A stretch of DNA of 64,000 bases from Mobula hypostoma (Eukaryota), in assembly GCF_963921235.1 (NCBI RefSeq), contig NC_086104.1, positions 102,920,001 to 102,984,000 of the forward strand, given 5' to 3'. Below are positions 1 through 64,000 of the stretch, piece by piece. Below the pieces are notes generated by a model that ran no database searches, was not told the DNA's origin, and saw nothing but the letters and a program-made list of their open reading frames with translations. The translations under genes and the position numbers were made by a program. The number at the start of each line of letters is the position of its first letter. The stretch's first letter is position 1.

Positions 1-210
1 GATGAGCAGCCAGATGTCATGGTCCACGTGGGGACCAATGACATATATAGGAGTAGAGATGAGGTCCTGAAGAAGAAATATAGGGAGTTAGGAAAGAAGT
101 TAAAAAGCAGGACCTCAAGGGTGGTAATCTCGGGATTGCTGCCTGTGCCGCAAGACAGAGAGGGTAGGAACAGGAGGTTATGGCAGATGAATGCATGGCT
201 GAGATGTCAG
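1..210 (+). mobile_element. CR1 LINE ORF1 esterase (SGNH) fragment
   Basis: VHVGTNDI...VVISGLLPVP motifs, homologous to ORF1 at 62445-62789 and 9975-10408. Confidence 0.85.
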
Positions 211-1400
211 GTGTAAGTTTTTTACGCAGAGAGTGCTGAGTGCGTGGAATGGGCTGCCAGTAGTAGTGGTCGAGGCAGAAACAATAGGAACTTTTAAGAG
301 ACTCCTGGATAGCTACACGGAGCTTAGAAAAATAGAGGGCTATGGGTAAAGCCTAGGTAGTTCTAAGGTAGGGACATGTTCAGCACAGCTTTGTGGGCCG
401 AAGGGCCTGTACTGTGCTGTATGTTTCCTTTATCTGCCTCTCCTTGCTCCACTTCTCTAACTGATCAATCCGCTCTGTAATCTACAATAACCTTCTTAAC
501 AATCTACAAACACTCCTAATTTTGTGTTGTCCATCAACATACTGATGAAACCTTGTGCAATTACATCTAAATCATTTATATGAATAACAAATAACAAGGG
601 TCCCAACATTGACCACAGTGGCATACCATTAGTCACTGGCCTCCATTCCAAGATGGTTAGTGAGACTGTAGATGACTCCAAAATTAGTGGCATAGTGGAC
701 AGCGAAGATTATTCAGGATTGGAGTGGGATTTTGATGAAATAGTCCATTGAATGGCAGGTTATATAGCAGAATGTAAAGTGTAAAAGAGAGGAAAGAGAG
801 TGGATATCTGAATGCTGCAGAGGTAGACATGAACGACAACAAAATGATGGATGAACTGAATAGGAATTTTGCATCAGTCTTCACTGTGGAAGACACTAGC
901 AGTATGGTGGAAGTTCCAGGTGTCAGGGGGAATGAAGTGTGTGATGTTACCCTAACTAGACAGAGAGTTCTGGGGAAACAAAGTACAGTAGGTAAGTCAC
1001 CTGGACCAGATGGTGTACAATCCAGAGTTCTGAAAGAGGTGGCTGAAGAGATCACAGAGGCATTTCAAGAATCACTATATTCTGGAATAGTTCTGGAAGA
1101 ATGGGAAATTGTAAATATCACTTCATTCTTCAAGAAGGGAGAGAAGCAGAAGAAAGGAAACAATAGGCCGGTTAGTTTGACCTCATGTTTGGGAAGATGT
1201 AGGAGTCAATTATTAAGGATGAGGTCTCAGGGTACTTGGAAGCACGTGATAAAATAGGCCACTGTCAGCATAGTTTCCTCAAGGGAAAATCTTGCCTGAG
1301 AAATCTGTTGGAATTCTTTGAAGATGTAACAAGCAGGATAGACGAAGGAGAATCAGTTGATGTTCTGTAATCAGATTTTCAGAAGGCCTTTGACAAGGTA
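211..1400. mobile_element. Patchwork of CR1 fragments: 3' end (+, ~211-425), RT (-, ~490-650), ORF2 (+, ~650-1400)
   Basis: ELNRNFASVFTVED, KSPGPDG, RPVSLTS and GKSCL motifs; typical CR1 3' UTR. Confidence 0.8.
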
Positions 1401-2029
1401 CCAAACAGCTTGCTGCAAACTTTCACCATTGAAATAATAATTGAATCTTCTACTTTTTCCTTCCAACATGGTTGACCTAACATTCACCAATGTTATAATC
1501 CAGCTGCAAGACCCTTGCCCAATGATACCAGATGTGGACCACAGCTTCTAGCTACTCCCCCCCCCCCCCCCCAATGAATGATCTGAGACGTCTCTGATCC
1601 TGGCATCTGAATAAGTAACATACATCCAGAAGTATTGTTTTCATCCACGGAATTTCCTGTCTATACCCCTATCACTACCACATTCCTCTACCCCCTTCTC
1701 CTTTGAGTCACAGAGAGTCCCAGTGCCAGAGCCCTGTCCCTGGTGGCTTGTCCCTGATCTACACAACTTCTATTTCTAACTCGGGTCCCCAAGACCACCC
1801 AGCATTTGGGAATTGGAAGTTGTTTGAGAGTTCACGGTCACTGTTTTCCTGTGGAGGGAAGGAGAGAGGATGCCAAGGGATATTGACTGAAAGAATAAGC
1901 AGCATGTAATGGGTAAAGATTGCTGAAGACTGGTGGACACAGAGTGTTGGGAATGTATTAAGTAATCAGAAGAACAAAGTGGTGTCACAATATATCAGTA
2001 ACATTGAATATTAATAAAAACTCAAGAAC

Positions 2030-2700
2030 TAATAACAGTAGCAAGTAGTACTCTAAGCATATTAAGAACAAGAGGGTAACCAGAGATAAACAAAACCAAA
2101 GTGACAACCATTGTGTGGGGCCAGAGGATGTGGGCAAGGCCTGAAATGAATATTTCTCATCAGCATTCACCAAGGAGAAAGACATTGTTATTGGAGATCT
2201 CAGGTTTGGTGGTGAAGTTCTGCAGCATGTTAAGATTTAAAAGGAGAAATTATTCTGTCTTTGCAGAGATAAAAGTAGATAAATGCCCAGGCCCTGATGA
2301 GTTGTATCCCAGGCTGCTGTGGGAGACAACAGAGTGCTGGGGCCCTGATGGAGACAGTAAATGTGATATCTTAGTTCTACAATTCCTTAGCATAGTCTGT
2401 TAGAAGCTGCAGCTCGATACACTTCCCGCGGGTGTAGTCGTCAGAGACACTGGAAGTCTCCCTGCCATCCCATATCTCAAGAGGAGCATTCCACTATCCT
2501 ACCTGCCATCCTCACTGCTTTAAGTGGGCGATAAGAAAAAATAATTAATACCTACATTCTATGCCTCTCCTTGTGAAAGCCTCACCTACCTATTTCAACA
2601 TTGCCCCAACAATGGCAACTTCATCTAAACCTAACTACTTTTTATTGGTCCTTGCCAGGTGCCTAATTAAGCACAATCCAATTTCTCATTGGTGGCAGTG
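2030..2700. mobile_element. Degenerate CR1 fragments: ORF2 (+, ~2030-2350) and ORF1 N-terminus/5' region (-, ~2380-2700)
   Basis: KVDKCPGPDELYPRLLWE on +; minus-strand IWDGRETSSVSDDY..KCIELQL resembles the ORF1 zinc-finger region at 9483. Confidence 0.6.
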
Positions 2701-2879
2701 GCGTGCAAAATGTGCTGACTGCCCCCCCCCCCTCCTTTTACTCTCTCTCCCTCTACACAATCCAATGTCTCCTCAGGACCTGTAGTGCACCAATGATATA
2801 CCAGTGTTACAAAGAAAATATCTGTTAACTCCTTCAATAACTCAAAGACAGACAAGGTTTATCTCCAAATTGCTTTCTC

Positions 2880-3620
2880 GAAATCTCACCCCTACACTGA
2901 CACGTAGCCAAGTTGTCCTTGCTGTGACTGGCGAGATATCATATCTATCATCTCCTTACCACATTCAAAGATCGATGGTATTCCATTGCTTGTGAACTGA
3001 CATTCACAGCAGAACTGATGAGTTGTTGTGTTTGAGATACCTGAACTCCAATCCTTTGCCTTTTCTACCCTGTAAAATGTTTACAAAAGATATTCATGGG
3101 TGAAGGGCAATGTTTCAGACAAGGCAGTCTTTGTCTATCTGGTGATCTCTGTCGTCACACTGTCACAATGAGCCTCAACACAAATTAAGAGTACAAATCC
3201 ACGTCTTCTATCTGTCACGGCTCAGGCATCTGGCCTCAGCATTAAATTCCATGACTGTCTACCTGTCTGTATCATAATAGGTTAACTCTGCCTGTCATCT
3301 ATCTGTGATTTCACTCAGTGTGTCTCTGTCTATTGGGAAAATATAACAGCTCTGGTGATGTCCCACCGCCCTACTTGGAACTCACAGTATTTACACGGCT
3401 GCTCCTGGAGACTTTCTGATCACTGTGGCCCCAAGGTGATTGATGGTGGTGAACTCAACAATGGCAATGTCAATGAATGTCAAGGGAAGGTGATTACACT
3501 TTCTCACTGGAGATTACTTCTGTGGTGTGAATGCTACAGGTCACTTGTTACCCAAGACAGAGGTGTTCATTATCATGATACACCCTGAACCAATAGATGA
3601 AACAAAGAAACGTTCCGCTG
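2880..3620 (-). pseudogene. Highly decayed ZNF-module copy (finger remnants plus conserved intron)
   Basis: 3020-3590 aligns by eye to 6590-7170 (gttgtgtttgagat..ctgtaaaa..acaaaagac..gtgaagg..tgatggtggtgaactc..tcacttgttaccca). Confidence 0.7.
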
Positions 3621-3714
3621 TTTAAGGAAGGCTCTAAAAATTAACAAGGAAATTATACGCCAGTGAGACTGACATTAGCAGTGGGAAGGTTAAGGACCCG
3701 GATATATTATGAGG

Positions 3715-4500
3715 AAGGCTATTGTGGCTTGCAGGGGATGTAGACCAGCTACGAAACTGGCAGATGGAATTTAATGCAGACAAGTGTGAGGTTTTGCACT
3801 TTGGTGGGACCAATGAGGGTTGATTTTACAATGAACAGAAGGGCACTGAGGATGTGGTAAAACAAAAGAGACCTGAGTATACAGGTCTATAATTCATTGA
3901 AAGTGGCATCACAGGCAGATAGGGTCATAAAGAAAGCTTCTGGCATATTGGCCTTTGTTAATCATAAATTATTGAGTAAAAGATATGGGATATTATGTTG
4001 AAATTGTATAAGACACTGTGAAGCCTATTTTGGAGTATTGTGTGCAGTTTTGGTCACCTACCCGCAGGAAAGATGTGAATAAGGTTGAAAGGGTACTGAG
4101 AAAACTCACACGGATGTTGCTGGGTTTGAAAGACTGGAGTTATAAGGAAAGATTTAATAGGTTAGGACTTTATTCCTTGGAATGTAGAAGATTGAGAGGA
4201 GATTTGATAAGACATGTACAAAATTATGAGGGGCATAGATGCTGAGGTTGGGTGAAACTACAACCAGAGGTCATCAATTAGGGTGAAGTTTAAGGGAAAC
4301 CTTACTCAGAGGGTTGTGAGAGTGTGGAATGACCTGAAAGCACAGCTGGTGCATGCAAGCTCGATTTCACATTTAAGAGAAGTTTGGATAAGTACATAGA
4401 ATAGGCCATGGAGGGTTCTGGTCGATGTGAGTAGACAGTTTAAATGGTTCAGCACGGACCAGACGGACTGAAGGGCCTGTTTCTGTGCTGTACTTTTGAA
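3715..4500 (+). mobile_element. CR1 3' fragment
   Basis: PILEYCVQFWSP...LGLYSLECRRLRGDLI followed by CR1 3' UTR. Confidence 0.85.
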
Positions 4501-4759
4501 TGAACCTGTGACCAGCTGGGCTGAGTTGACTCCCTATCGTATACTGAGACAGAGTTTAAAATAGAACTGCTTTATTTGTCATAGAGCCAGAATATTAAAC
4601 TCCAGTCCCCTTAAAGTTGAGTATTAGCAGAAGAAACTCCTCCCCCATCCAGTGACCAGGGTGGGGTGCAGAACCGGGTGTAAAGAGCAGCAGCAATAAT
4701 TGGAGTTCCATACCATCAGTCATTCTTGAACTTGCCTCTGGACTCAGCAACTGTGATGG

Positions 4760-6220
4760 TTAAATATCCAGCATGCAGCTTATTGCAACTTTCTCCCCAG
4801 TGTGAACTCGGTAGTGTGTCACAAGGTTCGATAACTGAATGAATCCCTTCCCACATTCAGAGCAGATGAACGGTCTCTCCCCAGTGTGAACTCGATGGTG
4901 TGTATGTAGGCTGGATGACTGAGTGAATCGCTTCCCACATACAGAGCAGATGTATGGCCTCTCCCCAGTGTGAACTCGCTGGTGTATCTTCAGTTGAGAT
5001 GACTGAGCAAATCCCTTCCCGCAGTCTGAGCAGGCGAACGGTTTCTCCCCAGTGTGAATTCGCTGGTGTGTCTGTAGACTGGATGACTGAGTGAATCCCT
5101 TCCCACATTCAGCGCAGGTGAATGGCCTATCTCCAGTGTGAACTCGCTCGTGTAGCTTCAGTTGAAATGACTGAGGAAATCCCTTCCCACAATCTGAGCA
5201 GGTGAATGGTTTCTCCCCAGTGTGAACTGACTGGTGTCTCTGTAGACTGGATGACTGAGAGAACCCCTTACCACATTCAGAGCAAGTGAATGGCCTCTCT
5301 CCACTGTGAACTCGATGGTGTAGCTTCAAGTGAGATGAGTGAGTAAATCCTTTTCCACAATCTGAACAGGTGAATGGTTTCTCCCCAGTGTGAATTCGCT
5401 GGTGTGTGTGTAGGTGGGATGGTCGTGTGAATCCCTTCCCACATTCAGAGCAGATGAACAACATCTCTCCTGTGTGAACTCGCTGATGCACCTTCAGTTC
5501 AAATGACTGAGTAAATCCCTTCCCACAGTCTGAGCAGATGAACGGCCTCTCCCCAGTGTGAACTTGCTGGTGTCTCTGTAGATTGGATAACTGAATGAAT
5601 CCCTTCCCACATTCTGAGCAGATGAACGGCCTGTCCCCAGTGTGAACTTGCTGGTGTGCCAGTAGGTAAGATGACCGAGTGAATCCCTTCCCACAGTCTG
5701 AGCAGGTGAACGGTCTCTCCCCAGTATGAACTCGCTGGTGTGTCTGCAGGTAGGACGGCCGAGTGAATCCCTTTCCACAATCTGAGCAGATGAATGGTCT
5801 CTCTCCTGTGTGAACACGCCGGTGTAGCTTCAGATGAAATGACCGAGTGAACCGCTTCCCACAGTCTGAGCAGGTGAACGGTTTCTCCCCAGTATGAACT
5901 GACTGGTGTGCCAAAAGATCAGATGACCGAGTGAATCCTATCCCACAATCTGAGCAGGTGAATGGCCTCTCCCCAGTGTGAACTAACTGGTGTGTCTGCA
6001 GGCTGGATGAAACAGTGAATCCCTTCCCACAGTCTGAGCAAGTGAATGGCCTCTCCCCAGTGTGAACTCGCTGGTGTACCTTCAGTTTAGATGATCGAGA
6101 AAATCCCATTCCACAGTCTGAACAGGTGAATGGTTTCTCCCCAGTGTGAAATGACTGGTGTGCCAATAGGTCAGATGACCGAGTGAATCCCTTCCCACAG
6201 TCTGAACAGCTGAATGGCAT
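4760..6220 (-). CDS. Tandem C2H2 zinc-finger protein, 17 fingers, no effector domain seen (ZNF gene 1)
   Basis: Uninterrupted 486-aa ORF of CxxC...HxxxH fingers with TGE(R/K)PF linkers; probable splice acceptor (ttttacag) at 6635-6636 opens the exon. Confidence 0.9.
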
Positions 6221-6634
6221 CTCCCCAGTGTGAAATCACTTGAGTATCACAGATCAGATAACTGAGGACAGCTCTTCCACATACAGAGCAGGTGAATGGT
6301 CTCTCTTCCCTGGATTTTCTGCCGGTGAGCTGAGTGAGGTAGTTTCTTCCCAGACATTAACAGGTGAATAGCTTCTCACTGGTGAGAATTTTCTGATATA
6401 TCTTCAGCTTGGAATACAGAATGAATCACTTCCCACGGTCAGGGCAGGTGAATCCTCTATCGTGTGATCTTGCTGATGTATCTTCAGGCTGAACAGAGCC
6501 CTCCCACACACGCAGCAGGTGAATGGCCTCTCTCCGCACTGTGAACTCACTGGTGTGACCGTGGGTCGGCTGAGTGAGTAAATTCCGTTGTTGTGTTTGA
6601 GATTCCCCTACACAAATTCTTTGCCATTTCTAAC
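6221..6634 (-). other. Degenerate finger repeats in the 5' part of the ZNF1 exon (probable 5' UTR)
   Basis: About 4-5 finger-like repeats with stops and frameshifts; in-frame TGA at 6238-6236. Confidence 0.7.
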
Positions 6635-7779
6635 CTGTAAAAAGATTTACAAAAGACATGAATGAGTGAAGGACAACATTTCAGATGAGATAATTTTAGT
6701 CTCTGTGGTGAGCTCTGACATCACACTGTTACGGTGAGGTTCAACACAAGTTGGAGGAACAATTCCTCATCTTCCAGTTGGGCACAGATCAGGCATATGG
6801 ACTGACATCAAAGTCTCTGACTGTTCTCCTGTCTGTATCAGAATGGATGATTTCTGCCTGACTTCAATCTGCGACTTGGCTCAGTTTGTCTCTCTCCATC
6901 AGTATTATTTCAAGTTCCAGTCATATCCCACAGTGCTACAAAGTGCACACAATATTACATGACTGCTCTTACAGATTTCCTAATTACTCTGACACACCTC
7001 CCCACCCCCAGTGATTGATAGTGGTGAACTCATCCATGGCAATGCCAATAGATATGAAGGGAAGGGGGGCAGTAGTTCTTTCTCATTGGAATGTGGCACT
7101 TTTGTGATGTGAAATCTACAGATCACTTGTTACGCAGGACAAAGGTTTTTGATATCATTATGCACCCAGAGAGAGTGCTACAAAACATCATCTTACAGGT
7201 AGAAGGGGCCAGTACAGGAAGAGGTTGAACAAAAGTGATTTCCTCAAGAACTAAAGCCCATGGAAGGATTCTGCTGTGTGTGTGTGTGTTTTTTCATGCA
7301 GCACTGATTGACATTTCCATTCACTGGAAGACTCTTCATCCAAGATTAACTCATTATAATATTTGAGTTCTGAGTTCCGAGTTCCTATTCATTGGAGTTT
7401 GATAGCTGGAGCTCAACAGGGTCTGAGAGATCCATCCGCTCTCATTTCCTCCACCTGAGCTTCCAAACGTGCCCGGTGAGCTGAGGCAGTGTCTGCACGG
7501 CTGCCCCTCTACCCAGAAACCCTCACGACCCAGAGACCTGTCTATCCGTTACCGTCCCGGGAGGGGGAGGCACATGCCCCTCAAAATGGCGCCAGCGCCT
7601 TCACTCACCAGCGGGAAACTCCCTCCAGGGGCTTGGTCTGAATCATGGGGTTGAGAGAGATTGAAATCACAGGGACAAATCCCGGTTTGCGGGGCCACTG
7701 AATATCAGGAACTCACAGCAATTGCCCTGCAGTCGGGGTGCTCATGCCCCCGCCCCACTCGGAGCACCGATCCTCACCT

Positions 7780-7910
7780 GCCGTCGGTCCGCAGTCTTTT
7801 GTCCACTGGGCGCATGCGCGATTTCCGCGCACAGTCTGCGGCCTTTACGCCTGCGCATTCGATAGTGGGTCTCTGGCGGCTAATTCTGAAGCGCGGACTC
7901 CTTTGTGTGG
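7780..7910 (-). promoter_or_regulatory. CpG-rich putative promoter of ZNF1 with NRF1-type motifs
   Basis: GCGCATGCGC at ~7810 and CGCCTGCGCA at ~7848; homologous blocks at 24320-24480, 44390-44540 and 58190-58270. Confidence 0.6.
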
Positions 7911-8939
7911 GCGCGGTGCCATTGAAAGTGTCTGCAAGTCTAAAAGATATTTAATGATTTTATATAGAAACTCAGCAGCTAACTATCGCAGCAAGCTCCC
8001 ACAAATAATATACTTAATATCAATAGGCATTCCGTGTGTCAAATATCAAAGTCTAACTCACTTAAAAACAGAAGAGATTCTGCAGATGCTGGAAATACAG
8101 AGCAATACTGTACACACAAAGTGCTGGAGGGACTCAGCAGGTCAGGCAGCATCTAAGCAGAAGAATAAGCAATCAACTTTACATATATTGCTAATCTTTC
8201 ATTTGTTGCCACATCCTCCCGGTCTGATTTCTCTCCTCCCTGGGAACTCTAGACCCTGCCACTTTCTGGATCCCCAAAGCCCTGACTTGTGCTGGCTCCC
8301 CTTTGGGTTTTGACCCTACTCCATCAACACTGTTCCTCCGTTACCCTTTAGAGGAGAGTGGTGTATTGCAACTGTTGAGCTATGTGAGGGACAGCCTTTG
8401 AAATCAGTGAAAATGACCCACAACGTTAAAGTGAGCAGGGAAGGAGTTTAACCACGCATGACATTCTTCTTGGGCCCAGAGCCCTGAGGAACCAGGAATG
8501 TCTGGGATAAAACCACAGTGAGCTCATCGTCTTAATCAACCTGCAGAAAGTCATGCAGAAAGTTCAAGCAAAACTTCTTCACCCACAGTGGGGACCAGTT
8601 GCAAACTGTCACCACAGGGAGAGCAAGAGATGAATAGCAGGGATGGATTTAAAAGGACTGATGTGGAACAGAAACACGGGCAGGAACCAGTTGGACTGGG
8701 TGGCCTCTACTGTACATTGGGTGTGTGACAGAGACAGGAAGCACCTGAGACACAGGATTTGAAATAGAACAGATTTATTTGTCACAGATCCACAACATTA
8801 AACACCAGTCTAACTTAAGGCCAGCAACAGCAGAACAAACCTCTCCAATGCTCAGTGATCAGGGGTCCATCCTGGATGTGATGAACAGCCGCAAAATCTA
8901 CAGAATCTGATATTACCCATCTCTTGTGAACTTTCAACT

Positions 8940-9425
8940 GGATTCAGTCAGCAGGATGGTTAAAAATTTAACATACAGCTTATTTGAACTTTCTCCTTGA
9001 TGTGCAGTTGCTGGTGTTTCAGCAGTAGGATGACCAAGTAAGTCTCTTTGCTTTCTCAGGACTTTAGTTATTATGAACTGTCCGGAGCATGACAAGGCAG
9101 GTTAACTGAATCTCTTCCCATGCTCAAAACAGGTGTATGGCTATTGCCCTGTGTGAATTGGCTGATGTCTCTGTGTTTCCAATAACTGAATAAGTCCCTT
9201 CCCATACTTGGAATAGATAAATGTCCTCTCTGCAATGCAGACTCTCTGGTGCTTCTGTGTATCAGATGATTGAATGAATCCCTTCCCACACAGAGAGCAG
9301 GTGAATGTTCTCTCCCCAGTGTGAATTTGCTGGTGTATCTGCATGTACGATGACTTCATGAATCCCTTCCAAAATGACAGCCAATGGATGGCATCTCATT
9401 GTTATCAACTTGATGGCAAATTATC
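8940..9425 (-). pseudogene. ZNF pseudogene exon (~5 degenerate fingers); its upstream intron module lies at ~13670-14330, separated by a CR1 insertion
   Basis: [20 protein letters not shown]...; 3' region 8700-8990 matches 4500-4790; 13740-14300 matches the intron module. Confidence 0.8.
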
Positions 9426-9429
9426 AGGT

Positions 9430-12400
9430 CAGATCATGGCTACATACACACATTCGGGTTCTCCTGGCTATGACTGCAGAGTATGTCTGTAGGGTCAGTG
9501 TTCTGTTCTGGGTGTCAGATATGGGATGTCCGGGAGACTTCCAGCCTCCCTGATGGCCACTTCTGCACCAGGTGCATTGAGATGCAGCTCCTTGGAGTCC
9601 GTGTTAGGGAACTGGAGCTGCAGCTCGATGACCTTCGGCTTGTTAGGGAAAGTGAGGAGGTGATAGACTGGAGCTACAGGGAGGTAGTCGCCCCAAGGTT
9701 ACAGGAGACAGATAAATGGATGACTGTCAAGAGATGGAAGGGAGAACATCAGATAGTGGAGAACACCCCTGTGGCCGTCCCCCTCACAATAAGTACTCCA
9801 TTTTGAGTACTGTTGGGGGTTGGGGCCTACCCGGGGGAAGCAACAGCCTTTGGCACAGAGTCTGGCCCTGTGGCTCAGAAGAGTAGGAAACTGAAAAGGA
9901 TGGCAGCGGTAATAGGGGACTCTATAGTTGGTGAGACAGATAGGTGATTCTTTGGATGCAAAAAAGAAACACGGATGGCAGACTGCCTCCCAGGTGCCAG
10001 GATCCACAATGTTTCTGAACACATCCACAATATCCTGAAAAGGGAGAGTGAGCAGCCAGAACTTGTGGGACATATCGGTACCAACGACCAAGGTAGAAAA
10101 AGGAAGGAGGTCCTGAAAACAGAATACAGGGAGTTAGGAGGCAAGTTGAGAAGCTGGACCTCATGGGTAGTCATTTCGGGATTGCTGCCTGTGTCACGTG
10201 ACAGTGAGGATAGAAATAGAATGAGGTGACAGATAAATGTGTGGCGGAAGAATTGGGGCAGGAGGCAGGGATTCAGATTTCTGGATAATTGAGACCTCTT
10301 CTGACAAGTGTGACCTGTACAAAAAGGGACAGGTTGCACTTGAATCCAAGGGGGACCAATATCCTTATGGGCAGGTTTGCTAAAGTTGTTGGGAGTGGTT
10401 TAAACTAATATTGCAGTGGGACGGGAATCAGTTTGATAGAGCTGAGGATGAGCTGGAATGATGGGTGTAATATGAATGTAAGGAAGGACAAACCAATGAT
10501 TGGGTACAAATGCAGACAGAGTAAAGAGTTAAATTGTACCACTGAAGCAGAATTCAAAAGTACGAAGAATGCAAGACTGAAGGTGCTATATTTAAATGGA
10601 CATGGAATTCGGAATAAGGTGGATGAACTCATGGCACAGTTAGAGATTGGTCAGTAGGATGTTGTGGGCATCACTGAGTCATGGCTGAAAGAAGGTCATA
10701 GTTGGGAGCTTAATATAAAATTATATACTTTGTATCAAAAGGACAGGCAGGAATGCATAGGTGGTAGTAAGAGATGGAACTAAACCGTTAGAAAGAGGTG
10801 ATACAGGGTCAGAGAATATTGAATCTTTGTGAGTGGAGTTAAACTGCAAGTTAAAAAGAAAAGCCATTACAGTAATCATATATAGGCCTTCAAATAGTAG
10901 CTAAGATGTGGGGTTGAGATTGCAAAGGGAGCTGGAAAAGGCATGTAATAAGTGTAATGACACAATTGTAATGGGGGACTTCATTATGCAAGGGGATTGG
11001 AAAAATCAAGTTGATGTCGGATCGCAAGAGAGGGAATTTTTTGAACGCCAGTGAGATGGCTTTTTAGAACAGCTTGTGCTTGAGCCTACTCGGGGAAAGG
11101 CTGTCCTAGATTGGGTGTTGTGCAATAATCCAGATTTTACAAGGGAGTTTAAGATAAAGGAACCCTCTGGACAGTGATCATAATATAATTGAATTCATTC
11201 TGCAATTTGAGAGGAAGAAGCGTAAGTCAGATGTATCAGTATCACAATGGAATGAAGGGAATTACAGAGGCATGAGAGAGGAGCTTGCCCAGGTGGATTG
11301 GAGGAGGATACTGGCAGGGATGATGGCAGAACAGAGGTGGCTGAGGCTTCTGGGAATAGTTCATAAGGTACAAGATAGGTATGTCCCACAGAAAGAGAAG
11401 TTCTCAAATAGCAGGGGTAGGCAACTGTGGCAGACAAAGGAAGTTAAGGACTGCATAAAAGCCAAGAAAAGGGCATAAAAGGTAGCAAAAGTGAGTGGGA
11501 CGTTGCATGATTGGGAAGCTTTTAAATCCAACAAAAGGCAACTAAAAAAGCTATAAGAAGGGAAAAGATGAAATATGAAGGTAAACTAGCCAATAATATA
11601 AAGCAGTAGACTAAGAGTTTTCTCAGTTATATGAAGAGTAAAAGGGAAGTGACAGTTGATATTGGACCACTGGAAAATAAGGCTGGTGAGGTATTAATAG
11701 GGGACAAAGAAATGGCGGATGAACTTGGCATCAGTCTTCACTGTGGATGACACTAGCAGTCTGCCAGAGGTCCATAAGTGTCAGGGAGCGGGAATGAGTG
11801 CCATTGCTATCACAAAAGAAAAAGTGCTAGGCAAACTGTAATGTCTTAACGTGAATAAATCACCTGGACTAGATGGACTACATCTCAGTGTTCTGCAAGA
11901 GGTTGCTGAAGAAATAGCAGATGCATTGGTTATGATCTTTCAAGAATCATTTGATCCTGGTATTGTCCCAGAGGACTAGTAAATTGCAATGGTGACACCA
12001 CTCTTTAAGATGGGAAGAAGGCAAAAGAAAGGAAATTATAGGCCAATTAGCCTAACGTCAGTGATTGAGAGAGTGTTAGGAGTCTATTATTAAGATGAGG
12101 TTTCAGTGTACTTGGAGATGAATGATGAAGTAAGTCAAAGTCAGCATAGTTTCTGTAAAGGGAAATCTTGCCTGACAAATCAGTTAGAGTTCTTTGAGGA
12201 AGTATCAAGCAGGGTGGACAAAGGAGAGGCAGCGGATGTCATTCACTTGCATTTTCAGAAGGCATTTGATAAGGTGCTACACATGAGGCTGCTTAACAAG
12301 ATAAAATCCCATGGCAATACAATTAAGATACCGGCATGGACAGAGGAATGGCTGATATGAAGGAAGCAGCAAGTGGGACTAAAGGGGAATTTTTCTGGTT

Positions 12401-13670
12401 GGCTGCCAGTGACTAGCGGTGTTCCTGAGGGGTCAGTATTGGGACTGCTACTTTTCATATTAACATAGAAACATAGAAAATAGGTGCAGGAGTAGGCCAT
12501 TCAGCCCTTCGAGCCTGCACCGCCATTTATTATGATCATGGCTGATCATCCAACTCAGAACCCCGCCCCAGCCTTCCCTCCATACACCCAGATCCCCGTA
12601 GCCACAAGGGCCATATCTAACTCCCTCTTAAATATAGCCAATGAACTGGCCTCAACTGTTTCCTGTGGCAGAGAATTCCACAGATTCACCACTCTCTGTG
12701 TGAAGAAGTTTTTCCTAATCTCTAATATTGTTTGTTAATGATTTAGATAATGGAATTGATGGCTTTGTAGCAAAGTTTGCAGATGATATGAAGAGAGGTG
12801 GACGGGTAGGTAGTGCTGAGGAAGCAATGTGATTTCAGCAGGACTTAGAGAAGCTGAAGGAAGAGGGAAAAATGTGGCAGATGGTATACAGTGTTGGGAA
12901 ATGTATGATACTGCATTTTGCTAAAAGGAACAAAAGTTCAGACTATTTAAATAGGGAGAAAATTCAAACATTAGACGTGCAGAAGGACTGAGGAGTCCTT
13001 GTGCAAGACTCTCAGAAGGTTAATTTACAGGTTAAGTCTATGGTAAAGAGGGCAAATGCAATGTTGGCATTTAATTCAAGGGGAGTGTAATATAAAAGCA
13101 AGAAGACAATGCTGAGGCTTTATAAGACACTAGTCAGGCCACATTTGGAGTATTTTTGGGCCCCATATCTCAGAAAGGATGTGTTGTCATTGGAGAGAAT
13201 CCAGAGAGAGGCTATGAGAATGATTCTGGGAATGAAGGGGTTAACCTATGAGGAGCATTTGGCAGCTTTGGGTCTGTACTCACTGGAATTTAGAAGAATG
13301 CGGGGAGATCTCATTGAAACCTACCGAATGTTGAAAGGATTAGATAAGGTGGATGTGGAGAGGATGCTTCCTATGGTGGGGGGTATCCGGAACTAGAGGG
13401 CACAGCCTCAAAGTTGAGGGGTGACCCATTGGAACAGAGGTAAGGAGGAATTTTTTAGCCAGAGAATAATAAATCTGTGGAGCGCTCTGCCACAAACTCC
13501 TGTGGACACCAAGTCGGTGGTTATATGTACAGTGAAAATTGATAGTTTCCTGATTCGTCAGACCTCAAAGGTAGGTGAACGGGGTTGAGTGAAATCCGGG
13601 ATCAGCCATGATAGAATGGCGGAGCAGACTTGATGGCCTAGATCTGCTCCTATGTCATATGGTCTTATGG
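9430..13670 (+). mobile_element. Near full-length decayed CR1 LINE: ORF1 (zinc finger/leucine zipper plus esterase) and ORF2 (APE endonuclease plus RT)
   Basis: CSGC..CTRC..LELQLDDLRL; GTND; LKVLYLN..IRNKVDEL; GKSCLTNQLEFFEEV; RPHLEY; many stops. Confidence 0.92.
12463..12723 (-). mobile_element. Young CR1 3' fragment nested in the older CR1
   Basis: Nearly identical to 59320-59575; (TTTCTATG)n tail; ATATT on both flanks. Confidence 0.88.
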
Positions 13671-14479
13671 ACTGGTGTGCAGTCTCCTCAAGAATCTCCT
13701 CCTCCACATTCAAGGATTGGTGGCATTCAGATGCTGTTAAACTGAAAGACACAGCAGAATTTTCGTGCTGTTGTGTTTGAGATACCCATACGCACATCTT
13801 TTGTCTTTTCTACAAAGGATGTCAACGAGTGAAGGAAAATGTTTCAGCTAAAATAATTTTGGTCTTCTAACCAGGCACAGTCAGGCATCTGAACACAATA
13901 TCAAATTCTCTGTCTTCCCTCCATAACAGAATGGTTCATTTCTGCCTTTCATCAGTCTGTGACTTGGTTAAGTTTGTCGCGCTCCATTAGTTTAGCTTCA
14001 CATTCTGGGCCTGTCCCACAGACTTACTAAGAACACATTGTATTTACACAGCTGTTTCTGGAGACTTTCTGATTATTGTGACCCTCCTGACATTTGATGG
14101 TGGTAAACTCAGAGTCAGCAATGCCATTCACCCTCAAGTGTAGGTGATGATGCTTTCTCGTTGGAGATTGACTCTGTGTGGTGTGAATGCCACTGGTCGC
14201 TTGTTACTCAGTACATCCTTATGAGAAAACAGAAAACAAACGTGGTCTCAGTGGCAGACAGTCAGAACCACAGGATGTTGAACAAAGTGATTTCCTAAAT
14301 GAGAAAAGGTGACACAATGATTTTGTCCACTGTCCATTCCTCTCCAGAGACGCTTCCTGACCCACTGAGTTCCCCGGTGTTTTGTGAGTGGCTGGAATAA
14401 GTGGGTTGATTTCACTGGAAGGAGATAACTTTTGGAATACCCTCAGGATCGGCTCTTGGCCACAGTTGTTGACCATGAG

Positions 14480-16190
14480 GAGGGAACGAGATGTGAGATG
14501 TCCAAGTCTGCTGATGACACAGAGACAGTGGAAGGAAATCTGATGATGACATTGTGATTCTGCATCAAGTGGTTCAGACAGCAGACGGCACTTTGGCCTT
14601 TACTGCACAGGGAGTGGAGTTTAGGAACGGGGCAGTGTAGCTACTGTTGTACACAGTGTTGGTGAGGACTCATCTGGAATTCTGTGCACGGTTTGTTCCC
14701 TGAGCTAAAAGAAATGATAAGAATAACATTGGAGTCAGTCCAGAGGAGATTCGCCGGCGAAATTCCTGGGATGATTTACCAGCAGAGGGGAGACAATTTG
14801 GGCCTGAATTTAGAGTATATTCACATGTGATATTAAGGGGGCCTGATAGGGTGTCTGTTGAGTATCTTGATAGGCCATCTCCCTTCATCAGTCAGAAAGT
14901 AATGGACAGGGCAAAGTTAGGGGATGCTCATTTCGTGTGGAGAAATATGGAATTTTCTGGAATTATATGTCTGAGTGAGCAATCTATGGGATTCTCTGAC
15001 CCTGAGGGTGTGGAGGCCATGTGGCTAGGTATATTTCAGGTGGGGATAGATAAAGGGCGTGAGGAACTAAGGGGTAGGGAAACAGACACTGGAGTTGTGA
15101 TCAGCACAGATCAGAGATAACCGTGTTAACTAACGAAAAGGCTTTAAGACATAGGAGCAGAATGAGGCCATTCAGCCCATCGAGTCTGCTCTGCCATTCC
15201 ATCATGGCTGATTGATTACCCCTTCAAACTCAATTCTACTGGATTCTCCTCATGAACATTCACACCCAGACCAATTAAGAACCTAGCAACCTCTGCTTTA
15301 AATATACCCTATGAGTTGGCATCCATAGCAGTTTGTGGCAATGAGTTAACAGATTCACTACCCTAAAGAAATTCCTTGTCATCACTGTTCTGAATGGGTG
15401 TCCCTTTAGTCTGAGGCTGTGTCCTCTGGTCTTAGACTCCCTTATTATTGGATACATCCTCTCCACATCCACTCTATCTTGGCCTTTCAATACTCGAGCA
15501 CCCCCTTTTGAGTCCCAGCATTATTGTCATGTACCTCCTCTAGACCCTCTCCAATGCCAGCACACCCTTTCATAGATAAGGGGCCCAAGCTGCTCACAAT
15601 ACTCTGTGCAGTCTGATCAGTGCCTTATAAAGCTTCAGCATTACAACCTTTCTTTTATATTCTAGTCCTCTCAGAATGAATGCTGGCATTACATTTGAGT
15701 CACTTTATGTACATGCAATAACTCCACATATTTTAGCAAATCTTATGTGTTTGTATTTATTGTGTTTTTATTGTTTCCATTATGCTTATTGTGTTTTTTA
15801 TGCTGCATTACATTCAGAATAACAATCTTTTCACTCTCTTTTACACTTGTGTACTGAAGACTGACAATAAACAATCTTGAATATTGAATGTACTGGATCT
15901 CTGAAACTGAAAGGTGACAATGCATTTGCTCTCCTTACTACCAACTCAATCTACAAATTAGCCAGTAGGGACTCCTGCACAAGGACTCCCAAGTCACTTT
16001 GCTCCTCTGATATTTGAATCTTCTCCCTGTTTAGAAAGTTGTCTATGCCTTTGTTCAATCTATGATATATCTTTGTTCAATGACCATGCTCTTCCCTACG
16101 CTATACAGCACCTGCCACTTCTTTGCCCATTCCCCCAATCTGTCTCAGTCCTTCTGCAGACACCCTGCTTCTTCAACATTATCTCCCCCT
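14480..16190. mobile_element. Old CR1 3' fragments (+ ~14480-15130; - ~15145-16190) with a Rex1/Babar-type 3' tail (-, ~15720-15880)
   Basis: DRVDVERMYPIIRESKTRGHSLRLKG..RNFFRVVNL; tail with gacaataaa. Confidence 0.7.
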
Positions 16191-17099
16191 CCACCTAGGA
16201 GGAGGAGACCGTTGGGAGAGGTGGATGGTGGGAGGGGAGGGTGAGTTGGTGAATGAGAAGAGGGAGATGGACAAGGGACGGGGTGGATACAACACTGTGT
16301 CACCATCACTGAGCTGGGTTCAGCCAGCATCTGGCCCCTCAGCCTGAGCCTGGACTTACGCAGACAGATGTGACAGATGTCGTTGTGGGAGATGGTGGTG
16401 TAAGGAGAAAGTTAAATGTGATTCTACCTTGGTATTTGCTAAGGTACAGTGGAAGTCTGTCAGACAAAATGGTGTTAGCTTAGAGTGGGACTGTTTTGAG
16501 AAAGTACAAGAGAAGCAGCTCACAGCAATGTTTGAGAAAGTTAAGGGAATACAAGTCTATCACCATAACAGTGGAAAATGGTGGAAAACATGTTTTGCTG
16601 GGGAAGGCGAGGTCATTGTGCAGAGACAGGTAACAAATGCATGGAAACATACAACTGAAGGGGATTTTGAAGGGTTTAAAAGGGACACGTTCCTGGTGTA
16701 AGGAGAGAAAGTTTTGTCCCAGGCTGGTCACAGCTGGTGATGGGTGCTGATAGAGGGAACAGTATGTCAAGGAGAATCAGAGCATGTCGAAATGGAGTTA
16801 GACTTCAGAAGAGAGAGAGAGGAGGGACTGTGTAGAAGTCTGTCAGCATTCCACACGTCAGCTCACTTAGAGGATGACAAATACTATTTTGATTTTTGTA
16901 CTGCTACTACTTACTGCTCTAGAGATTTGTTTTTTCTTTTGTATTGCATTTGTGCTAGTTCTAATAAAGTATTTTCTTGTGGCCTTAAACATGTGTGTTG
17001 TCTCCTTTTGTTTGTGAATACATATGCAAATTCCTTGAGATGAACCAGGAAAGAACACAGAACAAATGTTAAAATAACTTTTGTTTACAGGCAGTAGGA

Positions 17100-18075
17100 A
17101 GAATCACATTGCAGTCACTCCTCATTCTCCTGCCCTCCAGGGAATAAAGAGACAGAGTGACCAACCTCTCCCTATAACTGAGGCTCTCCAGTCGTGCGAT
17201 CATCCTCATAAATCTCCTCTGCACGCCTCCAGCTTGGCAATGTCTTCCCGACAACAGGATGACCAACACTGCACACAATATTCCAAGAGTGGACTCAACA
17301 ATAACTGATATAACTACAACATAATGCCCCTGCTCCTAAACTCGATGCCCTGACTGACGAAGGCCAGCATGCTAAAAACTGCTTTCACCACTCTGTCTAC
17401 TTGTGCTGTCACCTTCAGTGAACTGTGCACTTGTGGACCCAGCTCCCTCTTCCTCAACACTCGTCAGTGCCTTGTCATTCATTGTGTGGGCCATACCCTG
17501 GTCTGACTGTACAAAATATGTCATCTCACACTGATCTCCTGACCCCACTTGGAGTACTGTGTTCAATTCTGGTCACTTCACTACAGGAAGGATGTGGATA
17601 CTATAGAGAGAGCGCAGAGGAGATTTATAAGAATTTTGCCTGCATTGGAGGGTGTGCCTTATGAGAATAGATTGAGTGAACTTGGCCTTTTCTTCTTTGA
17701 GCGATGGAGGATGAAAGTGACCTGATAGAGGTGTAGAAGATGATGAGAGGCATTGATCACATGGATAGCCAGAGGCTTTTTCCCAGGGCTGAAATGGCTA
17801 ACATGAGAGGGCATAGTTTTAAGGTGCTTGGAAGTAGATACAAAGGGGATGTCAGAGGTAAGTTTTTCACATATAGAGAGTGGTGGGTGTGTGGAATGCA
17901 CTGTCAGCAGCGGTGATGGAGGCAGATATATTAGGGTCTTCTAAGCATCTCTTAGATAGGTACATGGAGGGCTATGCGGTAGGGAAATTCTAAGCAGTAT
18001 CCAGAGTAGGTTACATGGTCGGCACAACATTGTGGGCCGAAGGGCCTGTAACGTGCTGAAGATTTCCGTGGTCTA
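17100..18075. mobile_element. CR1 3' fragments (- ~17100-17530; + ~17540-18075)
   Basis: VQRRFMRMIARLESLSYRERL; PHLEYCVQFWS; CR1 3' UTR. Confidence 0.8.
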
Positions 18076-18194
18076 TGTAATCCATACACAATCCAAATCA
18101 TATAATCTGATGCTAACTCTTGAATTCCATTTAATCCAATGCAATTTCCCAAGTCCTCATTTCATTCCAATATGTTTCCCCAAATCGCTCCAGA

Positions 18195-18345
18195 CCATCA
18201 CATCACACGCTCCCTGGGACGTGGTCAAACACAGGAATCCCTCCACACATTGTCCCATAAAACACTCTTAGGGACAGGGTCAGACACTAAAATCTCTCCA
18301 CACACCATCCCATAACAGACTCCCGGGACAGGGTCAATCATGGGC
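18195..18345. repeat. Degenerate ~60-bp minisatellite, ~2.5 copies
   Basis: Repeated ctccacaca..tcccataa..actc..gggacagggtca unit. Confidence 0.6.
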
Positions 18346-18408
18346 TGAGCCCTGCGGCGTGAAAGGGAGAAGCTAAAATCGGATGTACTGATCGCGGAGT
18401 AAAGGTAA

Positions 18409-18755
18409 TTTGGGTAGCCAGGTGGAGATATACCAAAGGTGCTCCTTCCCCCTGCTAGCCTGCAGGCAACCCTCAGGCAAGGGGCAGTGCCTGCTGAGCC
18501 CTTTCATCAGGGTCATGTGGTGGATGCTCATATGAGTGGCTGGTGAATATCACAAGTGCTGGTTTGTGATCACTGATGCCAGGCAATCTCCGAAGGGTAC
18601 TGATAATGACTGGGGTCACCCGACTTGTAAAGTCACTGCCCAGAAGAAGGCAGTGGCAAAGCACTTCTGTAGAAAAATTTGCCAAGAACCATCATAGTGA
18701 TGGAGACCTTGATCACCCACGTCATACAACTTGGCACATAATGATGATGATGATG
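18409..18755 (+). mobile_element. RTE-related SINE-like element with (ATG)n tail, inserted in a CR1 ORF2 fragment (~18360-19220)
   Basis: 8-bp TSD AAAGGTAA (18401-18408 and 18756-18763); agaaggcagtggcaaagcacttctg..ttgccaagaa resembles the RTE/Bov-A-type segment. Confidence 0.7.
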
Positions 18756-19224
18756 AAAGGTAACTACAGGGGCATGAAAGAGGAGCTGGCAACGTGGATT
18801 GGAAGGGGACATCAGCTGGGAAGATGGTAGAGCACCAACCGCTGGAGTTTCTGAGAGTAATTCTGAAGACACAGGATTGGTTCATCTCAAAGAAGAAGTT
18901 TTTGAAGGGAAGTTGAGGCAACCATAGCCGACAAAGGAAGTTATAAAGCAACAAGCCAAAGGAGAGGGCAGGTATAGAATATAGCTAAAAATTGTGGGAA
19001 GCTAAAGGATTGGGAAGTTTTTGAAAACCAACAGAAGGTACCAAAAAAAGCAATGAGAGATGAGATGAAATTTGAAGATAACCAAGCCAGTAATATAAAA
19101 GAGGATACCAATTTAAAGAGAGGTAAGAGTAGCTGGAAAATGGTGCTGGTGCTGAGGAATGGCAGATGAACTGAATAAAGTATTTTGCATCAATCCTCAT
19201 TGTGGAAAACACCAGCAGTGTCAT

Positions 19225-19680
19225 CCAATGCCCATACTTTGGAAAGTCTGATCGCCTGGCTGTACTTTTACTCCCTGAGTATAGGCAGAGACTGAAGACT
19301 ACACCACCAGTAGTGAGAACCAAGAAGGTATGGCCAAGGGAGGCACAGGAGCGTTTACAGGACTGCTTTGAGTCAGTCGACTGGACTGTATTCAGGGATT
19401 CCTCTTTGATTCTGAATGACCACGCCACAGTTGCCACTGACTTTATTAAAACTTGTGTGGATGCATAAGTGACTATGAGAACATACTGTAAATCCCAAAT
19501 CAAAAGTTGGAGATGAACCTGGAGATTGATAGTCTAATGAGGACTAGATGTGTGGCATTCAAGTCTGGTGATCCAGGACTACACAAAATGGCCAGTTACA
19601 AATGATGGTGGGCTATCTCAAGAGAAAAGGAACAAATCCAAATGAGGCTGGAGGTGGAATCGTAGGGGAGGGGTCTTGCC
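19225..19680 (+). mobile_element. Rex1/Babar LINE fragment (endonuclease-RT linker)
   Basis: FGKSDRLAVLLLPEYRQRLK...LQDCFESVDWTVF. Confidence 0.8.
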
Positions 19681-20740
19681 AAAGATGACAAGGGGTATGT
19701 GGGGATATAGGGCATCTTGAGTTGGAGAGGAGGGGAGACTGTGTAAAAGGGCATTTGTGGTTTCCTAGAGACAGGTGTGTGAGGGGGGACAGGGGGCATT
19801 CCAGAAATGGGGTGTGGAAGGGTATCCCAGAGACTGGAGGAGGAGGGGGTGGGTCCAGAGACAGAATAGGGGTGAGAGGAGGAGAGATGGTGCATCCCAC
19901 TGTGCATGGGAGGGGCTTCCTCGGAGGTGAGGGAAGAGCTTGAGTCCCAGACATGGGGCATCACGGAGATGGAGAGGGGGGCCATTCCAGAGACTGGCAC
20001 TGAGGTCATCTCTGTGACGAGATGGGGGACATGAGGATATGGGTTGACCAGAGATGGATGATGGAGAAGGGCAGGAGAAAGGGAGTGTCCCAAAGTTGGA
20101 GAAGAGGGAGCAACTCAAATTGGAGGGTAGGGTGGATAAGAAGGGGGAAGAGACAGTGTGAGAGATGGGGCAGGGTGGAAGTGGAGGAAGGGACATCCCA
20201 GAGATGGGGGGAACGGTAAGTGGGTGACCAAGAGATGGGGCTGAGGGAGATGAGGAAGGGGTGACCCAGAGACACAGGTGAGTGGAAATTTAGAACGGGT
20301 TTAGGGGTGACCCAGTGATGGAAGCGGTGGAGATTGGGGAAAGTAGGTGACCTAGAGATGGAGGGGTGGGGAAGGGAATGGGGGAGGCCAAGAATGAGCA
20401 GAGACTGGTTGACCAATAGACGGGGGAGTGCAGAAGAGAGTGACCAAATGAAGGAAAGAGGAGGTAAATGGTGAGGTATGTTGGAGAGATAGGGGACGTA
20501 CAGAGGCAGGGTGTGGGGGGTGGGGGGGAGCTGAGGGAGATGTCCCAGAGATGCAGGGGGGAGGAAAGTGAGCAGCCTACTGAAGGGACAGGGGAGCTGG
20601 GTGTGGAGGGACTCAAAGACTAGTGAGAGGGATGACCTAGTGCCAAAGGGAAGGGAACATCCCTGAGGTGGGCAAGCGGTGAGATGAGTGTGGGAGAAGG
20701 AATAGGGAGACCTAGAGAGTGGGTGATGAGGGGTCTCCGC
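19680..20740 (+). repeat. ~1-kb purine/G-rich degenerate repeat
   Basis: Recurrent gtcccagaga(t/c)gg units among G/A runs; strong strand asymmetry. Confidence 0.7.
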
Positions 20741-21234
20741 CTGACACGTCGACAGTTTAATCTGAGGTCCTCAGCACGTTGTGTGTAAAACGTGTGTAGT
20801 TTTGCTGGTTATTATGACCTGTAAGAATGTACCAAGATAAGTATTTTATGTTTGCAGATAAGGAATTGGAAGCTGCACAGATTTCATTGGTCAATATCCA
20901 TATAAAATTGACAATTCTGAGTGAAGTTTCGGAGCAGTTTGATGACAGGGGCTGAACTGTTGCCCTTGGGCACAAGGATATCATGTTTGAAGGAAGAACG
21001 AGTGCAAGTTGTCAGAGACCAGTTGATCAGTGACGTCACTTCTTCATCCAGAGTGGTGACCATTCGGAACCCGTCTCCACAGGGGCAGCCGGAGGTGAGC
21101 AGCAGGGATGGATTTCAGGGGAAGCTGAGGGAACAGAGAGAGAGAAAAGAACATTGCTACACGGTGATGGGAGGAGACAGAACTGAAACACAGGCCGGCA
21201 CCAGAGGAGTGGAATGGCCTCTCTGCTGGGAAGT

Positions 21235-22380
21235 AAAGGCAGGTGAGGAGAGGTAAAAGGTCAGAGTGGGGAATAGAGGAAGGGAGAGTAGATGTTTATT
21301 TTCACCAAAGGAGAAATCAGTATTGATGCTATCAGGTTGGAGGCCACCCAGACCGAATATAAAGTGTCACTCCTCCACCCTGAGGGTGGCCTCATCATGG
21401 CACAAGAGGAGGCCACGGACCATCATGTTGGAATGGGAATTTAAATGTTTGGCCATCGGGAAGTTCAGCTTTTGGCAGTTGGAGTGGAGGTTCTCAATGA
21501 AGCGCCCCCCCCCCCCCCCACAATTTACAACGGATCTTACCAATGTAGAGGAGGTCACATCGGGAGCATGGGACACAATAGAAGCTCCCAGCAGATTTTC
21601 AGGTGAGGTGTTGCCTCACCTGAAAGGACTGTTGCGAACCCTGAAAGGACGCAAGTGAGGGAGGAGGAGAACGGGCAAGTGTAGCATTTTGGATACTGCA
21701 GGGATAAGTGCTGGGAGGGAGATCAATGGGGAGGGATGAATGGACAAGGGAGTCACAGAGGCAGCAATCCCTACAGAAACAAGCGGGTGGGGGTGGGAAT
21801 GGTGGGTAAAGACATGTTTGGTGGCAGGATCTCTTTGGAGATGCAGAAGTTGTGCATGATGATGTATCGGATGTGGAGGCTCATGGGGTGGTAGGTTAGA
21901 GCAAGAGGAACCATATCACTGTTAAGGCAACGGGAAGATGGCATGAATGCAGATGTTCAGAAAATGGAGGAGATGCAGGTGAGGGAAGCATCAACAGTGG
22001 AGGGAAGGATACCCAGTTCTTTGAAGAAGGAAGACCCCTCTGATGTTCTGGAAAGGAAAGCTGCATTCTGGGAACAGATGTGGTGGAGGCAAAGGAACTG
22101 AGAAAAGGAAATACCACTTTGACAGGAGACTGGGTGGGAAGGGGTATGGTCAAGATAAATGTGGGATTGGGTAGGTGTATAAAAGATGTCGGTTGACAAT
22201 CTGTCTCCATAGATAGAGATAGAGAGATTGAGGAAGGGGAGAGAGGTGTCTGAAATAGACCAAATTAAATTATGGTCACGGTGGAAGTAGAGGCAAAGTT
22301 GATGAAATTGACCAGTTCAGTTCAGCTGTGCGAAGCAGCACCAATGCAGTCGATAATGAAATAGAGGAGGGGCTGGGTAC
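21235..22380 (-). mobile_element. Decayed Penelope-like element (RT C-terminus plus GIY-YIG)
   Basis: STDIFYTPTQSHIYLDH..FSQFLCLHHICSQ; HDEATLRVEE. Confidence 0.85.
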
Positions 22381-22929
22381 ATCTTCAATGGGGCATGGTG
22401 TGAAACCAAAGAGGGGCCTCCACAAGTCAGGGTTTTGGGGTTCCAGGAATTGGTGGGGGCTACAGTTTACAAGGAGGAGGAGGAGGGAATCAGACCAGGA
22501 GTATGTGGCTACAAATGAAAGATCAGCAACATTTCAAAAATGATTGACTGAAAAAAAATTGTTTATTTCTGCAAAATGCTGGAGGAACCCATAAGGTCAA
22601 GCAGCATCTATGGAGAGGAATAAACAGTCAGCATTTCTGGCCAAGACCCATCAGCATGCCTAGACAGTTTTCTCTTCTGCTTAGATGCTGCCTGATGTGT
22701 TGTGCTCCTTCAGCACTTTGTGTGTGTTGCTCTATATTTCCAGAATCTCCAGAATCTGTGTTTTATATCTGTATTTGCAATCGAGTTGGACTTTGACATT
22801 TGACATACGGAATGCCTGTTGATATTGAGAACATTATTTATGGGAGTTGGCTGCAGTAAAGTAGCAGCTGTGTTTGCTACATAAAAACACTGAGGCATCT
22901 GGCACGGAATTAATAGTTGCAAACACTTT

Positions 22930-24300
22930 GCACTTAAATATACTGTGATGAAGTACTTTGAGAGGTTGGTTATGACTGGAATCTATCCCTGTCTCAGCAG
23001 TTTGCCTGTTGCACAGTAGGTCTAAGGTGGACGGGATCTCATTGGCTCAACATGCGGCCTTGGATCACCTGGACAATCCAAATACCTATGTCAAGATGCT
23101 GTTTATTGACTACAGCTCAGCATTTAACACCATCATTCCGACAGTTCTAATCAAAAAGCACCATAACCTGGGCCTCTGTACCTTCCTCTACAATTGGATC
23201 CTCGACTTCCTCACTGGAAGACCACAATCTGTGCAGATTGGTGATAATATCTCCTCCTCACTGACAATCAACACTGGCACTCCTCAGGGATGTGTGCTTA
23301 GCCCACTACTCTACTCTCTCTACACCCATGACTGTGTGGCTAGGTGCAGCTCAAATGCCATCTATAAATTTGCTGACGATACAAATATTGTTGGAAGAAT
23401 CTCAGAAGGTGACAAGAAGGTGTACGGGAGCGAGATATTCCAGCTAGTTGAATGGTGTCACAGTAACAACCTTGTACTCAATGACAGTAAGACCAAACTG
23501 ATTGTGGACATCCGGAAGGGTAAGACAGGGGAACACACAGAAATCCTCATAGAGAGATCAGAAGTGGAGAGAGTGAGCAACTTCAAGTTCCTGGGTATCA
23601 ATATCTTTGAAGTTTAATGCTTCAGCCACAAAGTAGGCACCACAGTGGCTACATTTCATTTAGAGTTTGAGGAGATTTGGTTTGTCAACTAAAATACTGC
23701 AAATTTCTACAGATGTACCGTGGAGAACATTCGAAGTGGCTGCATCATCGTCTGGTATGGTGGGGGGGAAAGGGTGTGGCGGGAGCCACTGCACAGGATC
23801 GAAGTAAGCTGCAGAAAGTTGTAAAATTAGTCAGCTCCGTCGTGGCCACTAACTTCCGTAGTATCCAGGGGTGTGGGCGTGACTGCATACGATCGAAGTG
23901 GGCTGCAGAAAGGAGTAAAATTAGTCAACTCATGGGCACTGGCCGCCGCAGATCCAGAACATCTTCAAAGAGCCATACCTCAAAAAGGTAGCGTCCATCA
24001 TTAAGGGCCCCCATCACCCAGGGCATCCCCTCTTCTCACTGCCACCATCGGAAAGGATGTACAGGAGCCCGAAGGCACACACTCAACTTCTTCCCCTCTG
24101 CCATCCAATTCCTGAATGAACATTACCTCATTACTTATTTCTATTTCTTCACGACTTATTAATTTAACTATTACATATATATAATATACACATATACATA
24201 GAGTAATTCACAGTTATCTTTTGTGTATTGTGTTGTACTGCTGCCGCAATGTTAACAAATTCCACAGTATCTGTCGGTGACATTAAACCTGATTCTGATT
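22930..24300 (+). mobile_element. Rex1/Babar LINE 3' portion (RT)
   Basis: [41 protein letters not shown]; tail cattaaacctgattctgatt. Confidence 0.9.
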
Positions 24301-24319
24301 GGCAGCTTGTCTACCCAGA

Positions 24320-24480
24320 GGTCTCCGCGCTCCAGAATCCGCCGCCTGTGACCCGGCGATTAAATGCGCATGCGTATAAGTCACAGCTGGTTTCCGAACA
24401 TCGCGCATGCGCTCAGTGGACAAAAGGCTCTGGCGGAGGGAGCGCCGGTAGGATCGGGCAGCGGAGTTAATAAATGTTTT
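24320..24480 (+). promoter_or_regulatory. Putative ZNF-type promoter in inverted orientation, two NRF1-type sites
   Basis: TGCGCATGCGT (~24365) and CGCGCATGCGC (~24402); reverse complement of 44390-44540. Confidence 0.6.
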
Positions 24481-24589
24481 GGGCGGATAATTAGGGAATA
24501 TTTGCGAGATGTGGTCTTGGGGATTTACGGATTAGCGCAACTGTGACCTAGCCTGGAGCTCCCGTGGAAATTTCCAGAAGGGGGAATAG

Positions 24590-27152
24590 GTTTGACATTA
24601 CTGGGGGACAGTCAGGATCTTGTAGGTGGTGAGAGGGTGTCTGGTCATTTACGGCAGCAGTATGTTTCCTTTTTGCCGATCTTTACAGATAGTGCTGAAG
24701 ACCCGGTTAGTAACCGGGTGAGCTCTGGGATATCTCTCCCCTGGTTTAATGTTGAGTTGGGGAAGAGGCTGACAGATGGGTTGTCCGTCTATACAGCAGA
24801 CTTTATGGCCATTATCGTCACTCTGCATTGGGATGAACGAGTTAAGCTGAATAGAGACGTGATCCGCTCAGACTCTGCCTCGGTACTGCAGAGTTTGGAA
24901 TCGAAACGTTCAAGGGTCGGGGTTAGGAATGGAAGTGAATTATATGTTCTGGGGAGTGCGGGAATAGTATTCCAGTTTTGTTGGGTAATTGCTCATGTGG
25001 GTGTATCGGGTAATGAATCGGCCTATGTTCTCACAGAACAGCCACTTACTAGGTCGGAGGCAGAAATTATAGTCAATATGGGAAAGTATGTTATCACATC
25101 TTCTATTAGGTTCTATTACAGCAACACTCACAACACGCTGGAGGAACTCAGCAGGTCGGGCAGCATCTGTGGAAACGATCAGTCAGTGTTTCGGGCCGGA
25201 ACCCTTCGTCAGGACTGAAGAGGGAAGGGGCAGAAGCCCTATAAAGAAGGTGGGGGGAGGTTGGGAAGGAGAAGGCTGGTAGGTTCCAGGTGAAAAACCA
25301 GTAAGGGGAAAGATAAAGGGGTGGGGGAGGGGAAGTAGGGAGGTGTTAGGCAGGAAAGGTGAAAAAGGAATAGGGGAAAGCACAATGGGTAGTAGGAGGC
25401 GGAACCATGAGGGAGGTGATAGGCATCTGGGGGAGGTGGCGGAGTGAAACTGGGATAGGGGAAAGGAACTACCGGAATATGGAGAATTCATTGTTCATAC
25501 CACAGGGCTGGAGACTACCTAGACGGTATATGAGGTGTTGCTCCTCCAACCTGAGTTTAGCCTCATCATGGCAGTAGAGGAGGCCATGTATGGACATATC
25601 CGATTGGGAATGTGAAGCAAAGTTGAAGTGGCAACCGGGAGATCCTGTCTGTTGTGGCGGACGGAGCGGAGGTGCTCTACGAAGCGGTCCCCCAATCTGT
25701 GTCGGGTTTCACCGATGTAGTGGAGGCCACACCAGGAGCACCAGATGCAATAGATGACCCCAACAGACTCACAGGTGAAGTGTTGCCTCACCTGGAAGGA
25801 CTGTTTGGGGCCCTGAATGGTGGCAAGAGAGGAGGTGTAGGGGCAGGTGTAGCACTTACACTTACAGGGATAAGTGCTGGGTGGGAGATCCGTGGGGATG
25901 GACGTGCGGATAAGTGAGTCGCGGATGGATCAATCCCTGCGGAAAGCAGAGAGGGGTGGAGAGGGAAAGATGTGCTTAGTGGTGGAGTCCTGTTGAAGGT
26001 GGCGGAAGTTGCGGAGGATAATGTGCTGGATCTGGAGGCTGGTGGGGTGGTAGGTGAGGACAAGGGGAACTCTGTCCCTGTTGTGGTGGTGGGAGGATGG
26101 GGCGAGAGCCGAAGTGTGGGAAATGGAGGAGATGCGGGTGAGGGCATCATTGATCACCGTAGAAGGGAAACCACGATCCTTAAAGAAAGAGGACATTTGA
26201 GATGTCCTGGAATGGAAAGCCTCATCCTGGGAGCAGATGCGGCGGAGACGGAGGAACTGGGAATAGGAAATGGCATTTTTGCATGTAGCAGGATGGGAAG
26301 AGGTATAGTCGAGGTAGTTATGAGAGTCAGTGGGCTTGTAGAAGATGTCAGTGGACAGTCTGTCTCCAGAGATGGAGATCGAGAAAGGGGAAAGAAGTGT
26401 CCGAGATAGACCAAGTGAATTTGAGGGCTGGGTGGAAGTTTGAAGTAAAGTCGATGAAATTGACGAGCTCGGCATGGGTGCAGGAAGCAGCACCAATGTA
26501 GTCGTCAATGTAGTGAAGGAAAAGTTGGGGAGCAGTACCAGTATAGGTTTGGAGCACAGACTGTTCCACATAACCAATGAAGAGGCAGGCATAGCTGGGG
26601 CCCATGCAAGTGCCCATAGCTACACACTTGGTCTGAAGAAAGTGGGAAGAGCCAAAAGAGAAGTTATTAAGTGTGAGTACCAGTTCCGCCAACCAGAGGA
26701 GGGTGGTGGTGGTGGGGAACTGGTGAGGTCTATTGTCCAGAAATTATAGTTTGTTTCCATCAGTCCAGGGGAGGCACCCTTTGGGAAGGAATAGGAGGGA
26801 AGGTGTGTGGTTGACGAGACTGAGGTTTGGACATACGGGTTTGCACTCCACTTTGGCACTCGTTGCTAAGCTTGGGAACGGGTGGTGTGATTTTTGTAAG
26901 GTCTCAGAGACTGTGGAACACATGATCAGGGTGTGATATACCACAGATATTTGTTGTAATGTGGGAAGCTGTTTGGGCAATTATTGGAGAGCTCTGGGAT
27001 GCCTAGTTTGCAGGATATTCTGGCACCTGAGGCAGGGACGGTTAAGTCGCATGGGTCCCTGATAAACTTTTTATTTGAAACCGGTTTGGGAGTTTGGATC
27101 TGATCCCCATCATGGCTGCCTTCCTACTCCGTTACAGAAGGTGGCAGTAATG
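24590..27152 (+). mobile_element. Nimb/I-clade LINE 3' fragment (RNase H, CCHC, 3' end), split by a Penelope insertion
   Basis: IFTDS..SVYTADFMAI..SDSAS..WVIAHVGVSGNESA; LTRLRFGHTGL..CDFCKVSETVEH; 3' end gtggcagtaatgc. Confidence 0.8.
25122..26743 (-). mobile_element. Penelope-like element, 5'-truncated (RT, GIY-YIG, pseudo-LTR with hammerhead motif at ~25180-25218)
   Basis: AMGTCMGPSYACLF, HYIDDYIG, GVIYCIWC..YIGET; imperfect TSD attacag/attatag. Confidence 0.92.
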
Positions 27153-27154
27153 CG

Positions 27155-27560
27155 AAGGAGCGAGCTGCCATCAGCACAAAAGGAGAAGGAGGTAGGATCG
27201 GGGCTCTGAACGGGAGATTCATCAGCACCAGAGTCCGCACCACAAGTGAGAAACAATTACTGCGAGCTCCGGACACACTGTGGCCCTGCAAACCCAGGAC
27301 AGTCCCGGTCCTTTCCATCTCCCTTAGCCCCTCGATCCATGCCCAGGCCCCGGATAGATGGGTCTCTCGTTAATTGTTTTTTCTGGGTATAGGGGCAGAC
27401 ATGGGCGACACTTCTGGTGTTTCCCGACCAGTTTGTAGGGCGTGTTTGGAAACACAGATGGAGGGAATAGGAGTGGATGGATCTTTCTAATACTGTGGAG
27501 CTCCAACTATCTCAATCCAAGGATTCGGAACTCGGAACGAAAACCAAGTTGGTCTCTGAT
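27155..27560 (+). other. Inverted copy of the ZNF 5' exon/intron module
   Basis: Reverse complement of ~40650-41020; also similar to 7370-7700 and 57890-58080. Confidence 0.75.
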
Positions 27561-27599
27561 AAAGTGTCTACCTTCCACTCAATGAAAATACCAATTAGT

Positions 27600-29275
27600 G
27601 CTGCATGGGGGAAAAAAACACCAAAATCTGGTTATGAAAGGATCTATAAAGCAAGGTAACTTGAGAACCTGTGTCACATCTGGCTCTAGCATAAACACCT
27701 TCAATCAGAGCCTGGACCCGCTAAACCTTTAGGAATTGGAAGGTATCCTCTCCAAAATGCCAGCCTGTTCCTTTACTGGGTCCCTCTGTAGCTTTGCCTC
27801 CTTTCTTCTTTGTTTGATTAATCGCTAACTCAGTTTTCAAAGATTTTCCCGTTCCTCACAGTCTTGCTTGAGATATCCATCTTTTCCACAGCTGTAACAG
27901 AAAATACCCATCACCTCTCTAGTCAGGAGACCCTTTTCAACAGCATTCTGCTGCATCATGAGCCCTACAGGTGGGTTGGGTTTTCTAACAGACGTATCAT
28001 GTTTAGTTGAAACATTAGCAGACATCCATCAAATCAGCTCACCTCAAAGGTTTTCCACCCCATTCCTTAAAAGCTCTATCTCCATGGTATCAGGGGCCAC
28101 TTTGGCAACAGAGGCTATCCATGAAGACACTGCTCTGCTTTTGGAAACTCCTGTTTCTCAATCACGTTTTCCTCCTTTCTAACTTCTCTGAGTAACTCAG
28201 TAAAAGATGGAGTGCGCATCTTGCAGGTCATTCAAATACATAGAGCAATCACATCATGTGACAGTATCCTTCACAACTTTCTCCATCCTCAAGCAGTTTC
28301 TCCCAGACGGCTGAATGCCCCGTTTGTGGTACAAACAATTCAGCAGCTTCTCCAACCTGAAAATGTAGGCAGACAGCACTTGTTCTTCCTGGAATGTGAG
28401 CCTGAACTTCACCATCGGATTGGCTGCACTTTCAGCAGTGCCAGAAGTATTTTACAGAGCTTGCAGGTAAGTAGCTGACATGGGTAATGGATTTTCTATC
28501 TGTAGGAACCTCAGTATATCAGCCGCTGGACCCTTTAACCTCTCGACCAGTGTCTGTTTTTTCATGTTATCTGAGCACTGCCATTCATCCAGTAACTGGG
28601 ATGTCTGCTCAGCCCCAGCCTCGCTTTTCTACCCCATCGGCTGTGGGCTTGACTCCAGAGAACATTTCCAGCCTACAATGACTGGCACTCTGCAGATGCA
28701 TTTCTGCATTTAGTAACCAGTGACGGAATAGCCAAAACCAACTCAGAATTTAAATCAACCACTGAAGGACCCACTAAACCTTTCACATCAGACAACTCCT
28801 TTCCCTCAATTTGCAGAAATGAGAACAACTTGTTTTTAAAGTTTTCACCCTCAGCTACATACCCCTATTCTCAAAAATATGGACTGCCCATAGCCCCACC
28901 TCTTTAGGATCTCCAAACCTATCAGGCAGCATGACTTCAGTCACATCACAGCTAGTCTGGACTAACATGACATACTTACCAGTGGATTGGTCAAAATAGT
29001 GTTCACTCAGTGTAACTTACCCTAAACCCTGGAAAAAAGACTTAGCACTCTGAACACATGTTCATCACAAACTTGGACATCCACCCTGCTCAAGCATCGT
29101 CTGTAGATAATCTCTTTGAATTGTACCAACCCTTAATCCCTGCAGTGTCCATCATAAGGTACCTTAGTCACTTTCCCTGACATTAGTTTAAACAAATGCT
29201 TAAACACACAAACCGCTTAATCAATTCTTCACAGCAATTACACAGCATGCAGTGAATCCCGGATGAGCCCCTACT
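27600..29275 (-). mobile_element. Gypsy LTR retrotransposon 5' internal region: PBS-Pro, PNMA-like gag with zinc knuckle, protease start; decayed
   Basis: PBS taggggctcatccgggat (29273-29256); ATG at 29152; LLDEWQCSD..KQTLVERLKGPAADILRFL; CYSCGKDGYLKQDC; DTGSQVTLL. Confidence 0.85.
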
Positions 29276-29409
29276 GTATTCCATCTACCACGTCTTTGCC
29301 CATTCTCCTAACCTGTTTAACTTTAACTGTAGCCTCTCTGCTTTCTTAACAGTACCTCTCCCACCACCCACCTTCATAATGTCCACAAACTTGGCCACAA
29401 AGCCATCAA

Positions 29410-30080
29410 TTTAGATTAGATTATGAGGACACTCAGTCCTCGTTTATTGTCATTTAGAAATGCATGCATTAAGAAATGATACAGTGTTCCTCCAGTATGA
29501 TATCACAGAAACACAGGACAGACCAAGACTAAAACTGACAAAAACCACATATTTATAACATACAGTTACAACAGTGCAAAGCAATACCATAATTTGATAA
29601 AGAGCAGACCATGGGCACGGTAAAAACAAGTCTCGAGTCCCGATAGCCCCAACATCTCACGCAGATGGTAGAAGGGAGAGACTCTCTCTGCCATGAATCT
29701 CCAGCACTGCAAACTTGCCGATGCAGCATCCTGAAAGCACCCGACCACAGCTGACTCTGAGTCCGTCCGAAAACTTCGAGCCTCTGACCAGCCCTCCAGC
29801 ACCAAGCACCAACTCTGCCGAGCGTTTCCACCCCGCTCCAGCCGTCGAGCGACAAGCATAGCTGAGGACTCAGGGCCTTCCCCTCCCAAGATCCATGAAC
29901 ACAGTAGCAGCAGCAGCGAAACAGGCACTTCAGAAGTTTCACCAGATCTTCCTCCGCACTCTCATGTCTGTCTCCATCAAATCAGGATTGTGCACGGCAC
30001 CCTACTTGACAGATAATAGATATTCATCAGCAGAGTGGCCGCTGCGCACTGCATCGCACTGCCATCTTCTCCTCCTCCTC
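29410..30080 (-). mobile_element. Non-autonomous LINE derivative (5' AAGATGGC start, Rex1/L2-type 3' end with (TCTAA)n tail), inside a CR1 fragment
   Basis: Minus strand starts ggaggagaagatggcag and ends tgacaataaacgaggactgagtgtcctcataatctaatctaa; no coding homology seen. Confidence 0.6.
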
Positions 30081-30119
30081 ATCATTAACATATATTGTGA
30101 AAAGAAACAGTCCCAACCT

Positions 30120-31080
30120 ATGTTCCCTCTAAGCTGTGTGCGTGCGTGTGCGCACACACGTTTTTCAACCAGCACACAAAGGAAATTAATGTGCGCACAA
30201 AAGGTTAGTTACCTAAAATAACGTAGTAATTAATAATTATACTTATTGAAAATGATCTTTTAGCTAAATGTTTCTGTTAACTAGTTAGTTGGTTTTTCAA
30301 ATACCACAATGCACGTCACCGATTGATTCACATCATTTTGCATGAGGCAAAATTAACAAGATAAGGAAAGCAGTATCTGGGAGACAATGTTTCATGGAGT
30401 GACAAAGTTAAAGTTAAGCCAACAACGTGAAGAAAACGTCACAGTAGATACAAGTTCGCTGTTGACTTTTATAAATAGTCCTTGTGTTCATTTAGAAGAA
30501 AGGTTTCCTGAAGATGAGGTACAAGAATGGTCAGCTTTTGATTTCTCCGCAATTGCAGATTGTGACTTCACATTTGGCAATGAACAACTTAATGCCTTAT
30601 GTCTAAAATATCATAATTTCTAGCTGAAACTACTGTAATAGTTAGACAGTTTAATGATTTCAAATTTTCTGTGCAAGAAAAAATTAAATCCAAACTGATT
30701 TCAAACTTTGCTCAAATGGTGGCAATTGTACTTCAAAATGAACAGTTTTGTGACCTTGCACAGTTGATGGACATTGGGGGGAACTGTTCTTATGTCTAGT
30801 GCGGACTATGAGCGAGGCTTTAGCCTAATGAATCAACTCAAAAACAAGCTGAGAAACCGTTTAGGTGAATGTCATTTGGATATGTTAATGAGAATCAAAA
30901 GCTATCAATTGGATGGAAGTTCTATTTGTTGAGATAGAGTTTACAAAGAATGGGTAAATACCAAAGACAGGAGAGAGAAAAAAATAACTGAGTGACTTAA
31001 ATGTGTATGTTATTTTGTGCAGTTTTATGTCAAATATTTTGTAAACTTGAAATACTCCAGAGGCATACCAAATTTGGTTT
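30120..31080 (+). mobile_element. hAT DNA transposon, internally deleted (terminal region plus transposase C-terminal dimerisation domain)
   Basis: Terminus tgttccctctaag; HLEERFPE..FDF...SSADYERGFSLMNQLKNKLRNRLG..LDMLMRI. Confidence 0.8.
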
Positions 31081-32339
31081 ATTTAATTAATTATTCATCT
31101 CTTGCCCCCATGTGTGAAATCGTGAACACAGAGGGAAATCCTTAGCACCATTTACCTCGGGCCACAATGCGTCCATCAGGGTGAAGCCACCTACCATCGT
31201 GCTGCTTTACCCAGTTTTTCCCACTTCACCCTTCCGGTTGCTGGAGCAGTGGATCAGAATGCCCGTACGTCCTCTAAAGTGGGAGGTGTCATCAGGGCCA
31301 ACGACATAGGGCCGCTTGTTTCCAGCACAAGGCTGGACCTGATTGCTGCCTCTTGTATTACAATCGGCCGCTTTATTGCCCCTAGAGACCCCATCCGATT
31401 GTCCAGTATGTGCTGTGCATTTAGTAATTGCAACCTGTTTAGGCTCCTGTCAGGCTGCCAATAAGTTTTGGATGTGCACTGATTTTTCTTTAAATGAGGA
31501 ACCTCCCAAGATAAAAAAAAAGCACCATAATTTCCTGATATGTCCATAATCATGTGCTACTTCAAAGACGTAGCGTGAGTCAGTATAGGCATTACAGTCT
31601 GGCCTTTAGCAAGTAACCAAGTCCAGTAAGCGCAAACGGTTTGGCTTGTACCGAAGTAGACACGAGAAGTGCCACTGTCCCCATGACATGGGTGAGGGAA
31701 ACAACCGCATGTCCTGCGCATGATTTGCCCATGTGTAAAGCCGAGCCGTCAACAAAGAAAATTGATTCGGCATTAACAGGAGGAGTATCAGTAAGGTCCA
31801 CACGGAGTTTTATTACTTCTTGTGTAACAGTTTCACGGCAGTGTGGATCGACGTCTTCCTCTGGGGAGAAGAGTGGCCGCATTAAAAGTTCCACAGCGAG
31901 TAATTCTAACATTCAGATTTATAATGACTTGCTTTCGTACTTAGTTTATTGAGCGGGGGGAGGGTGTTAGGTGGCAGAGCAAGTCAGTAACGTTTCTGCT
32001 GAACGTGGGATATGGACACGAGGAAGATGATTTAGAGTCTGAGACTGCATTTGCTGAACAGCAAGTCAAGAGGCAGCCACTGCTGAAAACAACCAGGTAG
32101 ACCGCTGCCTATTGGGTCTAACTGAGCACTGATAAGCAATCGGCCCTTGTCTTCCCCTGTGGCCCTGAGTCCAGATGGCCTGAACACAGCCATTCCAAAG
32201 CAGGGACAGACATCATTGGTGCTTTTATATGTTAAAATGTCTCCTCAGCTTCCGGAATCCAGCATATTGGATCTGGTTGACTGGGAAGAGAGATTTTCTG
32301 GAGGGGCCTAACAATTGCTGCATAATCTAAAATACCCAG

Positions 32340-33197
32340 TGTTACGTACCCCGTAACTGGGTTGCCAAACCAGCAGAAATGGATCACTCAGTTGGAGTCT
32401 GGAGTACTAGAACTAAGAAAGTTTTATTAAAGAAACAAGCAACACAGTAATCGAAAGGATAATAAATGCAACAGTTCAGTGATGATAAACACACATGTGC
32501 ACAGAATTAAGATAACAGCATCAATCAAGCTCTATCGTTGTCTAGGGGTAAATGACCAATTTCAAAATGACTCAAAGTTCAGTCCAGTTTAGTAGTTCAG
32601 TTCGCAGTAATCGTTGCCATGGCGGTGGACAACGTGGGGGAAGAGAGACAGAATAGGAACAACTGATCATTCAGAACGGCTTCACTCACAGACCAGCGGG
32701 ATGGCTCACAAACAGCTTTTGGGCAGGTCCTTGGTGATGTCACCTGAGGTCACCGACTGTGACCCCTCCTCCAGATGCGGTCGATCCTCTGCAGTGAACC
32801 CGGCACCCAGGCAAGGGCGGACACACACCGGGTTCCCGCTGATCGTACCTTTCCACCCTTGTCGTTGTCTGGGACTTCTCACCCACTCGTGAGAAGCGCA
32901 CCGCTTCCAGGGTCTCGTTACCTCGGGTGGCGTGTGTGTCTGTCTTAGCGAACCTGTCCCTTTTTATCCCCCTGCTGGGGTATCGCCTGTCCATCACTTC
33001 AAACAGTTCAGGGCTCAAAGGGGGGAGCCGCTCCAGACAGCTCTTCCTCCCACATCCCTTCATTACACATCTCCAGACGCTGCTCCATTGTTCCTTATCT
33101 CTCCTTCCCCTGAGGGCAGGTGGCAGACCAACTGCTGATGCCACTGATGCTAGCCCAGGCCAGCAAACATCTTAATTTTATGTGTATTCTCGTAACA
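32340..33197 (-). mobile_element. Solo LTR, copy 1, inserted in ERV pol
   Basis: TGTTACG...CGTAACA termini; 4-bp TSD CCAG; closely similar to 45865-46725. Confidence 0.93.
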
Positions 33198-34107
33198 CCA
33201 GTCATTTCCAAGAAATGCTTCATTTCCCTAAAAGTCGTTGGCTGCAGGGCTTTAACTATTGCTTCAATCCTAGTCTTAATCAATGACTTTATATCCTGGG
33301 ATAGGATAGGTCCTAGATAATTAACTTCTGGTTGTACAAACTGTGGTTTCGGCTTTGATACTTTATGGCCTTTCTTAGCTAGTTTATGTAAAAGATGAGG
33401 GAGTCCTGCTCACCAGCTCTCTTGCTTGAGGAAGTCGACGGGAGGTTAACCACAGACTGTATTAGAGTCGAGTCCCCAGGAAACTCTTTAAACTTCCTTC
33501 ATTTGCAATTTACATGCCACAATGCTGACTGCATCAAAACTATTTTCCAAGAAATCTCAAACTTGAAATCAATATTTCAAAAGTATTGAATAACATTTTT
33601 TATATTCTAAAAAATAAAGCAGTCTTGTTCGTAAAGCAACTTTTAGGATTGCTCCCAAAGTATTCCAGTCTTTCAAAAATTTTAATTTCAAGTTCCCAAT
33701 TTAACTGACTACCAATGAGCAATTTCTCCAAATGCCCATATCCCTTAGAAATGTGGGCATCTCACATCTGGAACAGGGATCTGCACATTTGTCCAGTTTT
33801 CTTCACCTGGATTTCACCTGGCAAGCGTGGAATGTGGGTCCCCCTAAAATCAAATACATGGACCCCAAATAATGAAACACAAACCAAAATGTAATACAGA
33901 CAATGCAGAACCCAAATCCAAGCTTGTACTTCTTTTCCTTGAGAACCATCACATGTAACTGCAAAATTTAAAATAAACAGTTAAAAGTTGCTGTGAAAAG
34001 CTTTCACATATTTTACAAGGAACCAGGAGAGAGAAAATGCTGCATAGGGACCCTGACATATTAACACATTTCAGAACACAAAATTGAGCAAACACTGAAC
34101 AGTCTGC

Positions 34108-34144
34108 TCTTCTCTCTCTCTCTCTCTCTCACTCACACACACAC
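34108..34144. repeat. (CT)n(CA)n microsatellite
   Basis: Direct observation. Confidence 0.9.
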
Positions 34145-34257
34145 TTTCAAGTGAACTCCCATGTCCCCACACTTCACATAATTAAAGGAAGCAAACCATT
34201 CACATTTTACTGCAGCTTTTGTATCTGCTTTAAACACTTTCTATGATCTCCAGTGTT

Positions 34258-35100
34258 AGAACATAGCAAGCCTACGGCACAATACAGGCCCTTCAGCCCA
34301 CAAAGCTGTGCTGAACATGTCCCTACCTTAGAACTACCTAGGCTTACCCATAGCTCTCTATTTTTCTAATCTCCACGTAGCCATCCAGGGGTCTCTTAAA
34401 AGACCCTATCGTTTCCACCTCCACCACTGCCGCCGGCAGCCCATTCCACACACTCACCACTCTCTGCGTAAAAAAACTTACCCCTGACATCTCCTCTGTA
34501 CCTACTTCCAAGCACCTTAAAACTGTGCCCTCTCATGCTAACCATTTCAGCCCTGGGGAAAAGCCTCTGACTAGCCACATGATCAATGCCTCTCATTATC
34601 TTGTACACTTCTATCAAGTCACCTCTCATCCTCTGTCACTCCAAGGAGAAAAGGCCGAGTTCACTCAACCTATTCTCATAAGGCATGCTCCCCAATCCAG
34701 GCAATGTCCTTGTAAATCTCCTCTGCACCCTTTCTATGGCTTCCACATCCTACAGTGAAGCAACCAGAACTGAGCACAATACTCCAAGTGGAGTCCTATA
34801 TAGCTGCAACATTACTGCTTGGCTCCTAAATTCAATTACACGATTGATGAAGGCCAATGCACCGTATGCCTTGTTAACCAGAGTCAACCTGTGTAGCAGC
34901 TTTGAGTGTCCTATGGATTCAGACCCCAAGATCCCTCTGATCCTGCACACTGCCAAGAGTCTTACTATTAATACTATATCCTGCCATCATATTTGACCTA
35001 CCAAAATGAACCACCTCACACTTGTCTGGGTTGAACTCCATCTGCCACTTCTCAGCCCAGTTTTGCATCCTATCAATGTCCCATTGTAACCTCTGACAGC
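34258..35100 (-). mobile_element. CR1 3' fragment
   Basis: WAEKWQMEFNPDKCEVVHFG; MRGDLIEVYKIMRG. Confidence 0.9.
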
Positions 35101-36241
35101 CAGTTGTGTTACTTTTCATTACCGATTTCTGTATTACATTCATAACCACCATTAAATCAATGCACTGTTTCTTTAATCCCTTTAATTCATTTACCGTTGA
35201 GTCTTTATTCAGTGCAGTCTATTCCTTCTCCACTACAACATCCAGTAGTGTTCAAACCTCACATAATGTTACTTGACTGTTATTGTAATTTTTGATGTAG
35301 TTTCATTGATTTATGGGCAATCAATTACTATGACTTCTCTTTGACTAACAATAATTTAGTGCATCCTAAATATTGGATTGACCCTTCCACGTGTTGCTGA
35401 TACTATACTTTTAACTTTTACCGACTCGACCCATGCATCCCAGATGCTGGGTCGATCATTGTTTCTGTCCCTGACCCTGAACCATCCAACTTGTTTGCCC
35501 ACCACTTTCACATGAACCTTTTTACTGCCCCATTCATTTTAGCATTTCTGTCACCATGCCAATTGCGTCAGAGACATGGTGGAAGAAACCGATCTACTCA
35601 AGACCATAGCTCAAACCACAGCGCACAGAGCAATAGCAAAACAAAAATCTGAGGTCCGACTCCAAGAGAGAAAATCCCTAGGAGCGAATAGAGACTTGCC
35701 TTTTGGCAATCATTGCTACCAGGGAATCTTTCAGACAACCCAGCCACCGGGGTTCTCCACACTACGACCATGCCTAGATGAGCGATATCAGTTGGACCTC
35801 CAAATTCTGTTATGTACTTTTCACTAGGTCTTGTAATAAAGAACCAGAAGAACAGAGTGAATCTGTTCAAAGGCTTGTTTATTACCTGCATGTTTTTTCT
35901 CCATCCTCCGCTAGATGTACCTGTTTTCCCACAAACTCCACTGTCTTGCACAAATATATTATCTTCTTTTCCATGTATGAATCTAATGATTTAATTAGCA
36001 CTCTACCAGTTTGCATATGACTCTCCCAGCTTGCATTACTTTTTCACAAATCTCTTTTTAAAAGTAGCAAGGCAAAAATCCTCAATCCTGATTTCCATGC
36101 GATGATGAAAGAGCCAGAACTACTTTTTTTAAACACGGACAATTTGGAACATAAAAGGATGTTCTTACACCTTTTTGTTGCTTGCTAAAAAGTCTCTCTG
36201 CCTTGCACTGTTCTGAGCTCTAAATTCTGCCGACTAGGCCA

Positions 36242-36665
36242 CTGGGTGGAACTTGATGTTTAAATCCAAGGTTCTTTTAGAAGTCAGGAACAAGGCATAA
36301 AACTTGTTGCTTCATGGTGGTTTTACTCAAAGTTGATAGAACAGAAACAGAACCATGTCAGGGGCCTAATACTTAAAGAAGAAAGGGGAATTAAAGATGG
36401 TGCCTAACATAACAGCTGCTTTTATACCCAAAGATAAGAAAAATAATCATTCAAATCTATAGTTAACATTAATCCAGTTAGAAACCACTTAGTTAATACT
36501 GCAGTAAAAATCAACCAATGAGAAAACATTTATCCACTTTGTAAAGTACAAGAAACTTCCCAAATTATATTATGTCCAGCCACGACAGGCATCTTAAACT
36601 GTTATGCATACAAAAGCGACTGAAAATACAAGGAAATAATCAATTGTTAAATTACAAAAAAAGGG
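36242..36665 (-). mobile_element. Probable 5' LTR of the class I ERV
   Basis: Immediately 5' of the PBS; minus strand has CCAAT (attggtt), TATA (gggtataaaagc) and AGTAAA in order; outer boundary uncertain. Confidence 0.55.
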
Positions 36666-36844
36666 ACAATTAAAATTCAACATTTGGGTCCAACAAACTC
36701 CTGTGCCCTGCACACTCCATTCGCAGTGATAGGACATTCTGAAGCTCAGAGATTTCTGGGCAAGAAGAGTGCCATTCAATGTGTTTGCAAGCATTGCCTC
36801 CCCTCTGCCAAATGCCACCAATCCAGTCAATATTTTTTATATTT

Positions 36845-37020
36845 TGAGTGGCTGCACTCAAAGTATGGGAACACTTCAACATACTTTGAGTGCATGCAGA
36901 GTTAATCTTTCCAGCGGCATGTACACTTGGAGACATAACAACGTTCTCAAAGTTGTAACAGAAGCGGTTGAGCAGAGAGTACTGCAGCACAACCGCCAAG
37001 TTTTTAAGCTCACCAGTGGG
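36845..37020 (+). mobile_element. HERO/R2-type (restriction-like endonuclease) non-LTR fragment
   Basis: GTLQHTLSAC...GMYTWRHNNVLKVV (CCHC followed by RHN motif). Confidence 0.65.
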
Positions 37021-37479
37021 AGGTGGTCCCACCACCTTGAGGGAGTCTTGATCAGAAGAGGGCTGAAACTTCTGAAGACAGATGGCAGATCAACTGATGA
37101 TCCCACTGGTGATAGCACAGGACAGTTAACATCCTAGTCCACGTGTATTTTCAATTCTGGGAACTCAGTAGCCAGTTTTACATAGCAAGCTCCCACAGCA
37201 ATGTAGTCAAATGTCAAGAGGCATTCTTTGTGTCAAAAGTCAATTTTTTTCCTCTGTCATTCAGCTTCCAAATGTTGCTACTTTGTCCTTTGTTGCCACA
37301 CACACACACACACACACACACAGCCTGATTCCCTGCTCCTTATCATATGCTTTTACCCTTTTCATTGGCCAGAGCACCAAACCACAGTGGTGCATTTTAA
37401 CATGACAGCTGTATGACACACAGCCTTTTAGAAGCAGTGAAAATGACCCACAATGTTGAAATGATCAGGAAATAAAGAG

Positions 37480-37654
37480 AAAACAACAGGAATTCTGCAG
37501 ATGCTGGAAATTCAAGCAACATACATCAAAGTTGCTGGTGAACGCAGCAGGCCAGGCAGCATCTATAGGAAGAGGCGCAGTCGACGTTTCAGGCCGAGAC
37601 CCTTCGTCCTGACGAAGGGTCTCGGCCTGAAACGTCGACTGCGCCTCTTCCTAT
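37480..37654. mobile_element. Palindromic Penelope pLTR mini-element with hammerhead ribozyme
   Basis: 13-bp TSD AGGAAATAAAGAG; 46-bp perfect inverted repeat 37563-37608/37611-37656; CTGACGA-stemII-GAAACGTC core. Confidence 0.85.
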
Positions 37655-38179
37655 AGGAAATAAAGAGGTTTTGTTATTCTTACTCAGTCCAGAGATTTGC
37701 AGGACATGGAACACATCAGACTCGTCTTCTTCATCAGTCAGCAGAAAGCCATGCAGGAAATTCAAGGGAAATCTCTTCAGAGAGTGGTGACTATATGGAA
37801 TCCATCTCCACAGGGAGAGTGAAAGGTGAGCAGCAGGGATGGATTTAAAAGGACTGTCATGGAACAGAAGCACTGGCAAGTACCAGCTAGGCTGAGTTGA
37901 CTCCCTACTGTACACTGGGCATGATGTAGATTCACTAGGCACTTGAGACAGAGTTTAAAATAGAACTGATTTATTAGTCACAGATCCAGAATATGAAACT
38001 CCAGTCCCATTAAAGGTGAACATCGGCAGAAGAAACTCCTCCCATGCCCAGTGACCAGGGTACAGAACTGGGTGTGATGAGCAACAGCAATAATTACAGA
38101 GTTCAACGTCAACAGTCACTTTTGAACTTGCCTCTATATTCAGCAACTGTAATGGTTAAATATCCAGCAAGCAGCTTAT

Positions 38180-39364
38180 TTAAATCTTTTTCCCAGTGTG
38201 AACTCGGTAGTGTTTTACAAGGTTGGATGACCGTGAGAATCCCTTCCCACATTCAGAGCAGGTGAATGGCCTCTCCCCAGTATGAACTCGTTGATGTGCA
38301 TTCAGATGAGATGACTGAGTGAATTGCTTCCCACAGTCTGAGCAGGTGAACGGCTTCTCCCCAGTGTGAAGCCGCTGATGTACCTTCAGTTGAGATGAGT
38401 ATGAAAATCCCTTCCCACAGTCTGAGCAGGTGAAAGGCATCTCTCCAGTGTGAACTGACTGGTGTGCCAGTAGGTGGGATGACAGAGTGAATCCCTTCAC
38501 ACAGTCTGTGCAGGTGAACGGCCTCTCCCCAGTGTGAACTTGCTGATGTATCTTCAGTTGAGGTAATTGAGTGAATCCCTTCCCACAGTCTGGGCAGGTG
38601 AACGGTCTCTCCCCAGTATGAACTCGCTGATGTACCTTCAGTTGAGTTGACTGCGAGAATCCCTTCCCACATTCTGAGCAGGTGAATGGCCTCTCCCCAG
38701 TGTGAACTGACTGGTGTGTCAGTAGGTGGGATGACAGAGTAAATCCCTTCCCACAGTCGGAGCAGATGAAAGGCCTCTCTCCAGTGTGAACTGACTGATG
38801 TGCCAGTAGTTGGGATGACTGAGTGAATCCCTTCCCACACTCTGGGCAGGTGAATGGTCTCTCCCCAGTGTGAACTCGCTGATGTACTTTCAGTTGAGAT
38901 GATTGAGAGAATCCCTTCCCACATTCTGAGCAGGTGAATGGCTTCTCCCCAGTGTGAACTTGCTGATGTGCCTTCAGTTGAGATGGGTAAGAAAATCCCT
39001 TCCCACAGTCTGGGCAGGTGAATGGCATCTCTCCGGTGTGAACTTGCTGGTGTGCCTTCAGTTGAAATGATCGAGAGAATCCCTTCCCACAGTATGAGCA
39101 GGTGAATGGCCTCTCCCCAGTGTGAACTGACTGGTGAGTCTGTAGGTGGGATGAATGAGTGAATCCCTTCCCACAGTCTGAGCAGGTGAACGGCCTCTCC
39201 CCAGTGTGAACTTGCTGATGTACCTTCAGTTGAAATGACCGAATAAATCCTTTCCCACAGTCTGAGCAGGTGAACGGCCTTTCCCCAGTGTGAATTTGCT
39301 GATGTACCTTTAGATGAGATGGCCGAGTGAATCTCTTCCCACAGTCTGAGCAGGTGAATGGCAT
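38180..39364 (-). CDS. Tandem C2H2 zinc-finger protein, 14 fingers, no effector domain seen (ZNF gene 2)
   Basis: Uninterrupted 394-aa finger array; probable acceptor at 39973-39974; degenerate fingers at 39380-39970. Confidence 0.9.
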
Positions 39365-41019
39365 CTCAACAGTGTGAACTCACTGATGTACCTTCAGTTG
39401 AAATGACTGAGAGAATCCCTTCCCAGAGTCTGAGCAGGGGAATGGCCTCTCCCTAAGGTGAATTCGTTCATTTGTCAACAGATCAGATGTCTCAGTGAAT
39501 GTCTTCCCACACACGAAACAATTCAAAAATCTCTCTCCCTTGTGAACTCGCTGGTCTGTCTGTGGGTCAGCTGAGTGACTGAATCTACTCTCAGACACGG
39601 AGCAGGTGAACAGCCTCTCACTGGTGTGAATTTTCTGATGTATCGTCAGCTTGGATGACAATGAATCATTTCCTACAGTCAGAACAGGTGAACCCTCTCA
39701 CTGTGGTGTGAACTTGATTTTGTATCTTCAGGCTGGATGACAGAATAGATCCCCTCCCACATGCAGAACAGGTGAATGACCTCTCCCCAAGGTGAACTCA
39801 CTAGTGCGTTGTCAGATCGACTCAGTAAGTGAATCTCATCTCACACACAGAGGAGGTGACTGGCCTGTCCCAATGTGTAAACTCACTGATGTGTCTGCAG
39901 TTTGACTGAGCGACAGAAACCCTTGTTGTTGTGTTTGAAATTCCACTACACACATTCTTTGCTGTTTCTAACCTGTAAAAAGATTCACAGAAGGCATCAA
40001 TGGGTGAAGGACAACATTTCAAATGAGAATTTTTGTCACTATGCTGAGTTCTGACATTACACTGTTACAGTGAGGTTCAACACAAGTTGGAGGAACAATT
40101 CCTCATCTCCTAACTGGACATCAGTACTGACCATCAAATTATCTGAATAGTTTACTGTCTGCATCATAATGAGTCATTTCTGTCTGTCTTCAAACTGTGA
40201 CTTTGCTCAGTATTCTCCAATAGAATTATTTTAGTTTTTGATCATGCCCCACAGAGACCACAAGAAATTACATGGCTGCTCCTGGAGACTTTCTGATTAC
40301 CCTGATCCCACCTCTGGTGATAGACGGAGGTGAGCTCATCAATGGCAATGCCAGTGAATATGCAGGGGAGGGCTGTCATCTTTCTCATTGCAGTGTGGCA
40401 TACTTCTTCAGTGAAAGCTACAGGTCACTTCTTACCCAGGACAAAGTTGTTTGATATAATATGTACCCAGAAAGAACAGTACAAAACATGTTCTCACGGG
40501 TAGAAAGGCCCAGAATACGAGAAGGTAGAACAAAGTTAACTTTCTCAAGAACTAAAGCCCATGGAAGGATTTTTTTTCCTATGCAACACTAATTGGTATT
40601 TACATTGACTGGAAGGTAGATTCTTCATCAGGGATTAACTCCAACTATATTTTTGTTCTGAGTTTCTAATGTCTGGATTTAGATAGTTGAAGCTTGATAG
40701 TATTTGACAGATCCATCCGCTCCTATTCCCTCCACTTGTGCTTCCAAACACGCCCTACAAACTACTACAGAATTCATGGCTGCCTCTATACCCAGAAACC
40801 CCCACGAACGAGGGCCCCATCTATCCGGGGCGCCAAGTATGAATAGTGGAGCTAAGAGTGATGGAAATGACCAGGACTGTCCTGGGTTTGTAGGACCATG
40901 CAGTGACCGGAACTCACAGTAATTGTCCCTCAGTCTTGGTGTTGATGAAAGCCCCGCCCGGGACTGAATTCTCACCACCTTCTTTTGTGCGAATGGCGAC
41001 GCGCACTTTTCAGGAAATT

Positions 41020-44000
41020 GCATTACTGCCACCTATTGTAACGGAGCCTTGTCAGAGATCAGATCCGAACTCCCAAACTTATTTTAATTAAAAAGTCCAC
41101 CAGCGATCTACAGGATTTAACTGTCAGGTGCCAGAATATCCTGCCAGCTACCACAGATCTATTCAAGCCTGAACAGCTTCCCATATTCCAACGAATATCT
41201 GCGGTACATCACACCATGAGTGGGGGAGATTCAAACATGAGGACATGAGTTGAGAGTTAAGGGGCAAAAATTTAGGGGTAACATGAGGGGGAACTTCTTT
41301 ACTCAGAGAGTCGTAGCTGTGTGGAACGAGCTTCCAGCAGAAGTGGTTGAGGCAGGTTCGATGTTGTCATTTAAAGTTAAATTGGATAGCTATATGGACA
41401 GGAAAGGAATGGAGGGTTCTGGGCTGAGTGCAGGTCGGTGGGACTAGGTGAGAGTAAGAGTTCAGCACGGACTAGAAGGGCCAAGATGGCCTGTTTCCGT
41501 GCAGTAATTGTTATATGGATATATGATCACATGTTCCGCCACCATCACCACGCACTGACTTCAAATAGGTATATTAATCATTTATTTACAAACAGTAAAA
41601 ATTCAACCAATCATTCATGTTCCCTAAGTTACAGAGTCTACACAGCTGAGTACTCAGCAACACTCAGCAAACGTACGTAGCTAAAAGTGCGTGCAGAGCA
41701 TTCTTGCCTTAAACAACGGAAGAAGAGGAGTACAGCCCAGGTTTTATGATTTCTGTTTTATGTTTAATCTGTTGCTTTGTTTCCCATTTTCATTTAGTCA
41801 GGTACTTTGTTTCATTTTCTAAGTCTGTTATGCATTTGTGTGTTATTTTATTATGTTATTTTGTTACTTGTTTCCCCATATAATTGGTTTTGAGATGACT
41901 CATTTCATACTGGCCACATGAAATGTGAGTTGAAATTTGGTAGAAATCTGGGCACCTTTATTCCAGATATGAGGTGCCTATATTTCAGAGGGAATTAAGC
42001 ATTTGGGGAGCAATTCTACAAGTTCTATTCTTTTTGTGTTTTATAAATATCCAGTGACTAATCAGGAGTGAGTGCATTTGCATCTCATTGCATTACAGAA
42101 TGCAAAGTGGTGGGTGCTGATTTGTGGTGGGGGATCCTGTGATACATTCCTGAGGATGGTGTTCCAATCTGCACACTGGACCAATGCATCACTTTGCTAA
42201 ATTTGTATGAAGACTCCTTACTACATCACAGAAAGGATGGCACTGATTTTGATCCCCTTGACAAGGATAAGACTAGGGGAATTATCTGGCTTCTCGGGTT
42301 TAGGTTATGGGGGAGCTGGGAGGGAGTAGACTTCCAGCCAAACAGCATTAAGGGACCTGAGCCTCGTTAGCCCTGATGAGTGTTTTAAGGACTGGTATCT
42401 CCCTCTGTTTTATTTGTATAATTGGCAAGTCCTGACTCTTGGTGATTTCCCCACCTGACAGAGAGTGGGTGTAGGTGGTCTGCTGAGTACAGGTACAAGG
42501 TGAAAGGTGGGTGGCAAGTGAGAGCAGGAACAGTATCCTGGGATGGCTGTGTCTGTGCCAAGTGTTGTTGTGAGGCTGGGTACTTGTTGGGTGCGGAATG
42601 GCACTTACAGGATATGCAGTTCCGAAGCCTACCCGTGGTTCTCACAGGGTGGCGCAGTTGATATGTGGCGCTATATGTACACCACCTCAGTGCCCTGGAT
42701 GAGCACCTTGTTCATGCTGGTTGGAAAGTGGGCTGTTACAAAGGAAGGATGTTTTGAATGATAGCCTTTCTCAGCATGGTCAGCCAGACTGTCCCAGGAA
42801 CTGTTTTCAATGGCCTTGGATTACCTGCTCCCAAAGGAAGGTGGCACTTGTACTGTTACTGGTCGAGAATGCTGCACCTACATTCTGGACAGGGCAGGTA
42901 ACATCACTCACCTGATTGATCATATCTCGGAGTCAGTATATGAGATTTAGTGGGGGACCAGCTCATTAGCTATTACACTCCGAGGTGGGGCTGGTGGCAT
43001 TTTGGGGCAAAGAGAGACTGGGGTACTACTGCAGTATACTGGGAGGTGATTTAGGTTTACAGTATTGTTGTGTTTTCTGTATGGCTTAGTTGGGAGCTCC
43101 TGAGTCATACCGGTCTGAGGGTTGGATCATCATGTTCATAACTTTCAAGGGATAGAGTGTCCTGTGGGGGTGTGCCTTATTTTGATTGTTGAAAGTCGCT
43201 TCCATTGTGATTGGTTGGTTTAGAAACTGCAGCTGCTTTTCCCGTTGGATAGCTGCCTGGTGTCCAGTTTCAAATATCCTGGCTTTACAACATCGCACGT
43301 GGAAGGGGCTTGTTCTCTTTGTTTAAGGCGAGATCATTGGGAAAGTGTGCTCTGTGTGCACTTTTATCTAAGTATGTTTGTTGAATGTACGCATGTCTTG
43401 AGAATTCCGGTTTGTCGTGTCTATAACTGGGGGAACATGAATGTTCAGTCGAATTTTTACTGTTTGTAAATAAATGACTAATGTATCTGTTCTACGTCAG
43501 TGCATTTCCTGTCTCAGTTCCCAGACCCGAAAACCTGATTGAACATTACAAGGTCCTTACAAAAATCACACTATCCATTCCCATGCTTAGCAACAAGTGC
43601 TAAAGTGCGGTGCAACCCCGTATGTCCAAACCTCAGTCTCGTCAACCACAAATCTTCCCTCCTATTCCTTCCCAAAAGGTGCCTCCTCTGGATTGATGGA
43701 AACAAATTGTAATACCACCTCCCTCTCCCACAATTTCTGCTATCTCCCAATCCCAGTCAACCTAACAATAGATTTGAGTTCATACTTTCCCATGTTGACT
43801 ATAATTTCAGCCTCCGACTTAGTAAGTGGCTGTTTTGCGAGAACCTAGGCCGATTCATTACCCGATACACCAACATGTGCAAATACCCAACAATACTGGA
43901 CTGCTACTCCCGCACTCCCCAGAACATATAGTTCACTTCCATTCCTCACCCTGCCCCTTGAACGTTTCGATTCCAAACTCTGCAGTGCCGAGGCAGAGTC

Positions 44001-44280
44001 TGAGTGGATCACGTCTCTATTCAGCTTAACTCGTTCATCCCAATGCAGAGTGACGATAATGGCCATAAATTCTGCTGTATAGACGGACAACCCATCTGTC
44101 AGCCTCCTCCCCAACTCAACATTAAACCAGGGGAGAGATATCCCAGAGCTCACCCGGTTACTAACCGGGTCTTCAGCACTATCTGTAAAGATCGGCAAAA
44201 AGGAAACATACTGCTGCCGTAAATGACCAGACACCCTCTCACCACCTACAAGATCCTGACTGTCCCCAGTAACGTCTTTC
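41020..44280 (-). mobile_element. Nimb/I-clade LINE 3' fragment (paralogue of 24590-27152), split by CR1 (~41220-41520) and LTR-element (~41550-43550) insertions
   Basis: RNase H ORF 43845-44375; CCHC region ~43560-43690; 3' end cattactgccacc at ~41020. Confidence 0.8.
42138..43550 (+). mobile_element. Probable 3' LTR (~1.4 kb) with upstream PPT and 3' internal remnant (~41550-42137)
   Basis: ggtgggggatcc then TGTGAT...ATTACA; AATAAA ~80 nt before the end. Confidence 0.5.
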
Positions 44281-44389
44281 CTCTTCTGGAAATTTCCACA
44301 GTGGAACTCCTGGCCGGGCCACACCCTTGGGTTAATCCGCAAATCCCCAAGATCACATTCCCGAATTATCCACACAAAAAATCAACTCC

Positions 44390-44540
44390 GCTACCGGCTC
44401 CTACCTGCGCTCGCTCCGACAGAGCCTTTTGTTCACTGAGCGCATGCGCGATGTCGGAATCCAGCTGGGACTCGTACGCATGCGCATTTGATCGCCGGCT
44501 CACCGGCGGCGAATTCCGCAGTACTGAAACCTCTGGGTAA
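44390..44540 (-). promoter_or_regulatory. Putative promoter of ZNF2 with two NRF1-type sites
   Basis: GCGCATGCGC at ~44440 and ACGCATGCGCA at ~44476; CpG-rich. Confidence 0.6.
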
Positions 44541-45254
44541 TCAAGGTCACATTGAGACAGTCCGCAATCACTGGTTGCATGTGCCTCAGTGTTCTTTTTA
44601 TCTAGAAGTCTCGGCTGTTACTTTAAAGTAGCAAGCTCCCATAAACCTTAACCTCAAGCAACAGAGAAAATGCTCTATGGAAAAGAATAAATAATGGACT
44701 TTTCGGGCCGAGACCCTTTACCAGGACTAATTTTTCTCAATACCTCAATATAAACAGGCATCCGGTGCGTCAAATGGCAAAGTCCAACCCACTTACAAAG
44801 GTCATTCTGCAGATGCTGGAAAGTTGGAGCAACGCACAAGTGCTAGAAGAACTCAGCAGGTCAGGCAGTATCTATGGAAGAGAGTAAACAGTGGACGTTT
44901 CGGGCCGAGACCCTTCATCAAGACTCAATATCTAACAGGCATTTCGTGTGTCACATGGCAGAAGAACAAACAGTTCAGGCATGGTGAAGGGTCTCGGCCC
45001 AAAACGTTGACTCTTTATTCCTCTCCAGAGGTGATCCCTAACACTCTTGAGTTCCGCCAGCATTATGCAGAAATAAACAACATTTTTTCAGTCAGTCAGT
45101 TTTGAAATGTTGCTGATATTTCCTCTGTAGCCTCATACTCCTGGTCTGATTCCCTCCCTTATCTTCTAGTCCCCACCAATTCCTGGAGCCCCGAAGGCCT
45201 GGCATGTGCTGGCACAGCTTTGGTTTCTCACCCTGTTCCATCAAAGTTTCACCC

Positions 45255-45797
45255 AGCTCTTCCTCCATTTCACTGACGACTGCACCCGTGCTGAACTTGT
45301 CAATTTCATTAACTTTGCTTCTAACTTCCACCCTGTCCTTGAATTCACTTGGTCCATCTCTGACGCCTCTCCCCCCCTTTCTCGATCTGCCTGTCTCCAT
45401 CTCTGGAGATAAAATGTGTCAATATCTTTTATAAACCTAATGATTTCCAGAGTATCTTGACTCATCTCACTCTGTCTGCAGCAAAATTGCTATTCCTTCT
45501 CTCAGTTCCTTTGTGTCTGCTGCATTTGTTCCCAGGATTTTGATTTCCTTTCCAGAATATCAGAGATGCCCTCCTTCTTCAAGGAATGGGCTTTCCCTTC
45601 GTCCACCATAGATGCTGCCCGTGCCCACATATCCTCTAATTCCCATACATCCACACTCATCCTGTCTTCCCTTTGCCTTAACAGTGATAGAGTTCCTCTT
45701 GTCCTTACCTTCCACTCCATGAGCCTCTGCATCCAACACATCATCCTCCATAACTTCTGCCGTCTCCAAGGGGATCCTACCAGCAAACATATCTTTA
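45255..45797 (+). mobile_element. Decayed Penelope fragment (inverted paralogue of ~21830-22380)
   Basis: ELVNFINFASNFHPVLEFTWSIS; DRVPLVLTFH. Confidence 0.85.
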
Positions 45798-47018
45798 CAG
45801 GCTAGATGCAGGAAGATTGTTCCCGATGTTGGGGAAGTCCAGAACGAGGGGTCACAGTTTGAGGTGTGACGAGAATACACATAAAATTAAGATGTTTGCT
45901 GGCCTGGGTTAGCATCAGTGACATCAGCAAGTGGTCTGCCACCTGCCCTCAGGGGAAGGAGAGATAAGGAACAATGGAGCAGCGTCTGGAGATGTGTAAT
46001 GAAGGGACGGGGGGAGAGAGAGCTGTCTGGAGCGGCTCCCCCCTTTGAACCCTGAACTGTTTGAAGTGATGGACAGGCGATACCCCAGCAGGGGGATAAA
46101 AAGGGACCAGTTCGCTAAGGCACACACACGCCACCCGAGGTAACGAGACCCTGGAAGCGGTACGCCTCTCACGAGTGGGTGAGAAGTACCAGACAACGAC
46201 CAGGGTGGAAAGGTACGATCAGCGGGAACCCGGTGTGTGTCCGCCCTTGCCTGGGTGCCGGGTTCACTGCAGAGGATCGACCGCATCTGGAGGAGGGGTC
46301 ACAGTCGGTGACCTCAGGTGACATCACCAAGGACCCGCCCAAAAGTTGCTTGTGAGCCATCTCGCCGGTCTGTGAGTGAAGCCGTGTCTGAATGATCAGT
46401 TGTTCCTGTTCTATCTCTCTCTTCCCCCACGTTGTCCATCGCCATGGCAACGATTACTGCGAACTGAACTACTAACTGGACTGAACTTTGAGTCACTTTG
46501 AAATTTGGTCACTTACCCCTAGACAACGATAGAACTTGATTGATGCTGTTACCTTAATTCTGTGCACTTGTGTGGTTAACATTGCTGAACTGTTGCATTT
46601 ATTATTCTTTTCGATTACTGTGTTGCTTGTTTCTTTAATAAAACTTTCTTAGTCCTAGTAATCCAGACTCCAACTGAGTGATCCATTTCTGCTGGTTTGG
46701 CAACCCAGTTACGGGGTACGTAACAGAGGATAAAGGGGAAGCTTTTTAGGACCGAGATGAGGAAAAATTTCTTCACACAAAGAGTGGTGAATCTGTGGAA
46801 TTATCTGCCACAGGAAACAGTTGAGGCCAGTTCATTGGCTATATTTAAGAGGGAGTTAGATATGGCCCTTGTGGCTAAAGGGATCAGGGGGTATGGAGAG
46901 AAGGCAGGTACAGGGTTCTGAGTTGGATGATCAGCCATGATCATAATAAATGGCGGTGCAGGCTCGAAGGGCCGAATGGCCTACTCCTGCACCTATTTTC
47001 TATGTTTCTATGTTTCTA
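45798..47018 (+). mobile_element. Young CR1 3' fragment interrupted by a solo LTR
   Basis: Matches the 3' end of the 59308-62801 element; ttctatgtttctatgtttcta tail. Confidence 0.88.
45865..46725 (+). mobile_element. Solo LTR, copy 2
   Basis: TGTGACG...CGTAACA termini; 4-bp TSD GAGG; GATAAAA and AATAAA on +. Confidence 0.93.
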
Positions 47019-47560
47019 AACTTCTATAGATGTATGGTGGAAAGTATGCCGACTGGCTGCATTACGGTCTGGTATGGGAACATCAATGCCTTTGAGCAGA
47101 AAATCCTGCAAAAGCCAGTACATCACTGGTAAAACCCTCCCAACCATTGAGCACATCTATATGAAACGATGTTGTAGAAAAACAGCATCCACCGTCAATG
47201 ATCCTCACCGCCCAGGCCATGCTCTTTTCTCACTGGTGCCATCAGGTAGAAGGTCCAAAAGCCTCAGGACTCACACCACCAGGCTCAAGGACAGTTACTA
47301 CCCCTCAACCATCAGGCTCGTGAACAAAGGGAGATAACTACACTCATCTAAAGACTATTTTATCTTGTTATTTTGTGCTTTTTATTTATTGCTGTTTATT
47401 TACATCTGCATTTTCTGTTTGTTGTCCATTGATCCTGTTTACAGTTACTGTCCTATAGATTTGCTAAGTATGCCTGCAGGAAAAGAATCTCGGGGTTGTA
47501 TGTGGTGTCATGTATGTATTCTGAAAACAATTTTTACTTTGAACTTTAAACTTTAAAATA
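47019..47560 (+). mobile_element. Rex1/Babar 3' fragment
   Basis: FYRCMVES..GCITVWYG; DPHRPGHALFSLVPSGRR. Confidence 0.85.
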
Positions 47561-48138
47561 AACGATTGTGAATAATCAATGAATAGAAGTTTCTTGTTCA
47601 TTCCGAAAGTAACAGAGATTCGAGAGTTTATGGGACCCAACGAGGGGCCGGTTACTTGATAAAATCAGAATTCAAAAGAAGTCATCGTAGAAAGAAAGGA
47701 ATTTTGGCGCGCACCCAGGTGGTAAGAGAGCTTAACTGTCAGAGAAATCGTCTGATTCTGCTTCAGTTTACCCTTTAAAGTGTTTTACAGCGAGAAGAAA
47801 ACTGCACATTACTTTGTGGCGGATTCCCACTAAAAACTAACAGACTAAGAAATAAGCCTTGATAAATTCTTGGGCTGAAAAAAATAATCCTTAATGATGT
47901 TAAATGTGCGGGCTAGGAATGAACTCCAATGAATTCTCGGGAGCAGCTTGTCTGTCAGCCCCGCTAAAAAATCGGTTTGTAAGCATTTAAAAATCCGATT
48001 ATAGCCCGATGAGTACATTGTCTCATAACTGTGACGTCTAGAAGTGAAGAGTACGCATTAAGATCGAATTTAAAACAACCGGCGAAATTCAGAAACAAAC
48101 TACTGAATCTCCAAAATCCGCAGCCGTAACCGAACAGT

Positions 48139-49842
48139 CTCAAAGCTCTACGCTTCTTTTTGGATTCCAGACCTAATCAGTTCCCCTCTACCACCACTCT
48201 GCTCCGTCTAGCGGAATTAGTCCTTACTCTTAATAATTTCTCCTTTGGCTCCTCCCACTTCCTTCAAACTAAAGGTGTAGCTATGGGCACCCGTATGGGT
48301 CCTAGCTATGCCTGCCTTTTTGTTGGCTTTGTGGAACAATCTATATTCCGTGCCTATTCTGGTATCTGTCCCCCACTTTTCCTTCGCTACATCGACGACT
48401 GCATTGGCGCTGCTTCCTGCACGCATGCAGAACTCGTTGACTTTATTAACTTTGCCTCCAACTTTCACCCTGCCCTCAAGTTTACCTGGTCCATTTCCGA
48501 CACCTCCCTCCCCTTTCTAGATCTTTCTGTCTCTGTCTCTGGAGACAGCTTATCCACTGATGTCCACTATAAGCCTACTGACTCTCACAGCTATCTGGAC
48601 TATTCCTCTTCTCACCCTGTCTCTTGCAAAAACGCCATCCCCTTCTCGCAATTCCTCCGTCTCCGCCGCATCTGCTCTCAGGATGAGGCTTTTCATTCTA
48701 GGACGAGGGAGATGTCTTCATTTTTTAAAGAAAGGGGCTTCCCTTCCTCCACTATCAACTCTGCTCTTAAACGCATCTCCCCCATTTCACGTACATCTGC
48801 TCTCACTCCATCCTCCCACCACCCCACTAGGAATAGGGTTCCCCTGGTCCTCACCTACCACCCCACCAGCCTCCGGGTCCAACATATTATTCTCCGTAAC
48901 TTCCGCCACCTCCAACGGGATCCCACCACTAAGCACATCTTTCCCTCCCCCCCTCTGCTTTCCGCAGGGATCGCTCCCTACACAACTCCCTTGTCCATTC
49001 GTCCCCCCCATCCCTCCCCACTGATCTCCCTCCTGGCACTTATCAGTGTAAGCGGAACAAGTGCTACACATGCCCTTACACTTCCTCCCTTACCACCATT
49101 CAGGGCCCCAAACAGTCCTTCCAGGTGAGGCATCACTTCACCTGTGAGTCGACTGGGGTGATATACTGCGTCCGGTGCTCCCGATGTGGCCTTTTATATA
49201 TTGGTGAGACCCGACGCAGACTGGGAGGCCGCTTTGCTGAACATCTACGCTCTGTCCGCCAGAGAAAGCAGGATCTCCCAGTGGCCACACATTTTAATTC
49301 CACATCCCATTCCCATTCTGACATGTCTATCCACGGCCTCCTCTACTGTAAAGATGAAGCCACACTCAGGTTGGAGGAACAACACCTTATATTCCGTTTG
49401 GGTAGCCTCCAACCTGATGGCATGAACATTGACTTCTCTAACTTCCGCTAGGCCCCACCTCCCCCTCGTACCCCATCTGTTACTCATTTTTATGCACACA
49501 TTCTTTCTCTCACTCTCCTTTTTCTCCCTCTGTCCCTCTGAATATACCTCTTGCCCATCCTCTGGGTCACCCCCCCCCCGTCTTTCTTCCCGGACCTCCT
49601 GTCCCATGATCCTCTCGTATCCCCTTTTGCCTATCACCTGTCCAGCTCTCGGCTCTATCCCTCCCCCTCCTGTCTTCTCCTATCATTTTGCATCTCCCCC
49701 TCCCCCTCCAGCTTTCAAATCCCTTACTCACTCTTCCTTCAGTTAGTCCTGACGAAGGGTCTCGGCCTGAAACGTCGACTGCGCCTCTTCCTATAGATGC
49801 TGCTTGGCCTGCTGCGTTCACCAGCAACTTTGATGTGTGTTG
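48139..49842 (+). mobile_element. Young 5'-truncated Penelope element (RT, GIY-YIG, pLTR)
   Basis: GVAMGTRMGPSYACLF, RYIDD, GVIYCVRC..YIGET..RFAEH; 10-bp TSD ACCGAACAGT (48129-48138 and 49843-49852). Confidence 0.95.
49745..49780 (+). ncRNA. Minimal type I hammerhead ribozyme in the Penelope pLTR
   Basis: AGTC-CTGACGA-AGG(GTCTCGG)CCT-GAAACGTC-GACT: stem I AGTC/GACT, palindromic ACGT stem III, GUC cleavage triplet. Confidence 0.8.
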
Positions 49843-50008
49843 ACCGAACAGTTGACTGAGATTTTAAGCGCTTACTTGAATAAAGTATATAAACTTGATA
49901 CGATTAACCAGAAAACACGCAGTAAAATCCCAGTGCTGTCTAGAGAAAGAATCTTCTCTGGGAGTTTAGAATCTTATCAAAGTTGAAAAAATCATGTAAA
50001 CACTCCAA

Positions 50009-50196
50009 GCAACACACATAAAAGTTGCTGGTGAATGCAGCGGGCCAGGCAGCATCTCTAGGAAGAGGTTAGTCGGGACTAACGAAGGGTCTCGGCCTGA
50101 AACGTCGACTGCACCTCTTCCTAGAGATGCTGCCCCAGCAACTTTTATGTGTGTTGCTTGAATTTCCAGCATCTGCAGAATTCCTGTTTGCGTTTA
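50009..50196. mobile_element. Palindromic Penelope pLTR mini-element (hammerhead core mutated to CTAACGA)
   Basis: 12-bp TSD TAAACACTCCAA; inverted pLTR arms. Confidence 0.85.
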
Positions 50197-50682
50197 TAAA
50201 CACTCCAAACTAGGACAGCTGCAATGTTGATCATTTAGCCATGAGTAGAAACGGTGCGAATTAGATCCTTTGGAGGAGAAGCAAGAAATGTGTAACATGC
50301 TGAAGGAATAAAGTGGCTAAATATGAAAAAAGTCTAAAGAACAAATAGCTTTATTAATTGAACGCATCTCTATCCAGCTACACAACACTCTACGGATTGA
50401 GAAATAGAATCGCTGTGCGCAGCCGCGACCTTTGATGGGCGGTTCTGCCAACCCAGTGAGAGGTGTTAATGGTGATGTCAATTATGTTGAAATACAGTGT
50501 CGGAACTGCAAGAAAAGTGCAAAATTATTACATCATTAACTCAACAGAGACCTCTAGTGCTCTCGGTAATAACGACAGAGATGAGGTAATTGTTCTGACA
50601 GCCAAGTCACAATTTGCCCCAATAAAAACTAAGGGAGTAAAAACATGCAATAATGAAAATGTAAGAAATGCAAAGAGGCATG

Positions 50683-50912
50683 CGTAACCACGAGGAATTC
50701 TGCAGATGCTGGAAATTCAAGCAACACACATCAAAGTTGCTGGTGAACGCAGCAGGCCAGGCAGCATCTCTAGGAAGAGGTACAGTCGACGTTTCGGGCC
50801 GAGACCTGAAGGGTCCTGACGAAGGGTCTCGGCCCGAAACGTCGACTGTACCTCTTCCTAGAGATGCTGCCTGGCCTGCTGCGTTCACCAGTAACTTTGA
50901 TGTGTGTTGCTT
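50683..50912. mobile_element. Palindromic Penelope pLTR mini-element with intact hammerhead core (50813-50846)
   Basis: 11-bp TSD AAAGAGGCATG; ~88-bp inverted arms 50719-50806/50825-50912. Confidence 0.88.
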
Positions 50913-53754
50913 AAAGAGGCATGAGATTTACCATCAACCACCAGAACCAAGAAGAAATGACAAACTGGACCGTTTGCTTAAAGAAATTCAACATCCAAAA
51001 ACAAGGAAGCTTAAAACCTTGTCGGAACTTCGACGAATTAAGAACATATACAAATTGCATCCATATGGTGGCATTCAAATTTTAGCTAGCATGCTGTCTT
51101 CTGAACAAACAAGACAATTGACACTTCGAGTTGAAGATGTTATAGGACAGGATAAACAGAATTTACCAGATATTTGGGACACCATTAAGAAATGGTTGGA
51201 ATGAAAATCCCAACACAGATTGATTGGAAGAAAGTGATTGATTTCAAACAAAAGGCTTCATCTGATGTTTCAGAGTATGAAGATGGCTACAAGACATTTT
51301 GTATCAGCTACTCGGGAGTTTAAGCAATGACTGAAGATAATATGGAATAATCCACACATGACTCTCTTAAGTCAACTTTCACGAATGGTTTGAAGTCAGA
51401 TGTTGCCAAACTGGTGAAGCTAACAAAAGCAAATTGGAGTGAAACTGCCATTTCCTACAGTGATCCTGCTGCCAAACAAGTGGAGCAAGATATTGAAGTC
51501 CAAATAAGATTGGTACAGATGAACCAACTGTCTCCACCTGTTGACCAACATAACGAGTGGAACTGGAGTTCATTTACTTATTGGATATAAATGTGTTAAA
51601 TTCCTACTGGATACAGGAGCAGAACTAACATGCATAACTGAAGCTATTGCCCAAAAACACAATGTGCCATTGACTAGCAACTGTGGATGTGCACATGGTG
51701 CTGGAAGACAGAACCAGTTAATCAAAAGCAAACCAGTTAAACTACAATTTGGTCTCACCTACAAAAAAATACAGTTATGGGTGGGAGACATCACACAACC
51801 TTTTCTCTGAATGGATGTCCTATTGACCTTAAACTCCACTCTTCAATTCACAGAGTGTAAAATTACCTGGTTTACACTCTGTTTTAACCAGTCATCCAAT
51901 ATGGGCACGAGACAAAAATCACTGCGGCCTGCTGGGAATGGATCCTGTTCAGTTTACTGGGAAGATGCCACCTCGTACCAGGAAATATCCTTTAAACAGA
52001 ACATCTTTAGACAGCATCATACCTATTGTCAATCAGCTGGAGAAACCAGTAATTCGTGTCAAGACACACTGTCCGTAAACAGTACAGTCTGGCCTGTCAA
52101 GAATGCCAATGGCATGGAGACTGACACTGGATTACAGGATCACCCATGAATATGTAGACGTTACCCCTCTGGGGGTAGATCCATCAACTATCTTCAACAC
52201 CCTGAACCTGTCACATCAGTCATTCACAGTTATCAATATTGCCAATGGTTTCTGGTCAGTACCACTGGTAGCTGAATTTCAACCATGGTTTGCTTTTACA
52301 GTTGATAGTGAACAATACGAGTGGATGAGACTAGCACAGGGACTTCACAGCTGTCCCACTGTCTACCACATGGCATTGAGACAACAGCTAAGGGACTTTC
52401 CAGGCACTGACTCAACTATCATACAACATGTGGATGATATCCTGATTGCCTCCAAGACCACAGATCAGCATGAATGTGATGAACTCTATTTGCTCGATTA
52501 TCGAGCCTTTGAGCAAATTTGGACAAGCCACAATTGTAACAAGAAGAAATGATTTACTTGGGACAAAAAAATTTCCCAAGGCAAATAAGAAATCACTGAA
52601 GATTGTGTAAAGGCCATTAAATTAGCAAACCCCCCTAAAACAGTCCATCAACTTGTCAAAATGATGGACCACTTCAAACAGCAGTAACTTTCCAGCAACT
52701 TTCATCATTTCTGGGTTTGTGCAACTACAACAGAGAGTGGGTCAATTCAAATGCTGAAATTACTCAACCCCTCACTAGTCTGCTGAAAGGCAGCAAGCAC
52801 TCCGATGACCCTGTAACTCTTAATGAAGAACTGGTGGAAGCTTTCCAAACGTTAAAGGCCACATAAAATATTGCACCTGCATTAGGAATCCCTGTTGTGG
52901 AAAAACCATTTACCCTATATGTCAACGAGAAACATGGCCACTTGACAGCAGTTTTAAGAACATGGAGATCAGCAGTGTCCTGTTGGGTACAGTATTACTC
53001 TGCCATGGACAATGTAGCCTTAGGATGGGTTCCTGTCCACAAGCAGTGCAAACAACCTACCTGGCAGTCAGGAATGTTTCCAACATTGTGCTGGATCACA
53101 CTTTAGATCTTTAGACTTTAAGTGTTTGATGTCCACATTCAGTGCATACTATACTGAATATGAACGGGGCCTCTCAAGTGGCATTTGATTGGTGGTGTTA
53201 GTTGCAGTGGTCCACTGTTCTTCAAGCAGCTAATATTATTATTCAATGAGCAAGTCCAGCAAATCCAGCTACACTGTTGCCAGTGGAAAAGGAAGATTAT
53301 GATGATCATGACTGTACAAGGACAATAACATGTCAAGTTGCAAATTACCATAAAAAAGTGCCTTTGTTGAACACACATCTGATTCCATGATCACTTCTCA
53401 ACCATCGAGGGAAGAATTTGAATAATTGTTGTCACAGAAAATAGTCTCAGGAAACATGGCTCCTGGTACCTCTTGACAAGAGGCAGCACTGAAAGCTTCG
53501 ACTGAAGCCTGTAAGCTAGCATAAGGGAGGTCATCTAACATCTACACAGATTCTCGATATGCTTTCATAGTTGTTCATGACTTTAGAAGTGTATGGAGAC
53601 AAGGAGTATATCTTACAGCCATAGGGACTGCAATCAGGAATAGGCAACTAGTCTGAGAACTTATGGACCTCGTACAACTACCATCAGAGGTTGCTGTATT
53701 GAAATGTAAGGGTCACTCTACAATGACCACAATGGAAATCTGTGGAAATGCATT

Positions 53755-55070
53755 CTGAATTGAATTGAATTAAATTGACTTTATTTCTTACATCTTTCAT
53801 ATACGAGGAGTAAAAATCTTTGTTACGTCTCTATCTAAATGTGTCATGTGCAATCATAGTAATTTATAATAATTTATAATAAATAAGAAAAGTCAATGTA
53901 ATATAGACTACACTCAAATCAGCGTGAGTTCATCAGTCTGATGGTCTGGTGGAAGAAGCTGTCCCAGAGCCTGTTGGTCCTGGTTTTTATGCTGCGGTAC
54001 TGCTTCCCGGATGGTAGCAGCTGGAATAGATTGTGGTTGAGATGACTCGGGTCCCCAATGATCCTTCGGGCCCTTTTTACACACTTGTCCTTGTAAATGT
54101 CCTGAATCATGGGAAGTTCACAACTACAGATGTGCTGGGCTGTCTGCACTACTCTCTGCAGAGTCCTGCGATTAAGGGAGGTACAGTTCCCATACCAGGC
54201 AGTGATGCAGCCAGTCAGGATGCTCTCAATTGTGCCCCTGTAGAAAGTTCTTGGGATTTGGGGTCCCATACCAAACTTCTTCAACCGTCTGAGGTGAAAG
54301 AGGCACTGTTGTGCTTTTTCACCACCCATCTGGTGTGTACAGACCACGTGAGGCCCTCAGTGATGTGGATGCCGAGGAACTTGAAACAGTTTACCCTTTC
54401 AACCCCAGATCCGTTGATGTCAATAGGGGTTAGCCTGTCTCCACTCCTCCTGTAATCCACAACCAGCTCATTTGTTTTTGCGATACAGGTATTGAGGGAG
54501 AGGTTGTTTTCTTGACTCCACTGTCAGAGAGATGACTTCTTCCCCTTGGGCCACCTCATTATTGTTTGAGATAAGGCCAATCAATGTAGTGTCATCAGCA
54601 AATTTAGTTAGTAGATTGAAGCTGTGGGTGGCGATACAGTCATGGGTATACAGGAAGTAAAGGAGGGGACTCAGTTCGCAGCCCTGAGGGGGTCCTGTAT
54701 TGAGAGTCAAAGGGTTGGAGGTGAGGGATCCCACTCTTACAACCTGCTGGCGATCTGACAGGAAGTCCAGGATCCAGCTGCACAAGGCAGGGTCAAGGCC
54801 GAGGTCTCTGAGCTTCCTGTCGATCCTGGACGGAACTATGGTGTTGAATGCTGAACTGTAGTCCAAGAACAGCATTCTCACGTAAGCATCCTTCTTCTGC
54901 AGTTGTGAGAGGACGGTATGTAGAGCAGTGGCCATTGCGTCATCTATCGATTGGTTGTGTTAGTAGGCAAATTGTAGGGGTCCACTTTTGGTGGTAGCAA
55001 GCTGAAGATGTAATCCTTGACCAGCTTCTCAAAGCATTTGTTCATTATTGAGGTGAGTGTGACAGGACGC
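53755..55070 (-). mobile_element. Rex1/Babar LINE 3' portion inserted in the ERV RNase H
   Basis: [35 protein letters not shown]; (TTCAA)n tail. Confidence 0.92.
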
Positions 55071-55829
55071 CAGATGAAACTGAAAAACTAGCAGCAAGAG
55101 AAAGAATAAAGGAAATAGAAGCAAACCCTTGTAACTGAAACTACGGCAACCAAGTTAACCTCTGTATCACAAATGAACAATAGAGTTTGGAGATATGACA
55201 GTAATGGAGATATGACAGTAATCTATTTGACAACCTATTTCACTACCGGGCGCTCTCAATCTCAGAGGCGCTGATATGCACATTATGGCAGGCAGTTTAA
55301 TTGATTATTGTACCCAAGTTATTTAGTCTGTTTCTCAACAAGTTACTGCTGCTTGAACTGGCCCATCATTTTAGCAAGGTACCAACAAAAATGGATGTCA
55401 TGTGCAAAATGGCTCCTCAGAATCATGTGGCATTAGATCTTCTCCTAGCAGTTTGAGGGGGGGGACATGTGCAGTTACGGTAAGGAATATTGCACCTGCA
55501 TACCGGACACCCCAAAGATATAGTTACTGAATATTAAAATTAATCATATTCATATTAACATGTATTATCATAATTTACATTTTTGTGGTTGTTGATTGCT
55601 AGAATAGTCCAAACTCATATAAGTATTCCTGATATATCTAATCATGAAGAAATACTATAAATGCTCTTCAGAACTCTTTGATATTATACAATTGAAGTAA
55701 ATTTTTATTACTCTTTAAGGTAGACACTTCAGGTTTTTCCACCTCTGAATTTGTAGGTGTGGTGATTCTAACAGTCAATTGCTGGAATCAGTTGTTTTTT
55801 AATACTTTTTATAAGATATTGGGGGGCGG

Positions 55830-56485
55830 GTTAGATCTGGGCCTGATGTCCGGCTCACCCAGGGAAAGTGTACGCGCAATACATTGCCTCTCCTTTCCCG
55901 GTGTAGTGATCGCTGCGTGGTCACTGTCTGGCCTGCTAGGCAGGAGGCCACTGCAAATGGCCTCTCCTACATGACTACATCCGTAGCAACACCTTCTCGC
56001 CGGTGCCCCCCGTTTCTACCAAGCTTGCTACGTCATGGTGCGACCGAGTGTCCGGCGGTGTAACTGGATGGGAAGGCTGGACATTAGCCTTGGTTGGCAG
56101 CCAGCCTAAGGGAAGGACAACTCTGAATCCAAACCCCGGCAGGAGGGGCTCGTTAACCTTGTCAGGCCATCCACCCAGGAGAAGGACACTCCAATGTAAC
56201 TCCTACGACCCGAGGACCTCGCTGTCACCGTCCCAGCTTACAAGACCATGGCAGATGAACCCCAAGTGTAAACGATAGGGCCAGTACCGCGCACACTGCA
56301 CTCCACCTAAAATACCATTGCGCAGGCCGAAGGACACACCCACATCTACGACCATCCTCCCCGACAGCCGTTGAGGCCAGGCCTGCCTGTCCTGTATTGG
56401 CCTTGTCAGCCACCAGCGAGCCTGCAGAGGATGTGGGCAGCACCCTTCCTAAATCTTCATTCGCGAAGCCAAGCCATGAATGAAT
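55830..56485 (+). mobile_element. Bipartite non-autonomous RTE element (5' UTR fused to 3' end)
   Basis: ggcagccagcctaagggaaggacaactctgaatccaaacc (RTE-type 5' UTR); ACLSCIGLVSHQRAC; 3' end atcttcattcgcgaagccaagcc. Confidence 0.65.
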
Positions 56486-56929
56486 AAGATATTAGCTGAA
56501 TTAATGCAAGGCTAAAATTGTAGTTTTAATTGTAGTTTTTTTGCAGACATAACTTGTATTTTTAATAATTTTGTATTCTTTAAACAGTATGTGGAAGTTT
56601 GTCTCCACTTATTGGCAGAAGGTGGTATAACAGTTACATACACCTTCGCATAGTTTAATTGGCTGTGTTAGCACATTATACACGTGTTAGAATTGTGTTG
56701 CCTTTTGATTGGATTCTGTTATCTAAATAAATTTGGTAATCTTGAGTATAAAGATGATAGATTTTTCAAAGGTGCCATCAGAACAAACACCTCCTGTGCA
56801 CAGTAATGGTACAGTGATGGTTCATTTCCAGGTGTGATGAACAGCAGCAATAACTGGAGAACCTGACACTAATATCACTCTTCAACTTGCAACTGGAGCC
56901 ACCAAATGTAATGGTTAAAAGTTAAACAA

Positions 56930-57217
56930 AGAGTTATTTAAACTGTTTTACTCTGTGTGAACTTGGTGATTTGTCAGCAGGTGGGATGACCGAGTAAAAC
57001 TTTTTGCTCACACACAACAGGCCTGAACTCATGAATGCACCTTCAGTTGCGATGACTGGTGAAATCTCTTCCCACGGTCAGAGCAGGTGAATGGTCACTC
57101 CTCAGTGTGAACTTGCTGGTGTGCCTTCAGTTGCGATGACAGAGTAAATCCCTTCCCCCAGTCTGAGCAGGTGAACAACATCACCCCAGTGTGAACAAAA
57201 TCTTTGCTGTTTCTAAA
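56930..57217 (-). pseudogene. Truncated ZNF pseudogene exon (~3 fingers) with intron/5' module to ~58270
   Basis: Acceptor at 57218-57219; [29 protein letters not shown] followed by stops; 57200-58080 aligns to 6620-7560. Confidence 0.82.
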
Positions 57218-58799
57218 CTGTAAAAAGATTTACAAAAGACATTAATGGATGAAGGACAACATTTCAGATGAGATAATGTTGGCCGCTATAGTGAGCTCTG
57301 ACACCACGCTGTAACAGTAAGTTTCAACCCAAGTTGGCATCTTCTAAATGGGCATGGATCAGGCATCTGGACAGTCTTCCTGTCTGTATCATAATGAGCC
57401 ATTTCTGCCTGTCTTCAATCTGCCATTGGCTCAGTTTGTCTCTCTCCATTAGTATTAGTTCAAATTCCGGTCAAAGACCAGACCATGCTATGAAGATCAC
57501 ATGGTTTTACAAGGATGATCCTGGAGACATTCCGATTACTCTGACCCCTCACCCCACATGTTTGACAGTGGTGAACTCATTCATGGTAATGCCAATGAAT
57601 AAGAAGGGGAGGGCAGCAGTGGTTCTCAATGGAACTTTGGTGATGGGAAAGCTACTGGTCACTTGTTACCCAGGACAAGGGTGTTTGATATCATTATACA
57701 TACCCAAAGAAATGGGTCAAAACATGTTCTTACAGGTAGAAAGGCCCAGAACGAGAGGAGGTAAAACAAAGGTAATTTTCACAAGAACTAAAGCAGACGG
57801 AAGGATTTTGTTATTTTTTCAATGCAGCACAAATTGATATTTTCATTGACTTGAAGGTGGACTCTTCATTCGAGATTAACTCAGTACTGCATTTTTGTTC
57901 CGAGTTCCTAATCCTTGGATTTAGGGAACAGTGTTTGGGAGATCCATCTGCTCCTGTTCCTTCCGAACATACCCTACTGAGTGTCGGGGAAGCGCACAAA
58001 GTGTTATCCATGGCTGCCTCTATACCCAGAACCCCTCATGAAGAGAGACCGATCTATCATGGTCCCAGCAATGCTCAGGCGCTAAAGGAACTGCACAAGC
58101 ACCTTCGATGCGGACACCGATGCTTATCCAGGCCCCGCCCGGACAGCCACGCCCACCTGCTGTCGATTCTTCAGCGCCAGTTGTCCCCTGAAATTCGGGA
58201 ACTATCCGCCAGTTTTATGCCTGTGCATTTGATCACTGGTTCACCGACGGCGAATTCTTGAAGCGCGGAGCAACAGACACAAAATGCTGGAGGAACTCGA
58301 TAGGCCAGGCAGCATCTATGGAAAAGAATAAACTGTTTCTGGCCAAGGCACTTCTTAACGACTGAGAAGGAAGAGCAAAGCCGCCAGAATGAAAAAAAGG
58401 GGGTGGGGGAGAGGCTAGCTGGAAGGTGATAGGTGAAGCCAGGTGGGTGGGAAAGGTCAAGGGCTTGAGCAGAAGGAATCTGATAGGAGAGGAGAGTGAA
58501 CCATCAGATCACCAATACCCTTGAATAGAAAATCCTCCAATAAGATGGTGGATGCTATTGTGTATTTAATATTTCAGTAAGCTTGTACATATATGAATAT
58601 TGATTGATTAAGCATCCTTGTTCATTTAAATAATTCATCTCGGGTTGTATGCACTGAATAAATAAGTGAACAGCATATGTCATTACATGCGATATGGGGG
58701 GATCTCACTTAAAGTTAACTCCAAGTTAGACTCATATTTCAGATTCCTGTGTCCTCCATTGAATTAGTTTAATGTTTTGAAGTTACAAAACATACCAGA

Positions 58800-59306
58800 T
58801 ATGGTCCAGTCCATCACAAGTCCAGCCCTCTGAGCACATCTACATGAATTGTCTACATCCATCATCAGGGACCTCACCACCCAGGCCATTCTCTCTCCTC
58901 CTAGCTGCCATCAGGAAGAAGGCACAGGAGCCTCAGGACTCACACCACCAGGTTCAGGAACAGTTATTACCCCTCAACCATCACGCTCTTGAACCAAATG
59001 GGATAACTTCACTTGCCCCATCATTGAAATGTTCCCAGAACTTGTGGACTCACTTTCAATCACCCATCATCTCATGTTCTGAATATTTATTGCATATTGA
59101 TTATTATTATTTCATTATTTTTGTATTTGTACAGTTTGTTGTCTACAGTACTGCACTCTGGTTGAACACCCATGTTGCGCAGTCTTTCATTGGCTCTGTT
59201 GGGGTTATTATTCTATAGATTTATTGTGTATGGCCAGAGAAAACAAATCTCAGAGTTGTATGTGGTGACAGATGTGTACTTTGATAATAAAATTTCCTTT
59301 GTACTT
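58800..59306 (+). mobile_element. Rex1/Babar 3' fragment
   Basis: Similar to 47120-47560; gataataaa tail. Confidence 0.8.
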
Positions 59307-59406
59307 TTATAGAAACATAGAAACATAGAAAATAGGTGCAGGAGTAGGCCATTCGGCCCTTTGAGCCTGCACCGCCATTTATTATGATCATGGCTGATCA
59401 TCCAAC

Positions 59407-62400
59407 TCAGAACCCCGCCCCAGCCTTCCCTCCACACCCCCTGACCCCTGTAGCCACAAGGGCCATATCTAACTCCCTCTTAAACATAGCCAATGAACTG
59501 GCCTCAACAGTTTGCTGTGGCGGAGAATTCCACAGATTCACCACTCTCTGTGTGAAGAAGTTTTTCCTAATCTCGGTCCTAAAAGGCTTCCCCTCTATCC
59601 TCAAACTGTAACCCCTCGTTCTGGACCTCCCCAACATCGGGAACAATCTTCCCGCATCTAGCCTGTCCAATCCCTTTAGGATCTTATACGTTTCAATCAG
59701 ATCCCCCATCAATCTTCTAAATTCCAACGAGTACAAGCCCAGTTCATCCAGTCTTTCTTCATATGAAAGACCTGCCATCCCAGGAATCAATCTGGTGAAC
59801 CTTCTTTGTACTCCCTCTATGGCAAAGATGTCTTTCCTCAGATTAGGGGACCAAAACTGCACACAATACTCCAGGTGTGGTCTCACCAAGGCCTTGTACA
59901 ACTGCAGTAGTACCTCCCTGCTCCTGTACTCGAATCCTCTCGCTATAAATGCCAGCATACCGTTCGCCTTTTTCACCGCCTGCTGTACCTGCATGCCCAC
60001 TTTCAATGACTGGTGTATAATGACACCCAGGTCTCGTTGCACCTCCCCTTTTCCTAATCGGCCACCATTCAGATAATAATCTGTTTTCCTATTTTTGCCA
60101 CCAAAGTGGATAACTTCACATTTATCCACATTAAATTGCATCTGCCATGAGTTTGCCCACTCACCCAACCTATCCAAGTCACCCTGCATCCTCTTAGCAT
60201 CCTCCTCACTGCTAACACTGCCACCCAGCTTCGTGTCATCCGCAAACTTGGAGATGCTGCATTTAATTCCCTCATCCAAGTCATTAATATATATTGTAAA
60301 CAACTGGGGTCCCAGCACTGAGCCTTGCGGTACCCCACTAGTCACCGCCTGCCATTCTGAAAAGGTCCCGTTTATTCCCACTCTTTGCTTCCTGTCTGCT
60401 AACCAATTCTCCACCCACACCAATACCTTACCCCCAATACCGTGTGCTTTAAGTTTGCACACTAATCTCCTGTGTGGGACCTTGTCAAAAGCCTTTTGAA
60501 AATCCAAATATACCACATCCACTGGTTCTCCCCTATCCACTCTACTAGTTACATCCTCAAAAAATTCTATGAGATTCGTCAGACATGATTTTCCTTTCAC
60601 AAATCCATGCTGACTTTGTCCGATCATTTCACCGCTTTCCAAATGTGCTGTTATCACATCCTTGATAACTGACTCCAGCAGTTTCCCCACCACCGACGTT
60701 AGGCTAACCAGTCTATAATTCCCCGGTTTCTCTCTCCCTCCTTTTTTAAAAAGTGGGGTTATATTAGCCACCCTCCAATCCTCAGGAACTAGTCCAGAAT
60801 CTAACGAGTTTTGAAAAATTATCACTAATGCATCCACTATTTCTTGGGCTACTTCCTTAAGCACTCTAGGATGCAGACCATCTGGCCCTGGGGATTTATC
60901 TGCCTTCAATCCCTTCAATTTACCTAACACCACTTCCCTACTAACATGTATTTCACTCAGTTCCTCCATCTCACTGGACCCTCTGTCCCTTACTATTTCT
61001 GGAAGATTATTTATGTCCTCCTTAGTGAAGACAGAACCAAAGTAATTATTCAATTGGTCTGCCATGTCCTTGCTCCCCATAATCAATTCACCTGTTTCTG
61101 TCAGCAGTGAGCCTACATTTGACTTTACCAGTCTTTTCCTTTTTACATATCTATAAAAGCTTTTACAGTCCGTTTTTATGTTCTCTGCCAGTTTTCTCTC
61201 ATAATCTTTTTTCCCCTTCCTAATTAAGCCCTTTGTCCTCCTCTGCTGAACTCTGAATTTCTCCCAGTCCTCAGGTGAGCCACTTTCTCTGGCTAATTTG
61301 TATGCTACTTCTTTGGAATTGATACTATCCCTAATTTCTCTTGTCAGCCACGGGTGCGCTACCTTCCTTGATTTATTCTTTTGCCAAACTGGGATGAACA
61401 ATTGTTGTAGTTCATCCATGCAACCTTTAAATGCTTGCCATTGCATATCCACCGTCAATCCTTTAAGTGTCATTTGCCAGTCTATCTTAGCTAATTCACG
61501 TCTCATACCTTCAAAGTTACCCCTCTTTAAGTTCAGAACCTTTGTTTCTGAATTAATTATGTCACTCTCCATCTTAATGAAGAATTCCACCATATTATGG
61601 TCACTCTTACCCAAGGGGCCTCTCACGACAAGATCGCTAATTAACCCTTCCTCATTGCTCAAAACCCAGTCCAGAATAGCCTGCTCTCTAGTTGGTTCTT
61701 CGACACGTTGGTTCAAAAAACCATCCCGCATACATTCCAAGAAATCCTCTTCCTCAGCACCTTTACCAATTTGGTTCACCCAGTCTACATGTAGATTGAA
61801 GTCACCCATTATAACTGCTGTTCCTTTATTGCACACATTTCTAATTTCCTGTTTAATACCATCTCCGACCTCACTACTACTGTTAGGTGGCCTGTACACA
61901 ACTCCCACCAGCGTCTTCTGCCCCTTAGTGTTACGCAGCTCTACCCATATCGATTCCACATCTTCCCGGCTTATGTCCTTCCTTTCTATTGCGTTAATCT
62001 CTTTTTTAACCAGCAATGCCACCCCACCTCCCCTTCCTTCATGTCTATCCCTCCTGAATATTGAATATCCCTGAACGTTGAGCTCCCATCCCTGGTCACC
62101 CTGGAGCCATGTATCTGTGATCCCAACTATATCATAATCATTAATAGCAATCTGCACTTTCAATTCATCCACCTTATTACGAATGCTCCTTGCATTGACA
62201 CATAAAGCCTTCAGGCGCTCTTTTACAACTCTCTTAGCCCTTGTACAATTATGTTGAAAAGTGGCCCTTTTTAATGCTTGCCCTGGATTTGTCGGCCTGC
62301 CACTTTTACTTTTCTCCTTTGTACTTTTTGCTTCTACGCTCACTTTACACCCCTCTGTCTCTCTGCACTGGTTCCCATCCCTCTGTTGTGAACTAACCTC

Positions 62401-62439
62401 CTCACGCCTAGCCTCTTTAATTTGATTCCCACCCCCCAA
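59407..62439 (-). CDS. CR1 ORF2: APE endonuclease plus reverse transcriptase, intact frame (no AUG until inside the endonuclease)
   Basis: NARSI, GITDTW, YRPP, MGDFN, SDH; QHGF..GKSCLTNL; SGVPQGSVLGP; KFADDT; no stops over 1010 codons. Confidence 0.93.
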   Translation of the reverse strand: MGGGNQIKEARREEVSSQQRDGNQCRETEGCKVSVEAKSTKEKSKSGRPTNPGQALKRATFQHNCTRAKRVVKERLKALCVNARSIRNKVDELKVQIAINDYDIVGITDTWLQGDQGWELNVQGYSIFRRDRHEGRGGGVALLVKKEINAIERKDISREDVESIWVELRNTKGQKTLVGVVYRPPNSSSEVGDGIKQEIRNVCNKGTAVIMGDFNLHVDWVNQIGKGAEEEDFLECMRDGFLNQRVEEPTREQAILDWVLSNEEGLISDLVVRGPLGKSDHNMVEFFIKMESDIINSETKVLNLKRGNFEGMRRELAKIDWQMTLKGLTVDMQWQAFKGCMDELQQLFIPVWQKNKSRKVAHPWLTREIRDSINSKEVAYKLARESGSPEDWEKFRVQQRRTKGLIRKGKKDYERKLAENIKTDCKSFYRYVKRKRLVKSNVGSLLTETGELIMGSKDMADQLNNYFGSVFTKEDINNLPEIVRDRGSSEMEELSEIHVSREVVLGKLKGLKADKSPGPDGLHPRVLKEVAQEIVDALVIIFQNSLDSGLVPEDWRVANITPLFKKGGREKPGNYRLVSLTSVVGKLLESVIKDVITAHLESGEMIGQSQHGFVKGKSCLTNLIEFFEDVTSRVDRGEPVDVVYLDFQKAFDKVPHRRLVCKLKAHGIGGKVLVWVENWLADRKQRVGINGTFSEWQAVTSGVPQGSVLGPQLFTIYINDLDEGIKCSISKFADDTKLGGSVSSEEDAKRMQGDLDRLGEWANSWQMQFNVDKCEVIHFGGKNRKTDYYLNGGRLGKGEVQRDLGVIIHQSLKVGMQVQQAVKKANGMLAFIARGFEYRSREVLLQLYKALVRPHLEYCVQFWSPNLRKDIFAIEGVQRRFTRLIPGMAGLSYEERLDELGLYSLEFRRLMGDLIETYKILKGLDRLDAGRLFPMLGRSRTRGYSLRIEGKPFRTEIRKNFFTQRVVNLWNSPPQQTVEASSLAMFKRELDMALVATGVRGCGGKAGAGF

Positions 62440-62444
62440 CCATT

Positions 62445-62789
62445 CTAGTTTAAAGTCACCTCAGTAGCCCCCGCTAATCTCCCTGCCAGGATATTGGTCC
62501 CCCTAGGATTCAAGTGTAACCCGTCCTTTTTGTACAGGTCACGCCTGCGCCAAAAGAGGTCCCAATGATCCAAAAACTTGAATCCCTGCCCCCTGCTCCA
62601 ATCCCTCAGCCACGCATTTATCCTCCACCTCATCGCATTCCTACTCTCACTGTCGCGTGGCACAGGCAGTAATCCCGAGATTACTACCTTTGCGGTCCTT
62701 TTTCTCAACTCCCTTCCTAGCTCCCTATATTCTCCTTTCAGGACCTCATCCCTTTTCCTACCTATGTCATTGGTACCTATATGTACCAC
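62445..62789 (-). CDS. CR1 ORF1 C-terminal SGNH esterase domain (5'-truncated)
   Basis: HIGTNDI...DGLHLN...TLN*. Confidence 0.88.
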   Translation of the reverse strand: MVHIGTNDIGRKRDEVLKGEYRELGRELRKRTAKVVISGLLPVPRDSESRNAMRWRINAWLRDWSRGQGFKFLDHWDLFWRRRDLYKKDGLHLNPRGTNILAGRLAGATEVTLN

Positions 62790-62807
62790 GACCTCTGGCT
62801 CTTATAG

Positions 62808-63520
62808 TTTGGAATTTGTGCCTATCTTCACATCGTCCACAAACTTGCCCACAGAGCCAATCTATTCCTTCATTCAAATCACTGACATACAACATGAAAA
62901 GAAGTGGTCCCAACATCGACCCCTGCAGCACACCACTACTCACTGGCAACCAGCCAGAAAAGGTTTCCTCTATGCCCACACTTTGAATTCTGCCAGTCAG
63001 CCAATCTTCTATCCATGCTAGTACCTTTCCTGTACTCCCATGTTAGAACTTGTCAAAGGCCTTCTGAAAATCCAAATGCACAACATTCACTGACTCTCCT
63101 TTGTCTATCCTGCCTGTTTTTTCCTCAAAGAATTCCAACAAATATGTCAGGCAAGATTTTCCCTATGCTGATTTTGGCCTATTTTATGATGTCCCTTGTT
63201 ACTAATAGATTCCAACATCTTCCCAACAATTGAAGTCAGACTAACTGGCCTATAATTTCCTTTCTTCTTCCTCCCTCCTGTCTTAAAGAGTAGAATGAAT
63301 TTGCAATTTATCAGTCCTCTGGAACCAGTCCAGAATCAAATCATTCTTGAAAGATCATTACTAATGTCTCCATAATCTCTCCAGCTACCTCTTTCAGAAC
63401 CATGTGTTGTAGTCCATCTGGTCCAGGTGACTTATCAACCTTCAGGCTTTTCAACATTCAAACTTCTGGTATACTGCTAGTGTCTTCCACACTGAAGACA
63501 GATGCAAGGTATGTATTCTG
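62808..63520 (-). mobile_element. Older decayed CR1 ORF2 fragment
   Basis: WLPVSSGVLQGSMLGPLLF; ASVFSVED. Confidence 0.85.
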
Positions 63521-64000
63521 AACTGGAATAATTCTATATCCTGGTTCTAGAATAATTCATCATTCTGTTTCTTCTAATATGAGTCCTAATCCCTTTGTAT
63601 CAGTCTGAATCTCCTCACATAAAGGACTAGTAACAGTTGCGACTATAATGGGTGTGGAATCAGTTGTCGTCGACTCCACCATGGGGTAAGGTATATACGG
63701 AAGATATTGGGGCCGCAGAGCAACTGGGATTGAGATGCCTGGGGCACAGGGTAACCCATGATCTCGTTTCTAATCTGTGTCTACATCAACAGTACCATGA
63801 CATTCACAATGAAGTTGTATTTGAGTTATAAGCCCAATTTTTCCTGAAGCAAGATCCAAAAAAAACATGACTTCTTACCATTATCTTAGTACTCCCATCC
63901 TTTCCCCAGATTACCATTACTCGGCTATGATTATCAACAGATATCAGTCTCATTTAATTTACTAAGTCTTGTCTCAGTTCTTCATAAATTCATACTACCA

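What the first reader, a model, noticed from the sequence alone, without database searches (positions are those of the whole stretch)
62400..62460. CR1 ORF1/ORF2 junction looks like a -1 programmed ribosomal frameshift site (U_UUA_AAC plus stop)
Seen: on the minus strand ORF1 ends ACT TTA AAC TAG. This places the heptamer T_TTA_AAC (62454-62448) in the X_XXY_YYZ phase. The -1 frame (TTT AAA CTA GAA TGG TTG GGG..., FKLEWLGGGNQ) is exactly the 1010-codon ORF2 frame, and the first in-frame ATG is ~210 codons in (VIMGDFN), inside the endonuclease. A G-rich tract (GGTTGGGGGGTGGG) starts 6 nt after the heptamer. Known: UUUAAAC is the canonical coronavirus-type slippery site, and LINE ORF2s are usually thought to use reinitiation rather than frameshifting. 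Inference: this CR1 may make an ORF1-ORF2 fusion like retroviral gag-pol.
Basis: partly seen in the sequence, partly recalled or inferred. Interest (0 to 1): 0.8.

Follow-up and report, generated by a model that had tools for sequence, protein, structure and literature searches.

The report
Ribosome slip site in CR1 LINEs
An abundant jumping gene of rays, with relatives in frogs, turtles and birds, appears to make its copying enzyme only when the ribosome slips back one letter at a conserved virus-like 'slippery' site at the end of its first gene, which would answer an open question about how such elements make that enzyme.

Summary
Confirmed and strengthened. This CR1 LINE (host a ray) ends ORF1 with T_TTA_AAC + TAG. 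The -1 frame is closed two codons upstream and runs open through 85 codons into the endonuclease; its first ATG (codon 218) would delete most of that domain. The site is conserved as DNA, not only as Leu-Asn: in 11 lineage copies the Leu is TTA 11/11 (13% of ORF1 Leu codons) and the base before it is T 11/11 under seven different residues, including elements only 35-42% identical from unknown hosts. 121 of 150 own-genome copies keep the exact heptamer. ORF1 proteins of sharks, frogs, turtles and birds end in LN. Linkers of 34-109 codons stay open in the -1 frame. No stem-loop or G-quadruplex is conserved; instead a linear G-run sits 8-10 nt downstream, like the PRRSV protein-bound motif. Best reading: -1 programmed frameshifting giving an ORF1-ORF2 fusion (0.85). 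No translation data exist here; some lineages have a linker AUG; one distant element lacks the site. Not found in print in ten searches; Dictyostelium TRE5-A is the nearest precedent. This scan noted the same earlier in a shark genome (e1-8041403).

The parts
62448..62801 (-). 3' part of CR1 ORF1 (SGNH/GDSL esterase domain), 5'-truncated at 62801; intact family copies encode 311 aa from ATG to stop
62461..62463 (-). TGA that closes the -1 (ORF2) frame two codons upstream of the heptamer
62448..62454 (-). slippery heptamer T_TTA_AAC (U_UUA_AAC), last two ORF1 codons Leu-Asn
   Evidence: conservation
62445..62447 (-). ORF1 stop TAG directly after the heptamer (TAG, TAA or TGA in other lineages)
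62427..62437 (-). G-run (GGGGGG T GGG A) starting 10 nt after the heptamer; candidate linear stimulator
62199..62447 (-). AUG-less, stop-free -1 frame linker between the slip site and the endonuclease
61561..62220 (-). APE endonuclease; conserved Asn (NARS) at codon 89, first in-frame ATG only at 61809
60085..60738 (-). reverse transcriptase (Pfam RVT_1)
59407..62460 (-). ORF2 frame, 1017 codons stop to stop
59309..59331 (-). 3' terminal TTTCTATG octamer repeats of the element
   Evidence: sequence
10399..10408 (+). same heptamer + TAA at the ORF1 end of an older CR1 copy (about 10053-12946; ORF1 64-69% identical in protein)

Best explanation
Esterase-type CR1 LINEs translate ORF2 by -1 programmed ribosomal frameshifting. 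Most ribosomes read ORF1 to ...Leu-Asn and stop. A minority, with tRNA-Leu on UUA and tRNA-Asn on AAC, slip back one base (to UUU and AAA), miss the stop and continue ...Leu-Asn-Leu-Glu-Trp... through a flexible linker into endonuclease and reverse transcriptase, giving a gag-pol-like ORF1p-ORF2p fusion at a low fixed ratio. SHOWN here: phase, nucleotide-level conservation, closed -1 frame upstream, open linker, lack of a usable AUG in several lineages, absence of a conserved local fold, conserved G-run. INFERRED: that ribosomes actually shift, that the fusion is the active ORF2p, and that the pause comes from the adjacent stop codon and/or a protein bound to the G-run rather than from an RNA structure.
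For: U_UUA_AAC is among the most shift-prone -1 heptamers for mammalian ribosomes (PMC5009743, passage). Synonymous test on one real copy from each of 11 lineage groups, picked by stop position and not by the heptamer (13 groups tried, 2 had no frame-intact copy): terminal Leu TTA 11/11 although TTA is 12.9% of ORF1 Leu codons and seven other invariant Leu columns use 3-5 codons (top share 0.30-0.71); AAC 10/11; base before is T 11/11 under Thr, Gly, Ala, Tyr, His, Leu, Asp (T is 21% of third positions). 121 of 150 own-genome loci, from six protein queries lacking the junction, carry the exact heptamer, 116 with a stop behind. Metagenome/MAG elements with ORF1 33-42% identical have the same junction (L091, L092 group, L140/L141). 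96 of 120 and 59 of 79 homologous ORF1 proteins (sharks, rays, Xenopus, Hyla, turtles, many birds) end in LN; a stork gene model reads FKLDSKGE in the -1 frame at this point (P0246). EN lies in the -1 frame in the majority of scored copies of 8 lineages with linkers of 34-109 codons; stops per linker in -1/0/+1 frame are 0.11/5.7/8.0 (A, 27 copies), 0.18/10.9/9.5 (C, 17), 0.11/3.3/5.7 (D, 9). The -1 frame is closed 1-14 codons upstream in 11 of 12 lineage copies. No in-frame Met before EN in A (25/27), D (9/9), E, L091, L141; starting at the first Met (L1 EN Met143 by profile alignment) would remove the N14/E43/Y115 equivalents (their catalytic role recalled). No near-cognate start codon is at a shared position.
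Against: No translation evidence at all. No conserved 3' stem-loop, pseudoknot stem or G-quadruplex, which canonical -1 sites need (z -0.6 to +2.0 in 12 sequences; G4 favoured in 2 of 11 lineages), and no shared long-range partner. Lineages C (17/17, codon 18), B (3/4), I (4 of 5 scored) and G have an in-frame AUG in the linker, so reinitiation is possible there. One distant element with a CR1-like RT (L098, 51% RT identity) has a -1 overlap but T_TTT_CAC instead of the heptamer; P0059/P0062-type ORF1s do not end in LN. One control column (Gly, GGA 9/9) was also codon-invariant. Lineages share ancestry, so counts are not independent. EN was not located by the pattern in family J (0 of 20), and single old copies F and H had EN in another frame. 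DNA for birds, turtles and frogs was not obtained; there only the protein ends are seen.
Confidence: 0.85

Rival explanations
1. Termination-reinitiation: ribosomes stop at the ORF1 codon and restart in the -1 frame at a nearby AUG or non-AUG codon, as shown for SART1 and proposed for L1; ORF2p is a separate protein and the heptamer/G-run serve the restart.
For: It is the accepted route for other LINEs (PMC3708506 passages; PMC3894237 parts 1-2; PMC5009743 passage on L1). Lineages C, B, I, G have a linker AUG, and TTG codons lie 4-5 codons into the -1 frame in A, C, D, E, W2. No structural frameshift stimulator found.
Against: No UAAUG-type overlap; the AUG right after the window's stop (TAG A ATG) is out of frame and not conserved; no start codon at a shared position; L091 and L092 have no good near-cognate start. 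Reinitiation does not explain why exactly an X_XXY_YYZ heptamer in ORF1 phase is kept at silent positions.
Confidence: 0.08
2. The TTTAAACTAR..GGGGG block is a cis-acting RNA or DNA signal of another kind (ORF1p/host protein binding, packaging, internal promoter, splice signal), and ORF2 is made from a spliced or subgenomic RNA.
For: The conservation is at nucleotide level and includes a G-run with no obvious role in slippage.
Against: The AG of TAG is not kept (TAA in B, C, I, J; TGA in G), so it is no splice acceptor; a subgenomic RNA would still lack an AUG in A, D, E, L091, L141; the -1 frame opens exactly at the heptamer. Contigs of four runs showed no GT..AG joint among the 15 of 28 joints listed (weak, RNA status only guessed).
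Confidence: 0.04
3. C-terminal Leu-Asn is needed by ORF1p itself, and the rest is shared ancestry or codon bias; or the extra base is added by transcriptional slippage on the T/A runs.
For: LN is conserved in proteins down to 34% identity.
Against: Protein need cannot fix TTA over five other Leu codons nor the T of the preceding, variable codon; runs of three T and three A are too short for polymerase slippage (general knowledge); no insertion at the site was listed (weak).
Confidence: 0.03

Closest known systems
-1 programmed frameshifting at U_UUA_AAC (coronavirus ORF1a/1b) and retroviral/LTR gag-pol
   Same: Same heptamer, same phase, enzyme ORF in the -1 frame without its own start, structural protein made in excess (PMC5009743 passages).
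   Different: Here in a non-LTR element; stop directly after the heptamer; no pseudoknot or stem-loop detected; no protease domain to cut the fusion.
Dictyostelium TRE5-A / TRE3-A (APE-type non-LTR elements)
   Same: Stated to require a -1 frameshift for ORF2 translation (PMC5911963, figure legend only); shows the idea exists for a LINE.
   Different: Unrelated ORF1 and host; I saw no slippery-site or reporter data for them; the CR1 case spans many animal lineages with one fixed heptamer.
PRRSV nsp2 -1/-2 frameshift (nsp1beta + PCBP trans-activated)
   Same: Slippery site without discernible 3' structure, plus a short linear homopolymer-rich motif 11 nt downstream (PMC7939443 passages); the CR1 G-run begins at +11 (+9 in family J).
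   Different: G-rich instead of C-rich; no binding protein identified; analogy of geometry only.
SART1 UAAUG coupling, L1 AUG-independent reinitiation, 2A StopGo in CR1/L2-group elements
   Same: Other solutions to low-level ORF2 expression in LINEs.
   Different: These give a separate ORF2p; the CR1 junction has no UAAUG and no 2A motif. ZfL2-1 stop-codon readthrough is recalled, not seen in any call.

Membership tests
CR1-clade LINE (esterase ORF1) | ORF1 with SGNH/GDSL esterase (and N-terminal Cys finger in intact copies) | tested here: met
   Pfam PF13472; intact ORF1 in L004 and homologues
CR1-clade LINE (esterase ORF1) | ORF2 with APE endonuclease then RT | tested here: met
   Pfam PF03372/PF14529 and PF00078; profile matches L1 EN structures
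CR1-clade LINE (esterase ORF1) | 3' end of short tandem (octamer) repeats, frequent 5' truncation | tested here: met
   TTTCTATG repeats 59331-59309; truncation at 62801
CR1-clade LINE (esterase ORF1) | RT phylogeny within CR1 | not tested
   no RT tree was built; placement rests on ORF1 homologues in birds/turtles/frogs
Canonical -1 programmed ribosomal frameshift site | X_XXY_YYZ heptamer in the upstream ORF's phase | tested here: met
Canonical -1 programmed ribosomal frameshift site | Downstream ORF open in -1 frame from the heptamer and lacking independent start | tested here: met
   met for the window's family and D, E, L091, L141; lineages B, C, G, I have a linker AUG
Canonical -1 programmed ribosomal frameshift site | Conservation of the heptamer at synonymous positions | tested here: met
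   with internal codon controls
Canonical -1 programmed ribosomal frameshift site | 3' stem-loop or pseudoknot 5-9 nt downstream | tested here: not met
   (ViennaRNA does not model pseudoknots, but no stable stem 1 or shared partner was found)
Canonical -1 programmed ribosomal frameshift site | Trans-frame product / frame switch of ribosomes | not testable with these tools
   no ribosome profiling or proteomics available
Protein-stimulated frameshift (PRRSV/cardiovirus type) | Conserved linear motif about 10 nt 3' of the shift site, no structure | tested here: met
   G at +11..+15 in 52 of 60 positions over 12 lineage copies vs 0.31 background; family I same; family J at +9; absent in L280
Protein-stimulated frameshift (PRRSV/cardiovirus type) | A protein binds the motif and raises frameshifting | not testable with these tools
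   needs binding and reporter assays

The most novel reading that the evidence does not exclude
The CR1 clade, the dominant LINE of birds, reptiles and cartilaginous fish, has kept for hundreds of millions of years a structure-free -1 frameshift signal (U_UUA_AAC, stop, 8-10 nt spacer, G-run) that is trans-activated by a G-run-binding protein (host factor or ORF1p itself), producing an uncut esterase-endonuclease-RT fusion that builds ORF2p into the ORF1p particle; a cellular-genome counterpart of the PRRSV protein-stimulated frameshift and a host-tunable switch on retrotransposition.
Probability: 0.35. Interest if true: 0.9.

Novelty: new variant of a known kind. Interest (0 to 1): 0.78.

Why it matters
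How LINEs translate ORF2 is described as an open question (PMC3894237, PMC3708506). A single conserved slippery site makes it directly testable for the most widespread vertebrate LINE clade and predicts a gag-pol-like fusion, a strategy thought typical of retroviruses and LTR elements. It changes how CR1 ORF2 should be annotated (no start codon; N-terminus is ORF1p), gives a design rule for CR1 retrotransposition assays, explains the universal ...LN end of CR1 ORF1 proteins, and may add a structure-free, possibly protein-stimulated frameshift signal to the few known.

Tried and rejected
Viral-contig scans with ORF1 gave no relatives; the junction pattern in viral contigs gave 120 stretches, of which the 80 with fetched flanks plus the rest held showed no esterase or EN match: chance matches, not used. 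Most other hits are unrelated or distant SGNH proteins and were left out of the junction counts. Local fold, G-quadruplex model and long-range duplex search gave no conserved stimulator. Single-sequence AlphaFold of EN failed (pLDDT 33) and phmmer against PDB found nothing; a profile search worked. Residue before LN avoids E/K/Q/M/W (1 of 42 non-redundant tails), as a T-ending codon predicts, but neighbouring positions -7 to -10 are as low, so it is not counted as evidence. No RNA holder listed; laying contigs of four runs cannot show strand, starts or splicing reliably. Splice acceptor, stop readthrough (0 frame soon closes; EN is -1) and ORF2 start at the first Met were considered and rejected. 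Literature: ten full-text searches found no paper proposing frameshifting for CR1; the 2026 survey of vertebrate CR1-group elements (PMC13343379, term search) has no 'frameshift', 'overlap' or 'start codon'. Older subscription papers on chicken and turtle CR1 and Kapitonov & Jurka 2003 (not held) and Repbase notes could not be seen and may have remarked on the overlap; supplements were not read.
Full report
Observation. On the minus strand the window holds a 5'-truncated CR1 LINE: the esterase end of ORF1 (62801-62448), an ORF2 frame of 1017 codons (62460-59407) with endonuclease and RT, and TTTCTATG repeats at the 3' end. ORF1 ends ACT TTA AAC TAG; the heptamer T_TTA_AAC is in X_XXY_YYZ phase; the -1 frame is closed by TGA two codons upstream and has its first ATG at codon 218. 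The closest named ORF1 is 97% identical and from Mobula hypostoma, so the host is a ray (inference). The family is young: 144 of the 150 scored hits are 100% identical over 101 aa.

Is it more than chance? One 10-mer is not. Conservation is. An older CR1 in the same window ends GGT TTA AAC TAA. Five further G000 searches with esterase pieces lacking the junction gave 120 more loci; over all 150 own-genome loci 121 have the exact heptamer within 130 nt of the DGLHL motif and 116 have a stop behind it; the larger families are about 58-80% identical in DNA to each other. Metagenome and MAG contigs gave elements of unknown hosts with ORF1 only 33-42% identical: L091 CAT TTA AAC TAG, L092 group and L140/L141 TAT TTA AAC TAG. 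At protein level 96 of 120 and 59 of 79 homologues end in Leu-Asn, among them named sharks, rays, Xenopus, Hyla, turtles and many birds; many of the rest are truncated or chimeric gene models.

DNA or protein constraint? One real copy per lineage group was picked by the position of its ORF1 stop (11 of 13 groups had one; A and A2 are close). The last Leu is TTA in 11 of 11, against 12.9% TTA among ORF1 Leu codons and 3-5 different codons in each of seven other invariant Leu columns; Asn is AAC in 10 of 11; the base before is T in 11 of 11 while the residue is Thr, Gly, Ala, Tyr, His, Leu or Asp. One control Gly column was also invariant (GGA 9/9). This is what selection on a slippery heptamer predicts and selection on Leu-Asn does not.

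Can ORF2 be reached otherwise? The -1 frame is closed 1-14 codons upstream in 11 of 12 lineage copies. In 8 lineages EN lies in the -1 frame behind linkers of 34 to 109 codons, nearly free of stops in that frame and full of them in the other two (A 0.11/5.7/8.0, C 0.18/10.9/9.5, D 0.11/3.3/5.7). No Met precedes EN in 25 of 27 A copies, 9 of 9 D copies, E, L091 and L141; a profile of these ENs aligns to human L1 EN from residue 9, and the first Met of family A corresponds to L1 Met143, so starting there would lose the N-terminal half with residues equivalent to N14, E43 and Y115 (catalytic roles recalled). Against: lineages C (17/17), B (3/4), I (4 of 5 scored) and G do have a linker AUG; they still keep the heptamer and an open frame up to it. 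EN was not located in family J. L098, with an RT 51% identical, overlaps in -1 and lacks a Met before EN but reads T_TTT_CAC before its stop, so the site is not universal in the wider group.

Stimulator. The 80 nt downstream are 68-80% purine and fold no better than shuffles (z -0.6 to +2.0); a G-quadruplex is favoured in 2 of 11 lineages; no long-range partner is shared. What is shared is a G-run: 52 of 60 positions +11 to +15 are G in 12 lineage copies against 0.31 in linkers (copies located by the heptamer, not independent), including third codon positions under different residues; family I has it at +11, family J at +9, L280 lacks it; a stork gene model reading the -1 frame gives FKLDSKGE, compatible with it. 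This geometry matches the PRRSV C-rich motif 11 nt downstream of a structure-less shift site, which binds nsp1beta and PCBP (PMC7939443, passages). That is an analogy, not a test. A low basal rate from the heptamer plus the stop codon may also suffice, since little ORF2p is needed.

Mechanism. Most likely (0.85): tandem -1 slippage on U_UUA_AAC just before the stop gives an ORF1p-linker-EN-RT fusion at low ratio. Rivals: termination-reinitiation (0.08), another cis-signal with spliced or subgenomic RNA (0.04), protein need or transcriptional slippage (0.03). All translation steps are inferred; nothing here measures ribosomes. Contigs of four runs whose RNA status is a guess were uninformative.

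What is known. U_UUA_AAC is one of the shiftiest heptamers (PMC5009743, passages from the first 300,000 of 449,034 characters; no 'CR1' there; L1 ORF2 ascribed to unusual initiation, HeT-A gag to frameshifting). Reviews call ORF2 initiation open and cite SART1 UAAUG coupling and 2A peptides (PMC3894237 parts 1-2 of 3; PMC3708506 passages). TRE5-A and TRE3-A are said to need a -1 frameshift (PMC5911963 legend); Drosophila R1 ORFs overlap in -1 or -2 (PMC2718515 passage). The 2026 vertebrate CR1 survey and the ZfL2-1 esterase paper have no 'frameshift' (term searches). Ten searches showed no CR1 frameshift paper; older subscription papers were not visible.

Verdict. Real, conserved and probably functional. 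A new variant of a known kind: a virus-type -1 site fails the canonical test only for the 3' structure. Interest 0.78; 0.9 if the G-run proves to be a protein-bound stimulator.

Noticed in passing
window 62801-63454 (-): The young CR1 copy is 5'-truncated and sits directly behind an older, broken CR1 RT fragment on the same strand; its EN has Asp where 29 of 29 family copies have Glu (GITETW), so this copy is probably inactive.
   Followed up: yes
L098:787-3069: Esterase LINE with CR1-like RT (51%), longer ORF1 tail, -1 overlap of about 26 codons, no Met before EN, but T_TTT_CAC instead of the heptamer: a possible alternative shift site or a mutated copy.
   Followed up: partly
L101:1532-2617: Esterase-bearing LINE whose ORF2 carries a 2A-like GDVELNPGP peptide just before EN, the StopGo arrangement described in PMC3708506.
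   Followed up: partly
P0074, P0076, P0078 and relatives: A distant CR1 ORF1 group (about 35% identity, unknown host) carries precomputed SH3-domain hits (PF00018/PF14604) ahead of the esterase.
   Followed up: no
P0021; L140, L141: A protein labelled Pseudomonas aeruginosa SGNH hydrolase is a shark-like CR1 ORF1 (65% identical, ends GLN), and two bacterial MAG contigs hold whole CR1 elements: animal DNA in prokaryote records.
   Followed up: partly
window 29183-29192 (-): A third TTTAAAC+TAA followed by GGG, not linked to any detected esterase ORF1; probably chance.
   Followed up: partly
L061-L090 and L314-L333 junctions: G-runs next to the slip site expand and contract between genomic copies (upstream of the heptamer in family C, downstream in J), a frequent cause of broken frames after insertion.
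   Followed up: no
window 7-204 and 889-1415 (+): Further CR1 ORF1 and RT fragments at the window start, without an intact junction.
   Followed up: no
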